The notes beneath the pieces were generated by a model. That model was given only the letters and a program-made list of their open reading frames with translations, made no database searches and was not told the DNA's origin. DNA of 64,000 bases, from positions 1,344,001-1,408,000 of the forward strand of contig CAWHFW010000005.1 in assembly GCA_963828735.1 (NCBI GenBank), in the 5' to 3' direction. Of the stretch, positions 1 to 64,000 are shown in pieces. This DNA is from an uncultured Gemmatimonadales bacterium (GTDB lineage: Bacteria > Gemmatimonadota > Gemmatimonadetes > Gemmatimonadales > GWC2-71-9). Numbering within the stretch: position 1 is the stretch's first letter; every line of letters starts with the position of its first letter. The position numbers were made by a program, and so were the translations under genes.

Positions 1-56
1 ACGCGTCGCTGCTCGCGGGCATCGAGGCCAAGGCCGGCGCGCTGGTCGGCCGCTGA
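1..56 (+). CDS. 3' end of an upstream CDS (partial, product unknown)
   Basis: Open frame ASLLAGIEAKAGALVGR ends in TGA at 54-56, overlapping the ATG of the next gene (TGATG). Confidence 0.5.
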   Translation, partial: ASLLAGIEAKAGALVGR

Positions 57-1332
57 TGCTGCGCACGCTCCGGAGTCTCTCGCTCACCTGGTGGATCTTC
101 ATCGGGATGGGCCTCGGGATCCTGCTAGGCTGGCTGGCGCCCGACGTCGGTGCGGCGCTGAAGCCGCTCTCGACCACCTTTCTCCGCATGATCAAGTCGG
201 TCGTCGTGCCGATCATCTTCGGCACGCTGGTGGTCGGCATCGCCGGCCACGGCGACGACCTCAAGCGCATCGGGCGGCTGGCGGTCAAATCGATCGGCTA
301 CTTCTGGCTGATGACGACGGTCGCCCTGGCCGTCGGGCTCATCGCGGTCAACATCACCCGTCCGGGCGTCGGGGTGATCCTGCCGGCGCCCGACCCCAAC
401 GCGCCGATCCCGAAGGCCGCGCCCACGACGTTCGGCGGGTTCCTGGAGCACGTGGTGCCCCAGAGCTTCTTCGAGGCCGCGGTGCACAACGAGGTCCTGC
501 AGGTCGTCTTCTGGGCCACCTTGTTCGCCATCGCTCTGACGCAGGTCCGGGGCGGCCCAAGGAAGCGCTGCTCGGGTTCTGCGAAGGGCTGATGGAGGTG
601 ATGTTCAAGTTCGTCGGCATGGTGATGAAGTTCGCACCGATCGGCATCGGTGCGGCGATGGCGGTGACCGTCAGCCACAGCGGCATCCAGGTCCTCCGGA
701 ACCTCGGCCTGCTCGTGGCCACCCTCTACGGGGCGCTGATCGTGTTCGCGCTGGTGGCCATGGTGCCGGCCGCGCTCATCGCGCGCATTCCGATCCGCCC
801 GTTCATCCGCGCGGTCAAGGATCCGGCGATCATCGCGTTCACCACGACCTCGTCCGATGCCGCCCTCCCGCTGGCCATGCAGCGGATGACGGAGTTCGGC
901 GTGCCCCGGAGCATCGTCGCGTTCGTCATGCCGACGGGCTACTCCTTCAACCTCGACGGCTCGACGCTGTACCTGGGCGTCGCCTCGATGTTCGTGGCCC
1001 AGGCGGCGGGCGTCGAGATGACCGTGGGCCAGCAGTTGGTCATGATGCTGACGCTGCTGATCACGAGCAAAGGCATCGCCGCCGTCCCGCGCGCGTCGCT
1101 GGTCGTGCTCTCCGGCACCCTCACCGCGTTCGGGCTCCCGCTCGAGGGCGTGGCCGTGATCCTGGGCGTGGACGAGCTGATGGACATGGCGCGAACGATG
1201 GTGAACCTGGTCGGCAACTGCCTCGCAACCGCCGTGATGGCCCGCTGGGAGGGAGAGCTCGTGACGGAGCCTTCCATCGCGCCGGCCGTCGGGGCCGGAG
1301 CCCCGGCCGTGGCGGTGCGATCCGACGCGTAG
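56..1332 (+). pseudogene. dicarboxylate/amino acid:cation symporter (DAACS, GltP/DctA family), frameshifted at ~549-553
   Basis: N-terminal half (FLRMIKSVVVPIIF) is in ORF 56..592. C-terminal half (APIGIG, AFTTTSS, GYSFNLDG, MDMART) is in ORF 91..1332. One added base at the G run restores a ~425-aa protein. Confidence 0.85.
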
Positions 1333-1354
1333 GAAACCCTCTCCCCCACACCCC

Positions 1355-3190
1355 ATGACGCTCCGCCGTTCCCTGCGCCATCTCGCCCTCGTCGCGCTCG
1401 CGCTCCCCATGACGGGGCGGGCCCACGCGCAGCAGACGCCTGCCGCGCCCGTCTCGGCCCCGCTCGGCAACATTCGCTACGAGATCACCTTCGATACGCT
1501 CACCGCCCAGAGCCGCCGGCTTCAGGTCGCGATGAACTTCGATGTGACCGGCCCGGGGCCCGTACTGCTCTCCATCCCGGCATGGACGCCCGGCGCCTAC
1601 GAGCTGACCTTCTTCGCGCGCTGGGTGTCGGACTTCACGCCCATGGCGGGCGAGAGGCCGCTGGTCTGGGACAAGCTGGACTACGACACGTGGCGCGTGA
1701 ATCCCGCCGGGGCCAAGTCGGTGACCGTCCGGTTCAACTACCTGGCCGACACGCTCGACAACGCCATGGCCTGGGCCAAGCCGGACTTCGTGCTGTTCAA
1801 TGGCACAAACGTGCTGCCGTACCCCGAAGGCCGCGGCACCGATTTCCCGGCCACGGTCACCATCAAGACCGAGCCGTCCTGGCGGGTCGTGACCGGTATG
1901 CAGTCGCTGCCGCAGCAGCGGTGGACGTACCGCGAGGCGAATTATCACGACCTGGTGGACAAACCGTTCTTCGTGGGCAGGATGGATCTCGACAGCACGC
2001 AGGTGGCCGGAGCATGGATCCGACTGGCCACCTATCCCGCCGGCGCCATGGCCGGGTCCGCCCGCACGGAGACGCTGGACGAGATCGCGAAGATGATTCC
2101 GCCGGAGACGGCGATCTTCGGCGAGACGCCGTGGCCCCACTACAGCGTCATGATGATCTTCGACTCGGCATACGGCGGCGGCAGCGCGCTGGAGCACACC
2201 AATTCGCACGTCGGGATCTACAGCCCGGGCTTCATCGGCAATCCGGTGCTCGCCTCCATCACCGCCCACGAGATCTTCCACGCCTGGAACGTGAAGCGGC
2301 TCCGTCCGGCCGACATGGTGCCGTACCGCTACGACCGGAGCGAACCCACGGTCTGGCTCTGGGTGAGCGAGGGGATCACGGACTATTACGCCGACCTCGC
2401 CATCCTGCGCGGCGGTATCGTCAGCGAGCAGCAGTTCCTGGCCGCGACGGCTGACAAGATCGCGAAGGTGGCGGCCGCGCCCCCCACGTCCCTCGAGGAC
2501 GCCTCGCTGACCACCTGGATCCATCCGACCGACGGCAGTGAATACCTCTACTATCCCAAGGGGTCGCTGGCCGGCTTCGCGCTCGACGTCATGATCCGCG
2601 ACGCCAGCGACAACAAGCGGGGCCTGGACGATGTCATGCGGGATCTCTACCGAACGACGTACAAGACCGGCAAAGGCTTCACCGGAGCCGATTGGTGGGC
2701 CGCCGTGTCGAAGGCGGCGGGCGGGAAGAGCTTCACCGATTTCGCGGCCAGATACGTGGATGGTCGCGAGCAGTACCCATGGGCGCAGGTGCTTCCCCTC
2801 GCCGGCCTCAAGGTCGTGAGCGACACGATTCGCGAGGCAAGACTCGGCATCTCCGCGGGGCAGGACTCGTCGGGCGCGGTGGTGGTTCGCGACGTGCTGC
2901 CCGGAGGAGCCGCCGAGGACGCCGGCCTCAAGGCAGGCGACGTCCTGCTGTCGCTCGGCGACATCGCGATTACCGACCCCGATTTCGGATCCAAGTTCCG
3001 GGCGCGATTCGGGAAGGAAGAGGGCCAACCGCTGCCCATCCAGGTGCGGCGCGATGGCGAGGTCATGACGCTCACCGGCAAGGTCCGCCTCGTGGCGAGG
3101 GTCGAAAGCGGGCTTGCCGTCGACGAAGCAGCTCCCCCCAAGGCGGTGCGCGTGCGGCAGGGGATCTTCAAAGGCGTGACGGGCAACTAG
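1355..3190 (+). CDS. M61 glycyl aminopeptidase-family metallopeptidase with C-terminal PDZ domain, secreted
   Basis: Signal peptide (AHA-Q), PAWTPGAY, ALEH, HEIFH zinc motif, LWVSEGITDYY, YYPKG, PDZ-like AEDAGLKAGDV. Confidence 0.9.
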   Translation: MTLRRSLRHLALVALALPMTGRAHAQQTPAAPVSAPLGNIRYEITFDTLTAQSRRLQVAMNFDVTGPGPVLLSIPAWTPGAYELTFFARWVSDFTPMAGERPLVWDKLDYDTWRVNPAGAKSVTVRFNYLADTLDNAMAWAKPDFVLFNGTNVLPYPEGRGTDFPATVTIKTEPSWRVVTGMQSLPQQRWTYREANYHDLVDKPFFVGRMDLDSTQVAGAWIRLATYPAGAMAGSARTETLDEIAKMIPPETAIFGETPWPHYSVMMIFDSAYGGGSALEHTNSHVGIYSPGFIGNPVLASITAHEIFHAWNVKRLRPADMVPYRYDRSEPTVWLWVSEGITDYYADLAILRGGIVSEQQFLAATADKIAKVAAAPPTSLEDASLTTWIHPTDGSEYLYYPKGSLAGFALDVMIRDASDNKRGLDDVMRDLYRTTYKTGKGFTGADWWAAVSKAAGGKSFTDFAARYVDGREQYPWAQVLPLAGLKVVSDTIREARLGISAGQDSSGAVVVRDVLPGGAAEDAGLKAGDVLLSLGDIAITDPDFGSKFRARFGKEEGQPLPIQVRRDGEVMTLTGKVRLVARVESGLAVDEAAPPKAVRVRQGIFKGVTGN

Positions 3191-3200
3191 GGGGTCGGAC

Positions 3201-3809
3201 CTACTTCTTCCTCACGATTTCGTAGATCGGCACCGCCGGCGTGAGCGTCTGCCCATGCGCCGGCGATGCGTTGATCCGGCCGACCACGTCCATCCCCAAC
3301 TCCACCCGTCCGAACGCGGCGAACCCCTGGCCATCGGGATTCCGCTTCCCGCCGAAGTCGAGCGACGGCTGATCCCCGATGCAGATGAAGAATTCGGAGG
3401 TGGCCGTGTCGGGGCCATCTCGCGCCATGGAGATCGTCCCGTCCTTGTGCCGGAGGCCGGTGACGCTGGTGCGCTCCAGCTTGATCGGAGGAAAGTCCTT
3501 GACGCGGAGCGAGTCGAGCCCTCCCTGGACAACGGCGATCTTGACCTTGCTCCCGGGCTGGTTGTCAGCCCGAACGGTCCGGTGAAATTGGCCGAACCGA
3601 TAGAAGCCCAGGTCGACGTACCGGAGGAAGTTGGCCGAGGTGATCGGCGCGCGGATCGTGTCGATCTCCACCTCGATGTCGCCGCGGGCGGTCCTGATGA
3701 TCACCCTCGGCAGGACCTGCGCCATGACCGGCCCCGGCGCCACGACCTGCGCGACCAGCAAGGCCAGCAAGATGGTTGGGAGGCCGAAACAGGCGGAGCG
3801 TCGACGCAT
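3201..3809 (-). CDS. cyclophilin-type peptidyl-prolyl cis-trans isomerase, exported
   Basis: APITSANFLRYV, FHR, QGG, GTISMAR, SEFFI, FAAFGRV motifs and an N-terminal signal peptide. Confidence 0.9.
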   Translation of the reverse strand: MRRRSACFGLPTILLALLVAQVVAPGPVMAQVLPRVIIRTARGDIEVEIDTIRAPITSANFLRYVDLGFYRFGQFHRTVRADNQPGSKVKIAVVQGGLDSLRVKDFPPIKLERTSVTGLRHKDGTISMARDGPDTATSEFFICIGDQPSLDFGGKRNPDGQGFAAFGRVELGMDVVGRINASPAHGQTLTPAVPIYEIVRKK

Positions 3810-3847
3810 GATCGAGGTTCTCCGATGGCGTGGCGGACAACCCGATC

Positions 3848-4780
3848 CTAACGCGCGCCGAACAGCTTGGCCAGATCGGCCGCGCCAAACGGTTCGGCGC
3901 GTTCCAGCAATCCGGTGAGGGCCGCCGCGCGGCCGAGCACCTCCGCGGGCGGCACACCGGACGCACGCAGCTCGCGGATGCCGCTATCGCGTGCGGCCTT
4001 GCTGAGCTTCTGGCCGCCCGCCTTCCGGATCAGCGGATGGTGCACGAATACCGGCGGAGCAGGACGTCCGAGGAGCCGCCCGAGCAGGAGCTGACGGCCG
4101 GTGGATTCCAGCAGATCCTCCCCCCGGATCACCAGGTCGACGCCGTGGCGCAGGTCGTCCGCGACCACCGCGAACTGGTAGGTCCACTGGCCGAGGCGGT
4201 CACGCAGCAGCAGATCCCCGCACTGCGCCGAGGGGTCCTGTGATTGAGGGCCCGCGCGCGCGTCCACGAAGCGCTCGACACCTGGATTCACCAGAAGGCG
4301 AACACCCACGCCGGGCGCGTTCCCAAGCCCACGCATACGACACCGTCCGGGATACCTGGTCTCCTCGTTGAACACGTCGCCATCGGCGATCGCGAGGTCC
4401 TTGCGGGAGCAGTCGCAGCCGAACAGCGTCGCGTGGCGCCCGAGCGTCGCGAGCGCGGCCTCGTAGGCCGCGCCGGAATCACTCTGCCGATAGGACGAAG
4501 GTCCCGCCCGCAGCTCACTGGGGGTGCCGAAGTCCGGGTCGAGCCCGAGCCACTCGAGATCCTCCAGCAACGCGGTCTCGTAGACCGGCCGGCACCTGCC
4601 GCGGTCGTGATCCTCGAGCCTGAGCAGCACACTCCCGCCAAGAGCCCGCGCCAGACCCCAGACCCATACGGCACTGGCCACGTGGCCCAGATGGAGGTAG
4701 CCGGTCGGGCTCGGCGCGTAGCGGGTGAGCGGCTTCGCCGGCAGGCGAGCCGCGAGCTCAGTGAGGTCGACGGCAGTCAC
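3848..4780 (-). CDS. gluQ: glutamyl-Q tRNA(Asp) synthetase-like (GluRS catalytic domain only)
   Basis: RYAPSPTGYLHLGH, RLEDHD, CDCSR..Y..C zinc site, VIRGEDL, KLSK. Only 310 aa, with no anticodon domain. Confidence 0.8.
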   Translation of the reverse strand: MTAVDLTELAARLPAKPLTRYAPSPTGYLHLGHVASAVWVWGLARALGGSVLLRLEDHDRGRCRPVYETALLEDLEWLGLDPDFGTPSELRAGPSSYRQSDSGAAYEAALATLGRHATLFGCDCSRKDLAIADGDVFNEETRYPGRCRMRGLGNAPGVGVRLLVNPGVERFVDARAGPQSQDPSAQCGDLLLRDRLGQWTYQFAVVADDLRHGVDLVIRGEDLLESTGRQLLLGRLLGRPAPPVFVHHPLIRKAGGQKLSKAARDSGIRELRASGVPPAEVLGRAAALTGLLERAEPFGAADLAKLFGAR

Positions 4781-4844
4781 GCGGGAAAGATCGCCGCGTC
4801 GCCGGGCCTTGCGCGATCCCGGCTCGCGGCCAACATATCCACGC

Positions 4845-5639
4845 GTGATCCGCGAAGTCGTCGTTCACTCCCTGGGCGACCTGATCGCCCAGACCACCCC
4901 ACTCGAGCCCGATCCGGCCATCGGGCGCCGGCGGAGCGCCGGCGTGTTTCGCGGCGCGGCGGACGCGGCCTGGCCGTTGCTCACCAGCCTCGACATGCTC
5001 GGCGGCGTACGCCCGCCACATACCAAGGCCGATCTCGAGGAGTACATCCTCCGAAGCTTCATCCGGTACTCCCGGCCCTACTTCCACTCGCCGCCGGTGA
5101 ACGAGTGGGAGGTCCTGGTGGCGGCGCAGCATCACGGGCTGCCCACCCGGCTGCTGGACTGGACGTACTCTCCCCTCGTGGCCGCGCATTTCGCGACCGT
5201 CGAATTGCGGGTCACCACTGATCGAGCGGTGTGGCGGCTCGACTGGAAGGCCGTGCACCGGCGCTTCCAGCTGCCGGACCTGGCGCTACTCATCCAGGAC
5301 CTGGAGGGAATGTTCGGAAGTGATCGCCGGCCCACGCCCGCCGCCCTGTTCGCGATGCCGGCGGAGGCGCGCCCGTTCGCCTGCCTGCTGGAGCCGCCGT
5401 CGCTCGACGTGCGGATCGTGGCCCAGTCCGCCGCCTTCACGCTCTGCTCGGACAAGCGGCAGTCGTTCGACCGGTTCCTGGAGCAGCACGGCCTGGGCGA
5501 GTCGCTCACGAAGATCGTGATCCCCGCGGCGGAATGCGGCACGATCCGGGATCAGCTCGACCTCGTGAGCGTGGACGAGCGACGCCTGTTCCCTGACCTC
5601 GACGGCGTGGCCGCGCACCTCAGTCGATACTACTCCTGA
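4845..5639 (+). CDS. FRG domain-containing protein
   Basis: VFRG, AQHHGLPTRLLDWT, RIVAQS.FT and LFPDLDG motifs. GTG start at 4845 is inferred. Confidence 0.88.
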   Translation: MIREVVVHSLGDLIAQTTPLEPDPAIGRRRSAGVFRGAADAAWPLLTSLDMLGGVRPPHTKADLEEYILRSFIRYSRPYFHSPPVNEWEVLVAAQHHGLPTRLLDWTYSPLVAAHFATVELRVTTDRAVWRLDWKAVHRRFQLPDLALLIQDLEGMFGSDRRPTPAALFAMPAEARPFACLLEPPSLDVRIVAQSAAFTLCSDKRQSFDRFLEQHGLGESLTKIVIPAAECGTIRDQLDLVSVDERRLFPDLDGVAAHLSRYYS

Positions 5640-5647
5640 AGCGCCGG

Positions 5648-7213
5648 TCAGGACGATGGTCGGGGCTCCCGGCCGAGCCAGGCCTGGCGAAGCAGGCGCT
5701 GCTCGTCGGTGGGGTTGGGATCCAGCTCGAAGCGGACCGGCTGACCTTTCCCGTCCTCGACGAGCGTGATCCCGAGCTTCGCGTAGTACTCCTTGATCGG
5801 CAGGTGCTGCGAATCCCAGACGTAGCGGTCGAAGAAGTCGCGGATTTCCGGAGAGGTCATGGCCACCAGCGTGTCCACGAAGGTCGAGTCGGGAAAGGCG
5901 CGGTGCTTGCCGAATCGGTGAGAGAGATCGATGATCAGGTCCTGCAGGCCCCGCTCGCCGTGTGAGAGCTCGAGCAGCCTGATGTCGAGCAGGCCCGCGG
6001 TGAGCGCGCCGCGCATGTAGATGTTCCCGTACTGCGCCTGACCGGAGTCGCTGTAGGAGGTCAGCGCCAGCTCGCGCAGGCTGTAGGTGCTGTCGTACGC
6101 CTGCCGGTCGATTTTCATCTTCGTGATCAGCGTCGCCAGATACGCCTGGGGCGTCTTGAGGCCGGCCCGGAGCTGCATCGCATGCGCCGCCCATTCCGTG
6201 GTCCCCTCGTAGAGCCACAGGTGCTGCGAGGGGACCGGCGTGACGAAATTGAAGTGCTCGATGATCTCGCTGTGGATGTTGAGCGGCGTCACCACGTGGA
6301 AGAATTCGTGCGCGGCGATGTCGGTCACCCGCTTGCCCACCGAGTCGGTGTATTCACCGTCCTGCAGTACGTACTCCGAGCTGTACGAGTGCTCCCACGC
6401 GCCGGCCGAGGCGTCGCCGAAATGGTAGAGGAAGGTGTACCGGTCGACCGGCAGCTTGCCGAGAAACTTGCCCGCAGCGTTGAGCATGCCGGTCATGGCG
6501 GTGAGCAGCTGGGTCGCCGTGATCTTGTCGCTCTCCGAATACGCGTACACGTCGACCGGGACGCCGGTCACGACCAACCGGGCGCGAGTCAGCCGGCCGA
6601 GCAGAATCGGCGAGTCTACCAACTGATCGTAGCTGCCCGCGACGTAGACGCCGTCGGGTCCCCGGTGGAGCGCCGTACCCACCTTCCAGGCCGCGGGGTA
6701 GGCGAGCCGCAGGCGAACCGGCGTGGCCTGCAGGCCCGCCGGATAGCCGAGCACCGCGTGCGGGTTGATGAGGACGTTGTCTGCCTCGATCGAGGTGCCG
6801 CACATCTTGTAGATCGGGTGGTCCAGCGGGCTGTCCCAGGTCTCGGTGATGGCATAGCGGATGGTCCGCACCTTGCTCGGGTCGGCGAGCTTCCACTGGT
6901 TGACGGAGACCTGCTGCACCGCCACGCTCCGCCCCTTGGCGTCGAAGGCCTGGAACGCTTTCACGTACCGGCCGATGTTCATGACCTGGTAGGTGCCGGG
7001 CGCCGTGGCAGCGAACTGGTAGATGGCGTTTTCCGGGCCGAGACCGCTGACCGTGAGCGTAACGTGGAAGAGGTCGTCGGCCCGCCGGTTCAGATCGATG
7101 CTGTAGGCCAGCGTCGGCGCCGTCGGCCGCAGGCTGGTATCGGCCCGGGTGGCCGCCAGGGGGACGATCGGAAGCGCGAATGCTAGCAGGAAACGGTTGA
7201 CCAAGGCCTTCAT
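5648..7213 (-). CDS. M61-family metallopeptidase, secreted (no PDZ)
   Basis: Signal peptide, APGTY, AWEH, HEFFH, LWLYEGTTEW, IYMRGA. Confidence 0.88.
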   Translation of the reverse strand: MKALVNRFLLAFALPIVPLAATRADTSLRPTAPTLAYSIDLNRRADDLFHVTLTVSGLGPENAIYQFAATAPGTYQVMNIGRYVKAFQAFDAKGRSVAVQQVSVNQWKLADPSKVRTIRYAITETWDSPLDHPIYKMCGTSIEADNVLINPHAVLGYPAGLQATPVRLRLAYPAAWKVGTALHRGPDGVYVAGSYDQLVDSPILLGRLTRARLVVTGVPVDVYAYSESDKITATQLLTAMTGMLNAAGKFLGKLPVDRYTFLYHFGDASAGAWEHSYSSEYVLQDGEYTDSVGKRVTDIAAHEFFHVVTPLNIHSEIIEHFNFVTPVPSQHLWLYEGTTEWAAHAMQLRAGLKTPQAYLATLITKMKIDRQAYDSTYSLRELALTSYSDSGQAQYGNIYMRGALTAGLLDIRLLELSHGERGLQDLIIDLSHRFGKHRAFPDSTFVDTLVAMTSPEIRDFFDRYVWDSQHLPIKEYYAKLGITLVEDGKGQPVRFELDPNPTDEQRLLRQAWLGREPRPSS

Positions 7214-7371
7214 GGCGCGTCCCGGGAGTGGAAGTCGATGGCTGACGCGGCGATGAGTATTGACGACGTCCGTCCCCTGGTGGTTTCAGCCCTTTATCCA
7301 CATCCTTCGATGGAACGTGATCCAGCGCACCGCACTACCGGGCTCCGTGGTGGCTAGTTGCCGGGTAGGAC

Positions 7372-7866
7372 ATGCGCTTACACCAAGCCACCCCTGCGAT
7401 TGATAGGCTGTGCCCCGTGACCTATGATCCCGAGTCCGTTTCCCCGTTCATCGGCCGAAGCATCCTCGTGGTTGACGACGTCGGGATCGTCAGGCGGACG
7501 CTGTTCAGGTTTCTGTCCGAGGCCGGTGCTCGCGTCTTCGAGGCCGCGTCGGTCGGCGAGGCGTTGGAGGTCCTGTCCACCGCCCGTCCGCCGCTGAACC
7601 TGGTCATTACCGATGTCGTGATGCCGGAGGTCAACGGCGTGGACCTGATCCACGTCCTCCGGGAGCAGTGGCCGAAGACCCGCGTGCTCTTCATGTCGGC
7701 CTTTCCGGCCGAGGTTCTGGTGCGGGAGGGTCTGGACAATCCCGACGTGATGTTTCTGGCGAAGCCGTTCACGCGGGACGAGCTGCTGACGAAGGTCGCT
7801 GCCGCGCTCCATGGCCGCCCCGCGCGCGACGGCGAAGAATCGAAGCCCCGCCGCCCTACCTCGTAA
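7372..7866 (+). CDS. single-domain response regulator (receiver)
   Basis: ILVVDD, LVITDVVMP, FMSA, FLAKPF. Start codon uncertain. Confidence 0.85.
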   Translation: MRLHQATPAIDRLCPVTYDPESVSPFIGRSILVVDDVGIVRRTLFRFLSEAGARVFEAASVGEALEVLSTARPPLNLVITDVVMPEVNGVDLIHVLREQWPKTRVLFMSAFPAEVLVREGLDNPDVMFLAKPFTRDELLTKVAAALHGRPARDGEESKPRRPTS

Positions 7867-7869
7867 CGC

Positions 7870-8379
7870 TCACCACGCGTCACCCAAGCCGTCCGTCACT
7901 CCGCGGGCGAGCTCTCTCGCGGCCTCGAAGAGACTGCCTGAGCGCGCGAAGGTCGCCTTGGCGCGCGCGACCGCCTCCGGGAGGACGGCGGTGCCCGGCT
8001 GCTTCGACAGGGTCCCCGCGAGCGCCTCGTTGATCTGAGCCCCGAGCTGGTCGGCACGAACCGGCTTTGCCAGGCAGCGACCGCTGCCATTGGAGCGCGC
8101 CACCCGCTCGGCGGTGGCGAGGCAGATCGTCGCGATGTCCGGCCGGAACAGCCCGAGCGTCTCCAGGATGACCGCGCCGGAGAGATCGGGCATGTCGAGG
8201 CTCACGAGGGCGAGGCGAAACCGGCCCGGCACCTGCTCCAGCAGCTCGAAAGCAGCGATCCCGCTGCGCGCCTGGACGAGCTCGAGTCCGTGCGAACGCA
8301 CGAGCGGTCCGGTCAGATGGCGCATCGTCGGATCCGCATCGATCAACAGCCCGAGTGAGGCTGACGAGGTCCCTTCCAT
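7870..8379 (-). CDS. degenerate receiver-domain protein with a short helical C-terminal extension
   Basis: LLIDAD, LALVSLDMPDLSG (phospho-Asp position is Ser), CLAKPV. Confidence 0.7.
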   Translation of the reverse strand: MEGTSSASLGLLIDADPTMRHLTGPLVRSHGLELVQARSGIAAFELLEQVPGRFRLALVSLDMPDLSGAVILETLGLFRPDIATICLATAERVARSNGSGRCLAKPVRADQLGAQINEALAGTLSKQPGTAVLPEAVARAKATFARSGSLFEAARELARGVTDGLGDAW

Positions 8380-8543
8380 ACATCCCTCCTGGGTCGGTCC
8401 TTGCGATAAACTGGGCCGATCCCTGTGCGATGTCAGGGCGGGCGGTCACCGGGTCGGTGGGCCGGTTCGTCACGCGGCCGACGTGACCTGGCTGCTTGCG
8501 ACCTCGCCGCCCCCCGGAAGGGCTATCTTCTACAGCCGCCCTC

Positions 8544-9965
8544 ATGTCATCGACCGCCGACGCCATCGTCGTGGGCTCCGGCCCGAACGGCCTCGCCGCC
8601 GGGATCGTTCTCGCGCGCGCGGGTCTCCGCACGGTGATCCGCGAGGCCCAGCCGACCCTCGGCGGCGGCCTTCGGTCCGCCGAGCTCACGCTACCCGGCT
8701 TCGTTCACGACGTGTGCTCCGCTGTCCATCCTCTCGCCCTTTCGTCGCCGTTCTTCCGGTCGCTTCCATTGGCGGAGTTCGGACTCGAGTGGATACAGCC
8801 CCCCGCGCCGCTCGCGCATCCGCTCGACGGCGGCACGGCGGCGGTGCTGGAGCAGCCGCTGGAGGAGACCGCGCGAGGGCTCGGCGAAGGTGGTCGCGAC
8901 TGGATACGACTGCACGGCGCCTTCGCCCGGGAGTGGGACGATCTCGCCGTGGATGTGCTCGCCCCACCGCTGCACCTCGCGAAGAGCCCGATCCTGATGA
9001 CGCGGTTCGGACTGCAGGCGCTGCTCCCCGCGACGTTCCTGGCCCGGCGGCTCCGCGGCACGGCGGCCCGGGCGCTCTTCGCGGGGAATGCCGCGCACTC
9101 GTTCTTGCCGCTCGAGACGGCCGGCACCGCGGCCTTCGGCCTGCTCCTGTCGGTGGCGGGACATGCCGTCGGCTGGCCGATCGTTCGCGGTGGGTCGCAG
9201 CGGTTCGCGGACGCGCTCCTGGGCTATTTCCGGTCGCTTGGCGGGGTCGTGCAGGCCGACGCTCCGGTCAGCGGGCTCGACGAACTGGCCGGAGCGCGCG
9301 TCGTGATGATGGACGTGGGGCCGCGTCAGCTGGTGCGGATCGCCGGCGACCGGCTCCCGGCCGGCTATCGCCGCGCCCTCGAGCGCTATCGGTATGGCGC
9401 CGCCGCGTACAAGCTCGATTGGGCGCTCGACGGGCCGGTTCCGTGGACGTCCACCGCCTGCGCCCGCGCGGCGACCATCCACCTGGGCGGAACGCTGGAG
9501 GAGATCGCGGCGTCGGAAGCCGCGCATGCGCGTGGCGAAGTCCACGAGCGCCCCTTCGTGCTGTTCGTCCAACCTTCGCTGTTTGACGCCACGCGGGCGC
9601 CCGCCGGTCGCCACACCGCGTGGGCGTACTGCCACGTGCCGAACGGGTGCACCCTGGATGTCACCGAGCGGATCGAGCGCCAGGTCGAGCGTTTCGCTCC
9701 CGGCTTTCGGGAGCGGATCCTGGCTCGGAGCGCCATCACCCCGACCCAATTCGAGCAGCGGAACCCGAACCTGATCGGCGGCGACATCAACGGCGGCATG
9801 ATGGACCTGCCACAGGTCTTCCGGCGGCCCGTCGTGGGACCGACTCCTTATCGAACCCCGCTGCGCGGGGTCTACCTCTGCTCCGCGTCGACGCCGCCCG
9901 GAGGCGGAGTCCACGGCATGGCCGGCTACCACGCCGCCAACGTCGCCCTCCGGGACCTTCGCTAG
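8544..9965 (+). CDS. FAD-dependent oxidoreductase, phytoene desaturase-like family
   Basis: DAIVVGSGPNGL dinucleotide-binding motif, HDVCSAVHP, NPNLIGGDI, STPPGGGVHGMAG. Confidence 0.9.
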   Translation: MSSTADAIVVGSGPNGLAAGIVLARAGLRTVIREAQPTLGGGLRSAELTLPGFVHDVCSAVHPLALSSPFFRSLPLAEFGLEWIQPPAPLAHPLDGGTAAVLEQPLEETARGLGEGGRDWIRLHGAFAREWDDLAVDVLAPPLHLAKSPILMTRFGLQALLPATFLARRLRGTAARALFAGNAAHSFLPLETAGTAAFGLLLSVAGHAVGWPIVRGGSQRFADALLGYFRSLGGVVQADAPVSGLDELAGARVVMMDVGPRQLVRIAGDRLPAGYRRALERYRYGAAAYKLDWALDGPVPWTSTACARAATIHLGGTLEEIAASEAAHARGEVHERPFVLFVQPSLFDATRAPAGRHTAWAYCHVPNGCTLDVTERIERQVERFAPGFRERILARSAITPTQFEQRNPNLIGGDINGGMMDLPQVFRRPVVGPTPYRTPLRGVYLCSASTPPGGGVHGMAGYHAANVALRDLR

Positions 9966-10017
9966 CGCCGCCTGCCCGTCCGTTCCGGCCCGAAACCGGA
10001 CGTCCCGCCGTTCCGTA

Positions 10018-10035
10018 GTGAAAAAAACTTTGCAG
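10018..10035. promoter_or_regulatory. putative BlaI-family operator 1 (GTGAAAAAAACTTTGCAG)
   Basis: 18-bp AT-cored quasi-palindrome just upstream of the BlaI-family start. It matches two sites at 12438 and 12501. Confidence 0.65.
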
Positions 10036-10045
10036 GAACGGACCC

Positions 10046-10435
10046 GTGCCGCCCCATCCGCCTGAGCTCAGCCGCCGTGAGCGCCAGATCATGGACATTC
10101 TGTACCGCCTGGGTGAGGCAGGTGCTGCCGAGGTCGTGGAGCACCTGTCGGACCGTCCGGCGTACAACTCGGTCCGGGTGACGTTGGGGATTCTGGAGCG
10201 GAAGGGCGTCGTCGGGCACCGGCGCGAAGGGACGCGATACATATACAGCCCCATTGTGCCGCCGGAGCGGGCACGGGAGTCCGCGCTCCGTCATGTCGTG
10301 CGGACGTTCTTTCGCGGATCGCCCTCCAAGGCGGTGCTCACCCTGCTGGATTCGCCGTCGACCCGGCTCTCGCAGGAGGAGTTGAACGAACTGGCGGCCT
10401 GGATCGAGGCCGCCAAGAGGGGGAAGCGCCCATGA
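10046..10435 (+). CDS. BlaI/MecI/CopY family transcriptional repressor
   Basis: LSRRERQIMDILY, YNSVRVTLGILERKG, RYIYSP, VRTFFRGS, LSQEEL. Confidence 0.93.
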   Translation: MPPHPPELSRRERQIMDILYRLGEAGAAEVVEHLSDRPAYNSVRVTLGILERKGVVGHRREGTRYIYSPIVPPERARESALRHVVRTFFRGSPSKAVLTLLDSPSTRLSQEELNELAAWIEAAKRGKRP

Positions 10436-12363
10436 GCCAGCTCGACCTGATCCAACTGCTCGGTGGCACCCTCGCCAAGGGCGGCCTGCTGCTGCTCCTC
10501 GCGGCCTTCGTCGTGCGCCTTCGCCGGCGGCATTCGGCGGCCGGCCGCTATGTCATCTGGACCACCACGTTTGCCGCGCTGCTGATGTTGCCGGCGCTCA
10601 GCGTCGTTCTGCCTCCCTTGGATCCGCGGTCGGCGCGCTCTTCCGATCCGATGACCGGCGAGCGCGTGATGGTCATGGCGCCGGCCATGCCCGAGGAAGG
10701 GCACAGCCGGGCGATGGTTCGCGCCATAGCCGGCCACCACGGCGACATGGACATGCAGATGCCCGACGGCCTCGACAGGGGCGACGGAATCGCATGGCGA
10801 CGGGCCGCGCGGGCCGCCAGCCCCTGGCTCCTCGGGGCGTGGCTTGCGGGCGTGCTTGTCGTGCTCTTCCGCCTCGTGCGTGACGTCCGGCGGATCGCCG
10901 GGGTCAGCCGGCGGGCGGCGACTCTCCGCCGGGGGCCGCTGCACCAGCTGTCCCTGGACGTAGCCGCGGAACTCGGCGTGACGCAACGCGTGCGCGTCGC
11001 GCTCAGCCGCGAGCTCGCCGTTCCCGTGAGCTGGGGATTGTTCTGCCCCGTCGTACTGCTTCCGGCCGCGTCACGCCGCTGGGACCCCGAACGGCGACGG
11101 GTGGTCCTGAGGCACGAGATGGCCCACATCCGTCGCGCGGACTACGCCGGGCATCTCGTGATCGAGGTCGCCTGCGCGCTGCATTGGGTCAATCCGCTGG
11201 CCTGGCGCGCTGCGCGGCGCGCGAGACAGGAGCAGGAGCAAGCGTGCGACGACCGGGTGCTCGCACTCGGGACGGGAGCGGTGGAGTACGCCGAGCATCT
11301 GCTCGACATCGCGCGGTCCTTCACCCGGCCGATGGCGCCGGCGCGCGGTGCCCTGGCCATGGCGGAGGCTGCGACGCTGCCGGAGCGCATGCGCGCGATT
11401 CTCGACGTCGGGCTCGATCACCGGCCGGCCGGCCGGCGCACGGTGCTGGCGGTTGCCGCCGCGTCGATGCTCTTCGGCGTTCCGACGGCCGCAATCCACC
11501 CCTGGGGCGAGACCCGGCGCGAGCGCGAGCTGGTGGCGCAGCTCGACGAACCTGATGTGGTCGCGCGGCGCGACGCGCTGTGGACGCTGGGCGCCCGCCG
11601 CGCGACCGGCGCCCGAGCTGTCATCACTGGGCGGCTCAGCGACGAGGATCCGGCGACGCGCGGCGTGGCCGCGTGGGCGCTCGGCCACCTCGGCGGGCGA
11701 TCCGCGCTCGCGCCCCTCACGACCGCGCTCCGGGACCCGGATGGCAACGTCCGGGAAATGGCGGTGCTGGCCCTGGGCGAGCTCGGGGATCCCAGAGCCG
11801 TGCCCGCGCTCGAGGCGTTGCGCCACGATCCGGAGCCCGGCGTCCGCTCGGTAATGACCGTGGCGCTGCGACGGATCGGCGGCGAGGAGGCGGGAGAGGC
11901 CCTCGCTCACCTGCTTCGGTCGGACGCCGACGTCCACACACGCGTCATGGCGGCGGGAGCGCTTCGCAAGTTCGAGAGCTCGGTGCGGATCGCCGCGCTC
12001 GAGGGCGCGTTGACCGACTCGGAGCCGGCCGTTCGCGCGAACGCGGCCAGCTCGCTCGGGCAACTCGGGGGCAGCGCATCCGTTCCCGCCTTGATGGACG
12101 CCCTCGCGCACGAGAGCGACCCCGACGCGACTGATGCGCTGATTCACGCCCTTGGTGTCTCGCACGACCCGCGCGCCACGGACGGGCTGATCCAGGTGCT
12201 GGGCGATACGCTCCCGGCGCTCCGCGAGAGTGCCGCGAAGGTGCTGGGCGAGTTGGGTGACGAACGGGCGGTGGAACCGCTGATCGCAGCCACCCGGGAC
12301 CCCGATCACGAGGTGCGTCTCACGGCGGTGTGGGCGCTCGACGCACTCCGGCAAGGGCGCTAG
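10432..12363 (+). CDS. M56 (BlaR1/MecR1-like) membrane metalloprotease with C-terminal HEAT repeats
   Basis: ATGA-coupled to the repressor. TM helices, HEMAH, WVNPL, EQACD, YAEHL, then repeated L.D.D..VR..A..ALG units. Confidence 0.9.
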   Translation: MSQLDLIQLLGGTLAKGGLLLLLAAFVVRLRRRHSAAGRYVIWTTTFAALLMLPALSVVLPPLDPRSARSSDPMTGERVMVMAPAMPEEGHSRAMVRAIAGHHGDMDMQMPDGLDRGDGIAWRRAARAASPWLLGAWLAGVLVVLFRLVRDVRRIAGVSRRAATLRRGPLHQLSLDVAAELGVTQRVRVALSRELAVPVSWGLFCPVVLLPAASRRWDPERRRVVLRHEMAHIRRADYAGHLVIEVACALHWVNPLAWRAARRARQEQEQACDDRVLALGTGAVEYAEHLLDIARSFTRPMAPARGALAMAEAATLPERMRAILDVGLDHRPAGRRTVLAVAAASMLFGVPTAAIHPWGETRRERELVAQLDEPDVVARRDALWTLGARRATGARAVITGRLSDEDPATRGVAAWALGHLGGRSALAPLTTALRDPDGNVREMAVLALGELGDPRAVPALEALRHDPEPGVRSVMTVALRRIGGEEAGEALAHLLRSDADVHTRVMAAGALRKFESSVRIAALEGALTDSEPAVRANAASSLGQLGGSASVPALMDALAHESDPDATDALIHALGVSHDPRATDGLIQVLGDTLPALRESAAKVLGELGDERAVEPLIAATRDPDHEVRLTAVWALDALRQGR

Positions 12364-12437
12364 CCTGCCGGCGGGCCCAAGACAGAACTGAGCGAGACCG
12401 GCGCAGCGACCAATGATGGCGCACACAGCACCCGTAA

Positions 12438-12455
12438 GTGCAAAAAACTTTTCAC
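12438..12455. promoter_or_regulatory. putative BlaI-family operator 2 (GTGCAAAAAACTTTTCAC)
   Basis: 18-bp quasi-palindrome upstream of the cytochrome gene. Confidence 0.65.
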
Positions 12456-12500
12456 ACAGAGACGCCGGTCGCACCCACCGCGCGTTCGTAGCGGTCCTGG

Positions 12501-12518
12501 GTGCAAAAAAATCTGCAC
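12501..12518. promoter_or_regulatory. putative BlaI-family operator 3 (GTGCAAAAAAATCTGCAC)
   Basis: 18-bp site with GTGCA/TGCAC arms, immediately before the GGAGG RBS of the cytochrome gene. Confidence 0.65.
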
Positions 12519-12529
12519 GTGGAGGCTCC

Positions 12530-13168
12530 ATGACCGCGCTCAAGCTGGCCTCAGCCGCCGCCATCGTTGTCCTCGCGGCCGGGGTGGCCTTCCTGACGCC
12601 CCGCCGAACCGTCAGTCTGCCCGCAGCACCCATGAGCGACACGATCCCCCGCTACAGCGGGGATTCCCTCATCCGGCCGAACGGCTTCGAGCGGTGGATA
12701 TTGGCCGGAGCATCCATGGGGCTCGGCTACTCCCAGCCGAGCGGGGCGGATGTGGCCGCGGCCGGCAAGACGGGCGGGATGTTCCACAACGTGTTCATCG
12801 AGCGCACCGCGTACGAGCATTACGTTCGCACCGGAAAGTTTCGGGAGAAGACCATGATGGCGATGACGCTCTACGAGCCGGGCCAGAAGGTCCATCCAAG
12901 CAAGCAGGGCTTCTTCGAGGGCGACTTCATCGCGGTCGAGTTCTCGGTGAAGGACAGCGAGCGATACCCGGGCAGCTGGGCGTACTTCAACTTCGGCAAG
13001 GGCGCCCCCGGATCCAGGTCGGTCGCGAATCCACGGCAGGGCTGCCAGTCGTGCCATGCCCAGAACGCGGCCGACGACAACGTCTTCGTCCAGTTCTATC
13101 CCACGTTGCGCGCGGTGAGCTACAAGTTCGACCGAAAGCCAGCCGCGGACTCGACGAGGCAGCCATGA
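12530..13168 (+). CDS. cytochrome P460-fold (cytochrome c'-beta-like) periplasmic c-type cytochrome
   Basis: GGAGG RBS, signal/anchor, FHNVFI, VKDSERY..WAYFNF, CQSCH heme motif near the C-terminus, VFVQFYP. Confidence 0.85.
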   Translation: MTALKLASAAAIVVLAAGVAFLTPRRTVSLPAAPMSDTIPRYSGDSLIRPNGFERWILAGASMGLGYSQPSGADVAAAGKTGGMFHNVFIERTAYEHYVRTGKFREKTMMAMTLYEPGQKVHPSKQGFFEGDFIAVEFSVKDSERYPGSWAYFNFGKGAPGSRSVANPRQGCQSCHAQNAADDNVFVQFYPTLRAVSYKFDRKPAADSTRQP

Positions 13169-14124
13169 GCGCGGTCACCCGGCGGAGCTTTCTTGGCGCT
13201 GCCGCGGGGTGCGCCGGCTACCTGCTGACCGCGCTCGGCGGGGCCACCGACGCCACGCGCCGGCTCTTCGCCGCCGAGCCGCGCGGCACGCCGGTCCGCG
13301 TCGAGCCCTGGGGTCGGCTCGAGCGCGTGGCTGACGGGGTCTGGATGCTGATCTCGACGCCCCTTGCGGGATCCGAGGCGAGCGGCGCCATGCGCACCTT
13401 CTCGAACGGAGGGATCGTCGCCGGCCGCGACGGTGTCCTCGCGATCGAAGGCTTCGCGAGCGTGGAGGGCGCGCGCTGGCTCGCCGGGGAGGCGCGGCGC
13501 CTCACGGGTCGTTCGCCCACGCAGGTCGTCCTCACCCACTACCACGGCGATCACTCGGCGGGACTCGGCGGATATGGCTCGGAGGGCGGCTCGGTCGAGC
13601 TGATGGGGACGGCGACGACTCGGGAGTGGCTCCTGCGGAGGCGCCCAGCGGCGGTGGTCCCGGGGAGCATGCTTCCCGCCGACCGCGAAACCGAGCTCGA
13701 TCTCGGCGGACGGCGCGTGCGGATCACCCCGCGCGAAGGGCACACCGCCAGCGACCTCACGGTCGAGGTGGTGGACCCGCGCGTCGTCTTCTGTGGTGAC
13801 CTGGTGTGGATTGGCCTGTTCCCCAACTTCGTCGACGCGATTCCCAGTCGGCAGACCGCGCACGTACGAAAGCTCCTCGCCGAGCCGGCCGCGCTCTGGG
13901 TGCCGGGCCACGGAACGGCCGCGCGCGACGCGGACCTGCGCGTCTTCCTGTCGTTGCTAGAGTCGATCGAGGAGGGAGCGCGCCGCGCAGTCGCTCGTGG
14001 CGTGCCGGCCGCCGACGCCGCCAAGGACTGGCAGCCGCCCACAGCGCTCGGCGAATGGGTGCGCTTCTCTGACGACTACTACGAGACCGCGTTTCGCGCG
14101 TGGGAACGGGAGCTTCGGTTATGA
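13165..14124 (+). CDS. Tat-exported metallo-beta-lactamase-fold hydrolase
   Basis: TRRSFLG twin-arginine signal, THYHGDH, GHT, GDL, VPGHG. ATGA overlap with the cytochrome gene. Confidence 0.88.
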   Translation: MSAVTRRSFLGAAAGCAGYLLTALGGATDATRRLFAAEPRGTPVRVEPWGRLERVADGVWMLISTPLAGSEASGAMRTFSNGGIVAGRDGVLAIEGFASVEGARWLAGEARRLTGRSPTQVVLTHYHGDHSAGLGGYGSEGGSVELMGTATTREWLLRRRPAAVVPGSMLPADRETELDLGGRRVRITPREGHTASDLTVEVVDPRVVFCGDLVWIGLFPNFVDAIPSRQTAHVRKLLAEPAALWVPGHGTAARDADLRVFLSLLESIEEGARRAVARGVPAADAAKDWQPPTALGEWVRFSDDYYETAFRAWERELRL

Positions 14125-14169
14125 TCGCGCCTGGAGCGAGGCCGCCCGGCGCAAGCCCGTGGTGGGGCC

Positions 14170-15471
14170 CTAGCCTGCGGGCGTGTCGGTCCGCGCAGCC
14201 GGGGCCGCGATGATCCCTCGCTCGATGTAGATCGGCCGGACGAGCTGTCGGAGCTGTGGCAACCGGCTCGCGAACCAGGCCGCTCCCAGCAGGCAGACGA
14301 CGCCACCGGCCGCGATGGTCAGCGGCTCGCCGATGCGGTCGGCGAGCACGCCGGCCATCAGGCTGCCGAGCGGCGCGGTGCCGAGGAAGGCCATCGTGTA
14401 AAACGCCATCACTCGGCCGCGCAGGTGCTCCTCGGTGAGGGTCTGTACGATCGTGTTCGATGCCGCGAGCGACACCATGAATCCCGCGCCGATGAGCGGC
14501 ATGATGAGGAGGGAAAGCCACAGCGTGCGCGACGCGCCGAGCGCGACGAGGGCCGCGCCGAAAACCCCCGAAGCCACCGCGATGACCCGTCCGAGCCCCA
14601 CCACCGACGATCGCGCGGCGAGGAAGAACGCTCCGGCGAGCGCGCCGACCCCTGAGGCAGTCATCAACCAGCCGAGCGTATGCGGGCCGCCGTGGAGGAG
14701 CTTGGCGACGACCGCGGGCAGCAGCACGGCGTACGGCATTCCCATCGTGCTCACGAGTGCGAGGAGTAGCAGGACCGTTCGAATGGGAACGAATTCCGTG
14801 ACGTACCGGAATCCGGCTCTGAGCTCCTCGACCAGGTTCGATTCGCCACGGCGGCGGTCCTCATGCACAACGCGCATGGCCGTGAGCGACGCGAGCACCG
14901 CCAGGTAGGAGATCGCGTCCACCAGGAAGCACCAGCCCTCCCCCACCGCCGCAATGAGGACGCCCCCGATGGACGGACCGAGAATCCGGCTGGCGTTCAC
15001 GATGGACGAGTTGAGCGCGATGGCGTTCGGCAGGTCGGCGCGGTCCTCGATCATCGAGACGACGAAGGCCTGACGCGCCGGGGTATCGAAGGCGTTGATG
15101 ATTCCCTGGAAAACCTGGAGGACCAGCACCTCCGCGACGGTGATGATCCCCGCCAGCGCGAGCACCGCGAGCGCGAGTGACTGCAGCATGGACAGCACCT
15201 GGGTGATCACCAGCACGCGGTGCCGATTCCACCGATCCACGAAGACGCCGGCCACCGGGGCCAGGAACAGCGTCGGGATCTGTCCGCAGAAGCCGACGAC
15301 GCCGAGCAACAGCGCCGAGCCGGTCAGGCGGTAGATGAGCCAACTGGTCGCGATGCGGGTGATCCAGGTTCCGACCAGCGAGAGGCTCTGCCCCGCGAAG
15401 AAGAGGCGGTAATTCCGGTGGCGCAGGGCGCGTACCATCGACGGGCGGGCGGCGGGAGTCGCGGGCAGCAT
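14170..15471 (-). CDS. MFS transporter
   Basis: About 12 hydrophobic segments, ALRHRNYRLFF, GVFVDRWNR, LRGRVM. Confidence 0.9.
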   Translation of the reverse strand: MLPATPAARPSMVRALRHRNYRLFFAGQSLSLVGTWITRIATSWLIYRLTGSALLLGVVGFCGQIPTLFLAPVAGVFVDRWNRHRVLVITQVLSMLQSLALAVLALAGIITVAEVLVLQVFQGIINAFDTPARQAFVVSMIEDRADLPNAIALNSSIVNASRILGPSIGGVLIAAVGEGWCFLVDAISYLAVLASLTAMRVVHEDRRRGESNLVEELRAGFRYVTEFVPIRTVLLLLALVSTMGMPYAVLLPAVVAKLLHGGPHTLGWLMTASGVGALAGAFFLAARSSVVGLGRVIAVASGVFGAALVALGASRTLWLSLLIMPLIGAGFMVSLAASNTIVQTLTEEHLRGRVMAFYTMAFLGTAPLGSLMAGVLADRIGEPLTIAAGGVVCLLGAAWFASRLPQLRQLVRPIYIERGIIAAPAARTDTPAG

Positions 15472-15555
15472 GACCGCGGATGATAATGGGAGCGGCCTCT
15501 GCGCTGTGTGCGCGTTGGGCGGCGACCTGGTTGCGGACAGTCTCTTCGGGCTGGC

Positions 15556-17031
15556 CTATCGCTTCGATTCAAGACCGCCGCGCGGGCGCGCCGCCTTTCC
15601 ACTGCCAATTGTGAGAAACGCGACCACGGCTCCGGCGACGCACAATCCCGCGCAGATCCACATCGCGCGCGTGTATCCGGCCGAGAAATCGGGGCCCTCG
15701 AGATGCGCCATCCCTCCAATCCCCGCCGCGAGCGGCAGCGCGGCGGCGGCGAGGAGACCGGCCAGGCGAGCCGCGGCGTTGTTGATCCCCGAGGCGATGC
15801 CCGCCTCACGTTGGTCCACCGCCCCCAGGACAGCGGTCGTGAGCGGGGCGACGAGGGACCCGATCCCGAGCCCGAACACGATCGCGGCCGGAAGCACGAC
15901 GGTGACGTACGAGGAGCCGGGGCCGATCCGCGAGAAGAGGAGCATCGCCACCGCGGCCAGGAGAGCGCCGACCGTCATGGGGAGCCGGGGCCCGACCCGC
16001 GCTGCCAGGCGGCCCGCACGGGGCGAAAGCGCGCCCATGATGACGCTGACCGGGAGTAAGGCCGCGCCGGCTCTCACCGCACTGTAGCCGAGGTTGCTCT
16101 GGAGCTGCGGCATGAGCAGAAAAAGGAGGCCGCTCAGGGCAGCGTAGACCAGGAGCGTCATCAGGTTCGCGCCACTGAACTGGCGCGAGCGGAAAACGTG
16201 GAGCGGGAGGAGCGGTTGGGCGTCCTGCCTCCCGAGACGGCGTTCCTGGAGCACGAACGCGGCCAGCAGAGCGACGCCGCCGATACCGGCGCCGAGCACG
16301 GCCGGATGCCCCGCGCCCCAATCCGGGCCCACGATGAGTGCCCCGACGACTCCGGCCAGTCCGAGCGTCACCAGCGCCGCGCCCAGGATGTCCAGTTGGT
16401 GCGCGCCAGCCTGCCGGCGGGCGGGCGGTGTCTCGCCGGCCGGCGCGTGCCGCGTGCCGATCCACGCGGCGCCCAGCGCGAAGGGCACGACGCTCGCGAA
16501 GACCCAGCGCCACGATCCCGCGTCTACCAGCCACCCGCCCGCGAGCGGTCCCAGTGCGGTCGAGATCGCCGACCACCCCGTCCATTGGCCGATGGCCGCC
16601 CCGCGCTCGTCGCCCTGGAACGAGGTCTCGAGCACCGCCAGACTGTTGGGGACGAGCAGCGCTCCCGCAGTGCCCTGAAGCAGCCGGAGAATGACCAGCA
16701 CGGGAAGGGTCGGTGCCAGGGCGCACCCGAGGGACGCGGCCGCGAAGCCCACGCACCCGACGGTAAAGACCCGGGAGCGCCGATACTGATCGCCGAGCGA
16801 GCCGCCGAGCAGCATGAGCGCGCTCAGGGTCAGCAGGTAGCCGTTGACCACCCACTGCAGCCCTTCGACGCCCAGCCCGAAGTCGCGGGCGATCGCCGGC
16901 AAGGCGACGTTCACCGCGGTGCCTTCGAGGAACGCCGCGCCCGACCCCAGCACCGCGCCGGCGACGATCCACCGACCCGTCGCGGAGTCGTGGCGGACGG
17001 GATCCTTCGTGCTCGGACGATCGCTGGCCAT
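15556..17031 (-). CDS. MFS transporter, DHA2 (14-TM drug:H+ antiporter) family
   Basis: VNVALPAI, WVVNGYLL, GGSLGD, ERGAAIG, GIASGINNA. ATG at 17031. Confidence 0.9.
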   Translation of the reverse strand: MASDRPSTKDPVRHDSATGRWIVAGAVLGSGAAFLEGTAVNVALPAIARDFGLGVEGLQWVVNGYLLTLSALMLLGGSLGDQYRRSRVFTVGCVGFAAASLGCALAPTLPVLVILRLLQGTAGALLVPNSLAVLETSFQGDERGAAIGQWTGWSAISTALGPLAGGWLVDAGSWRWVFASVVPFALGAAWIGTRHAPAGETPPARRQAGAHQLDILGAALVTLGLAGVVGALIVGPDWGAGHPAVLGAGIGGVALLAAFVLQERRLGRQDAQPLLPLHVFRSRQFSGANLMTLLVYAALSGLLFLLMPQLQSNLGYSAVRAGAALLPVSVIMGALSPRAGRLAARVGPRLPMTVGALLAAVAMLLFSRIGPGSSYVTVVLPAAIVFGLGIGSLVAPLTTAVLGAVDQREAGIASGINNAAARLAGLLAAAALPLAAGIGGMAHLEGPDFSAGYTRAMWICAGLCVAGAVVAFLTIGSGKAARPRGGLESKR

Positions 17032-17288
17032 TCTGCCTCCCGAGGCTCCGGGAAAGCAAGCCGTCCCCGGGATCACCGGGAAGCCCGCGGCATCGCGGCC
17101 GTCGAGAGGCGACCGGCCGCAACGCGGCCACGGCTGCTCGAGCGCCTCGCGACGCTGGCATGCGCTAACGACCCCGCATCGCCTGACCTGTCGTCGTGGT
17201 CTGGTTGACCAGCAAGGCCTGAGCAGTTCTCACCTGCGGACCGGGAATGTATCGTGCAGGCCGTACGCTCATCCCACGAGGCGACGCG

Positions 17289-18323
17289 ATGACCGACCAG
17301 ACCACCGACTACGCCGCCGTCGTCGAGCAGCTCCGGCGACTGGCGCGCGATCCGTTCGAGGTGCCGAAGGAGCTGCACGGACTCCGGCGCCGGATCGAGA
17401 GCGAGCGAGAGAAGACCCATCACCACATGATGGAGCGCCTGGCGAAGGAGACTCGGATCGATATCCAGGGCCTCTTCGACGAGGCCCGGCGCCGCGGCGC
17501 CGCAAAGCGTCGCTACATGACGCAGGCGCTCGAGCCCCTGGAGGCCTAGGCGCTGGCCGAGGCGCGGGCGCAGAAGGAGCAGTTTCACAAGGCGCGCTCG
17601 GCGTACCAGGCGAGCTTCGCCGCGGGGCTGCCGCTGGCGGCGGCGCTTCCCCCACAGCTCAAGTTCCGCCGGCCCTTCGACTCGGCCTCCTCCGCGACGC
17701 GGGGCGACTGCAACGAGATCATAGGCGGTACCGATCCCGACGCCGGGACCTGGGAGGCCGCTGCCGACCTGGTCGACAACGGCGACGCCGGGGTCTGGCT
17801 CCATCCCTTCATCTCGTCGGACACCGGCGACTGCGACGACTCCACCGGAGCCAGCACGTTTCAGGACCTGAGCTACGCGATGGGTCCGCCGGCGACCAGC
17901 TTCTACGTCTCCAGCGTGCGGGTGGACCTGGTCGGCAACGGCGTCGCGAGCTCCGTGCTGGGCGACTTCAAGTGGCCTACCAAGGCGAGCCCGCTCTACG
18001 AGCACTCCTTCGTGAAACTGGACGTGTACCTGGCCCAGCAGGTCAACGGCGAGTGGCAGTACTGGCCGCTGGTGTCGGACCAGCTGTTCTCGGGCAAGGG
18101 CGACTACACCCGGCAGATCCGCTCGGTGCTGTCGGGAGGGCCTTATCCGGCCAGCATCGTGCTGCGAAAACCGGACGCGGGAGGGAGCAACGTGGTGTGC
18201 CACCTCCAGGTGGTCTGCTCGGCGCTGGCAATCGGGAGCAATGGGCGGGTGAAGATCGACTACCGCGCGCCCGATCTCGGTATTTTCGTCGGCGGGGTGG
18301 CGCTGCTGGGTCAGGACGTCTGA
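17289..18323 (+). pseudogene. hypothetical protein interrupted by an in-frame TAG at 17547-17549
   Basis: ORFs 17247..17549 and 17880..18323 are in the same frame. The intervening frame is open with coding-like usage (ALAEARAQKEQFHKARSAY...). Confidence 0.7.
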
Positions 18324-18365
18324 CCGGGTTGCTCCCGGCGCTTGGGTCACCCTCTCTTCAGCAAA

Positions 18366-18390
18366 ACGGGCCACCGGTAAGGTGGCCCGT
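18366..18390 (-). terminator. intrinsic terminator-like hairpin downstream of the displaced tRNA fragment
   Basis: Perfect 10-bp stem ACGGGCCACC/GGTGGCCCGT, ending GTTTT on the minus strand. Confidence 0.6.
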
Positions 18391-18406
18391 ACGTGTTTGG
18401 AGTGTG

Positions 18407-18450
18407 AGAGGCGCCGATCGGAATCGAACCGATGAACGGAGGTTTTGCAG
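18407..18450 (-). repeat. att direct repeat: duplicate of the 3' half of tRNA-Cys
   Basis: 43/44 identical to 23009-23052 (single mismatch 18437 C vs 23039 T). It ends just past the anticodon loop. Confidence 0.9.
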
Positions 18451-18998
18451 TTCTAACCCGCCGTTTGCGGCCCATTGCGGCTGTTTCTAAGTCGTTGCCG
18501 GGGAAGGCTAGTCATTCGTAGCGAAGGTTCAGGCTTTCCACTCCTCTTGCGTGCGTTCCGGGCGAATCTTCCCACGATCTTCCCAGCAACCGTTGGCTGG
18601 CAGTTCAAAGTCCGCACCGCTTTTCCAGCCAAGGAAGCCAAGCGGCCAGACCGTCAATCGTCAGTGCGACAGCAAGATCTGAGGGATAAAGGGGGAACTC
18701 GACAAGAAAGCGATGGTGGGAAGGCATCCCCATCACCCGTTGTGGTGCGTGGCGAACGTGCCATCTCGATCCTGTGGTACGCCACCGTACACCAGAGAGC
18801 CCTGATGGAGCCGTGAGTCGTGACGGTCCTCACTGATTCCCCCGCTCTCGAGCCCTACCCTCCAAGGAACGGATGGCGGAAGATGCCGTCCCGTTGGGAG
18901 CAGCACAGGGTTTTCACTCGTCGGCTCTGATGAGTCGACCGGCCCCGGCCGCCAGCCTCAGGCACGGCTTCGACCACCGACCAAAAAACCCGCCATCG

Positions 18999-19757
18999 AT
19001 GACCTCGCCTCTACCCCACTTCCATTCCGCCGGGCCGGCCGAGACCGCCGACCGGGATTCGTCGTCCGACGCGTATGCCCTCCGATTTGCCGGCGGGGTC
19101 GGACGCTGGTTCCTCGAACTCCAGGCTCGGCTGACGGTGGAGGCGCTGTCGGGCCTGCCTCGAGGAGCGAGTGTACTCGACGTCGGGGGCGGGCATGCGC
19201 AGGTGGCTCCGCCCGTGATCGAGGCCGGATACCGGGTGACGGTGGTGGGCAGCGACGCGTCCTGCGGCGCGCGGCTGGCCCGCTGGACGACCTCGCGGCA
19301 GTGCGCCTTTCAAGTGGGAGATCTGCAGCACCTGCCGTACCCCGACCGGGAGTTCGACGCGGTCGTCTGTTACCGCCTTCTGGCGCACAGTGTCGACTGG
19401 CGAGCGCTGGTGCGCGAGTTGTGTCGGGTCGCGGCCAGCCGGGTGATCATCGACTACCCGTCCCGGCGAAGCATGAACGCGGTGTCCGACGGCCTGTTCC
19501 GGATGAAGCGCTCGATCGAGGGCGCAATGACGCGCCCGTACGCCATGTACCACCCCGGTGAGATCGCCGAGACATTCGATGACGCGGGGTTCGCGGTGGT
19601 CAGCTCCGCCCCCCAGTTCTTCCTGCCGATGGTGATCCACCGGCTCGGCCGATCGGCCCGGCTCGCCCAGGCGCTCGAGTGGCCGGCCGGCCGGATCGGC
19701 CTCACCCGGCTGTTGGGCTCCCCCGTCATCGTCCGGGCCGACCGTCGGCCCGCCTGA
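18999..19757 (+). CDS. class I SAM-dependent methyltransferase
   Basis: VLDVGGGHAQ motif I, GDLQHLPYPDREFDAVVC, ELCRVA. Confidence 0.85.
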   Translation: MTSPLPHFHSAGPAETADRDSSSDAYALRFAGGVGRWFLELQARLTVEALSGLPRGASVLDVGGGHAQVAPPVIEAGYRVTVVGSDASCGARLARWTTSRQCAFQVGDLQHLPYPDREFDAVVCYRLLAHSVDWRALVRELCRVAASRVIIDYPSRRSMNAVSDGLFRMKRSIEGAMTRPYAMYHPGEIAETFDDAGFAVVSSAPQFFLPMVIHRLGRSARLAQALEWPAGRIGLTRLLGSPVIVRADRRPA

Positions 19758-19778
19758 GCCGAGCAAGAGAATACCAAG

Positions 19779-19949
19779 ATGCTGCTCATGTTGGAGCAGA
19801 TCGGCTGGTCGGTGGGCGCCGAGTTCGACGAGGGCGCGGAGGTTCGGGCACTGGCCGAAGCCACCGAGGCGGAGGCGTTGAGCGAGCAGATCGATCAGGC
19901 CGTCGAGGTCCCAGCGCGTCTCGTACCCGGTGAGGATGGCGTCCGTTGA
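19779..19949 (+). CDS. possible small acidic protein (56 aa)
   Basis: Read manually: MLLMLEQIGWSVGAEFDEGAEVRALAEATEAEALSEQIDQAVEV...; below the ORF-track cutoff. Confidence 0.3.
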   Translation: MLLMLEQIGWSVGAEFDEGAEVRALAEATEAEALSEQIDQAVEVPARLVPGEDGVR

Positions 19950-20050
19950 AGCGCGCGCGACCAGCGTCGCAGCGCATCGACGCGCGCCCGATCTGGTGCG
20001 CCGGCGGTGTCGGCGCGACCGGGGGGAGGTCTCACTGTTTGGATTAGCTC

Positions 20051-20287
20051 ATGCCCACTCGTAGCGTGCGTGAAGTGCGGGTACGACCGGAGTACGCTGA
20101 GCTGTATCCCGAGTTGGCCGATGCGTGGGTACCTGCGCGCGAGTTTGCCCAGGTGATCGTGCTGCGGGCGCGCGCCGCACGGGGTGCCAGCCTCCACCGG
20201 CGCACACTCGACCCTCGGCATTTCGAGTTCAGGGGAGGCCGGGCCGAGGCCCGGCCTCCCGAGGCTCGCACGCGGTGTACGGATTAG
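20051..20287 (+). CDS. small hypothetical protein, HFEFRGG family (copy 1)
   Basis: REVRVRPEYAELYP..W.PA...R.L...HFEFRGG; clearly similar to 23758..24000. Confidence 0.75.
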   Translation: MPTRSVREVRVRPEYAELYPELADAWVPAREFAQVIVLRARAARGASLHRRTLDPRHFEFRGGRAEARPPEARTRCTD

Positions 20288-20316
20288 CCTGCGGCCATTC
20301 GAGTCTGATCTACCGG

Positions 20317-20916
20317 CTAGCGCCGTCCTGGCGTCACCGGTTGGGCTGCGGGAGCCTCCGCGACTTGCTCCCACGCCTCCTTCACCGTCTTCTCCACCTG
20401 AGACACCACATCCGTCGCCGGGAGCCCCTCCTGCTGGAGGTAGCGGACCACTGATTCCGGCACCAAGGTGTCGAACCGCAGGATCACGACGGCGTAGTCG
20501 CGGAAGTGCTGGCGGCCGAGATCGGCCACTTCCTGGTCACCCAGCGCCAGGGCGGTCGTGTGCAGCATCAGGTAGCCGATGTTGGCCAGGTTGAACGCGG
20601 TGTAGTCGTCTCTCAGGTTCTTTGGCAGGCCCTCGCTCCGGACCAGGTCGATCAGTCCAGCAGCGGCCCCAGCGACCGCAGAGCCAGCCCGCTTTACCGC
20701 TCCGGCCACCCCAGCGGCTTTTCGCCGGTCGCTCAGCACCCGCAGGTCGGAGATGTGGTGCTCGACTTGGCGATGGATCTGCCGCAGCTCGGCCACGACG
20801 TCCGGATAGTCCTTCAGATCGGCCAGCTGTCCCTTGAGGGCCTTCTCGATGTGATCCTCGAGAGCCAGCATGTCGCCGATGTAGCTGTTGATCGCTTCGT
20901 TCTTGTCGCGTGCCAC
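20317..20916 (-). CDS. ferritin-like (YciE/YciF, DUF892-like) stress protein
   Basis: YIGDMLALEDHIE, helical pattern, HH pair, LRDDY, IGYLMLHTTA. Confidence 0.65.
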   Translation of the reverse strand: MARDKNEAINSYIGDMLALEDHIEKALKGQLADLKDYPDVVAELRQIHRQVEHHISDLRVLSDRRKAAGVAGAVKRAGSAVAGAAAGLIDLVRSEGLPKNLRDDYTAFNLANIGYLMLHTTALALGDQEVADLGRQHFRDYAVVILRFDTLVPESVVRYLQQEGLPATDVVSQVEKTVKEAWEQVAEAPAAQPVTPGRR

Positions 20917-21238
20917 GATGACCTCGCAATGCTATGACATGGGAGATGGTGTTCCGCTCGGGCCGCCATGATGGGCCGGTGGGTCTGCGAGGTCTGTGCG
21001 GGAGGTCACCAAGAGATCCGAAGCCTGCTGACGATCGCGGGGCCATCCATCAGTCGCTCCTCCCCCCGACCGCGGCGTCACAGGCGAGGCCTGCCTGCGT
21101 TGCCGATCGCGTCCGCGCCTGATCCGAAGCCATGCTGGACTTTGTGACCGGCGTCCTCTCGTCGGACGTCGCCAAGTGGTATTGTGTGAGCGAGATGTCC
21201 CTCGTGCTCGTTCCGGTCCATTCGTCCCTCCAGGGAAC

Positions 21239-21985
21239 ATGACCACACCGTTCGATGGGTCGAACTTTGACGCCGATGTGCAGTTCCAGCGCGAACGTCT
21301 GGCGCTCACCAAAGAGAAGATGCAGAAAGAGATGGGCGCCCTCCTCGACTACCTGGCCCAGGCCCTCCGGGCCTGGTACCCGGAAGAGGCGGAGCGAATT
21401 GTCGCCGCCGAACCGGAGATCACGGCAGCCCTAGGTCGTGCAGGCCGGGTGGACGAGGTGAAGGAGCGAGTGAGCCTGGTCGTCGCACGCGCCGAGGCCA
21501 TTGCGAGAGAGCACTTGTCGGCCAAGCACCTGTGGTGGCATGTGGCTGAGGGCCAGGGAATGGAGCGCACTGGATCCGCGCCGTACAAGGTCTCGGCCAG
21601 TCATAAAGTGCCGCAAATTCTCGTCGCGCCCGTGCGGCGCGCCCTGGGGGCCCTGGCCGTGGCGCTCGAGCCGTTCGGCTATCTCCGGGTGGCGGGGCAG
21701 CCGGACCAATTCGCGTGGCGGGAGGGCACTCAATCCAGCTACTCCTCGAGCCCGGACCCCGGTGCGACGCACTACCATCACGCCCCCCTCCCGCCGTTGC
21801 CTGAAGTGTTTGTTCAGGGTATCGGGCAGTACGACGTGCTCCTCGACGAAGCGCTGACGGCGCTCGCCGAAATCCGAAAGCTCGAGGCCGCGCGCAAGAT
21901 GGCAATGGCCAAGCACCTCCTGGACCAAAAGCGTCTCGTGAGGACCGGAGGTCCCCGGCGCGGCGACGTGGATCCGGATGAGTGA
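21239..21985 (+). CDS. hypothetical protein (island cargo)
   Basis: Long helical ORF. ATG at 21239 follows AGGGA. No recognised motif. Confidence 0.6.
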   Translation: MTTPFDGSNFDADVQFQRERLALTKEKMQKEMGALLDYLAQALRAWYPEEAERIVAAEPEITAALGRAGRVDEVKERVSLVVARAEAIAREHLSAKHLWWHVAEGQGMERTGSAPYKVSASHKVPQILVAPVRRALGALAVALEPFGYLRVAGQPDQFAWREGTQSSYSSSPDPGATHYHHAPLPPLPEVFVQGIGQYDVLLDEALTALAEIRKLEAARKMAMAKHLLDQKRLVRTGGPRRGDVDPDE

Positions 21986-22314
21986 TGTCCAAGCGGACGA
22001 TGCCCGGGCAGTGAAGGCGCCGCACCAGTACCCCCTTCCTGGTAACAAAGCGGCCTGGCGCGCCCGCGCTCCTCAATGAACCCCTGACGCTCGGCAAATC
22101 ACACCGCCGTCCCGGAAACAAGAAGTACCGCTCAAGAAGCACGTCTCGTCAAGCTTCCCGACACAGCCGGGCGATGAAGGTTCGCTACCGTACCGACTGT
22201 CCTTACTCGGACTCCCTCTCCTATCAATGCGTGACTTCCCTCACGGTCGTTCGTTGTCCATCTCCCTACTATCCGCGTCCGCTAGAGTGAGCCTAGAACT
22301 AGGAGGAGTAGCAC

Positions 22315-22830
22315 ATGGCACGAGTAACTGCTGTATTTGACGACCGAGCGCAGGCTGAGCGAGCTGTCAACGAGCTCCGGCGCCTGGGCTTGAGAGATAC
22401 CGATCTGTCCTTTGTCGCGCGCACTGAGGAGGACGCCGTGGCCGCCGGAGCGGGTCGCGAAAGTGCACGTGAAAGTGCAGGCGAACGAGCGGCCAAGGGA
22501 GCGGCCGTGGGCGCAGGCGCCGGGCTGCTCTTCGGCCTCGCGGCCCTTGCAATCCCTGGGCTGGGGCCTTTCATCACTGCTGGAGGTCTCGCTTCTGCTC
22601 TGGGGACAACCGGTGGTGCATTGGCGTCGGGCGCGATCGTGGGCGGCACCTCGGGAGCCATCGCAGGCGCCCTCACCCGCGCGGGCTACAGCAAGGAGGA
22701 GTCCGAGTTCTATGGCCCGCATGTTGAGCGCGGCGGGGTATTGGTGGCCGTAGAGACCGATTCTGGGTTCTCGGCAGACCAGGCACGTGAGGTGCTGGCA
22801 GTTGAGGGCGGACGCACGCACACCCGCTAA
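22315..22830 (+). CDS. general stress protein (YflT/17M-like) with Gly-rich membrane segment
   Basis: AGGAGG RBS, VTAVFDDRAQAERAVNEL, GLAALAIPGLGPFITAG, VERGGVLVAV. Confidence 0.8.
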   Translation: MARVTAVFDDRAQAERAVNELRRLGLRDTDLSFVARTEEDAVAAGAGRESARESAGERAAKGAAVGAGAGLLFGLAALAIPGLGPFITAGGLASALGTTGGALASGAIVGGTSGAIAGALTRAGYSKEESEFYGPHVERGGVLVAVETDSGFSADQAREVLAVEGGRTHTR

Positions 22831-22967
22831 TTAACAAAGACCGAGTAGCCCGTAAGGCGGCATACAGGAGAGCACTCGGCTCCCGCGTGCCGCCTTTCGT
22901 TTTGGTTCAGAGACCCGGCGCAGTCTTTCCTCACCCACCCGTTCTTCCCAAATGGCTTCCAACCCAA

Positions 22968-22992
22968 ACGGCCCACCTGTTGGGTGGGCCGT
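22968..22992 (-). terminator. intrinsic terminator-like hairpin downstream of tRNA-Cys
   Basis: Perfect 10-bp stem ACGGCCCACC/GGTGGGCCGT, ending GTTT on the minus strand. Confidence 0.6.
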
Positions 22993-23010
22993 AAGTATGT
23001 GAGGCCGTAG

Positions 23011-23082
<72 letters not shown>

Positions 23083-23293
23083 CGGGGACAGCAATCGTAA
23101 TGCGCCACAACGACTTTGGCAATCTCTCGAGCGCCGCGATCCCGCGATCGCCAGTGACCCGAACCGCCGATTGCGCCGACCCCGCCCCGCTCCGTTGAGA
23201 TCGCGCCGCAGGTCAACCAACTTCCCCGCGCGTTCCCCCTTCCCCATCCGCCCGCACCACGGCATTTTCGGCATGGGAGGTTCGCCTCCCACC

Positions 23294-23642
23294 TTAGCGC
23301 TCCCCGAATTCCGGCATGCCGCACCAATTGAGGAACGCCACCAGGTTTTCCGCGTCCTCCGGTGTCGGCATCATGATCTCCGTCCTGCCCCGCGTGACCA
23401 GCGGGACGAACCGAAGTCCGTTCCGGCCCGGCCGCCGGAGCGCGTGTTGCCCGACGCTCCAGGGACCTTCCTGAAGCTGATCGGCGCGCGGGGCGATGGC
23501 GAGCCCCCCGCACCAGGCTCCGGAGCAGCGACCAGTCGCGGCGCTCGCGGGTCCTCGGCTGACGCTGATGTGCAAGCATGAAGATCAGCTCGACCATGGC
23601 CCGTTGGCACAGCGTTTCCGCCTTGGCGTCGTCCATGTCCAC
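23294..23642 (-). pseudogene. small hypothetical protein, frameshifted in a 6-G run (23504-23509)
   Basis: Removing one G joins MDMDDAKAETLCQRAMVELIF...LVRG to LAIAPRADQLQEGPW...LVAFLNWCGMPE. Confidence 0.55.
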
Positions 23643-23757
23643 CTCTGGTCGGAGGCAGTGGTCGCAAGTGAGCGAGCGGGATCATGAACTGCACGACGGC
23701 GCACCAGCGGACCGAGTCGATCCGCGTCGTCCATCCAATCCAAGCTGGGGGAATCGC

Positions 23758-24000
23758 GTGCAAAGTACCATCCGCGAGGCCAGGCTCAAACCCGACTACG
23801 CCTCGTTCTACCCAGGGGTGGAGCCCGGCATCTGGTTGCCCGCCACGGTTATCGGCCAGCAGCTCCTGCTGTGGCACCTGACTGCGCCGGCCACGCCTCA
23901 GGGCGAGCGGCTCATGTCCGAGGAGCATTTCGAGTTTCGCGGAGGCCAGAAACGCGTCGGCTCCTGGATCAACATGCGGACCCGGCTGGCCGACGGCTGA
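23758..24000 (+). CDS. small hypothetical protein, HFEFRGG family (copy 2)
   Basis: GTG start after GGGGGA; REARLKPDYASFYP..WLPA...RLMSEEHFEFRGG. Confidence 0.75.
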   Translation: MQSTIREARLKPDYASFYPGVEPGIWLPATVIGQQLLLWHLTAPATPQGERLMSEEHFEFRGGQKRVGSWINMRTRLADG

Positions 24001-24052
24001 AGCAGCCGGCCGTATCGACGCGCCACACGGTCGAGGGAGCCGGTGGTCACCC

Positions 24053-24934
24053 TCAGGGCGCCATGACGGCCAGGTCGAGTGGTCGGATGCGATAGGTCAG
24101 CGGCGGCTCCAGGTAGACCACCTCACCGTCGAGCGCGACCGCGACCCGGCGGCGGGTTTCGATCACCGCCTCCTCGACGTGGAACAGCTCGAGCTCCTGT
24201 ACCCGGTCCGCCCCCAACAGCAGCACCCGCCAGCCCATCAGCACGAGGCTCCGCCGCTGGCCCGCGTTCATCACGTACAGGGCCAGCCGTCCGTCTGTCA
24301 GCGAGTCGCGAGAGCCGGCGTCGAGTCCCGCCATGCGGTATTCGTTGTTTCCGACGAACACGAAGGGGGTGCGCCGAACCACCGTCTCCGTCTCGGTCCG
24401 GATCCGGACCGCCATGAACGGCCGGCGTCTCAGCACCGCCAGCGTCGCCCAGAGCGCCGCGAGCCACTTCCCCGGGCCAGTGGCACCCCAGCGTCGCCGC
24501 AGGCCGACGATGCGCGGGTACACGCCGAGGCTCGAGTTGTTGACGAACACCCGTCCGTTCACCTCACCGATGTCCACGCGCCGCACGGCGCCTTCGGCGA
24601 CGACCCGCACGGCGTCCTGTAGCTCGAGCGGCAGTCCGAGGTCCTTGGCGAAGTGATTCAGGGTGCCGGTGGGAAGGATGCCCAGCGGGGTCGTGGAGCC
24701 GGCGACGGCGGCGGCAACCGCGTTGACTGTCCCGTCGCCGCCCGCGGCGACCGCGACTCGGCAACCCTCCGTGACGGCGCGGCGCGCCTGCACCGTGACC
24801 GAGCGGCCCGGCCCCGCAGCGAGGAGCGTGGCTTCACGGCCTGTGGCTGCGAACAGCTCGACGATACGCGAGCCGGTCTCGTCGCCGCCGCCGTTGCCTG
24901 AGCCTGGGTTGAGAATGACGGCGACATCGAGCAC
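24053..24934 (-). CDS. diacylglycerol/lipid kinase family protein (YegS/DAGK)
   Basis: ILNPGSG, AAGGDGT, LPTGTLNHFAKDL, FVNNSSLG, LDGE. Confidence 0.92.
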   Translation of the reverse strand: MLDVAVILNPGSGNGGGDETGSRIVELFAATGREATLLAAGPGRSVTVQARRAVTEGCRVAVAAGGDGTVNAVAAAVAGSTTPLGILPTGTLNHFAKDLGLPLELQDAVRVVAEGAVRRVDIGEVNGRVFVNNSSLGVYPRIVGLRRRWGATGPGKWLAALWATLAVLRRRPFMAVRIRTETETVVRRTPFVFVGNNEYRMAGLDAGSRDSLTDGRLALYVMNAGQRRSLVLMGWRVLLLGADRVQELELFHVEEAVIETRRRVAVALDGEVVYLEPPLTYRIRPLDLAVMAP

Positions 24935-24993
24935 ACTGGTTCCATGGTGGATGACCATCCATGGTATCACTGAACCGGGGAGGGAGGTGCGAG

Positions 24994-25107
24994 ATGGATC
25001 ACTTCGGGGACCGCCGGCTCGGCCGGCGGGGCATCACGGTCCTGAATCTGGTGCTGTTGATCCTCGCGGTCGTGATCGTCGCGGTGCTCGTCTATCGCTA
25101 CCGGTAG
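24994..25107 (+). CDS. 37-aa single-TM microprotein with a prepilin-like leader
   Basis: Strong GGGAGG RBS; MDHFGDRRLGRRG-ITVLNLVLLILAVVIVAVLVYRYR. Confidence 0.6.
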   Translation: MDHFGDRRLGRRGITVLNLVLLILAVVIVAVLVYRYR

Positions 25108-25111
25108 ACGC

Positions 25112-26674
25112 TCACCCGACGAGGCGGCTCCTGAGGGCCACCGGCTCGGTTGCCGCCTCGGACTCGAGGTAGGCGTTGGGATCGTGGTAGAGCGCGCCGT
25201 CGGGCAGGTACTCATAGAGCGGGCCCAGGTCGTGCCGGATGCGGTTGTGATAGAACTCGGGGAGGACGTCGGTCTCCCCCTCGAGGTAACCACGCACGGA
25301 CCGATCGGTGTCGAGCAGGCGCCGGATGTTCGTGTGATACTCGATCCGCCCCCAGCCCTCCGACGACATGGCCCGAACGACGTTCATCCACTTCGGGATC
25401 ATCGTCGGCGTGGCGGGCACGCGCCGGGCGATCGCCCGCCAGGAGAACGAGTAGCGCGTCACGTCGATCAAGCCGTCGTAGAACTCCGTCCAGCTGTAGT
25501 TCTTCGGCCGGACGTTCATCGCGTGGTTGTTATTGAGGAAATGGAACGGGAACGGCAGGACCCGCCCCGCGCGCTGGTACTCGAGATTCATCGGCGCCGC
25601 CCGGCCGAACGCCGAGAGCAGCGAATAGGCGGGGAAGGCGCCCGGCGCCAGGTCGATGAACTTGCGGGTCAGCTCGAACGGCTCGGAGCCCGAGTCGCCA
25701 TCGAGGCCCAGCACGAAGTTGGTCTGGATGTACGGGATGTAGCGCAGGATCATGTTCACGTGGTCGGCCACCTGCTCGACCTTGTCCATGCCCGTCCGCC
25801 GGGTCTTCGACTTGTTGCCCAGATCGTACCACGACTCGATGCCCGGCAGGATGGCCTGGAAGCCGTTCTGCTTGAGCCGCTTGAGGTGCGGCTCCGAGAG
25901 CAGCGAGAGACTGCTTTCGGCGATGTGCCGCATCCGTCCCGGCGGGCCGGCCCCCTCCACCGCCTCCATGTAATCGTTGAACCGGACGCCGAAGTTCGGA
26001 TCGTGCCAGCCGACGATCGGGTTCTTCATCTTGGTCAGCAGGAACGCCAGGTCGTCGCGAAGGTCGTCGAAGCCAAGCGGCTGGTAATCCACCGTCGAGT
26101 CGATGCAGAAGCAGCACGTGTACGGGCAGCCGAGGCTGCCGATCATCGGCACGATCTTGATGGTGGGCGCCTTCCGAAGCGTCGCCTCGGTGAACTTCCA
26201 CCGTTGGCGGAGCGTCGGCAGCTCGACCGGCTGCGACTTCGCCGCGAGGTGCGCGCCGTACGGCCGGTGCGGGCGGCAGTCCCGAAGCACCTCCGCTACG
26301 ATGGTCCGATCGGTGAAGCCGAGCACGTAGTCGAAGTACTTCCGCGCATCCTCGGGATAGCACCGCGCGTGCGGGCCGCCGAGCACGGTGACGGTGCCCC
26401 GGCGCCGGAACAGGTTGCTCAGCGCGTAGGCGAGCTGCGCCGACTGCGTGAAGGCCCCGATGAACAGCACGTCGAGGTTCTGCGGCAGCTCAGTGAGCAG
26501 GTCCTCCATGCCGGTATAGCAGACGAGGGTCACATCGTGACCCTCCTGCTCGCACCAGACGCCGAGAACCTGGGGCATGATGCTCGCCAGGTTGGCGTTC
26601 ATGATGCGGCCGTACAAGGAGACCTTCGGGCTCTTGGTGACGAGATCCAAGATGCCGACGCGCAGCCGTCGCAT
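25112..26674 (-). CDS. cobalamin-binding-domain radical SAM protein
   Basis: N-terminal B12-binding-like domain (TVLGGPHA), GCPYTCCFC (CxxxCxxC), DPNF, GIES. Confidence 0.85.
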   Translation of the reverse strand: MRRLRVGILDLVTKSPKVSLYGRIMNANLASIMPQVLGVWCEQEGHDVTLVCYTGMEDLLTELPQNLDVLFIGAFTQSAQLAYALSNLFRRRGTVTVLGGPHARCYPEDARKYFDYVLGFTDRTIVAEVLRDCRPHRPYGAHLAAKSQPVELPTLRQRWKFTEATLRKAPTIKIVPMIGSLGCPYTCCFCIDSTVDYQPLGFDDLRDDLAFLLTKMKNPIVGWHDPNFGVRFNDYMEAVEGAGPPGRMRHIAESSLSLLSEPHLKRLKQNGFQAILPGIESWYDLGNKSKTRRTGMDKVEQVADHVNMILRYIPYIQTNFVLGLDGDSGSEPFELTRKFIDLAPGAFPAYSLLSAFGRAAPMNLEYQRAGRVLPFPFHFLNNNHAMNVRPKNYSWTEFYDGLIDVTRYSFSWRAIARRVPATPTMIPKWMNVVRAMSSEGWGRIEYHTNIRRLLDTDRSVRGYLEGETDVLPEFYHNRIRHDLGPLYEYLPDGALYHDPNAYLESEAATEPVALRSRLVG

Positions 26675-26875
26675 GCGGTGCTCCTACGTGTGGGGACACC
26701 TTCGCTCCACAATGGAACGTGGAGACCGCCTACAAATTGTGGTCGATAGGACTAGCGGTGCTGCCATCACATAGAGGCGGGGCAATGGCGGTGGGACGCG
26801 GGGAACATGGGCCGACACGGGCCGGAAGGCAACCCTTTGATGGGCTCCTTTGCCGGATCGGTCACGCGGAGAATC

Positions 26876-27244
26876 TTACGGCGTGACCGCGACGCTGTCT
26901 ACGAAATAGGCAGTGTGGCCGAAGCAGGTCGTGGGCAGCCCCGGATGCTCCGTGTAGTGCAGAACCGCCCGGCGTCCGAGCGCCGCGCTGAGCTGGGGCA
27001 CCACCGATTCGTCGCGGACGGTGAAGGACCAGATGGTGGGCGCCACTCCAGGCACCACGGACATCGCGAGCTCGCCTTCGTAGGTCTTACAGATCCATCC
27101 GCGCCGGCTGAACTTCTGCAGCACGCCCGCCCGTTCTCCGTCCGAGTAACTCCACTTCAGGGCCGCCCCCACGTACAGGGTAAAAAGGACGGTAGGGACC
27201 GTCATAAGGCCGAACACGATGAGCCACAGGTGGCGACGCGTCAT
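26876..27244 (-). CDS. membrane-anchored hypothetical protein
   Basis: N-terminal TM, YSDGERAG, GWICKTYEGEL, paired Cys. Confidence 0.75.
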   Translation of the reverse strand: MTRRHLWLIVFGLMTVPTVLFTLYVGAALKWSYSDGERAGVLQKFSRRGWICKTYEGELAMSVVPGVAPTIWSFTVRDESVVPQLSAALGRRAVLHYTEHPGLPTTCFGHTAYFVDSVAVTP

Positions 27245-27265
27245 GGGATGATGGGGTTGGGGTGC

Positions 27266-28879
27266 TCAATTACCACGACCGCGTCCGACTGGCGAGAACA
27301 CAAAACCCTTCCCGACGGTAAAGACCCAGCCGGCGCCCTGCGCGTCGTTCGCGAACCGGTGGGCCAGATCCAGTCGCAGGGCATCCGTATCGGTGGCGCG
27401 GCTGGCCCCCAATCGGAGACCTATCCCGGCATCCCAACCCGTGCGACGGGGATCCCCGTCATACCAGGCGCCGCCATAGTCGACGAAGCTGGCGACTCCC
27501 AGGCCGAGCTGGCCGAGGAAGTCGTCGACGATAGTATACCGATATTCGGCCGTGCCGAAGAAGGAGCGGTCGCCGGTGAACGCGTGGCTGCGGAAGGCTC
27601 GCGGGCCCAGGCCGAGGCCGAGGTCGAACTCCGTACCGGGCAGCGGATTCTCGAGCCAGCCGCCTTCCAGATGCAGAATGCCAACCTGGTGCGCCCCGGG
27701 CTGCAGGACGGCGGTGGCCGCAAGCTGGACGGCGCCGCTGTCCAGACCGCCGCTGTCGTACAGTCCATTCGCAAGCGCCTCGAGGTACCCGAACCCGCCG
27801 GGCACCCGGGCGCCGGCGCGCGCCAAGAAGCTAGGCCCGATCCCATTGCGATCATAGCCGAACGCCTTGGGCGCCACCAGCAGTCCCAGCCGGACCGTGA
27901 CGCCGAGGTCCACGTCCTCCTCGCGCGCGAACCCGAACACCCCCCGAGTAACGAGGAAGTTCGCGCGGCTCCAGGTCAGATACGGGCCGACGGCCCCGGT
28001 CACCGTCTTGCCGAAGGGCTCGGTGGAGGCCTCGGGCTGGAAATCCTCACGGCGCACCTGGGCGGTTACCCCCCAGCGCGTGTAGCCCTCGAACGACGCG
28101 TGCGTTGCCCACGCGGCCGACGCGCGCACCAGGCTGAACAGATGGGTCAGCGTGTCGCTCGCGACGTTCGACCCATCGAAGAACTGGAGTATCCGCTCGT
28201 CCCGGTCTTCCGCCTCGATCCGGAAGCCGGTCCGGGAGGTTAGCGAGTAGAATGGCTTTTCCACCGCGATGGCGCTGATCTGTCCATCGGAGCGGTTCTC
28301 GTAGACGAGCCCCAGTCCCACCGCGCCGGCGAACAGCCGCGGCCGCCGAAAGCCAAGGGTGACGCTCGTGCGGTCCGGGTTCTTGCGATACCGGACCGAC
28401 GCTGAGGAGGCGGTGCCGAGCAGGTTGTCCTCGACCAGCCCTATCGTGTAGGCGATCTCGCCCCCGGTGCTCCGGAATCGCAAGTCTGCCTTGGTGCTCC
28501 AGCCATCCTTAGTGACGACGCGCGCCACCAGCCCGGAGTCGGTCCGCACGGTGTCGATGAGCACCCGGCGAAACACGCCCAACGCGCGAAGGTTGCGCTC
28601 GGATTCGGCGATCCGGGCGGAGTCGTACGGCTGGCCGGGCTCGAACTGCAGCTCGCGGCGGATGGTGGCCGCGCGGGTCTGGATGTGGAGGGCGTTGCCC
28701 ACGCGGGCGACCCACCCGCGCTCGCTGGGATCGAAGATGTCGCGGCGGTCGAGCTCCACGCCCCGGAGGGTATCCCCCGTCGCCGCGCTCGCGGGCCGGG
28801 CGGAATCCGCCGGCACCTGGGCCGCGAGGCGTAATGGAACGGCGAGCATCACCAGTGGCAGGAGATGCCGAAGCGACAA
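27266..28879 (-). CDS. BamA/TamA (Omp85)-like outer membrane protein with a POTRA domain
   Basis: Signal peptide, TIRREL...ESERNLR POTRA motif, EDNLLG, amphipathic beta strands, terminal aromatic residues. Confidence 0.8.
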   Translation of the reverse strand: MSLRHLLPLVMLAVPLRLAAQVPADSARPASAATGDTLRGVELDRRDIFDPSERGWVARVGNALHIQTRAATIRRELQFEPGQPYDSARIAESERNLRALGVFRRVLIDTVRTDSGLVARVVTKDGWSTKADLRFRSTGGEIAYTIGLVEDNLLGTASSASVRYRKNPDRTSVTLGFRRPRLFAGAVGLGLVYENRSDGQISAIAVEKPFYSLTSRTGFRIEAEDRDERILQFFDGSNVASDTLTHLFSLVRASAAWATHASFEGYTRWGVTAQVRREDFQPEASTEPFGKTVTGAVGPYLTWSRANFLVTRGVFGFAREEDVDLGVTVRLGLLVAPKAFGYDRNGIGPSFLARAGARVPGGFGYLEALANGLYDSGGLDSGAVQLAATAVLQPGAHQVGILHLEGGWLENPLPGTEFDLGLGLGPRAFRSHAFTGDRSFFGTAEYRYTIVDDFLGQLGLGVASFVDYGGAWYDGDPRRTGWDAGIGLRLGASRATDTDALRLDLAHRFANDAQGAGWVFTVGKGFVFSPVGRGRGN

Positions 28880-28931
28880 ACGGGCTCCAGTTACGGGGGT
28901 GGTAAAGATACCACGCCGTCACTGGCGGGGG

Positions 28932-29720
28932 TCATGACCCGATCTCGGCGACGCTCGAGAGCACGCGGTCCGGCGACACGGGTGCATTACGCAGCACGTC
29001 CTCCCGGAACTTCCCGGTGCGAACCAGCCATCCCTGCAGGCCCGCGCGCTGGGCCCCCTCGACGTCCGACCACAGATCGTCGCCCACCATCGCGATCGTT
29101 CGATCGGCTGCGAGGCCAAGGCTCTCAACCGCCGCGCCGAAGAACGCGGGGCTGGGCTTTCCCGCCACCTCGGCCGTCGTGCCTGCAGCGTACTCGAGCG
29201 CGGCGACGAACGGGCCCGCGTCGAGCACCAGGCGCTCGTGCTGGCGGAAATACCGGTCGCGCGAGAGGGCGACGAGGACGGCGCCGGCCATGAGCTGCTC
29301 GAAGGCCTCCTGCAGAAGGGCAAAGGTCCATTGCTCGCCCAGGTCGCCGAGCACCACCGCGTCGGCCGCGGCGCGCGGTCGATCCGACGTGCCGCCCGCC
29401 AGCGCGAAGCCGTCGAGGTCCTCGAGCGCCCCTGCGGGCACGAAGGGCGCCACGCGGGACACGCCGCGGCCTCGAAGCAGGATCGCACCCGCCCGTGTGG
29501 CGGTGACGATCTCCTCCGGCCCAACCCGGAACCCATACCCGGCGAGTCGCTCGACCAGCATGCGCCGGGAGCGGCTGGTCGTGTTGGTCACGAGACGAAA
29601 GGGTGTGCCGCGGTCACGGAGGCGCGCGAGCGCGTGCACCGCTCCGGGAATCGGCGCGTCCGCCGAGTAGAGGGTGCCGTCGAGATCCAGGAGATACGCG
29701 GTGGGGACCGGGGATGGCAT
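28932..29720 (-). CDS. HAD-IIA hydrolase (LHPP/NagD-like)
   Basis: LLDLDGTL, VTNTT, GKPS, MVGDD..SDV.GA, VRTGK. Confidence 0.92.
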   Translation of the reverse strand: MPSPVPTAYLLDLDGTLYSADAPIPGAVHALARLRDRGTPFRLVTNTTSRSRRMLVERLAGYGFRVGPEEIVTATRAGAILLRGRGVSRVAPFVPAGALEDLDGFALAGGTSDRPRAAADAVVLGDLGEQWTFALLQEAFEQLMAGAVLVALSRDRYFRQHERLVLDAGPFVAALEYAAGTTAEVAGKPSPAFFGAAVESLGLAADRTIAMVGDDLWSDVEGAQRAGLQGWLVRTGKFREDVLRNAPVSPDRVLSSVAEIGS

Positions 29721-29793
29721 GGTTGTCGCATCCGGTCTGACGGGATTATCGTGCACGTCCGCTCACCGCACGTCCGCTCACCGAAGGAGTGCC

Positions 29794-30483
29794 ATGCCGG
29801 TCCTGACGCTGCTGCTGCACGGCGCCCTGCTCACCCGCCTGGTCGCCCCGCCGTATCCGTTCGCCGTCGGCGAGCGCCTCGAGTACGAGGCCAGGCTGGG
29901 CATCATTCCCGTGGGCATCGCGATGATGTCGGTCCATCCGATGGCCCGGGAGCGAGGCCGCGAGGCGTTCGTGTTCGCGGCCTCCGGGGAAGGGCGTCCG
30001 CTGGGGATCCGGGTCGGCGCGGACCTGACCTCGTACGTGGGCACCAAAGGGTTCACCTCGCTCCGATTCCACCGGCGGGTCTTCCAGGGGACCAGCGTGG
30101 ACGAGGCGCAGTACCAGATCGTGCCGGACTCCGGCCGGTACCGCCAGGATGGCGACCCGCGCAACTGGAAGGCGGCCGCCGATCCGCTCGACGAGCTGGC
30201 CTTCCTCTACTATCTCCGGACCGTGCCGCTCAAGCCGGGCGCCAGTTACAACATCGCGCGGTACTTCAAGACCGGCTACAACCCGGTCCAGGTGCGCGTG
30301 CTGGGCCGTGAGACCCGGACGCTGCCCGATGGGCGGGACGTGCCGGTGCTCACCCTGGAGATCACCTCGCGGGGGATGACGATGGCCGTTGCCCTGAGCG
30401 ACGATGCCCGTCGGCTGCCGGTCGAGCTCGAGCTGCCCTTTCCCTTCGGCCAGGTGACGCTCGAGCTGACGCGGGTCTCCTAG
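29794..30483 (+). CDS. DUF3108-like exported protein
   Basis: PFAVGERLEY, DELAFLYYLR, LSDDARRLPV. Confidence 0.75.
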   Translation: MPVLTLLLHGALLTRLVAPPYPFAVGERLEYEARLGIIPVGIAMMSVHPMARERGREAFVFAASGEGRPLGIRVGADLTSYVGTKGFTSLRFHRRVFQGTSVDEAQYQIVPDSGRYRQDGDPRNWKAAADPLDELAFLYYLRTVPLKPGASYNIARYFKTGYNPVQVRVLGRETRTLPDGRDVPVLTLEITSRGMTMAVALSDDARRLPVELELPFPFGQVTLELTRVS

Positions 30484-31883
30484 TAGCGCCCCAGGTACGC
30501 GTCGATCTCCCAGCGGCTCACCTGCAGATTGTACTGCAGCACCTCGTCCCGCTTGGCCTCGAGAAACCGCTCGGTGAGGTGCTCGCCGAGCGCCGCCTTG
30601 ATCACGTCGTCCTTCTCGAACTGCTCCAGGGCCTCGTGCAGGTCGCGCGGGAGCTCGTCGATCCGGTACTTCCGCCGGTCGCGGAAGCTCATGCGGAAGA
30701 TGTTCCGGTGCACCGGCTCGCGGGCCTCGAGCTTTCGCTCCACGCCGTCGAGGCCGGCGGCAAGCTGCACCGTCAGCGCGAGGTACGGGTTGCACGAGGG
30801 GTCGGGCATGCGGAGCTCGCAGCGCGTGCCGAGGCCGCGGCGGTCGGGAATCCGGACCAGCGGCGAGCGATTCCGCGTGGACCACGCCACGTTGCTCGGC
30901 GCCTCGTAGCCCGGCACCAGCCGCTTGTAGCTGTTGATGAGCGGGTTGGTGATCGCGCAGAACCCGCGCGCGTGCTGAAGCAGGCCCTCGATGTAGCTCA
31001 GCGCGACCTTGGAGAGCTGGTACTCGCCCTTGGGGTCGTAGAACGCGTTGTCCTTCCCGCGAAACAGCGACTGGTGCGTGTGCATGCCGCTGCCGTTGAT
31101 GCCCTGGATCGGCTTGGGCATGAACGACGCGATGTAGCCGTAGCGGTTGGCGACGTTCCGCACGATGAACTTGAAGGTGGTGAGGTTGTCCGCGGTGACG
31201 AGCGCGTCGGCGTACCTGAAGTCGATCTCGTGCTGGCCGGCCGCCACCTCGTGGTGAGCCGCCTCGACCTCGAACCCCATTTCCACCAGCTGTTCGACGA
31301 TGACCCGCCGGATCTCCTCGCCCTTGTCGAGCGGGCCGAGGTCGAAATAGGACGCCGAATCGTGCGTGCTGGTGCTGTTCGAGCCCTCGGGCGCGCGCTC
31401 GAACAGGAAGAACTCCGCCTCGCAGCCCGCCATCATCGCGAAGCCGAGCTTCTTGGCGCGATCGAGCTGGCGCTTGAGCGTAATCCGGGGGCAGCCGACG
31501 AAAGGCTCCTCGTCCGGGGTGTAGATGTCGCACAGGAGCCGCGCGACCCGGCCGCCTTCGTCCTCGTACGGCAGGATACGGAAGGTGCCCAGGTCGGGCT
31601 TGAGCAGCATGTCCGACTCCTCGATCCGCACGAACCCCTCGATCGACGACCCGTCGAACATGATCTCGCCGTCCAGCGCCTTGGCGAACTGGCTGCGGGG
31701 CACCTCGACGTTCTTGTTGATGCCCATGATGTCGGTGAACTGCAGCCGGATGAAGTCGACGCCGAACCGGCGCGAGACGTCGAGCAGGTCTTCCTTGCTC
31801 GCCCCGGTCAGATCGGTGGGGAAGTTGTCGAGACTGGGCCGTTCGGCCGAGCCGGCCGGGCGCTGCTGCCTGGCGTGCGCCAT
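30480..31883 (-). CDS. glnA: glutamine synthetase type I
   Basis: FDGSSIEG, EAEFFLF, HHEVA.GQHEI, FMPKP, NGSGMH, YKRLVPGYEAP, ELRMPD. Confidence 0.96.
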   Translation of the reverse strand: MAHARQQRPAGSAERPSLDNFPTDLTGASKEDLLDVSRRFGVDFIRLQFTDIMGINKNVEVPRSQFAKALDGEIMFDGSSIEGFVRIEESDMLLKPDLGTFRILPYEDEGGRVARLLCDIYTPDEEPFVGCPRITLKRQLDRAKKLGFAMMAGCEAEFFLFERAPEGSNSTSTHDSASYFDLGPLDKGEEIRRVIVEQLVEMGFEVEAAHHEVAAGQHEIDFRYADALVTADNLTTFKFIVRNVANRYGYIASFMPKPIQGINGSGMHTHQSLFRGKDNAFYDPKGEYQLSKVALSYIEGLLQHARGFCAITNPLINSYKRLVPGYEAPSNVAWSTRNRSPLVRIPDRRGLGTRCELRMPDPSCNPYLALTVQLAAGLDGVERKLEAREPVHRNIFRMSFRDRRKYRIDELPRDLHEALEQFEKDDVIKAALGEHLTERFLEAKRDEVLQYNLQVSRWEIDAYLGRY

Positions 31884-32000
31884 GAAGTTCTTCTCCCTGT
31901 GATGAGCCGATGAAAGAAATCTCCGGCGGCGCGTTCGGGTAAGGCCCACCGCGCCGCCGTCCTTTTCCCCGCCCCGATACCCCGTTACGCTTCTGCCGCG

Positions 32001-32822
32001 ATGACGGCCCCCACCTCCTCATGTCCCGCCTGCGGCAGCCCTGCCTCCGGCAACTTCTGCAGCGCATGCGGCGCCAGCCTCGTGGCCCGAAGCTGCCCGG
32101 GGTGCCGGGCCGACCTGTCCCCGCAGGCGCGGTTCTGCCATCGGTGCGGCCGGCCGGCCACGCGAGCCAGGGGCACCGCCGCGGGTCTTCCCGCTCGCGA
32201 GCGGACGGCGTGGCTCGTGGCCGGGGCGCTGTGCGTGGTGCTCCTCGCGCTGATCATCTTGAAGGTCGTCCGCGAGGCGCAGCCGGCCGCGGCGCCCGAG
32301 ATGGCGAACGCGGGTGCGCAGAGCGCCCGTGAGACCGTTGGACCCACCGGTCTCGGCGGCACGGCCGGGGGCCAGGCGCCGGACATCAGCCAGATGACCC
32401 CGCGCGAGCGATTCGATCGGTTGTTCAATCGGATCATGCAGGCCGCGGAGAGCGGCGACACCGCGCAGATCGACCGCTTCACGCCGATGGCGCTCGGCGC
32501 CTACGCCCAGCTCGACACGGTGGATGCGGATGCCCGCTACCATGCGGCGGTGCTCCGCATGCAGGTGGCCGACCTGCCCGGCGCCCTCGCGCTCGCCGAC
32601 ACCATTCTGGCCCAGAATCCGGGCCACCTCTTCGGCTACGTCATCCGCGGTACGGTCGCCGGCTTCCAGGGGGATACCGCCCGGCAGCTCCAGGCGCAGC
32701 GGGACTTCGAGGCCCATTTCGCCGCCGAGAGCGCGGCGGGCCGCGTCGAGTACCAGGAGCACCAGCCGGTGATCGACGAATTCAGGAAGACGGCGGAGAC
32801 GAGGATCAAGGCGGTCAGGTAG
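32001..32822 (+). CDS. double zinc-ribbon membrane protein
   Basis: CPAC, CSAC, CPGC, CHRC, then a TM segment and a helical C-terminal domain. Confidence 0.8.
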   Translation: MTAPTSSCPACGSPASGNFCSACGASLVARSCPGCRADLSPQARFCHRCGRPATRARGTAAGLPARERTAWLVAGALCVVLLALIILKVVREAQPAAAPEMANAGAQSARETVGPTGLGGTAGGQAPDISQMTPRERFDRLFNRIMQAAESGDTAQIDRFTPMALGAYAQLDTVDADARYHAAVLRMQVADLPGALALADTILAQNPGHLFGYVIRGTVAGFQGDTARQLQAQRDFEAHFAAESAAGRVEYQEHQPVIDEFRKTAETRIKAVR

Positions 32823-32865
32823 CCCCACGCCAATTTCACCGCTTCGCGCTTCAAGCGGAGGTCCC

Positions 32866-33708
32866 ATGCCCCGCACCATCCGTGTCGCCCACAGCCCTGA
32901 TTCCGATGACGCGTTCATGTTCTACGCGCTCGCCGAGGGCAAGATCGACACCGGCGACCTGCGCTACGTCCACGAACTCTCCGACATCGAGTCGCTGAAC
33001 CAGCGGGCGCGCCGGGCGGAGCTCGAGGTCACGGCCGTCTCGATTCACGCCTACGCGTATCTGTGGCGCGACTACGCCCTGCTCGGCTCCGGATCGTCGA
33101 TGGGCGACGGGTACGGCCCGAGGCTGGTGGCGACACGATCGCGGCCCGGCGACCCGCGGGAAGCCGTACGCGGGCTCCGGGTGGGTGTCCCCGGCATGCT
33201 CACCACCGCCTACCTCGCGCTCAAGCTCTACCAGCCCGACGTGATGGAGGTCGTGATCCCGTTCGACCAGATCGAGGATGCGGTCCACCGGGGGGACGTG
33301 GATCTCGGCCTGTTGATCCACGAGGGCCAGCTCACCTACGCCGACTCCGGGCTTCATCTCTGGGCCGACCTTGGCGCCTGGTGGCTGGAGGACACCGGGT
33401 TGCCCCTTCCGCTGGGTGGCAACGCGGTCCGCCGCGATCTCGGGCGGGCGGTCATCGACCAGATCGCACGCGACCTCCGGGCAAGCATCGTCTACGGCCT
33501 CGAGCACCGCGCGCCCGCGCTGACCCACGCGAAGCAGTTCAACCGCGGCATCGGGGACGAGCGAACGGACGCGTTCGTGGGGATGTACGTCAACCAATGG
33601 ACGGTGGACTACGGAGCACGCGGCCGCCGGGCCGTCCAGACTCTGCTGGATCGGGGCCACGCCGCCGGGCTCATTCCGGACCGGGTGCAAGTGGAGTTCG
33701 TGGGCTGA
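32866..33708 (+). CDS. mqnD: 1,4-dihydroxy-6-naphthoate synthase (futalosine menaquinone pathway)
   Basis: HSPDSDDAFMFYAL, DIESLN, GLLIHEGQLTY, LPLPLG, MYVN. Confidence 0.85.
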   Translation: MPRTIRVAHSPDSDDAFMFYALAEGKIDTGDLRYVHELSDIESLNQRARRAELEVTAVSIHAYAYLWRDYALLGSGSSMGDGYGPRLVATRSRPGDPREAVRGLRVGVPGMLTTAYLALKLYQPDVMEVVIPFDQIEDAVHRGDVDLGLLIHEGQLTYADSGLHLWADLGAWWLEDTGLPLPLGGNAVRRDLGRAVIDQIARDLRASIVYGLEHRAPALTHAKQFNRGIGDERTDAFVGMYVNQWTVDYGARGRRAVQTLLDRGHAAGLIPDRVQVEFVG

Positions 33709-33826
33709 CCTAGCCGGCGTGGGGCCCGCTTGCCCCGGCCGTTCGCGCGCTCTACTTTCCGTCCATCCCCCGTTCAAGCCAGCCGGTCGCCGCCTCCGGC
33801 GTCCGGTCCCGAGTGAAGGAGCCCGC

Positions 33827-34891
33827 GTGTCGCTGAGCGGTGGCCCCGTGACGCTCCTCGTCGTGGATGACGAGGAGGCGATTCGCAACGCCGTCCGCAA
33901 GTACCTCGTCCAGCTGGGTTACGAGGTGGTCGTCGCGGCGTCTGGGGAGGAGGCGCTGGGGGTTCTGGGGCGACGGAAGATCACGGGCATGCTGCTCGAC
34001 GTGAACCTGCCCGGCGCCAACGGCATCGACCTGGTCCCCCGAATCATGGAGCTCGACCCGACGGTTGCGCTCCTCATGCTCACCGCCGTCAACGACGCGA
34101 CCTCCGCCGCACTCTGCATGCAGCGAGGCGCGCTCGATTACCTCCTCAAGCCGATCGACCTCGCCCACCTCGGGCACGCCGTCGCGCGTGCCCTCGAACG
34201 GCGGCGCGCGCTGCTCGAAGGCCAGCAGATGAACCGCAGACTCGAGGAGGAGGTGGCGCTCCGCGTCGCCGAGCGGCGGCTCGACCAGGCCGCGCAGGAG
34301 CGGGTCTCGGTCGCCACCTTGGAAGCGCTGGTCAACGCGCTCGAAGCCAAGGATCCCTACCTCCGCGGCCACTCCGCGCGCGTGGCGGACCTCTGCGCCT
34401 CCGTGGCCGCCCATCTCCAGCGGCCCGACGAGGAGATCGAGGCGGTCCGGACCGCTGGGCGGCTGCACGACATCGGCAAGATCGGGATCCGCGAGGAAAT
34501 CCTGAACAAACAGGGGCCGCTGTCCGACGAGGAGTACGAGCACGTGAAGCAGCACGTGCTGGTCGGCTGCCAGATCCTGGCGCCTCTGGTCCACCTCGGA
34601 GACGTCATCACCCTGGTCCGGAGTCATCACGAGCGCTGGGACGGCTTCGGATACCCCGACCGCCTGGCCGGCGAGGCCATTCCTCTCGGCGCCCGCATCA
34701 TCGGCGCCGTCGAAGTCTTCGACGCGCTCACGACCGCGCGTCCCTATCAGGAAAAGATGCCGCCCGAGGAGGCGGTCGAGCGCATGCGCGAGCTCGTCGG
34801 CACGGCCATCGACCCGACGATCCACGACGCGCTCGAGGCGGTGGTGTCCCGCCGCCAGGCGCTGGTCTTCCTGGACGACCCTCAACGGTGA
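33827..34891 (+). CDS. response regulator with HD-GYP (c-di-GMP phosphodiesterase) domain
   Basis: LVVDDE..LLDVNLP..KP receiver; GHSARV, HDIGK, HHERWDGFGYP. Confidence 0.92.
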   Translation: MSLSGGPVTLLVVDDEEAIRNAVRKYLVQLGYEVVVAASGEEALGVLGRRKITGMLLDVNLPGANGIDLVPRIMELDPTVALLMLTAVNDATSAALCMQRGALDYLLKPIDLAHLGHAVARALERRRALLEGQQMNRRLEEEVALRVAERRLDQAAQERVSVATLEALVNALEAKDPYLRGHSARVADLCASVAAHLQRPDEEIEAVRTAGRLHDIGKIGIREEILNKQGPLSDEEYEHVKQHVLVGCQILAPLVHLGDVITLVRSHHERWDGFGYPDRLAGEAIPLGARIIGAVEVFDALTTARPYQEKMPPEEAVERMRELVGTAIDPTIHDALEAVVSRRQALVFLDDPQR

Positions 34892-34892
34892 C

Positions 34893-35497
34893 GTGAGCGC
34901 GCCCTGCCCGGTCATCGACGGTGACCCGGTCGAGCACAACAAGGTCCAGGGTCGGCGGATCGCATTTCTGCCGCATCCGGTGACCTGGACCGAGGTGCCA
35001 GAGACGCTCGACTCCCTCCGCAGGCAGTGTGGCCGCTGGTACCGGGGGCTGTCGCGAGTCCCTCCGCTATGCCGACGTTCTGGATCTTCGAGTATTTCGG
35101 TCCGCTGGTGGAAGCGTGCGGCTATGTTCTGATGCTGTTTCTCGTCGCCGCGGAGAGGCTGTTGGGATACCGATTCCTCGACTACGACTATCTGTGGGCC
35201 TTCCTGCTCGCTTCGCTGGGCTATGGCATGCTGGTGAACGTTCTCGCGGCCCTCGTCGGCGCGTGGCGTTTCCGCCTCGGCCTCGCCGACCAGCTGCAGC
35301 GCGGCCTCGTGCCGTTCAGCGGCCGCCGGGACGTCCTGGTACTGCTCCTCTACGCCGTGCTCGAGAACGTCGGCTACCGCCAGCTCACCCTGTATTGGCG
35401 GATGCGTGGCCTGTGGGACGCCTGGCGCGGGAAGACCGGCTGGAAAAAATTCGCGCGGGTGGGCTTCCGCGAGGGAACGGCGCCGGCGCATGGCTGA
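34893..35497 (+). pseudogene. remnant of a GT2 (cellulose/PNAG synthase-like) glycosyltransferase
   Basis: RIAFLPHPVTWTEVPETLDSLRRQCGRWYRG (QxxRW region) in one frame, TM segments and ENVGYRQL in another. The N-terminal catalytic domain is absent. Confidence 0.75.
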
Positions 35498-36551
35498 TCC
35501 CGTGCCGGGCCCGCGCGTCCTCGTCGTCGACGACGACCATACGGTCGCGCGTCTCGTGCTGCAGGTCGTGCGGTCGCTGGGGTTCGGCGCCGCTTCGCAC
35601 GTGAGGACCGGGCGGGAAGCGCTCGAAGCGGGCGAAGGCGCCGACATCGTGCTGCTCGACCACCAGCTGCCCGACGCGAACGGACTCGACGTCCTCGAGG
35701 CCATCCGCGCGCGGCCCAATCCGCCGGCCGTCATCCTGGTCACTGCGCATGGCACCGAGTCGCTCGCGGCGGCCGCCCTCCGGCTCGGCGCCGACGACTA
35801 CCTGGCCAAGGACGATTCGCTGCTCGAGATGCTGCCGCAGGTGCTCGAGCGCGTCCGGCGAAACCGGGAGCTCCGGAAGGCGCTCGCCGCGGCGGAGAAG
35901 GATCTCGTCCGCGCCGAGCGGCTCGCGGCGATCGGCGAGATGACGGTGACGCTGCACCACAACATCAACAATCCGCTCATGTCGGCATCCGCCGACCTGG
36001 AAATGCTGCTGGCCAACCCGGACATGCCGCTGTCGCAGCGCCAGCAGACGCTGAGAGACATCCAGACGGCGCTCCATCGCATCCGCGACCTGGTCCGACA
36101 GATCGGCGATCTGCGGGACGTCCGCACCAAGCCCTATCTCCCGGGCATCCGCATGGTGGATCTCGAGGGCGCTGGGCCGGCGCCACAGACGCCGCATCTC
36201 GGCACGGCGCTGGTGCAGGTGGCGGAGGAGGATCTCGCGCGCGTCGTGGTGCTGCTGTTACGGCACGCGGGGTTCGCGGTGGAGCGCTGCGGCACGGTGG
36301 ACGACCTCCGCAAGTCCGCCGGCCGACTTGGCGTGTCGCTCGTGCTCGTCCTCGGCGGCACCGACGCGGCCGGCGCGCACCCGCTCGGTGGGTTCGACCC
36401 GCCCCCGAACCGGGCCTATCGCGTTGTGGCGCTCGTGGCCGGCGACGGCGCGGCCGCCCGCGCGGCGGGCGCGGACCGTGTGGTCGAGCTACCGTTCGAC
36501 CCCGGGAGCTTCACCGCCGACATGGTCACGCTGCTGGCGAACGAGCCGTAG
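35490..36551 (+). CDS. receiver + HisKA-like (DHp) + degenerate receiver protein lacking an HATPase domain
   Basis: VLVVDDD..LLDHQLP, ADDYLAK; AERLAAIGEM..LHHNINNPL H-box; C-terminal AGADRVVELPF; no N/G/F boxes. Confidence 0.8.
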   Translation: MADPVPGPRVLVVDDDHTVARLVLQVVRSLGFGAASHVRTGREALEAGEGADIVLLDHQLPDANGLDVLEAIRARPNPPAVILVTAHGTESLAAAALRLGADDYLAKDDSLLEMLPQVLERVRRNRELRKALAAAEKDLVRAERLAAIGEMTVTLHHNINNPLMSASADLEMLLANPDMPLSQRQQTLRDIQTALHRIRDLVRQIGDLRDVRTKPYLPGIRMVDLEGAGPAPQTPHLGTALVQVAEEDLARVVVLLLRHAGFAVERCGTVDDLRKSAGRLGVSLVLVLGGTDAAGAHPLGGFDPPPNRAYRVVALVAGDGAAARAAGADRVVELPFDPGSFTADMVTLLANEP

Positions 36552-36573
36552 GCCGCTCGGATTGCGCGGCCAC

Positions 36574-37596
36574 TCAGGCTTTCGGCGCGGCCACCTCGCC
36601 GAGGTACCCCATCCCCTGCAGCCGGGCGATCCGCTGGCGGATCGGGGGGTGAGACGCCAGCGCGTCGGCGAACGCTCCCTCGCGCGCGGCGAGCAGCCCC
36701 GGCGCCGGATCCACGATGCAGAGATGCGCCGCGCCGAGCGTGATCGCGCGGGTCGGCGCCGAGGCCGCCTCGAGCTTTTCGAGCGCCGAGGCGAGCGCCA
36801 GGGGGTTACGCGTGAACTGCGCGCCAGTCGCATCGGCCAGGTACTCGCGCTTGCGGCTCACGGCCATCGCGAGGATCCGCGAGACGATCGGCGCCACGAT
36901 CAGGGTCAGCAGCCAGAACCCGAGCAGGAGGATCGCGAGCGGGTTGCCGCCCTTGCCACTCTCACCACTTCCCCCGCCGCCGCTCCGGCCGGCTCGCGAT
37001 CCCCGCATCGTCCGCCCCAGCCCATCGGACATCAGCGCGATCGCGCCGACCATGCCGGCGAGCAGGGTCATGAGCCGCACGTCCAGGTTCTGCACGTGCG
37101 CCATCTCGTGGGCGATGACGGCCTGCAGCTCATCCCGGTTCAGCGTCCGGAGCAGCCCCTGCGTCACCGCGATGCTGGCCGTAGCGGCATCGCGCCCCGT
37201 GGCGAAGGCATTGGGGTCGTCGTCGGGCACGATCCACACTCTGGGCTTGGGCAGCCCCGAGGCGATGGCCATCTCCTCGACCACGTTGACGAGCTGTCGC
37301 TCCTCGGCGGTGGCCGGCTCGACCACCTCCCGCGCGCCGGTGGACCACAACACCTGGCGCGGCCCGAAGCGCCACGAGTACCAGCAGATCCCCGCGGCGG
37401 CGAGGGTCGTGAAGATCCCGATGACCGGAATCACGTGATGGTATTCGCCCGCCGGGGCGTCGGCGGTCAGGAGGCCGAAGGCGAGGTCGCCGCCGAATCC
37501 GACCCAGGCGAAGAAGACGATGAAGCCGATGACGAGCCAGGTAGAGCGGCGGCGATTGGATTCCTGCTGGGCGAAGAGGTTCGCCGCCTCGGTCAC
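36574..37596 (-). CDS. htpX: M48 zinc metalloprotease, HtpX-like
   Basis: PNAFATG, ELQAVIAHEMAH, SRKREYLADA, SHPP...RI. GTGA overlap with lemA. Confidence 0.88.
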   Translation of the reverse strand: MTEAANLFAQQESNRRRSTWLVIGFIVFFAWVGFGGDLAFGLLTADAPAGEYHHVIPVIGIFTTLAAAGICWYSWRFGPRQVLWSTGAREVVEPATAEERQLVNVVEEMAIASGLPKPRVWIVPDDDPNAFATGRDAATASIAVTQGLLRTLNRDELQAVIAHEMAHVQNLDVRLMTLLAGMVGAIALMSDGLGRTMRGSRAGRSGGGGSGESGKGGNPLAILLLGFWLLTLIVAPIVSRILAMAVSRKREYLADATGAQFTRNPLALASALEKLEAASAPTRAITLGAAHLCIVDPAPGLLAAREGAFADALASHPPIRQRIARLQGMGYLGEVAAPKA

Positions 37597-38168
37597 GGCG
37601 CGGGTTTGTTCATCGAGAGATCGACCGTCGGCACGGCCCGCTCGGTGTCGTCGGTGATCTGCCACAGCTCCACGGGTGTGGCCTTGGCGAGCCCGGCGAC
37701 GAGCATCGTTGGGAAGGTGGCCTGGCGGGTGTTGTACTCGGTGGCGACGTCGTTGTACAGCTGGCGCGCGAACCCGATCTTGTTCTCGGTGCTGGTCAGC
37801 TCCTCTTGAAGCTGAGCCACGTTTCCCGTCGCCTTGAGGTCCGGGTAGGCCTCGGTCAGCGCGAACAGCCGGCCGAGCGCCTGCGTCAGCTCCCCCTCGG
37901 CCTTGGCCGTCTGCGCCACGCCCGTCGCGTTCACCGCCTTGTTCCGCGCCGCGATCACCGCCTCGAGCGTGTTCCGCTCGAAATCCATCGCGCCCTTCAC
38001 CGTGTTGACCAGGTTCGGGATGAGGTCGTGGCGGCGCTTGAGCTGTACGTCGATCTGCTTCCAGCCGTTGGCGACCTTGTTCTTGAGCCCGATCAGGCCG
38101 TTGTAGGCGCCGATGACCCAGAAGGCGACGAGCACGACGATCGCGAGGAGGATGAGCACGGCGATCAT
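37593..38168 (-). CDS. lemA: LemA family protein
   Basis: YNGL, IDVQLKRRHDLIPNLV, EAYPDLKA, LQEELTSTENKI.FARQ.YN. Confidence 0.95.
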   Translation of the reverse strand: MIAVLILLAIVVLVAFWVIGAYNGLIGLKNKVANGWKQIDVQLKRRHDLIPNLVNTVKGAMDFERNTLEAVIAARNKAVNATGVAQTAKAEGELTQALGRLFALTEAYPDLKATGNVAQLQEELTSTENKIGFARQLYNDVATEYNTRQATFPTMLVAGLAKATPVELWQITDDTERAVPTVDLSMNKPAP

Positions 38169-38192
38169 GGCGGATCCTTGCGGGGAGGGGAG

Positions 38193-38828
38193 TTAGGGCG
38201 TCACCAGGCCGGCGAGGGCCTGGCGGAACGCCTCCGCGATGGCGGCGACATCGCCGTTGAGGCGAATGACCGGGTGCTGTTCGTCCACCAGCACCTCGAT
38301 GCCTGGAGCGATGGCGATGCGCCGGCACACGGTAGCCGAGCCACCCGCGTCCTCGACCGGCGTGAGCCAGCCGAGCACCGCGCGCCCCACCCGGCCGCGG
38401 CCGGTACCGGGCGCCTGCAGCAGCGCGAGGCGCTCCGGCCGGGGAAGTGCGGGTCCGAGCACGCCGGCGACACGGCGCTCGATGAGATCGCCGGTGAGCC
38501 CGGCGAACTCCCGGGTCATGGTCTCGAGCGTGGCCCCCTCCATCTGTCGCAGCTTGATGGCGAGCACCTGCAGCAGGTGGCGATAGGAGTACACCGCGGC
38601 AGTGCCGCGGCCCTCGGGCGGACTCACGAGCCCGCGGGCGACGTAGAACCGGATCGTCCGCTCGCTCGGCCGCGCGCGAGCCGCGGCGTTCACGGGCACG
38701 ACGCCCGACGCGTCGAGGATCCCACCCGAGAGCGCAGTCAGGTCCCGGAGACCCCAGGGCGCCAGCGTCCGATACTCCCGTAGCGTGGCGAGCGGATCGG
38801 ACGGGGCTGATACGAGGCCGGCGGTCAT
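38193..38828 (-). CDS. MerR-like HTH transcriptional regulator
   Basis: RTIRFYVARGLVSPP.GRG..A.Y..RHLLQVLAIK. Confidence 0.8.
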   Translation of the reverse strand: MTAGLVSAPSDPLATLREYRTLAPWGLRDLTALSGGILDASGVVPVNAAARARPSERTIRFYVARGLVSPPEGRGTAAVYSYRHLLQVLAIKLRQMEGATLETMTREFAGLTGDLIERRVAGVLGPALPRPERLALLQAPGTGRGRVGRAVLGWLTPVEDAGGSATVCRRIAIAPGIEVLVDEQHPVIRLNGDVAAIAEAFRQALAGLVTP

Positions 38829-39229
38829 GCGGGACCGTGGCTCGCGCGGCCTTCAGTGGGGGGACCCTCGAGGGTCGCCATCACCATGCGCCGAAGGTGG
38901 TCGAGCGTGAACGGCTTGAGGAGGAGCGGGCAGCGCTGCAGATCCCGAGGCCAGTGCTCCGTCTCGGCAAAGGTGTCGCCCGTCATGAGGACGATGCGGT
39001 CCGCCAGGCGCGGCCAGCGGCGTGTCAGCGCGAGGTAGAAGGTGTCGCCGGACATCTGCGGCAGATGCAGATCCAGCAGCACGAGATCGACGTCCGCCTC
39101 GTCGAGGAGCTGGTAGGCCAGATGCGCGTCGGCGGCGGACACCACCTCGCATCCCATGGCGCGAAGCGCCCGCTCGAGCGTCCGGCGCAGGCACGCCTCG
39201 TCGTCCACGACGAGGATACGCGGGCTCAT
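38825..39229 (-). CDS. single-domain response regulator (receiver)
   Basis: ILVVDDE, LVLLDLHLP, LMTG, LLKPF. ATGA overlaps on both sides. Confidence 0.9.
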   Translation of the reverse strand: MSPRILVVDDEACLRRTLERALRAMGCEVVSAADAHLAYQLLDEADVDLVLLDLHLPQMSGDTFYLALTRRWPRLADRIVLMTGDTFAETEHWPRDLQRCPLLLKPFTLDHLRRMVMATLEGPPTEGRASHGPA

Positions 39230-40029
39230 GACGCGGCCGCCCGTCGGGCCGGCGTCAAGTACCGGCTGGTGACCATCGCGAGGGCGTCATCGATTGACAT
39301 GGACACGCGGAGCTCTCCCGCGGTGAGGCCGAAGACGGCGCGCAGGTGCATCTGCAGTGTCTTGGTCTTGCTGTAGCCCAGCTTCAGGGCGACGTCCTCC
39401 ACCGTGTATCCCGGATCGAGCAGCAGGCGGTGCGCGTACAGGAGCCGGGTCAGCACCATCACGACGCGGGGCGAGGGAAGGCCGACTTTGGTGAACCAGC
39501 GCTCGCAGGTACGCCTGGTGAGGCGGGCGCGCTCCGCCAGCGCGGTGACGGTCGGCCCCTCGTCGGGCGCGTGCAACATCGCTTCGAGCGCGGTGCGCAG
39601 CTCCGGCGGCAGCTCGCGCAGGATGGGCCCCATGCCCTGGATGACCTGCTGTGACGCGCTCTGCTCCAGCTCCGCCAACAGCGCATTCCTGAGCGATCCC
39701 GGCGCGTCCTCGAACCGATGCACCACGACCCGCCGAATCCCGGCCCGCCCCAGCTCCAGCAGCACGCCCGCCGTAGCCGGGGCGAGCTCCGTGTAGACCA
39801 GGAGCGGCAGGGAGGGGAAGAACTGGCGCAGACGGCCGATCCCGTGGGTTCGGGGCGTCGAGCCGCCCAGAAGCGGGTCCACAACGGCCATCTCTACCGG
39901 CTTCGCGCGAATGCCTTCCACGGCTTCGGGCCAGGTGGCCACGGCCTCCCAGACGAACCGTTCGGGGTCGAGTGAACGGAGTCGGAAAAGGCGTTCGGCG
40001 GGCACGGCGGCGAGAAGAAGATGTCGCAA
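39226..40029 (-). CDS. AraC-family transcriptional regulator with a degenerate receiver-like N-terminal domain
   Basis: TVTALAERARLTRRTCERWF and TVEDVALKLGYS double HTH. Probable TTG start at 40029 after AGGGG (alternative GTG 40005). Confidence 0.88.
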   Translation of the reverse strand: MRHLLLAAVPAERLFRLRSLDPERFVWEAVATWPEAVEGIRAKPVEMAVVDPLLGGSTPRTHGIGRLRQFFPSLPLLVYTELAPATAGVLLELGRAGIRRVVVHRFEDAPGSLRNALLAELEQSASQQVIQGMGPILRELPPELRTALEAMLHAPDEGPTVTALAERARLTRRTCERWFTKVGLPSPRVVMVLTRLLYAHRLLLDPGYTVEDVALKLGYSKTKTLQMHLRAVFGLTAGELRVSMSIDDALAMVTSRYLTPARRAAAS

Positions 40030-40052
40030 AACGGCCCCTATTTGTCGCAAAA
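40022..40052. promoter_or_regulatory. TGTCGCAAAA direct repeat with a 21-bp period (putative AraC-type operator)
   Basis: Identical 10-mers at 40022-40031 and 40043-40052, between the divergent AraC and peptide genes. Confidence 0.65.
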
Positions 40053-40129
40053 AAGGCCTAAACCGGTCGGTCGGCCCAGGGCAGATTGGCCAGACCCCCA
40101 CATCGCACAGTCAGATGAAAGGGCTTCCA

Positions 40130-40273
40130 ATGTCGCGTACCACGACCAAGTGGCTCGTCCTCGCGTCACTAACACTCGCGGGCCTGAGCTCGGCCGCCTG
40201 CACACGAAACGATGCCACCGGGCCCTCGGAGCAGCCGAAGCCCTCGTTCGAGGGACAAGGCGCAAATAACTAA
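40130..40273 (+). CDS. 47-aa secreted lipopeptide precursor (candidate signalling peptide)
   Basis: GAAAGGG RBS; MSRTTTKWLVLASLTLAGLSSAA-CTRNDATGPSEQPKPSFEGQGANN. It has a basic n-region, hydrophobic h-region and lipobox-like Cys24. Confidence 0.75.
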   Translation: MSRTTTKWLVLASLTLAGLSSAACTRNDATGPSEQPKPSFEGQGANN

Positions 40274-41571
40274 GTCGCCTGCAGGGCGAAATCCCGAAGC
40301 CCGATTGCCACTTCCCGGATGGCCGGCGGATGAACCTCGGCCGACGGGAGGAGATCGAGCTCTCGGAGTTCACAGCCGGACAGGTTGGCGATCGTCTGCT
40401 CGAATCGGAAGAACCACGAGTTGAGGCGGTGGTTCTCGGAGTGCGCCTGCCCCGCCAGGAGCAGGTCGCGCGCGCGCACGAATTGACCGAAGCGGGCGAG
40501 ACCCACTCCGGCCTTGAAGTAGAAATCGGCCAGCATGCTCGGCGGCATGCGGGTGCGCGCCGCGTCGCCCTCGGCCCGCCGCCGCTCGAACGCCATCCGG
40601 TTGCCCACCGCCGATTCCATGTCCATCAGCTCGAGCACCGCGTTTAGGCGAACGCCGAAGCTCGTCTTGGAGCGCAGGACGATGTCGAACGCGTTGCGCG
40701 CCGCGTCGTGTGCCCCGATCCCGAGCAGGGCCACGCCGAGATCGCCGAGCACCCGTGTGCGCTGCAGCAGATCGTCGCTCAGCAGGAACGAGCGGTAGAT
40801 CGCCTGGATGGCGTCCACCTGCCGGCCCTCGACCAGCAGCACCGCGCCCAGGTCCGCGTAGGCCATGGCCTCGACCTCTCGGAGCCCCGCGCGATCGGCG
40901 CCAGCCGCGACCTCCTCGGCGATCTGCCGCGCCAGCGGCAGGTTGCCCTGGCCGCGGAGCACGGCGCCACGGCCAAGCCTTGCCCGCAGCACGAGCACCT
41001 TGTCTCTCGCGGTGTCGGCGGCCGACTCGGCCGCGGAGTAGCAGGCCGTGGCAGCAGGCCAGCGCGCCAGGAGACGGTTGAGGCGGCCCGCGAACAGTGC
41101 GGAAGCGGCGAAATCCGGAGCCGGAACGCCCGGGCCATGGGTTCGAACGGCCAGCGCGAGCACCTCGAGCGCCTCTTCGAGCCGGCCCTCGTGCTCGAGG
41201 AAGTAGGCGTATGCCATCAGGCTGAGGCGGAGGCTGGCGAGGGACTGAGCGCCGACGGGAATAGCGTCGGTGATGCCGTGCAGGTGAGCGCTTTCGGGGG
41301 AATCGGCCGGCAGCTCGCGGAGATGACGGCGCACGGCATCCAGCTGCCAGAGCATCCCCTCCTGCCCTCCGGTGCTGTCATCCCGCATCAGCATCCGGTC
41401 CACCAGCCGCGAGACGAGATACGCTCCCAACGCCAGGCGGGCGGACAACTCGCGATCCCGCTCATGTTCGCCACGCGCGCGCTCGAGAAATGGAGCGTGC
41501 GTCAGAACATCGGCGGACGACTCGACCTCACCGAAGAGCTGCTGCGGCGTGAACAGATCGCGTCCTTCCAT
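40270..41571 (-). CDS. cytoplasmic TPR-like all-helical protein
   Basis: Repeated units such as YAYFLEHEGRLEEA, GAVLRGQGNLPLA, LGAVLLVEGRQVDA, LGVALLGIGAHDAA, AGVGLARFGQFVRA. No signal peptide or TM. Confidence 0.85.
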   Translation of the reverse strand: MEGRDLFTPQQLFGEVESSADVLTHAPFLERARGEHERDRELSARLALGAYLVSRLVDRMLMRDDSTGGQEGMLWQLDAVRRHLRELPADSPESAHLHGITDAIPVGAQSLASLRLSLMAYAYFLEHEGRLEEALEVLALAVRTHGPGVPAPDFAASALFAGRLNRLLARWPAATACYSAAESAADTARDKVLVLRARLGRGAVLRGQGNLPLARQIAEEVAAGADRAGLREVEAMAYADLGAVLLVEGRQVDAIQAIYRSFLLSDDLLQRTRVLGDLGVALLGIGAHDAARNAFDIVLRSKTSFGVRLNAVLELMDMESAVGNRMAFERRRAEGDAARTRMPPSMLADFYFKAGVGLARFGQFVRARDLLLAGQAHSENHRLNSWFFRFEQTIANLSGCELRELDLLPSAEVHPPAIREVAIGLRDFALQAT

Positions 41572-41699
41572 GAAAAGTGTCGGGGGTCAGGAGCTAGTAT
41601 CGCCCCCCGGGCTCCCCCAGGCAAGGGCACGCAATTTCCGGCAGCCGACGGCAAAAATTGGGTGCCGATCGGGCGGGGGCGCGTCCCTATTCTGGCCCC

Positions 41700-42125
41700 A
41701 TGCGACGCGGCGTTACCATCCTCGAGCTTGCGCTGGTCCTGGTCATCATGGGCCTGGTCACCGGCATCGCGGTGCCCCGGTTCCAGCGGGTCGCCGACGG
41801 CCTCGCGGTTCGCCACGCAGCCCTCGAAGTCGTCTCGGCACACCGGCGCGCCAGGATGAGCGCCATCCTTCAGAATCGCCTTCTCGAGCTCGTTGTCACC
41901 GCCGACACCCTCGCCATCCGGGTTCCCGGAGCGGCGGTCGATCTGTGGCACACCCCGGGGCCGGCGTCCGAGCGGGTGACACTCACGGGCCCCACACGAG
42001 GGCCCGTCTTTTCGCCGGTGGGCCTGACGGTAGGCGTGTCCAATGGGACGTATCGCCTGACTCGAGGCACAGCCACCATCTCGGTTATCGTCTCCCGTCT
42101 CGGTCGCATTCGGCTCGGACCGTGA
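41700..42125 (+). CDS. prepilin-type (GspH/FimT-like) minor pilin/pseudopilin
   Basis: MRRG-VTILELALVLVIMG class III signal with E5; RARMSAI; C-terminal SRLGRIR. Confidence 0.88.
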   Translation: MRRGVTILELALVLVIMGLVTGIAVPRFQRVADGLAVRHAALEVVSAHRRARMSAILQNRLLELVVTADTLAIRVPGAAVDLWHTPGPASERVTLTGPTRGPVFSPVGLTVGVSNGTYRLTRGTATISVIVSRLGRIRLGP

Positions 42126-42212
42126 GCGCGCGGCCCCTCGGCTAGCTCGAAGGATGACGGCACCTTCGATGAGGGGTCGCGCGCTCAGAACGCGGGGCCG
42201 GTGTCCCCACGG

Positions 42213-42731
42213 TCATTCCCCCCCAACACGCACGAAATCCGCGGCGGTCGCCTGGCTCTCGAAGGACACGGCTCCGGCCCTCACGTGCCCCGCAGGCATC
42301 GGTGGCTGCGCCCGCGGGCCGGCGGACTGCTCGAAGATCGCCAGCGCGAACGCTCCGGCCGCGGCCAGGCCGTACTTACGCACCTTGTGCAGCAAGGTGG
42401 AGCGGGAGATGCCGAGGAGAAGAGCGGCCTGCCGTTTGTTGCCGCGGGTGTGTCGCAGCATCAGAGCAATGTGACGTCGCTCGGCGGACTCGAGCGAGTC
42501 GGGAGCCGCCGGCTCCGCCGGGGCGAGCGCCTCGCGCAACCGTGCAAGATCCAGGTCGGCCACCCTGAGATCCAGCAGGAGCGCATCGAAGCCCGGCACT
42601 CCGATCGCGGCCGCCGCGGCTGGCGCGTCGGGCGCCGCTGCAGCGTGGTGACCCGACGCGCGCAGCATGGCGAGGACGGCGTCGCGCCGCTCGGTGTCGC
42701 GCTCGAGCACCAGCACGTGCATCGGGATCAT
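42213..42731 (-). CDS. degenerate receiver + Fis-type HTH protein
   Basis: VLVLERD..FDALLLDL, then SLESAERRHI..GNKRQAALLLGISRSTLLHKVRKYGL. Confidence 0.78.
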   Translation of the reverse strand: MIPMHVLVLERDTERRDAVLAMLRASGHHAAAAPDAPAAAAAIGVPGFDALLLDLRVADLDLARLREALAPAEPAAPDSLESAERRHIALMLRHTRGNKRQAALLLGISRSTLLHKVRKYGLAAAGAFALAIFEQSAGPRAQPPMPAGHVRAGAVSFESQATAADFVRVGGE

Positions 42732-42838
42732 GGACGGAAGGTACTGCAGAAAATCCACCCAAGACAGGCGGAGGAAATCTGATTTCGGCCTCATCGGCCT
42801 CCTCGGGCCAGCCCGCGGTACTCCGCGCCGAACCCGCC

Positions 42839-43834
42839 GTGCTCGCGGCCGACCTCAGGTCGCTCCCGATCGGCACGCGGGTGGATTGTCCGATGCTGGT
42901 CATGGCGGTGGAGCGTCGCGACTCCAGTCGCGGCGGATTCGTCACGCTTTTGCTCGGCAACTCTCGTGGCCGGCTGTCGACATCGCCCTTCTGGCCGGAG
43001 GATCAAAGGCGTCTTCTTGGCATCGAGCCAGGCGTGGTGGCGCTGGTGGCGGGCGAGGTGGGGGAGTTCAACGGGCGGCGCCAGCTCAAGGTCACATCGC
43101 TCGTCGCGCTCCCGCGCGGCGCGGTCGATTGGCGCTGCCTCCTGCCGTCGGTCGCGTCGGTCACACCCTACTGGCGGGCGCTGGATCGGTGGCGCCGGGC
43201 GATCGCGGGACCGCGGCTTCGGCTCACGCTCGATCTGTTCTATGAGGACGAGGGCTTCCGCGGACGCTTCGAGTCGTGTCCCGCCAGCACCGCTGGACAC
43301 CATGCCGAGCTCGGTGGCCTGCTCCGTCACACCTGCGAGGTGGCGGCCATCGGGCGTGCCATCGCCTCCACGTGCCGGGCCGATCGCGACCTCGTGCTCG
43401 CGGGCGCGTTGCTTCACGACATCGGAAAGCTCGAGGCGTACCGCTGGGAGGGCGCGTTCGAGACCACCGCCTCCGGTGCCCTGCTGGGTCACGTCACGCT
43501 GGGCATGCTGATGCTCGATGACCGCCTCCGCCGCCAGGCGTCGCCACCGTGCACGGACGACGAGCGACGTCTTCTCCAGCACCTGATCGCGTCGCACCAC
43601 GGCCGCCAGGAGTTCGGCGCCGCGGTGCCGCCGATGACGCTCGAGGCGGAGATCCTCCATTTCGCGGACAACGCCAGCGCCAAGACCACCAGCATGGCCA
43701 ACGCACTCGCGGATCCTGACAACTTCCCGGCGGGCGAGCACCTCAGCGCGCGGTCGCTCTGGGAGCTGGACAGGCGGCGGGCATATCGCGGGTGGAGTGA
43801 TTGGGGGCGCGGAGACGACGGCACGAGGGGGTAG
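42839..43834 (+). CDS. OB-fold + HD domain 3'-5' exoribonuclease, YhaM/Cbf1-like
   Basis: GEVGEFNGRRQLKV OB fold; HHAELGGLLRHT, LLHDIGK, LLGHV, SHHG..EFG, EAEILHFAD. Confidence 0.85.
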   Translation: MLAADLRSLPIGTRVDCPMLVMAVERRDSSRGGFVTLLLGNSRGRLSTSPFWPEDQRRLLGIEPGVVALVAGEVGEFNGRRQLKVTSLVALPRGAVDWRCLLPSVASVTPYWRALDRWRRAIAGPRLRLTLDLFYEDEGFRGRFESCPASTAGHHAELGGLLRHTCEVAAIGRAIASTCRADRDLVLAGALLHDIGKLEAYRWEGAFETTASGALLGHVTLGMLMLDDRLRRQASPPCTDDERRLLQHLIASHHGRQEFGAAVPPMTLEAEILHFADNASAKTTSMANALADPDNFPAGEHLSARSLWELDRRRAYRGWSDWGRGDDGTRG

Positions 43835-43873
43835 AAAACGGAACGGCCGCCTAGTCGTGGCTAGACGGCCGTC
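43835..43873 (-). terminator. intrinsic terminator (minus-strand polarity, possibly bidirectional)
   Basis: Minus strand reads ACGGCCGTCTAG-ccacga-CTAGGCGGCCGT followed by TCCGTTTT. Confidence 0.65.
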
Positions 43874-44260
43874 CCACGTATGGACTATTCGAGGTCGGGG
43901 CATCGCTGCCACCGTTCTTCTCCTACCTGCCACCGGTTGGCTGATACGCCGCTCGGGAGGGCAAGGTAGAGCCTCGATTTCGATCCCCAGGCCGGATGGC
44001 CATCCCACCTGGTTCGTCCATTCGAGCGCTGCGAGTCAGATCGGGTCGCGGACCGACCGTTCGCACTGCACCCCGAGGCGCAAGATCGGAGTGGATGAAG
44101 CACGCGACTGGCTTCACCTGTTCGAGCCGGGGTGATCACCGGGATCAACGAGAGCCTGAGCCCTTGGTTGCGTCGGCCCCCTCCCCCGATATCCCGCTCG
44201 AACCCGCTTGGCCGGCCGTTACTGTGACTCGGGGTCTCAGCACGTGTCCTTCCTAGCGCG
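43835..44260 (-). ncRNA. candidate structured non-coding RNA (unassigned)
   Basis: No convincing ORF, several nested helices, and a minus-strand terminator. I do not recognise it as tmRNA, RNase P or a tRNA. Confidence 0.3.
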
Positions 44261-44427
44261 TGGAACTAAAATAGGCACCCGCGAGGATCTCGCAAGTGCC
44301 TGATTTTATTCGGGTTACGTCAACTCTGTCTGTGTAGGATGTGGATTCGTAACCCGTGCCTGCCGCGCACCCTAGCCGCTCCATCCACACGATGTGGACA
44401 TGTGAATCCACACTTTCACCCGACCCC

Positions 44428-45045
44428 TCAGGACTCGAGGCCGACCTCCACATACCGGTAGGTTGCATCGGGATCAGGCGAGCCGAACAGGCAGCCGGCG
44501 TTGCTGGCTGCGAACCAGCCCGCCACCAGCGGCCGTGGGACGTCCAGTTGGTGAATGATCTGACCGAGCCAGCGCCGCAGGTGCCGAAGCTCCGGAGCAC
44601 GGCGGCCCAGCATGGCGAGCAAAGCACCGGCGCCGGACGTGGCGCGGAGAAAGTGGGCCAGGGCGTGGGCGCGCTGGGTGAACTCCACAGCCTTCACCCC
44701 GGGCTCGTCGAAGAGAACGGCGCCCTCGTAGACGTCCATCGGCGGCGCGTCGAGACGCGGACCCAAGTAGACGTACCGCCGCCCTTGAGGACCTTTCCGC
44801 TCCACCACGGCCGCGGCGGTCTCGCTTGTGAGCCGCGCGGCATGCAGGAGATCGTCGTCGAGCAGGATCCCGACGGCACCGGTCCACTCGAGCGCGGCGA
44901 GCGCGTTCTCGACCGGGCACCCCAGTGTGTCGTCGAACGCTAGGACCCGTGGGGCTTCCCCCGCGCGGAGGACGAAGTGGGAGAGGCCTTCGGCTCGATC
45001 GGTGAAGGTGCGAACCACCAACGCTTGTGGTGAGGTCATGGGCAT
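44428..45045 (-). CDS. conserved-looking hypothetical protein with an internal duplication
   Basis: FTDRAEGLSHFVLRAG and FTQRAHALAHFLRATS are similar segments; coding-like codon usage. Confidence 0.7.
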   Translation of the reverse strand: MPMTSPQALVVRTFTDRAEGLSHFVLRAGEAPRVLAFDDTLGCPVENALAALEWTGAVGILLDDDLLHAARLTSETAAAVVERKGPQGRRYVYLGPRLDAPPMDVYEGAVLFDEPGVKAVEFTQRAHALAHFLRATSGAGALLAMLGRRAPELRHLRRWLGQIIHQLDVPRPLVAGWFAASNAGCLFGSPDPDATYRYVEVGLES

Positions 45046-45141
45046 CAATCTAAGGGGATTCCGGCCGTCGCGTTACCGGAATGGCCCCGTCGGGATGCGC
45101 GGGCTACCTTTGAACAGAGCCAGCTCATCCCGGAGACGCGC

Positions 45142-45663
45142 ATGCACGTGGAGTGGACGACGTACGGTTCGCCGGTCGGCGCGCTGACCGTTGTCGAGTG
45201 CGAGGCGGGTCCGTTGGTCGTCGAATTCCCCCACCGCGCAGCCACGGTCAAGTGGGCGGTGCGCCTTCGCTCGGCCATTCCCGAGCTCCATATCGCCCAG
45301 GGCCCCTGCCGCGCCACGACGCAGTGGCTCGATGAGTATTTCGGCGGGTCGCCTCGACCATTTCCCTTTCCCGACCATTTGAAGCGCTGGTTCGAGCTGT
45401 CTCCCGCGCAGGTCGCCGTCTTCAAGACCCTGCGCAAGATTCCGCTCGGAGAAACACGGTCGTACGAGGACATCGCCCGAGCGACACGGCTGCATCCACG
45501 CCAGATTGGCTGGCTCGTCGCCGCCAACCATCTCGCCATTCTGATTCCGTGTCATCGGGTGGTGGGAAAAGACGGCGCGCTGGTCGGATACGGCGGCGGT
45601 CTGGCGCGAAAGCGCTGGCTCCTGGATCACGAGCTCAGGACGGCGGGAGTGGTGCTGCGATAA
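45142..45663 (+). CDS. ogt: methylated-DNA--protein-cysteine methyltransferase
   Basis: SPVGAL, IPLGETRSY, IPCHRVV active site, GYGGGL..K..LL.HE. Confidence 0.92.
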   Translation: MHVEWTTYGSPVGALTVVECEAGPLVVEFPHRAATVKWAVRLRSAIPELHIAQGPCRATTQWLDEYFGGSPRPFPFPDHLKRWFELSPAQVAVFKTLRKIPLGETRSYEDIARATRLHPRQIGWLVAANHLAILIPCHRVVGKDGALVGYGGGLARKRWLLDHELRTAGVVLR

Positions 45664-45862
45664 GCCATCCTGCGGAAGTCGGATGGTCACGGACCCGGCC
45701 CACGGAAGCGGCAAGGACCTCGCGGACGCCCATCCCGCGCGAGGAAGCGGCGAGGTTCCGTCCCGATCACGTTCGCTTCCTCACGGTCGCCCGATCGCCT
45801 GACGGTCCGACCGCCTGACTGCCCCGAGCCCGCCCGTCGACCCGCCCCGCCGTCCTGCGATA

Positions 45863-45891
45863 TTGACAAATCCAAAGCCGCGCATGACCTT
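45863..45891 (+). promoter_or_regulatory. putative sigma70 promoter of the cold-shock gene (long 5' UTR)
   Basis: Perfect TTGACA at 45863 with a weak -10 (TGACCT/GACCTT), ~165 nt before the ATG. Confidence 0.45.
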
Positions 45892-46056
45892 GGACCATGC
45901 TCCGCGAAGTCCATCCTTTGCATACTTGAGTAATCGCCGGCCGGTCGGACCCAAATGGTCCGAGCGGCTTTTTCTATTTGGGGGCTTCTTCACCCGGCCA
46001 CGAAGGCCGGGGGTTTCCCCGGAGCCTGCGGGCTCCCATTTCAAGAGGTTGCAACA

Positions 46057-46257
46057 ATGGCGAAGGGCACGGTCAAGTGGTTCAATGATGCAAAGGGATT
46101 CGGCTTCATAGCGCAGGACGGTGGTAAAGACGTGTTCGTGCACCACACCGCCATCATCGCCGAGGGATTCCGCTCGCTCTCCGAGGGCGACAACGTGGAG
46201 TTCGAGGTCGTGGAGGGCCCCAAAGGTCTCCAGGCCTCCAACGTCCGCAAGGTCTAA
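46057..46257 (+). CDS. csp: cold-shock protein (CspA family)
   Basis: [31 protein letters not shown]; 66 aa; GAGG RBS. Confidence 0.97.
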
Positions 46258-46362
46258 CACCCCGGCGCCCCGCGCCCTTCCGCACCGACGCACGCATTCT
46301 CGCCCGAGCCCCCACCCACCGGTGGGGGCCTTCGGTTCCATGTCCCCAAGCCCAGGCGGACC

Positions 46363-46905
46363 ATGTCGCCCAGTCTCGGCTCGCTCCTGCTTCCCCTCGC
46401 GCTGTTCGGCGCTGAACCGGCTTCCGCACCGACCGTCCGGAGCGACACCGCGGCACTCGAGTTCCACGGCTTTCGCGCGGGCGCACGTCTCGACGAGCTC
46501 GCGGCGGTAGTCCATGGCTTCGACGGCAGCCGTCTCCGGTGCAGCCGCGCGAAGGCCGACCCGCACGTCACCGAGTGCCGCGCCGTGATCAAGGATCCGG
46601 AGCTCGGCGGCAGCGTGAATCTCTGGGTGTCCGCCCTCGACAGCATCGCCGCCGTCATGACCCTCTCGAGCGGTGTATCCGCCGATCAGCTCGACAGCTG
46701 GCGCCAGTCCATCGAGGCGCGCTACGGTCGCGTGGGTGCGCACGTGCAGGGGTCGCAGTGGATGATGCAGTGGGTCCGCCAGGGTCGCATGCTTCGGCTC
46801 ACGTGGCGCGTCGACCGAGGCGAGAAGGTGGCGTCCGTGAGCCTCGTGGACGGCCCCGTGCTCGACGCATGGGGCCGGGCGCGCGGCAAGTCGGCGCGCT
46901 CATAG
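46363..46905 (+). CDS. exported hypothetical protein
   Basis: Signal peptide, LEFHGFRAG, Cys pair. Confidence 0.7.
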   Translation: MSPSLGSLLLPLALFGAEPASAPTVRSDTAALEFHGFRAGARLDELAAVVHGFDGSRLRCSRAKADPHVTECRAVIKDPELGGSVNLWVSALDSIAAVMTLSSGVSADQLDSWRQSIEARYGRVGAHVQGSQWMMQWVRQGRMLRLTWRVDRGEKVASVSLVDGPVLDAWGRARGKSARS

Positions 46906-46932
46906 CCGGCGCGGAACCTCCGCCAAGCCTCG

Positions 46933-47214
46933 CTACCGCAGGCGCACGAGAAAGCTTCCCTCCGAGTCCTCCAGGACGTAGTCCCGCACGACCGCACCCT
47001 GATCGCGTAGGCTCCGGAGCAGGGTGCGCACGCGCGTCCGAATCGGCGCACCGCCACCGGTCCGTCCCCGCCCCGTGATCAAGCGGACCACGGCGCCTGG
47101 CCGTGCGCGCACCTGTGCCCGGAGAAAGCGCTCGGCGTTGGCCTGGGCCTCACTCACGGCCTGGCCGTGGAGGTCGAACGTGGCCTCGGGCGAACGATCA
47201 GTCCAGTCCGGCAT
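46933..47214 (-). CDS. Smr/MutS2 domain protein
   Basis: FDLHG, LITGRG, GSFLVRL. Confidence 0.9.
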   Translation of the reverse strand: MPDWTDRSPEATFDLHGQAVSEAQANAERFLRAQVRARPGAVVRLITGRGRTGGGAPIRTRVRTLLRSLRDQGAVVRDYVLEDSEGSFLVRLR

Positions 47215-47381
47215 CGAGTGCCATCCGAGGTGAGTACGTTATTTGCACTTCGACCCGTCCCGCAGGGCAGGACTGGGGCTCGAATCGCCTATTCGAGGCC
47301 GCTTTTCTCGACCTCCTCTGCTGCCGCAAGTACTTCACCTTCACCTACTTACTGCTAGACCACCGTTCCCGGGAGCGGACC

Positions 47382-48548
47382 TTGGCATTGTCTGAACGTT
47401 TGAGGCTATTTGCGCCCCGACCCTGCGCTCTTCTGGTGGCCGCGGCATTGACCGCCGGGTGCCACCGCGACGGCGCGGACGTCGTTCGCATCGGTGTCGC
47501 CGGGTCGTTCAGCGATCCGATTGGCCTTCCGATGCGTCAGGCCGCGGAGCTCGCCGCCGACGAGATCAACGCGTCCGGCGGCGTCAATGGCAAGCGCCTC
47601 GAGCTGATCATCCGGGACGACTACAGCGACCCCGATTCGGCCGTTTTCGTCGCGACCGATCTCTACAATTCGAAGGTTTCCGCCGTCGTGGGGCATCTGT
47701 TTTCCGGGATGACCCTGGCGGCCGCGCCCGTCTACAACGGTGGCGATGACCCGGTCGTCGAGATCAGTCCGTCGTCGTCGTCGCCGGACGTCACCGGGGC
47801 GGGCGATTACACCTTCCGTGTATGCCCGAGCGACCTGGCCCACGGGACCGAGCTCGCCCACTGGGTGCGCGACCGGCTTCACCTCACCCGCGGTGCCGTC
47901 CTGTACCTGAACGATGAGTATGGCCGCGGCATCCGCCAGACCTTCGTCTCCGAGTTCACCCGCCTCGGGGGCGAGCTGGAGGCCGTGGATCCCTATCTCG
48001 GCGACAAGCCCGAGGTCGGTCCCTACCTCGACCGCCTGAGCCGCGGCCACGCACCGGAATTTCTGGTCGTCGCCGGGAACCGGAGCGAGGCCGAAGAGAT
48101 CCTCCGCCAGGCGCGGAAGCGGAGCCTCGGCATGCCGGTCCTCGGCGGCGACGGCCTCGAGGGCATCCAGGATGCCGGCGCGCTGGCCGAAGGAGTCTAC
48201 CTCTCGTCGCCATACTTCCCATCCATTCCCAGCGATGCCAATCATCGGTTCGTCGAGGCGTTCCGCCGCAAATACAACGCGGCGCCCAACCAGCCCGCGG
48301 CCGGCACGTACGACGCGATCTACTTGCTGCGCGAAGTAATCGCTCGGGCGGGCTCGGGCCGCGCGCAGATTCGCCGGGCCCTCGCCGGCGTCGGCTCCGT
48401 CACGCCGCCATTCGATGGGGTCACCGGGACCGTGGCGTTCGACGCGAACGGTGATGTCCCCAATCAGAACGTCTATATCGGCCTGGTGCAGCACGGCGCG
48501 GTGACGGTAGTCAACGGCGTCGAGGAGACCGTGGTGGGGGCACGATGA
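47382..48548 (+). CDS. branched-chain amino acid (LivJ/K-type) periplasmic binding lipoprotein
   Basis: LTAGC lipobox, [46 protein letters not shown] start uncertain. Confidence 0.88.
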
Positions 48549-50242
48549 CCGTCCTTCGAAGCCTGCGCCACCGTGTCATCGCCGGCATGGTACTGCTGAT
48601 CGCCCTGGTCTTCGGCATCGCGCTGCTCGGGGTGAACTCGATCCGGGCGCTCGACCATTCGGTCAATCACGAGCTGTCCCTGCTGCTCGAGAGCACGGAC
48701 CTCGGGAACGGCCTGGTCTCCTCGGTGGCCTCCGAGATCCGCTCGGCGGAGCAGTACCTCGTCCGGCCCACCGAGCGGCTCCGTGCCTCGACGATCGAAG
48801 AGGGCGACTCGGCCTACGCCTTCCAGCGCCGCTACCGGGGCCTCGCGTCCCTGACCACCGCCGACCGCTACATCGTGAACAAGATCGCGTCGAATCAGGC
48901 GCAGATCGAGGTGGCGTACGGTATGGCGCATGCGCTCACCGATCTCGGCCATCTCGACGACGCGCGACGCATGGCGGATCGCGCCCGCGCGCCGGCCGAC
49001 ACGCTGCTCGGCGACGTTCGCGCGCTCGGTCTTGCGCAGACGACGCGCTCGATCGCCCGGGCCGGTGACCTCCGCCGCCAGGCGGACAGCCGCCGGAACG
49101 CGCTCTGGGGCCTGTTCTTCGCGTCATTGCTGCTGGGCTCGCTCACCTCGTTCTGGACGGTGCGCTCGGTGGACCGCCCGATGGGCCATCTCATCGGCGC
49201 GGCGGAGCGGTTCGGCGCCGGCGACCTCCGGCCCATCCATCTGGGCGGGGGCATGCCCACCGAGATCGAGCGCCTGGCGCGCGCGATGGACGACATGGGC
49301 GGACGTCTGCGAGGGGTAGTGGTCTCGGTGATGGGCGAAGCGAGCCAGATCGGCAACAGCGCGAGCGATTTCAGCGCGATGAGCGAGGAGCTGGCCGCGA
49401 GCAGCGGCGAGATCTCGACGGCCATGGTCAAGATCGCCGCGAGCGCGGAGCAGCAGGTGAGCGGGATGGAGAAGGCCGATTCCTTGCTCGGAAGCCTGCG
49501 CGAGATCGCCGAGGCGAATGCCCAGGCGTCCGCGCGCGTCGCGGAGCTGGGCGACCGCATCCAGGAGCTCGCGGCACGCCACCGCTCAGACGTGGCCGCC
49601 GCCGGGCAGACCCTACTCGACGTGCGCGAGGTGGTGCGGGCGTCGACCGAGCAGGTCCAAGAGCTGACACGCCTGTCCGAGCCGATCACGGCGTTCATCG
49701 ATCTGATCAAGCAGATCTCGTCGCAGACCAACCTGCTGGCCCTCAACGCCGCCATCGAGGCCGCGCGCGCCGGCGAGCACGGACGGGGCTTCGCGGTGGT
49801 CGCGGAGGAAGTGCGCCGGCTGGCCGACTCGAGCGCCTCCGCGGCCGAGGATGTGGCCAAGACGGTCAAACACATCCGAAACCAGGTGCAGCAGGTGGCC
49901 GGCACGATGGAGGTCGGCTCGTCCAAGGTCCAGGGGATCGAAGGCGTCGCCGTCGCGGCCGCCCGCGCGCTCGAGGAGATCTCACATGCGGTGGGCGAGG
50001 TGCACGATGCGGCCGAGGCCGTGGCACGGGAGGTGGCGGCGAACCAGGCGATCGTGGAGCAGCTCGGGCATCGGACGCGCGAGGTGAGCCAGAGCGCCGG
50101 CGAGCATGCCTCCGCGAGCGAGGAGGTCACCGCCGCGGCGGAGGAGCAGACCGCCAGCACCGAGGAGATGGCCGCCGCCGCGGGCGACCTGCTGCAGGGT
50201 GCGACGCGCCTCACCACCTTGATGCAGGAGTTCAAGACCTGA
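48545..50242 (+). CDS. methyl-accepting chemotaxis protein
   Basis: Two TMs, [38 protein letters not shown]. Confidence 0.96.
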
Positions 50243-50256
50243 CCCCGCCGGCAACG

Positions 50257-50297
50257 AGCAACGCCCATCCGGCTCGCCGGGTGGGCGTTGTTGTTTT
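50257..50297 (+). terminator. intrinsic terminator after the MCP gene
   Basis: Long stem AGCAACGCCCATCCGG/CCGGGTGGGCGTTGTT followed by GTTTT, between convergent genes. Confidence 0.75.
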
Positions 50298-50313
50298 CGG
50301 TGGCGCTCGGACC

Positions 50314-50682
50314 TCAGCGCTTCTTGGGCTTGGCCGCCTTCTTCACCTTCTTGACCGCCTTCACCGACTTGACGGGCTTCCCCTTCGCCCGCGCCTTGGC
50401 CTTGAGCGCACGCTCCCGGTCCGCCGCCTTGTCCGCTTTCCGCTGCTCCGCGGCGTGCACCTCGGTCAGGAGCCGATCGCCCTCGTCCTGGCCTAACAGA
50501 CCGCGGCGCGTGGCGTAGCGGACCAGCTCCTCCGCATCCTGGACATTGAATTCGGCCAGCCGCGCTCCGGCCCGAATGACGTTGCCGAGCGCGTCCGCAA
50601 CCGGGCTTCGCAGCACGTTCGCGATGCCGGGCAGGGTTTCGAGCAACGTCGAGATCTGTGAACCGCCGAGTTCCGACACCAC
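50314..50682 (-). CDS. hypothetical protein with a Lys/Ala-rich histone-H1-like tail
   Basis: GAAGGAGG RBS; C-terminus KAKARAKGKPVKSVKAVKKVKKAAKPKKR. Confidence 0.75.
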   Translation of the reverse strand: MVSELGGSQISTLLETLPGIANVLRSPVADALGNVIRAGARLAEFNVQDAEELVRYATRRGLLGQDEGDRLLTEVHAAEQRKADKAADRERALKAKARAKGKPVKSVKAVKKVKKAAKPKKR

Positions 50683-50880
50683 GCGTCCTCCTTCGCCTGC
50701 GGGATCGTTCCGAGCCCAAGGCGCCCGGGACGAGTTTCCAGAATTCTCGCACGGGAGCAGCGGTGGCGCTAGTAGTCCTGTTTATTACTACGCCCAGATT
50801 TGTGACCCTGGAACAAGATCGCCCCGCCGGAGACATGGCGGGGCGATTCGCTGTAATCAATTACCGGTGGCTGGCTTGCA

Positions 50881-51297
50881 CTACTTGATCGTAAGAGTGC
50901 CTCGCATGTCGTACGCCCGATGTGGGAGGCAGTAGAATGCGTAAACCCCCGACGGCACCTGCGGCACCGTCATCCGGAAGTCCGCCCCGCTGGCCGTCAG
51001 GAGCGGACTGCTGAGCTCGCCGGACCGGCCGGGCATGGCGGCACTGATCGCCCCGCGGACCCCGGGGGACAACCCCTCGCTCTCGAAAACCACGCTGTGC
51101 GGCGCGCCGCTTACGACGTGGAACACGAGCGCGTCCCCCGGTTTGGCCACCACTTCGGCGGGCTCGAATCGGTAGACGTCGTTCTTCGGGTCCGCGACCA
51201 TCCGCACGACGTGCGTCGCCTGAGCGTGCAGGGCAGTCGAGACGACCGTCAGCAACCCCAAGAGCGCCATGCTCGTCCGCAGTCCCGAGCGCATCAT
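50881..51297 (-). CDS. blue (type 1) copper protein, plastocyanin/azurin family
   Basis: Signal peptide, RFEPAEV..KPGD, PHSVVF, YCLPH...M ligand set. Confidence 0.9.
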   Translation of the reverse strand: MMRSGLRTSMALLGLLTVVSTALHAQATHVVRMVADPKNDVYRFEPAEVVAKPGDALVFHVVSGAPHSVVFESEGLSPGVRGAISAAMPGRSGELSSPLLTASGADFRMTVPQVPSGVYAFYCLPHRAYDMRGTLTIK

Positions 51298-51417
51298 GTG
51301 AGCCCCCTCTCGCTACGGCCAGCGCAGACAATTGCGCGACCGGACGGCTTCGGTAAATTGAGAATGAAGGTGGGGTAGCCACTTCCGTGCCACCAGACCC
51401 CACCGGAAGGGCCGGTT

Positions 51418-51672
51418 GTGGGACGTCGGGGCATCAAGGAGTATCGCGCGCCGGAAGCGCTGATTCTGATCGCTGCGGATCGGGACCAGAAACCGCTGGT
51501 CTGTCCCTCCTGCAATTCCCCCCAAGTCGAACGCGTGCCCGCCAGATGCTCGTCCGAAGATGCCCAGGGCGGGCGAGTCACGCTCCACTGCGGGGCGTGC
51601 GGCCGTACGGCGGCCTACATCCCTCGCACGCTCAGTCGATCCTCCATGCCCGAGGCGCCCAGGCACGTCTAG
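51418..51672 (+). CDS. small zinc-ribbon protein
   Basis: CPSC...CGAC pairs. Confidence 0.6.
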   Translation: MGRRGIKEYRAPEALILIAADRDQKPLVCPSCNSPQVERVPARCSSEDAQGGRVTLHCGACGRTAAYIPRTLSRSSMPEAPRHV

Positions 51673-51684
51673 CGCGCCGCCGGC

Positions 51685-52458
51685 CTACTCGGGCTGCGTG
51701 AAGATCCGACCCCAGCGCACAGCGGTCAGGAACGGTAGCGACTTCCAGCTGTTCTGATCGTAACTGAAGTACACGATCAGCGGCCGACCCCGCACGTTGA
51801 CTCGCGGCAGAAAACCCCAGTAGCGCCCGTCGTACGAGCTGTCACGATTGTCGCCCATCATGAAGAACGAGTCCGCCGGAACCACGATCGGGCCCCAGTC
51901 CTGGAGATCGGGCTGGTAGCTCGCGGTGTCGTGCTGGGCGAGGTGCGGCACCTGCCACTCCCGCATCTTGGCCCGCTGAACCGGATCCTCGGACCGATGG
52001 GGATCGCCGTGGACCACGTAGGGCTCGTTGACCCGCTGGCCGTTCCGGTACAGCTGGCCCGCCTCCATCGACAGCGTGTCGCCGGGCATGCCGATCAGGC
52101 GCTTGACGACCTTGAGTCCCTCTTCCTCGACCGAGTCGAACACCAGGATGTCGTTTCGGTGCGGCTCGCGCACGGCGGGAAGGCGGGCGTGGATGAGGGG
52201 GACCTCCGCGCCGTACAGCGCCTTGTTGACGAACAGGAAGTCCCCGATCAGCAGGGTGTTCTCCATGCTGCCCGAAGGAATCCGGAACGCTTCGACGAGG
52301 AAGGTGCGCAGGAGGAACCAGACGAGGAGCGCGACCACGATGGATTTGGTCCACTCCCAGGCCCAGATGATGGCCGAGCGCGAGCGATCGGCGGACCCGC
52401 CCGGCGGGCGGTCGGTTCGCGGGGTGGGCGAGCTGGTGCCGGAAGGGCGCGCGGTCAT
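51685..52458 (-). CDS. lepB: signal peptidase I
   Basis: IPSGSMENTL.IGD, VKRLIGMPGD, MGDNRDSSYDGRYWG. Confidence 0.95.
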   Translation of the reverse strand: MTARPSGTSSPTPRTDRPPGGSADRSRSAIIWAWEWTKSIVVALLVWFLLRTFLVEAFRIPSGSMENTLLIGDFLFVNKALYGAEVPLIHARLPAVREPHRNDILVFDSVEEEGLKVVKRLIGMPGDTLSMEAGQLYRNGQRVNEPYVVHGDPHRSEDPVQRAKMREWQVPHLAQHDTASYQPDLQDWGPIVVPADSFFMMGDNRDSSYDGRYWGFLPRVNVRGRPLIVYFSYDQNSWKSLPFLTAVRWGRIFTQPE

Positions 52459-52504
52459 GCTTCATCCATGTAAGGGAACGTTCAAGTATAACGAAACGGA
52501 CCGG

Positions 52505-52972
52505 TCACAGTCCTTCGCGGAGCGCGGCCAGCACCTTCTCAGGATGCTCGGCGGCATCGGGGATCTTCGCCCAATGACGGCGGATCCGCCCGTCGGGACC
52601 GATCCAGACCGTAGAGCGGATCACGCCTATCTTCTTTCGCCCGTACGACATCTTCTCGCCGTAGGCCCCGTAGGCGGTCATGACCGCGTGATCGGGGTCC
52701 GAGAGCAGCGTGAACGGCAGGCGGTATTTGGCAGCGAACTTCGTGTGCGAGGCCGCATCGTCCGCCGAGACGCCAAGCACGGCCACTCCCAGATTCTGGA
52801 GGTCGGTCCACGCGTCGCGGAACCCGCACGCCTCCTTGGTGCACCCGGGCGTGTCGTCCTGCGGATAGAAATAGAGGATGACGTCGCGTCCCGCGAAATC
52901 CTGGAGGGAGACCTGCGTTCCGGTCGCGTCCGCCAGCGTGAATGGGGGGGCCTTGTCGCCGGGCTCGAGCAT
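52505..52972 (-). CDS. bcp: thioredoxin-dependent peroxiredoxin BCP
   Basis: YFYPQDDTPGCTKEAC, LLSDPD, RSTVWI. Confidence 0.93.
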   Translation of the reverse strand: MLEPGDKAPPFTLADATGTQVSLQDFAGRDVILYFYPQDDTPGCTKEACGFRDAWTDLQNLGVAVLGVSADDAASHTKFAAKYRLPFTLLSDPDHAVMTAYGAYGEKMSYGRKKIGVIRSTVWIGPDGRIRRHWAKIPDAAEHPEKVLAALREGL

Positions 52973-52989
52973 GGAATCTCCTGGATTGG

Positions 52990-54615
52990 TCACGGACGGG
53001 GCAGCGCGTCGGCCGCCACACGCACCGCGGCGCGGACGCGCACGATGGGGTACTCGGCGTGGGGCTGGATCTCGCGGTCGAGCATGTTCCAGGTGGCGAG
53101 TCCATCTTCGGATGCCGGCTCCAGCAGGTACGCGGCCAGCATGCCGAGCGGCTGATCGGTCCGCACCAGGAACCAGCCGGCGTCGGCGGTGAGCGCCGCG
53201 GCTTCTCCCCAGTGGCCCTCCACTTCCACCGGCCGATGCCCTTCAAACAACGTCTCCAGCACCACGGTGTCCACCGTAAATCGCTCGGCCTGGCCGGACC
53301 AGGGCTCACGGAGCCGCTCGACCGCGATCCCCTGCCGCCGGATCAGCGCGGCCAGGTTGCCGAACCGGGAAGGCAGCAGGTAGCCAACTGGGAGCGCCTC
53401 ACGGCGGGAGGCCACGAAACGGTCGAACACCGGCATGCGGATCGTCCGATAGACCCCGCTTCGAATCCGCCGGGCGTAACCACCATTGCCCTCGCCTGCG
53501 GGGCGCGTGATCTCGGCCACCACGTCCTGCGTCGTCGGAGAGCCGAGCACCGACCGCACGGTGACGGAATCGGACGTGCGGTGGAGAGACGCCTCGACCG
53601 CGGCGAGCACGGCCGCGCGCTGCTCGGCCACGGCACTCAACACCTCGCGCACGAAATCGTACGTCGCTTTGACGCGCGTGCGGAAATCGGCGTTGCTGTA
53701 ACCCTCGCTCAGCACCGCCATCTTGCCTCGCAGGCCCATCCAGTTGGTGCCGAACCGCGGGCGCGGATCATACGTCTCCCAGCCGGCCGCGAGCGAATCG
53801 GGATCCTGACTGCGAAAGTTGCCGTACCAGAAGGTCGCGGTGTCGTGCCGTCGGCGCATGCGCTCGCGGACGAGGGGCAGCAGGCGATCGCGCACGTAGT
53901 CCCGCGCGGGATTCCCATTGGGGTTGAGGCCGGGAGCGTATGTGAGCGCGTAGCCGTGATAGCTGCCGTTGGTGGTGTGCAGGTCGATGAACACGTCCGG
54001 ATCCCAGGCTTCGAGCAACTCGGCGGCGCCTCGCGTCTCGGGGGCCTCCATCTTCACGTAGTCGCGGTTGAGGTTGAGCCCCTGCCCGTTCTGGTTGCGG
54101 CCCACGATGGCCGGTCCGTTCTGGCCGGGTCGGTTCTCCTCGCCCGGGGCCCAATGCTCGTTTCCGTCGGTGTTGTAGATGGGAACGACGATCAGGACGA
54201 GACTGTCGAGGAGCGACCGAAGCGGCCCCCGCGTGAGGTCGCGGAGCAGCATCTGCGCCGCTTCCTTCCCCTCCACCTCGCCGGCGTGGATGTTCGCCTG
54301 CACCCAGACGACCGGCTTGCCGCCGCGGTGGGCTTCGGACGGGTTCCCGGCCAGCGGGCGCGACAGCAGCACCCACGGCACCCGACGACCCTCGACACTC
54401 GTCGCGAGCGTGCCGATCCGCACGCCGGCCCCGGCTCGCTCGAGCGAGTCGAGGAAGGCGAGCACGTCGGCGTAGGTGGAAGTCTCGCGGTAGTCGGTGC
54501 GCTCGGCGCGAGTGGTCTGAGCCATCATCAGACGTCCAGCGCCGGAACCCGCCATCAGCAGGATCGACGCGGCGAGGCCGGACAGGATAGGCGGGGCGGA
54601 TAGGCGGACGATCAG
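52990..54615 (-). CDS. M14 zinc carboxypeptidase-family protein, exported
   Basis: IHAGEVEGKE (HxxE), NLNRD, IDLHTTNG. Start codon uncertain (54555-54615). Confidence 0.85.
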   Translation of the reverse strand: MIVRLSAPPILSGLAASILLMAGSGAGRLMMAQTTRAERTDYRETSTYADVLAFLDSLERAGAGVRIGTLATSVEGRRVPWVLLSRPLAGNPSEAHRGGKPVVWVQANIHAGEVEGKEAAQMLLRDLTRGPLRSLLDSLVLIVVPIYNTDGNEHWAPGEENRPGQNGPAIVGRNQNGQGLNLNRDYVKMEAPETRGAAELLEAWDPDVFIDLHTTNGSYHGYALTYAPGLNPNGNPARDYVRDRLLPLVRERMRRRHDTATFWYGNFRSQDPDSLAAGWETYDPRPRFGTNWMGLRGKMAVLSEGYSNADFRTRVKATYDFVREVLSAVAEQRAAVLAAVEASLHRTSDSVTVRSVLGSPTTQDVVAEITRPAGEGNGGYARRIRSGVYRTIRMPVFDRFVASRREALPVGYLLPSRFGNLAALIRRQGIAVERLREPWSGQAERFTVDTVVLETLFEGHRPVEVEGHWGEAAALTADAGWFLVRTDQPLGMLAAYLLEPASEDGLATWNMLDREIQPHAEYPIVRVRAAVRVAADALPRP

Positions 54616-55721
54616 CTCTCCTGGGGGCGAACGGGAGTGCGGTCCACGACCTTGGGAGCCACAGGCGCACCTTCTGACAGCCGCTCCTGGCCGCCGACCA
54701 CGACCTGCTCGGCAGGATCGACGCCGCTCCGCGCCTCCACGAAGCCCGGCGTGCGGACGCCGAGATCCACCTGGCGGCGCGTGGCCTTGCCCTGACGCAC
54801 GACCCACACGAAGGTCGAGCCCTGGAGCGCAACCACGGCGTCCTCCGGAATGACGACGGCCTTGGGCCGAACCGCGGTCGCGAGCCGCGCCTCGATGAAC
54901 ATGCCCGACTGGAGCGACCGCTTCGGATTGGGCGTCAACGCCTTCACCGTGATGGTCCGTCCGGGAAGTTGCACCACCGGGTCCACGAAGTCCACGCGCC
55001 CTGTGAACTCATGGCCCGGGATGGCCGCGACCCGGAAGGTCACCTGCTGGTCCATCCTGAGCTGGTCGGCATACCGCTCCGGCACCTGGAACGCCGCGCG
55101 CTGGGGCGACACGGTCTGGAGCGAGACCAGTCGGGTGTCGGTGGTGACATAGTCCCCCAGGCTCACCAGCCGCTGCCCGACCACCCCGGCGAACGGCGCG
55201 CGCACGGTGGTGCGCGCCAGGCGTACCTTGAGCAGCTGGAGCTGGGCCTCGTTGCTGCGGGCGGTGGCGTCGGCGCGCTCCAGCTCGGATTGAGACGAGG
55301 CCTTCTGCGCCAGCAGGTCCTTGGTACGGACGAGCGACTGCTGGGCCAGGTCGCGGTCGGCCTCGGCCCGCGCCACCTGCGCCTTGAGCTCCGCGTCGTC
55401 CACCTTGAACAGCGGCGTTCCCTGCCCGACGTAGGCGCCCTCGCGCACCAGGATCTCGGCGATCCGCCCCTCGATCTCCGGACGCAGCTCGATCGACTGT
55501 ATCGCCTCGATCTGGCCGGTGGCGAGGATCGCATCCACCACGGTATCGGTCCGTGCCACGGATACCTCGACGGGCATGGCAGGCTGAGCACCGCCGCCTT
55601 CGCCGCCGTTCGGTTTGCCGGCGGATTCCGCCTTCCCGCACCCGGCGAGCGTCACCGCCAGCCACGCCCCGCACGCCAGCGGTGAGGCCAGCCTGTTCGC
55701 CACTGCCTGGATGGATTTCAC
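54612..55721 (-). CDS. RND efflux periplasmic adaptor (MFP)
   Basis: LAGC lipobox, GRIAEILVREG, VRAPFAGVVG, LQSGMF. Confidence 0.93.
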   Translation of the reverse strand: MKSIQAVANRLASPLACGAWLAVTLAGCGKAESAGKPNGGEGGGAQPAMPVEVSVARTDTVVDAILATGQIEAIQSIELRPEIEGRIAEILVREGAYVGQGTPLFKVDDAELKAQVARAEADRDLAQQSLVRTKDLLAQKASSQSELERADATARSNEAQLQLLKVRLARTTVRAPFAGVVGQRLVSLGDYVTTDTRLVSLQTVSPQRAAFQVPERYADQLRMDQQVTFRVAAIPGHEFTGRVDFVDPVVQLPGRTITVKALTPNPKRSLQSGMFIEARLATAVRPKAVVIPEDAVVALQGSTFVWVVRQGKATRRQVDLGVRTPGFVEARSGVDPAEQVVVGGQERLSEGAPVAPKVVDRTPVRPQES

Positions 55722-57007
55722 GGCACGTCCCTGTTCGTGAAGAGTCGGCGGCCCAGGATCGCCTCGAGGCCGGCGAGCGCCAGCCGTGCGGCGTATCGGG
55801 CCTGCACCAGGTCCGCCTCGGATTGTGTGAGACGGATCTGCGCGTCGAGTACGTCGAGAATCGTCGTGGCCCCCGCCCGGTACCGCGAGTCCTGCACCCG
55901 GTAGTTCTCGCGCGCCACCAGGACACCCGTCTGGGAGAGGTCGGTGGTCGCCCGGGCGGTCACGTAGACCTCGAACGCGGCGGTGACATCGGGGCGCGCC
56001 GCGCGCTCGAGATCCTCGCGGATGGCGCGCGACACGTCCCGGTCCACGCGCGCCTGCGAGATGGCGATCTCACGGCGGCCGGCGTCCCAGATCGGCAACG
56101 ACACGTTGAGGGTGATGTAGGACACGTTCCGTGCGCTCGGGAAGAAGCTGTCGTCGAACCGCACGTGCGTCCCCAGGACCGAGATCTCGGGCAGGTACTG
56201 CCCGCGCTCGCCTTTGAGGAACGCCGATGCCGCCCGCTCGTTGGCCCGCGCGGCCCGGTACTGGGGCCCCTGCGTCACGGCCAGCTGGATGGCCTCCTCC
56301 AGCCCGAGCGGCAGGTCCGGCGCCCTGGCCGTATCCACCGGCTCGGCGTCGACCGGCCCGGGCTCGCCGATGCGCCGCCCGAGCTCGAGGCGCGAGACGC
56401 GGAGCAGCGCGTCCCGCCGGAGCTGGTCGGTGCGAGCCTGGGTCAGCTCGAGCACGAGCTGGAGCGAATCGCTTTGGACCGCGGCGCCCGACACGACCCG
56501 GGCGCGCGCGACGCCCAGGCCTTCCTCCGCGCGCTTGGTGCGGTCGGCGGCGACGCGCGCGAGCTCCTGATTCTGCAGGACCTCGTAGTAGTCGGCCTCC
56601 ACCAGCAGTGCGGTGCGGAACCGTTGCTGGACCTCGCTCGCCTCGGCGCTCTCGAGCTCCGCGTTGGTCCGGCCCAGGTCCGTGAACTTGCGGGCCGTGA
56701 ACAGATCGTAGCGCGCCTGAAGCGTGGCGTTGACCGCCTCGGCCTGGTTCCGGCCGGTGCCGACGTTGAAGAACTCGGTCGAATACCTCGTCGCGTCGAG
56801 CGACACGGTGAGCGACGGCAGGACGAACACCGCCAGCGCGGCGTGCCGTCCCCATTCGGCGTTGTCCACCTGCCCGAGCGCCTGGACGTAGTTCGGGTCG
56901 AGGCGGGTCGCGCGCTCGATGGCCTGCCGCAGGGTGACCCGGGGCGCGGCGGACGGGTCGGGCAGCGGCGCCGAGGCCTGCAGCATGAACAGGAGTCCGA
57001 GAATCAC
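55718..57007 (-). CDS. TolC-family outer membrane efflux protein
   Basis: TLRQAIERA, YLPEIS, LPIWDAG, RYRAGATTILDVLDAQ. Confidence 0.9.
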   Translation of the reverse strand: MILGLLFMLQASAPLPDPSAAPRVTLRQAIERATRLDPNYVQALGQVDNAEWGRHAALAVFVLPSLTVSLDATRYSTEFFNVGTGRNQAEAVNATLQARYDLFTARKFTDLGRTNAELESAEASEVQQRFRTALLVEADYYEVLQNQELARVAADRTKRAEEGLGVARARVVSGAAVQSDSLQLVLELTQARTDQLRRDALLRVSRLELGRRIGEPGPVDAEPVDTARAPDLPLGLEEAIQLAVTQGPQYRAARANERAASAFLKGERGQYLPEISVLGTHVRFDDSFFPSARNVSYITLNVSLPIWDAGRREIAISQARVDRDVSRAIREDLERAARPDVTAAFEVYVTARATTDLSQTGVLVARENYRVQDSRYRAGATTILDVLDAQIRLTQSEADLVQARYAARLALAGLEAILGRRLFTNRDVP

Positions 57008-60000
57008 TCGGCCTCCGCGGCGACGAGGGCGCGAGCCCGGCCTCTGCGGCCGCGCAGGCGCGCGAGGAGCCCGTCGAAGATCACGTAGACTGTTGGGACG
57101 ACGTAGAGCGTGAGCAGAGTGGAGAAGACCAGGCCACCCACGATGGCGTACCCGAGCGGCCGCCGGCTGAGCGAGCCGGCGCCCAGCCCGAGCGTGATCG
57201 GCAGCGCTCCCATCACCGTCGCGACCGACGTCATGAGGATCGGGCGGAGCCGGATGCGCCCGGCCTCCTGCGCGGCCTCGATCGTCGCCATGCCGCGTTC
57301 GCGGAGTTGATTGATGTACTCCACCAGCAGGATCGAGTTCTTGGTGACCAGGCCGATCAGGAGGATCATCCCGATCTGGCTGTACACGTTGATCGTCGAC
57401 CCGGCCACCTTGAGCGTGAACAGCGCGCCGGTCACGGCAAGCGGCACGGACAGAAGCACGGTGAACGGGTGCACCAGCGACTCGAACTGGCTGGCCAGCA
57501 CCATGAACACCACCACCAGGGCCAGCAGGAACGCGAAGTAGAGCGAGGTACCGCTCTCCTCGAGCTCGCGCGACTCGCCCGCGAGGGAGGTGCTGCTCCC
57601 GCGAGGCAGCACCTCGCGCGCGAGCCGGTTGAGCGAATCGAGCGCCTCCCCCAGCGTGAAGTTGGGCGCGAGGCTCGCCGTCAGCGTGGCCGCGCGCACG
57701 CGGTTGAAGTGGTTGAGCTCGCGCGGCCCGACCCCTTCCTTGACGGTGGCGAGCGCCTCGAGCTTGACCAGCGCCGCGTCGCGGCCACGGATGTAGAGCC
57801 CGGTCATGTCGCTCGGGGTCGCCCGGGCCCGCGGGTCGAGCTGGACGATCACGTCGTACTGCTTGTTGGCCCGGGTAAACGTCCCGGTCTTGCTGCCGCC
57901 GAGCAGGACCTGGAGCGTCGTGGCGACATCGCCCACGGGCACGCCGAGGTCCTCCGCCCGGTCGCGATCGAAGCTCACCTCGAGTTGCGGCTTGTTGACG
58001 CGCAGGTCGCTGTCCACGTTCACCAGGCCGGCGATCTGGCGCGCCCGCGCCAGCAGCGTGTCGTTGCCGCGAGCCAGGGAGTCGAAGTCCGGGTGCTGGA
58101 TGACGAAGTTGACCGGGCTGCCGAACCCGAAGGCCGGCGGATTGTTGGCGAACACGAACACGCCCGGGATGCCGAAGAACTGGGGCTGCACCTCGTTGAT
58201 GATGTCCTGCACCGAGCGCTTCCGCTTGGACCAGTCGTCGAGGTTGGTGAAGATCATCCCGCGGCTCACGCCATCGCCCAGGTTCACCACGCTGAAGTAG
58301 CTCTCGACGCCTTTGGTCTTCCCCAGGATAGCCTCGGCCTGACGCTGGTAGCCGTCGGTGTAGGCCAGCGACGATCCCTCGGGCGCGATGACGAAGTTGA
58401 AGAACCAGCCCTTGTCCTCCGGGGGCACGAATTCGCGCTTGAGGGAGCGGAAGACCACCACGGCGCTGCAGGTGACGAGGGCGGCGCCGACCACCACGGC
58501 CAGCCGGTGCCGAAGCGCCTGCCGGAGGGTGCGGGCGTAGCCGGAGGCCAGCCGCGTGAACCCGGACTCGAGCGCCCGATACAGCACACCGTGACGCTGG
58601 GGCACCCGGAGGATCTTGGCGCAGAGCATGGGCGTGAGGGTGAGCGCGACGAAGCCCGAAATGATCACCGAGCCCGCGACGGCGATGCCGAACTCGTTGA
58701 ACAGGCGCCCGGTGGATCCGGTCAGGAACGCGAGGGGGGTGAAGACCGCGACCAGTGCAATCGTGGTCGAGAGCACCGCGAAGCCGATCTCGCGGGTGCC
58801 GTTGATGGCCGCCGCCTCGGGGGCTTCGCCGAGCTCCTCCTGGTGGCGGTAGGCGTTCTCCAGCACGATGATCGCGTCGTCCACCACGATGCCGATGGCC
58901 AGGGTGAGCGCGAGCAGCGTGAAGTTGTTGATCGAGAACCCCATGAAGTACATGATGGCGAAGGCCGCCACGATGGACGTGGGGATGGCGAGGCCGGGGA
59001 TGATCGTCGCGCGCAGGTTGCGGAGGAAGATGAAGATGATGATCACGACCAGCAGCGCGGCGATCCCCAGCGTCTCCTCCGCCTCCTGGATCGAGCGCTT
59101 CACGAAGATCGATTCGTCGAACGCGGTATTGATATGAACGCCCGGCGGCAGCGACTGCTGGATGCGGGGCAGCTCGCCCCGGATATGGTCGGCCACCTGG
59201 ATCACGTTGGACTTGGACTGCCGCACCACGCCGATGGCGACCGCGGCCGTTCCGTTGTAGCGCAGCGCGCTCCGCTCGTCCTCGGCCCCGAGCTCCACCC
59301 GCCCGACGTCCTTGAGCTTGACCAGTACCCCGTTCGCGTTGCTCACCACCAGCTCGGCGAACTCCTGCGGCGTCTTGAGCTCGCCAAGCGAGCGGACGGT
59401 GAACTCACGACGGTCGGACTCGATACGTCCGGCGGGCACCTCCACGTTGCGGCTCCGGATGGCCGACTGCACATCCTGCACGGTCAGTCCGCGCGCCGCC
59501 AGCTCGGACGGATCGATCCATACGCGCATCGAGAACCGGCGCTCGCCGAAGATGCGAGCCTGCCCCACCCCGGGCAGCGTCTGCAGGCGGCTCTTGACCA
59601 GCCGGTCACCGATGTCGGAGAGCTGAAGCAGGTCGTAGTTCTCGCCTGACAGCGCCAGCCAGTAGAACGGCTGCGCATCGGCGTCCTGCTTGGCGACGAC
59701 CGGCTCCTCGACGTCCTGGGGCAGCCGCTCGCGCACCCGGGCCACCTTGTCGCGCGTGTCCTGGGCCGCCGCCTCGACATTGCGGTCGAGGTTGAACTCG
59801 AGCGTGATGTTGCTGACGCCCTCGCCGCTCGAGCTGGTGAGCGTGCGTAACCCCTCGACGGTGCTCAGCTCCTCCTCGAGGATGTCGGTCACCGCCGACT
59901 CGACCACCTGCGGATTGGCGCCCGGCAGGACGGTGGTGACCGAGACGAACGGCGCATCGACGTCGGGAAACTCGCGGACCGCGAGCCGGCTGTACCCGAG

Positions 60001-60078
60001 TGCCCCGAAGAGCACGAGCGCGAGGCTCGCCATGCTGGCGAGAACAGGGCGGCGAATGGAGAGATCGGAGAGCTTCAT
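57004..60078 (-). CDS. RND efflux permease (AcrB/MdtC family)
   Basis: SIRRPV, GIVVDDAIIVLEN, GLVTKNSILLVE, RLRPILMT. Confidence 0.96.
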   Translation of the reverse strand: MKLSDLSIRRPVLASMASLALVLFGALGYSRLAVREFPDVDAPFVSVTTVLPGANPQVVESAVTDILEEELSTVEGLRTLTSSSGEGVSNITLEFNLDRNVEAAAQDTRDKVARVRERLPQDVEEPVVAKQDADAQPFYWLALSGENYDLLQLSDIGDRLVKSRLQTLPGVGQARIFGERRFSMRVWIDPSELAARGLTVQDVQSAIRSRNVEVPAGRIESDRREFTVRSLGELKTPQEFAELVVSNANGVLVKLKDVGRVELGAEDERSALRYNGTAAVAIGVVRQSKSNVIQVADHIRGELPRIQQSLPPGVHINTAFDESIFVKRSIQEAEETLGIAALLVVIIIFIFLRNLRATIIPGLAIPTSIVAAFAIMYFMGFSINNFTLLALTLAIGIVVDDAIIVLENAYRHQEELGEAPEAAAINGTREIGFAVLSTTIALVAVFTPLAFLTGSTGRLFNEFGIAVAGSVIISGFVALTLTPMLCAKILRVPQRHGVLYRALESGFTRLASGYARTLRQALRHRLAVVVGAALVTCSAVVVFRSLKREFVPPEDKGWFFNFVIAPEGSSLAYTDGYQRQAEAILGKTKGVESYFSVVNLGDGVSRGMIFTNLDDWSKRKRSVQDIINEVQPQFFGIPGVFVFANNPPAFGFGSPVNFVIQHPDFDSLARGNDTLLARARQIAGLVNVDSDLRVNKPQLEVSFDRDRAEDLGVPVGDVATTLQVLLGGSKTGTFTRANKQYDVIVQLDPRARATPSDMTGLYIRGRDAALVKLEALATVKEGVGPRELNHFNRVRAATLTASLAPNFTLGEALDSLNRLAREVLPRGSSTSLAGESRELEESGTSLYFAFLLALVVVFMVLASQFESLVHPFTVLLSVPLAVTGALFTLKVAGSTINVYSQIGMILLIGLVTKNSILLVEYINQLRERGMATIEAAQEAGRIRLRPILMTSVATVMGALPITLGLGAGSLSRRPLGYAIVGGLVFSTLLTLYVVPTVYVIFDGLLARLRGRRGRARALVAAEAE

Positions 60079-60220
60079 GGGGGACCGCCTGCTAGTAGTA
60101 GCCGAGCATACGTTGTGTCCCGAGGGGAGCCGATACCGGCTCACGGTGCCGTACGAAACGCCTCGGCTGGAGATTCAGCCGCAGATTAGATTACGCGTCT
60201 CCCTCCTTTGCATCGGGCCC

Positions 60221-60580
60221 ATGGGCACCAAACTCTCGTCACGACAGCAGGCTCAGCTCGCGTACCTCGAGTCGCTGAAGCCCCGATTCGGCCGCATCCA
60301 CTCCGTCATCGAGGAGATGGCCGCGCTCCGCGCCGACGACGTGGTCGTCCGCGGACTCGCGCGGCTGCTCGACCAGATCAAGGGCGAGTCCGGGGCCTTG
60401 AGTCTCACGGGACTGGCGGATACGGCCGGGCTCATGAGCACGTTGACCCGGCGAGGGGGAGGACTCCAGATGAAGGTGCGCGGGCTGCGGGAGCTGTTCG
60501 GCAGCCTCAAGATCAACTACGAAGCGGCGATGCGGTCAGCGACGACGCCGGAAGCCGGCGCCTCGCCCTCGGAGGAGTGA
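60221..60580 (+). CDS. helical hypothetical protein, HPt-like but without the His
   Basis: LARLLDQIKGESGALSL..LA resembles the HPt motif (AHxLKGSAgxlG) with no His. Confidence 0.65.
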   Translation: MGTKLSSRQQAQLAYLESLKPRFGRIHSVIEEMAALRADDVVVRGLARLLDQIKGESGALSLTGLADTAGLMSTLTRRGGGLQMKVRGLRELFGSLKINYEAAMRSATTPEAGASPSEE

Positions 60581-60786
60581 TCCGGGGGCGCCGGCGCAAC
60601 AAATCCACGGCATGACCGCGTAGGGGTCTGAAGGCGAGATCGGGCAGGCCTAAGAGAAGGACGGCGGAAGGCGGGCGGGACCGCTGGCGCGCGGGAGGGG
60701 GCGCGTTTTCCGTCCCACACCTCGCCACATCGGCCTCGTGACGTGCAGGCCACCGGCAAGACCCATCGGTGGCCGAGCGGGACGGA

Positions 60787-60963
60787 CTACCTCGCGGGGG
60801 TGGGGCCCCCGCGCCGCGCCAGGAGCCGGTCGATGAGCGGACCGCTCACGATGACGATCATGGCGTTGATCAGTCCGCCGATCAGCGTCGACACGAACGC
60901 GAGCGCGCTCAGGATGAGCGTCGCGCCGATCGAGGCCAACAGAACTCCGATCCAGTACCACAT
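60787..60963 (-). CDS. 58-aa membrane microprotein
   Basis: Read manually: MWYWIGVLLASIGATLILSALAFVSTLIGGLINAMIVIVSGPLIDRLLARRGGPTPAR; below the ORF-track cutoff. Confidence 0.6.
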   Translation of the reverse strand: MWYWIGVLLASIGATLILSALAFVSTLIGGLINAMIVIVSGPLIDRLLARRGGPTPAR

Positions 60964-61060
60964 CACGGGGTCTCCGGTGCTGAGGTTCGGCCGGGCCGTA
61001 GGTTATCCAGCCCGGCCGGCCTCCGCAACCCGTTCCACCTCAACGACCGAGGAACGCCAC

Positions 61061-61744
61061 ATGCGCCCAGCCATGGCCTCCGGCCTGCTTCTCCTTCCCG
61101 CCCTCCTGTTTGCCGCGGGCGGCTCCGCCATCGCCCAGGAAGCGGGCCACCACGACCAGGCCGACCACGATCACGCGGTCGAGGGCGGGGGCACCCTTCC
61201 GGCCGGGTGGTCGGTCCGGACCGACGACAAGGCCGCGACCACCAACGTCAAGGTGGTGTCGATGGGTACCGGCATCCACGTGACCCTTGGCCCGGCCATC
61301 ATTCTCTATCGCGCGCAGCACGCCGGCTCCGGTCCGTTCCACACGCTCGCCACCTTCACGCAGACGAAGCCGACCAAGCATGCCGAGGGCTACGGCCTCT
61401 TCTACGGCGGCAAGGCGCTCGACGGCGCGGCCGAGCAGTACACCTACTTCCTCATCCGGCAGGACGGGACCTACCTGGTCAAACGGCGTGAGGGCGACAA
61501 GACGAGCGAAGTCACGAAGGGTTGGGTCGCGTCTGCGGCCGTGCACAAGCCCGATGCGAAGGGGACCGCCACGAACAAGCTCGAGATCGACAACAAGAGA
61601 GACCCGAGCAAGGTCGTGTTTCTGGTGAACGGCGAGCCGGTCTACACGCTCGACGCGAAGGCCACCGACACCAATGGCACCGTGGGACTGCGGGTGAACC
61701 ACAACCTCGATCTGCACATCGAGGGGTTCGACGTCCATCGGTGA
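61061..61744 (+). CDS. exported beta-rich hypothetical protein with a His-rich N-terminus
   Basis: Signal peptide AIA-Q, HHDQADHDH, YGLFYGG, VFLVNG, GTVGLRVNH. Confidence 0.75.
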   Translation: MRPAMASGLLLLPALLFAAGGSAIAQEAGHHDQADHDHAVEGGGTLPAGWSVRTDDKAATTNVKVVSMGTGIHVTLGPAIILYRAQHAGSGPFHTLATFTQTKPTKHAEGYGLFYGGKALDGAAEQYTYFLIRQDGTYLVKRREGDKTSEVTKGWVASAAVHKPDAKGTATNKLEIDNKRDPSKVVFLVNGEPVYTLDAKATDTNGTVGLRVNHNLDLHIEGFDVHR

Positions 61745-61765
61745 CCATCGGCCATGGGCGCCCGA

Positions 61766-63274
61766 TCACCCCGCGCGCTGGCGCCCGGCCTCGAGGATGC
61801 GGTCCGCCGCGTAGCGCACGACGCCTTCCGCGTCGCGCGCCAGGCGCTGAAGGGTGCCGCGGGCAGTCGGCGCGCTGGTAAGCCCGAGGGCCTCGACGGC
61901 GGCGAGGCGCTGGGTGGTCGAATAGCCCTGGCGGCGGACGATGCTTCGGCGAGTCAGGGCCACGCTCGCGAGCGCTGCGCAGGCCTCGACGGTGGCGAGC
62001 CGACCGAGCACGGCGACGAGCGACTGCCAGGCATCGCGGTCCCGTTCGGTCTCGAGGCAGGCCACGAGCAGAATGGCCAGGACGCCCCCTCGCCACACCC
62101 CGATCGCGCCCGCGGCCGCGGCACGCGTGCGGGGATCCGGGTGGTGCAGCGCCTGACGCAACGCGTCGGCCGCGGCACCCTCGTGGATCTCTCCGATCGC
62201 CTGGACCGCGGCGACCCGCGCGCCTTCGTCCCTGTGGGTCAGCAGCCTCACCAGCTCGTCGACCCCTGACGGTTGCCCCAGCCGGCCCAGCAACGCCGCG
62301 GCATGGCGCACCGTCATCGGACGCCGGCTCGCCAGCAGCGGGATGACGAGCGGATACAAGCCTGGGATGCCGCCCAGGACGTCATAGTAGAAGGCCCGGA
62401 CACCCAGCGCCTCGCCTTCGAGCAGCCGATCGAGCACGACCTCCGCCGCGTCGAGCCCGATCCAGCGCAGCACCTCGGAAGCCCGCCGGCGCTGTTCCGA
62501 CTCCCGCTCGGCCTCGTCCACCAGCGCCTCGATGGCGCGCCGAGGAATGGCGCGCCGCAAGTGGATGCCGAACGTGCGCCGCTCGGCGGCCGGAACCTTC
62601 GGCACCAGCCGGACGAGGGCGAGGGCCGCAGTGAGCGCCACGTCCCAAGCCAGGCTTCGGATGCCCCATCCCAGCAGCTCGTGCAAGCGCACCGACTCCG
62701 TCCGCTGGCCCTCGATCAGCTCGACGCGCCGCTCGCCGCTGGCCCGCCGGTCCTCGGTCTGCCGGCGCTCGATCCCGAGGTACGTCGGGCGCCCCGGGCG
62801 TCGGCGCTCGGACCAGCTCCGACGCTCGATCTCACCGCGGGGGGCGAGCTCGGGCCGCTCGGCCGGAGGAGCGGCGGGGGGAGTCTCTTCGGGCGGTGGC
62901 GCCGGGAACTCCACCATCTCGACCTGAATGTTGGGAGAGCTGCGGACGGGTACGGCGTCGTGCGACAGTGCGCGGGCGAGCGCGAGAAGCTCGTCGGGCT
63001 CGGTACCGGCGGCGATTCGGATCGCCTCCACGTGGCGGGCGAGGAGGCGGCCCTTCAGCGTGAGGTCGTCGGGAATGACGCTCCATTCGATCCCGGCCTC
63101 GACCTCGAGCGGCCCGGTCTCGACGGCCGCGGCCGCCGCCGCGAGCGCCAGGTCCTGCGCCGCGTCGTTGCCTGGATCGGCTCGCAGCAGGGCGACGAGG
63201 TCGCCGAAGCGCTTGATGAAGGTGGACTTGGCGTCCACGGAGACCTCTCGCGGGGCGTCGATCTCAAGCTGCAT
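61766..63274 (-). CDS. HEAT-repeat protein with an ERR/DRR-rich linker
   Basis: C-terminal VRHAAALLG, RVAAVQAIG, RAAAAGAIG repeats; central ERR..ERRR..ERRQTEDRR..ERR. Confidence 0.8.
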   Translation of the reverse strand: MQLEIDAPREVSVDAKSTFIKRFGDLVALLRADPGNDAAQDLALAAAAAAVETGPLEVEAGIEWSVIPDDLTLKGRLLARHVEAIRIAAGTEPDELLALARALSHDAVPVRSSPNIQVEMVEFPAPPPEETPPAAPPAERPELAPRGEIERRSWSERRRPGRPTYLGIERRQTEDRRASGERRVELIEGQRTESVRLHELLGWGIRSLAWDVALTAALALVRLVPKVPAAERRTFGIHLRRAIPRRAIEALVDEAERESEQRRRASEVLRWIGLDAAEVVLDRLLEGEALGVRAFYYDVLGGIPGLYPLVIPLLASRRPMTVRHAAALLGRLGQPSGVDELVRLLTHRDEGARVAAVQAIGEIHEGAAADALRQALHHPDPRTRAAAAGAIGVWRGGVLAILLVACLETERDRDAWQSLVAVLGRLATVEACAALASVALTRRSIVRRQGYSTTQRLAAVEALGLTSAPTARGTLQRLARDAEGVVRYAADRILEAGRQRAG

Positions 63275-63511
63275 GGACCTGGACCGCGCCGCAAGCCGGG
63301 CACGATCTGGAGGGGCGACCTGACGCGGACGCCCCACGCGTCGATGCATCCGAGGCCGGCACGCCGCGACGCCTTGACGGTCCGGTGCCGATACGTACAT
63401 TGCTCATATGCGACCCACCTGCAACTCGAATCGCAACCGCGCCGCCAATTACTACGCGTTCACGTAGGATGTCGAGCCGTCTCGGGTGCAGGATGGTGCG
63501 GTAGTTCCCCG

Positions 63512-63541
63512 GCCCGCTCGACCTGTTCGAGGGGCTTTTTT
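63512..63541 (+). terminator. intrinsic terminator in the 5' leader of the porin-like gene (attenuator)
   Basis: GCCC(G)CTCGA-cctgt-TCGAGGGGC followed by TTTTTT, 40 nt before the ATG. Confidence 0.6.
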
Positions 63542-63581
63542 GTTGGCACCCATCGTGACCACTTCTTCGTCGGGAGAGACA

Positions 63582-64000
63582 ATGAAGCGAGCGATCGTTC
63601 TGGGAGCTGCCATCGTCGTCGCGAGCGCCGTCGCGACCGCGGCACCTGCCGCCGCGCAGGCGGTCGGCGCGGACCTGGGCCTGTACAGCTCGTACGTGTG
63701 GCGTGGGTTGAGCCTCACCAACAAGCCGGTGGCGCAGCCTGACGTGTACGTGACCTTCCCCGCGGGGAAAGCCTCCATCACGGTCGCCGGGTGGGCGAAC
63801 ATCGACCTCGGCAAGTACGATGACCCGGACAACGACATCAGCGAGAGTGGAGGCCTCTCCTCTTTCAATCTCGCCGAGTTCGATCCCTACGCGGAAATCG
63901 CGTTCCCGCTGGGCAAGTCGACGCTCACCGGCGGGATCACCGGCTACTTCTACCCCAACGACGCCGGCCTCACCTCCGATTTCAACACGTGGGAGGTCTA
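63582..64000 (+). CDS. TorF/Gcw_chp-like putative outer membrane porin (partial, runs off the window)
   Basis: GGGAGA RBS; signal peptide AAA-Q; SSYVWRGLSLT..P.AQP; E.D.Y; GYFYP. Confidence 0.7.
   Translation, partial: MKRAIVLGAAIVVASAVATAAPAAAQAVGADLGLYSSYVWRGLSLTNKPVAQPDVYVTFPAGKASITVAGWANIDLGKYDDPDNDISESGGLSSFNLAEFDPYAEIAFPLGKSTLTGGITGYFYPNDAGLTSDFNTWEV

Follow-up and report, generated by a model that had tools for sequence, protein, structure and literature searches.

Diderm bacteria are commonly described as signalling with small molecules. Among peptide-based systems, Rap phosphatases carry a catalytic Gln/Glu in a three-helix bundle and act on a Spo0F-like receiver, PapR and NprX have heptapeptide-sized cores, and RRNPP one-component receptors are associated with autoinduction of the peptide gene. 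Enterococcal pheromones of the cCF10 type are encoded in the precursors of large lipoproteins, as part of their signal peptides. Quorum sensing through cytoplasmic peptide receptors has been described from Bacillota and their mobile elements (PMC10075063, PMC9765709), and RRNPPA HMMs run over 13,513 genomes led to reports from Firmicutes genera (PMC9765709). The same study provides a precedent for lipoprotein-type RRNPP pre-peptides, with 211 of 2,734 predicted as SPII (PMC9765709), and another study records intragenic core duplications of Phr, paralogue expansion and orphans in Bacillus (PMC5199041).

The window, by which we mean the whole stretch of 64,000 nucleotides analysed here, contains a receiver-AraC regulator, a lipopeptide and a TPR protein encoded side by side (Table 1). 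This trio is a module of the Gemmatimonadota, and in the Gemmatimonadales a single-domain receiver is its fourth member. Our preferred reading, to which we give a probability of about 0.6, is that of a Rap-Phr-like autoinducing circuit in a diderm, in which a lipopeptide would be exported, its core released and re-imported, and binding of the core to the TPR protein would turn the AraC regulator on. The Rap-Phr systems of Bacillus (RapH, RapF, Rap-pLS20) resemble this module in several ways. Their TPR protein likewise lacks an HTH, begins with a helical bundle and aligns structurally over its whole length; a small exported pre-peptide whose core lies at the C-terminus is encoded beside it; receiver-type partners are found next door; and cores are duplicated within genes, paralogues have expanded and orphans occur. 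The module differs from them in its diderm host, in a peptide gene convergent with the receptor gene, in a precursor that is almost always of lipoprotein type and often forms a two-Cys ring, in having as output a dedicated linked receiver-AraC protein with its own operator, in the lack of a sequence-level match among the matches listed, and in not being found on plasmids or phages. NprR-NprX, PlcR-PapR and AimR-AimP share the TPR fold, probable autoinduction of the peptide gene and, in the case of PapR and NprX, a heptapeptide-sized core, whereas here the DNA-binding domain belongs to a separate AraC-family protein and is not fused to the TPRs. Enterococcal pheromones likewise have their signal encoded in a lipoprotein precursor, but here it would be the C-terminus of a dedicated micro-lipoprotein. 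In the literature searched, no description of such a system in Gemmatimonadota was found.

Table 1. Features of the locus, in window coordinates.
Feature	Position	Strand	Remarks
Single-domain receiver, 134 aa	38825..39229	-	canonical phosphorylation residues; overlaps AraC stop (ATGA)
Receiver-AraC/XylS regulator, 267 aa	39226..40029	-	atypical receiver domain and HTH; TTG start, most likely on sequence grounds, inside operator box 1
AraC-type operator, two direct repeats, 21-bp period	40022..40060	+	A boxes TGTCGCAAAA at 40022-40031 and 40043-40052
Predicted activator-dependent promoter of peptide gene	40059..40087	+	weak -35 TAAACC 40059-40064, 17-nt spacer, -10-like CAGATT 40082-40087
RBS of peptide gene, GAAAGGG	40117..40123	+	purine-rich RBS in relatives too
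Lipoprotein-type pre-peptide, 47 aa	40130..40273	+	signal 1-23, Cys24, tether motif CTRNDATGPS, variable linker, C-terminal core
Predicted signal core EGQGANN, residues 41-47	40250..40270	+	release from precursor would be by cleavage
Cytoplasmic TPR protein, 433 aa, candidate peptide receptor	40270..41571	-	N-terminal helical bundle, about 7 TPRs, C-terminal helix; Rap-like fold

The first-pass annotation had proposed a search for small peptides beside homologues of the TPR protein, and a convergent lipopeptide is present at 155 of 179 TPR loci, against a background of 17 such ORFs in 1.11 Mb (0.005 per slot). Peptide and AraC gene occur together at 136 of 173 TPR loci and at every one of the best 30 (L001-L030, window included), and the TPR-peptide linkage is kept through rearrangement at L041, L080, L081 and L083. 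In the window the two genes are direct neighbours, as in RRNPP systems; it is their ORFs that overlap by the 4 bp formerly assigned to the stop codons, which share 2 bp. Paralogues have expanded in family f8, two genomes of which hold 13 and 17 TPR matches, many with a peptide of their own. Orphan TPR genes without a peptide also exist, and some of them stand in genomes that lack the cassette AraC (G087, G171, G273, G220, G291), so that the protein there has, or has gained, another role. Homologues among Atlas features and the best search matches are named Gemmatimonadales or Gemmatimonadota, which places these homologues outside the RRNPP host range of Bacillota and their mobile elements, and plasmid and phage searches returned none. 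Within Gemmatimonas, two MAGs (L225 and L226) carry the cassette.

The pre-peptide was correctly described at first pass as a 47-residue product with an RBS, Cys24 and a 24-residue mature part ending in FEGQGANN, although its lipobox is relaxed (S-A-A-C) and the supposedly Pro-rich mature part has just three Pro. Across the family the length runs from 38 to 91 aa (median 46). By the RRNPP criteria of PMC10075063, the propeptide lies within 10-100 aa and carries a Sec secretion signal, the lipoprotein-type signal having been called by an in-house heuristic rather than SignalP and corresponding to the relaxed level of that source only. Among 33 sequences of the genus, pN/pS is 0.37 for the whole ORF, 0.54 for the linker and 0.21 for the core. 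Judged by these substitutions, the C-terminal core of 7-9 residues is under purifying selection, and it differs between lineages, the pattern of conservation within a genus and variation beyond it that the first-pass annotation had asked about. The core is repeated in 14 of 157 peptides (a fifteenth flagged case is a linker repeat), in up to seven tandem copies and with at least six origins, counted as changes on the TPR tree. The smallest period among these repeats is 7, with insertions placed between F and E, and the signal is therefore likely to be the heptapeptide EGQGANN (calculated mass about 688 Da) rather than the FEGQGANN first suggested; in other respects, namely linkage, C-terminus and fold, the peptide-signalling reading is largely supported. 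The N-terminal CxxDxTxP motif was ruled out as the signal, being common on other lipoproteins and never the repeated unit, which in relatives is the core and not the tether. At a pN/pS of 0.09, this motif is the most conserved part of the peptide in the genus. As for transcription, 23 soil RNA runs contain small shares of the 64-kb stretch, and one RNA contig (four runs examined) matches 40119-40269 with zero differences; cover is low and scattered, neighbours included, and may reflect DNA carry-over, so RNA was not counted as evidence of expression.

The same peptide could belong to a cell-autonomous envelope monitor, in which the core tells the cell about its own lipoprotein export or periplasmic proteolysis and not about cell density, either because the precursor becomes stuck in the cytoplasm or because the core is clipped and re-imported at once. 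The precursor is lipid-anchored and carries a tether motif (136/157 peptides) that ordinary lipoproteins also bear (31 of 158 larger ones in genome G000), the core is almost uniform throughout one genus, and the top structural match of the TPR protein is APPBP2, a C-terminal degron receptor. We nevertheless consider a monitor unlikely, as it leaves unexplained the lineage-specific cores, their repeated amplification, the disulfide-type rings of 58 of the 157 peptides and the many paralogous pairs per genome.

For the candidate receptor, whose 433 aa with TPRs fall within the 250-500 aa expected of RRNPP receptors (PMC10075063), a domain profile search found no HTH and no enzyme family at E<=0.1, in agreement with the first-pass description of a convergent TPR protein without either; the TPR_12 match itself is weak and below cut-off (E 3.5e-6). 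The predicted model is a TPR superhelix (pLDDT 94.9) that aligns with Rap along its whole length, N-terminal bundle included. As the suggested fold search would have it, Rap, NprR and AimR make up five of the top ten matches: Rap 8rte scores Z 22.7 (298 aligned, rmsd 6.9), Rap-pLS20 22.2 (rmsd 7.3, model residues 45-383 on chain 9-362), NprR 20.5, AimR 19.8 and RapH 19.5. PlcR scores 14.3, and among the top 40 ranks listed by Foldseek, Rap-pLS20 has the best TMq (0.51). TPR proteins from outside RRNPP equal or exceed these scores (APPBP2 Z 26.5, APC5 24.1, MalT III 23.1), and the fold is thus not diagnostic. The 60 listed of 105 PDB sequence matches include no chain of Rap, NprR or AimR, and NCBIfam, checked on descent from Rap, NprR, PlcR or AimR, gave no family for P0001.

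Conserved polar residues (R166, D240, R273, D277, N/E314) occupy inner-helix positions facing the groove, and core similarity follows the TPR protein more than AraC (partial r 0.23 vs 0.03). Core and groove columns are associated at a nominal p of 0.008, this being one of four sets tested, with kinship ignored. Groove residues are kept at 28% in five syntenic orphans from two genera and at 71% elsewhere, a difference that is not significant when kinship is considered (D277 3.8 vs 1.1 of 9 pairs, median p 0.375). Q76 and E93, considered with the catalytic Gln/Glu of Rap in view, show conservation within family f1 and variation elsewhere. Complex prediction of the TPR protein with peptide residues 18-47, made without folded controls, gave ipSAE values of 0.35, 0.02 and 0.22 against a mark of 0.32, which speak neither for nor against binding.

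The regulator lies, as annotated at first pass, on the minus strand and divergent from the peptide gene. Its HTH_18 match is above cut-off (E 2e-13), and a C-terminal double HTH with a direct-repeat operator places it in the AraC/XylS family, from which it departs in having an N-terminal receiver fold in place of a small-molecule pocket, so that its input is apparently a partner protein. A GTG start at 40101 is less likely than the TTG, which has AGGGG 5 nt upstream and from which homologues align. The receiver-like domain proposed earlier proved to have the receiver fold; it retains Asp51 and falls short of the canonical response-regulator set (acidic pair, phospho-Asp, Thr/Ser, Lys), with no acidic pair after β1 and no Lys after β5. 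The adjacent single-domain receiver accompanies 98 of 130 cassettes, with D10 and D53 in 100/100 and K105 in 99/100. An unlinked histidine kinase might accordingly sense the peptide outside the cell and phosphorylate this receiver or Asp51 of AraC, leaving the TPR protein as an intracellular adaptor or phosphatase. Such a route would sidestep re-import and would suit both the invariant residues of a receiver that follows the cassette and the retention of Asp51. It is rather improbable, given that the acidic pair and Lys on which normal phosphorylation depends are missing from AraC, that core variation tracks the TPR groove and that no link is tighter than the adjacency of TPR and peptide genes (in family f8, the peptide is at 18/25 loci and the canonical AraC at just 8/25).

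The tandem operator postulated upstream of the peptide gene recurs in 99 of the 129 intergenic regions, whereas 1 of 645 shuffled sequences has it. Of 52 family genomes that have the cassette AraC, 50 carry the operator, as do 2 of the 44 that lack this regulator. On this sequence evidence it is a real AraC-type site. XylS/AraC class II sites consist of a pair of direct repeats, both made up of an A and a B box (PMC5481539); the present operator has the same build, its proximal repeat abutting the -35, with the B box GnCCTW running into that element. In the predicted promoter next to it, a position-specific nAnnnT is found at 74 of 100 cassette and 26 of 33 non-cassette sites. A generic sigma-70 scan found no promoter, and terminator-like hairpins numbered 2, against 1.4 +/- 1.5 in shuffles. 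Because the operator abuts the peptide -35, co-occurs with AraC and marks a small variable regulon, activation of the peptide gene by AraC, and with it autoinduction, is likely.

An operator that points at the peptide gene would also fit a lipopeptide that is simply the output of AraC, such as a surface tag, small effector or RiPP-like precursor, with a non-signalling core and the TPR protein as chaperone, immunity or processing factor. Some RiPP precursors hold several cores, and one TPR homologue weakly matches the RiPP-associated HaaT model (E 2.8e-8, 32 bits, cut-off 1125). What makes this explanation very unlikely is that no modifying enzyme or exporter adjoins the cassette in the window or figures among recurring neighbours, and that the TPR gene is apparently not co-induced with the peptide: no operator lies upstream of it in the window, and sites above threshold face it in just 3 of 149 loci, each way.

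Under the Rap-Phr-like reading, the pre-peptide would be exported and lipidated at Cys24, signal peptidase II being present, and an envelope protease would free a C-terminal core of about EGQGANN, which in many relatives may be a disulfide-closed ring or a tandem array. The core could accumulate outside, or move by contact or in vesicles, and re-enter through Opp/Dpp, POT or OPT transporters, whose genes are present; five neighbour queries returned no protease or importer gene among the recurring cassette neighbours. Inside, it would bind the concave groove of TPR3-7 and switch on the receiver-AraC protein, most likely, by analogy with Rap, in that the apo-TPR protein would cease to sequester or dephosphorylate its target, which may be the AraC receiver or the co-transcribed single-domain receiver. 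AraC would then bind the 21-bp direct repeats, activating the peptide gene in positive feedback together with a small lineage-specific regulon, and would probably repress its own gene, the start codon of which sits in box 1. Against this circuit count the separation of precursor and cytoplasmic receptor by a lipid anchor and two membranes, and the near uniformity of the core throughout a genus, which makes strain-level specificity weak. A broader view, which we advance tentatively and hold to be plausible but short of probable, is a phylum-wide intracellular peptide quorum or kin sensing of diderms, independent of RRNPP, in which a membrane-tethered micro-lipoprotein stores one or several linear or disulfide-ring signal copies that are released and cross two membranes, a cytoplasmic TPR switch reads them and controls a pseudo-receiver AraC, and the operator has repeatedly been recruited before accessory genes.

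Gemmatimonadota, a Gram-negative phylum, are common and poorly studied soil bacteria. If the circuit is real, they would possess a communication channel, RRNPP signalling would be extended or paralleled across the monoderm-diderm divide, and a new question would arise, namely by what route a lipid-anchored peptide gets to a receptor in the cytoplasm. The circuit is directly testable, because the proposed signal has only seven residues, the promoter has been delimited to the base and more than 150 natural receptor-peptide pairs are at hand; these pairs would amount to a specificity matrix and possibly to orthogonal inducible switches. Among the genes that the operator marks, the target at L189 in genome G000 matches nothing in Pfam or the PDB and is presumably, by its motifs, of the SGNH/GDSL type. 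Export signals are carried by 14 of 30 regulon genes, against 295 of 948, a marginal difference (p 0.054).

The three-ORF layout proposed in the first-pass annotation, in which a 47-aa lipopeptide-type ORF converges with a gene for a 433-aa TPR-like protein and diverges from an AraC gene, is present in the window, with a single-domain receiver as a fourth member. This cassette, the only one in its genome, is a real, conserved regulatory module and apparently an undescribed one: no description of such a system was found in searches of the open-access literature. NCBIfam holds no family for the TPR protein or for the peptide.

Members and surroundings of the cassette in the window
Feature	Position	Strand	Description
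Peptide ORF	40130-40273	+	47 aa; RBS, hydrophobic signal, Cys24, 24-aa mature part
TPR protein	40270-41571	-	433 aa, convergent to peptide ORF; sub-threshold TPR matches only (Pfam)
AraC regulator	best start TTG 40029	divergent from peptide ORF	HTH_18 (Pfam)
Single-domain receiver	38825-39229		gene overlapping AraC stop; receiver domain (Pfam)
Operator boxes 1 and 2	40022-40031, 40043-40052		direct repeats, 21-bp period
Adjoining genes	36574-38828	-	MerR-like, LemA-like and HtpX-like genes
	and 41700-42125	+	and GspH-like pilin

The adjoining genes, of which two are called LemA-like and HtpX-like from their motifs, are syntenic in the family but are kept when the cassette is lost, and are therefore not parts of it. 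No Shine-Dalgarno sequence stands ahead of the TPR ATG (window 41572-41600), and this gene is possibly leaderless or started differently.

The expectation that TPR homologues would have small signal-peptide ORFs alongside was borne out. A convergent lipoprotein-type ORF occurs at 155 of the 179 loci with at least 400 nt downstream (out of 182 distinct TPR loci), compared with 17 found elsewhere in 1.11 Mb by the same detector; because this detector demands a Cys, conservation of that residue among detected peptides is by construction, and the detection rate is unaffected. Peptide and AraC stand in cassette order at 136/173 TPR loci, and neither is missing from any of the 30 best loci, one of which is the window's own. 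The loci in these tallies are the better-scoring among the matches listed and not a random sample. The TPR-peptide link holds at 20-35% TPR identity and across rearrangements; L041 and L081 carry a longer lipoprotein, AraC, TPR and a second AraC on one strand. The TPR protein is present in 35/36 genomes of the same genus, 10/12 of family f2 and 0/12 of f3, and its profile matches 167/301 genomes of the phylum (E<=1e-10), a count that includes weak, generic TPR matches. Its homologues bear Gemmatimonadales names, Gemmatimonadota make up most of the nearest Atlas clusters, and the trio was found in two named Gemmatimonas MAGs. In family f8, two genomes contain 13 and 17 TPR matches, many with their own peptide; also in f8, L167, L172 and L175 encode shorter TPR paralogues (about 340 aa) with neither peptide nor AraC nearby. 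Some tallies include the unpublished genomes G003, G104, G219, G196 and G141, on which no claim depends.

Selection on the peptide is uneven, with pN/pS values across 33 genus sequences of 0.55 for the signal, 0.09 for C24-S33, 0.54 for the linker and 0.21 for the last 8 residues. The N-terminal motif, common to ordinary lipoproteins (31/158), probably serves as a tether or as a mark for sorting. Envelope self-monitoring is an unlikely reading of the cassette. Many larger lipoproteins of this genome start with a C-x-D-x-T-x-P-like tether, possibly a phylum-specific lipoprotein sorting signal. The C-terminal core is conserved within the genus and different between lineages (ExQGxNN in the window's lineage, GxxLGSG-type in f8), and two-Cys ring cores occur in 58/157 peptides. 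On the TPR tree the five core classes require 10 changes vs at least 53 with shuffled labels, a result that linkage alone would give likewise. The core is also the tandemly repeated unit in 14/157 peptides, a trait that changed at least 6 times on the tree; there are 2-4 copies in L018-L022, 7 in L069 and 3 in L072 and L079. The shortest repeat period of 7 and insertions between F40 and E41 together predict EGQGANN (residues 41-47) as the signal. The same kind of core duplication is described for Phr pre-peptides (PMC5199041).

In its AlphaFold model (pLDDT 94.9), the TPR protein has a helical bundle at the N-terminus, some seven TPRs and, beyond a flexible linker, a C-terminal helix. Resemblance to RRNPP proteins, raised in the first-pass annotation, agrees with structure comparison, in which they supplied five of the top ten matches among 48,161 chains, Rap-pLS20 and RapH aligning from the bundle onward, yet APPBP2, APC5 and MalT III outranked them; by Foldseek E-value, LGN was first and Rap-pLS20 ninth (TMq 0.51). 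The window pair agrees at the 'relaxed' level with the five RRNPP criteria of PMC10075063. The RRNPP host range in PMC9765709 differs from that of the cassette, and lipoprotein-type signals are predicted there for 211/2,734 RRNPP propeptides. The cassette appears to work like Rap-Phr, yet is not classed as a member.

Conserved polar residues occupy inner-helix positions of the TPRs, as assigned from TPR periodicity, not coordinates. Core similarity tracks the TPR protein, not AraC, and columns of the TPR3-7 groove hold a greater share of this signal than do matched columns. The p value of 0.008 is nominal, coming from one of four sets tried on sequences whose kinship makes them non-independent. 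Five orphan TPRs from two genera keep 28% of conserved groove residues, compared with 71% for other TPR residues; groove decay in orphans was not significant in a test at D277 that took kinship into account. These orphans (L095, L098, L103, L122, L128) share one pilin-TPR-MerR-LemA site lacking peptide, AraC and receiver, and their groove residues are changed; retention without cassette partners implies that the TPR has or gained another partner.

The tandem operator noted earlier recurs as a 21-period repeat in 99/129 intergenic regions vs 1/645 shuffles, most often 77-84 nt ahead of the peptide start, and the two-box pattern matches 53/53 genus genomes (reversed control, 0). At 33 non-cassette sites picked by A boxes alone, positions that were not searched for are conserved as well, namely GnCCT straight after box 2 (31-33/33 per position) and nAnnnT 17 nt beyond the -35 position (26/33). 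Operator sites occur in 50/52 family genomes with cassette-type AraC vs 2/44 without, groups divided by eye (E<=1e-73 vs >=1e-52). This geometry, the conserved unsearched positions and the co-occurrence make AraC a very probable activator of the peptide gene. Box 1 spans AraC's own start codon, and the operator design resembles the A/B direct repeats of XylS (PMC5481539). At 3/149 loci (L078, L131, L157), a second operator lies upstream of the TPR gene, facing away from it.

The only other operator in the window's genome (L189; C5:1931269-1931307, minus strand; score 35.8 vs control maximum 9.8) lies 79 nt ahead of a gene for a 318-aa exported protein with SGNH/GDSL-like motifs and no Pfam or PDB match. 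In relatives, the operators precede accessory genes of varied kinds, encoding an M28 peptidase, a PLD-like protein, a metallophosphoesterase, a thioredoxin-like protein, a kinase, a Cap4-like nuclease and many unknown lipoproteins; enrichment of export signals among them is only marginal. That the cassette peptide is itself a plain output is very improbable. At L200 and L203, operators stand before a DUF4062 gene and a gene for a Cap4-like nuclease, a hint that some strains may place defence genes under density control.

The N-terminal domain of AraC, earlier called receiver-like, does have a receiver fold, with D51 near-invariant and the acidic pair and Lys missing. The single-domain receiver follows AraC at 98/130 loci, keeps its phosphorylation residues, and diverges in correlation with TPR (r 0.93) and AraC (r 0.88). 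Sensing of the peptide outside the cell, through a kinase, is quite unlikely. The reading preferred here, at a probability of roughly 60%, is a peptide circuit. Linkage, selection, core repeats, folds and the operator's geometry and distribution are its observed parts; how the peptide is processed, imported and bound, and on what and in which direction the TPR protein acts, are proposed: the pre-peptide would be exported and lipidated, and its core freed, re-imported and bound in the TPR groove; AraC would then be switched on, directly or via the single receiver, and feed back positively on the peptide. Genes for signal peptidase II, four full-length Opp/Dpp-type binding proteins, a POT and an OPT transporter are present in the genome, none of them cassette-linked. 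A second receiver-AraC paralogue lies at C5:1593546-1594481 (minus strand), with no TPR-profile match or small lipoprotein nearby among those listed; the profile of its family matches 198/198 Gemmatimonadales genomes searched, cassette-free ones included.
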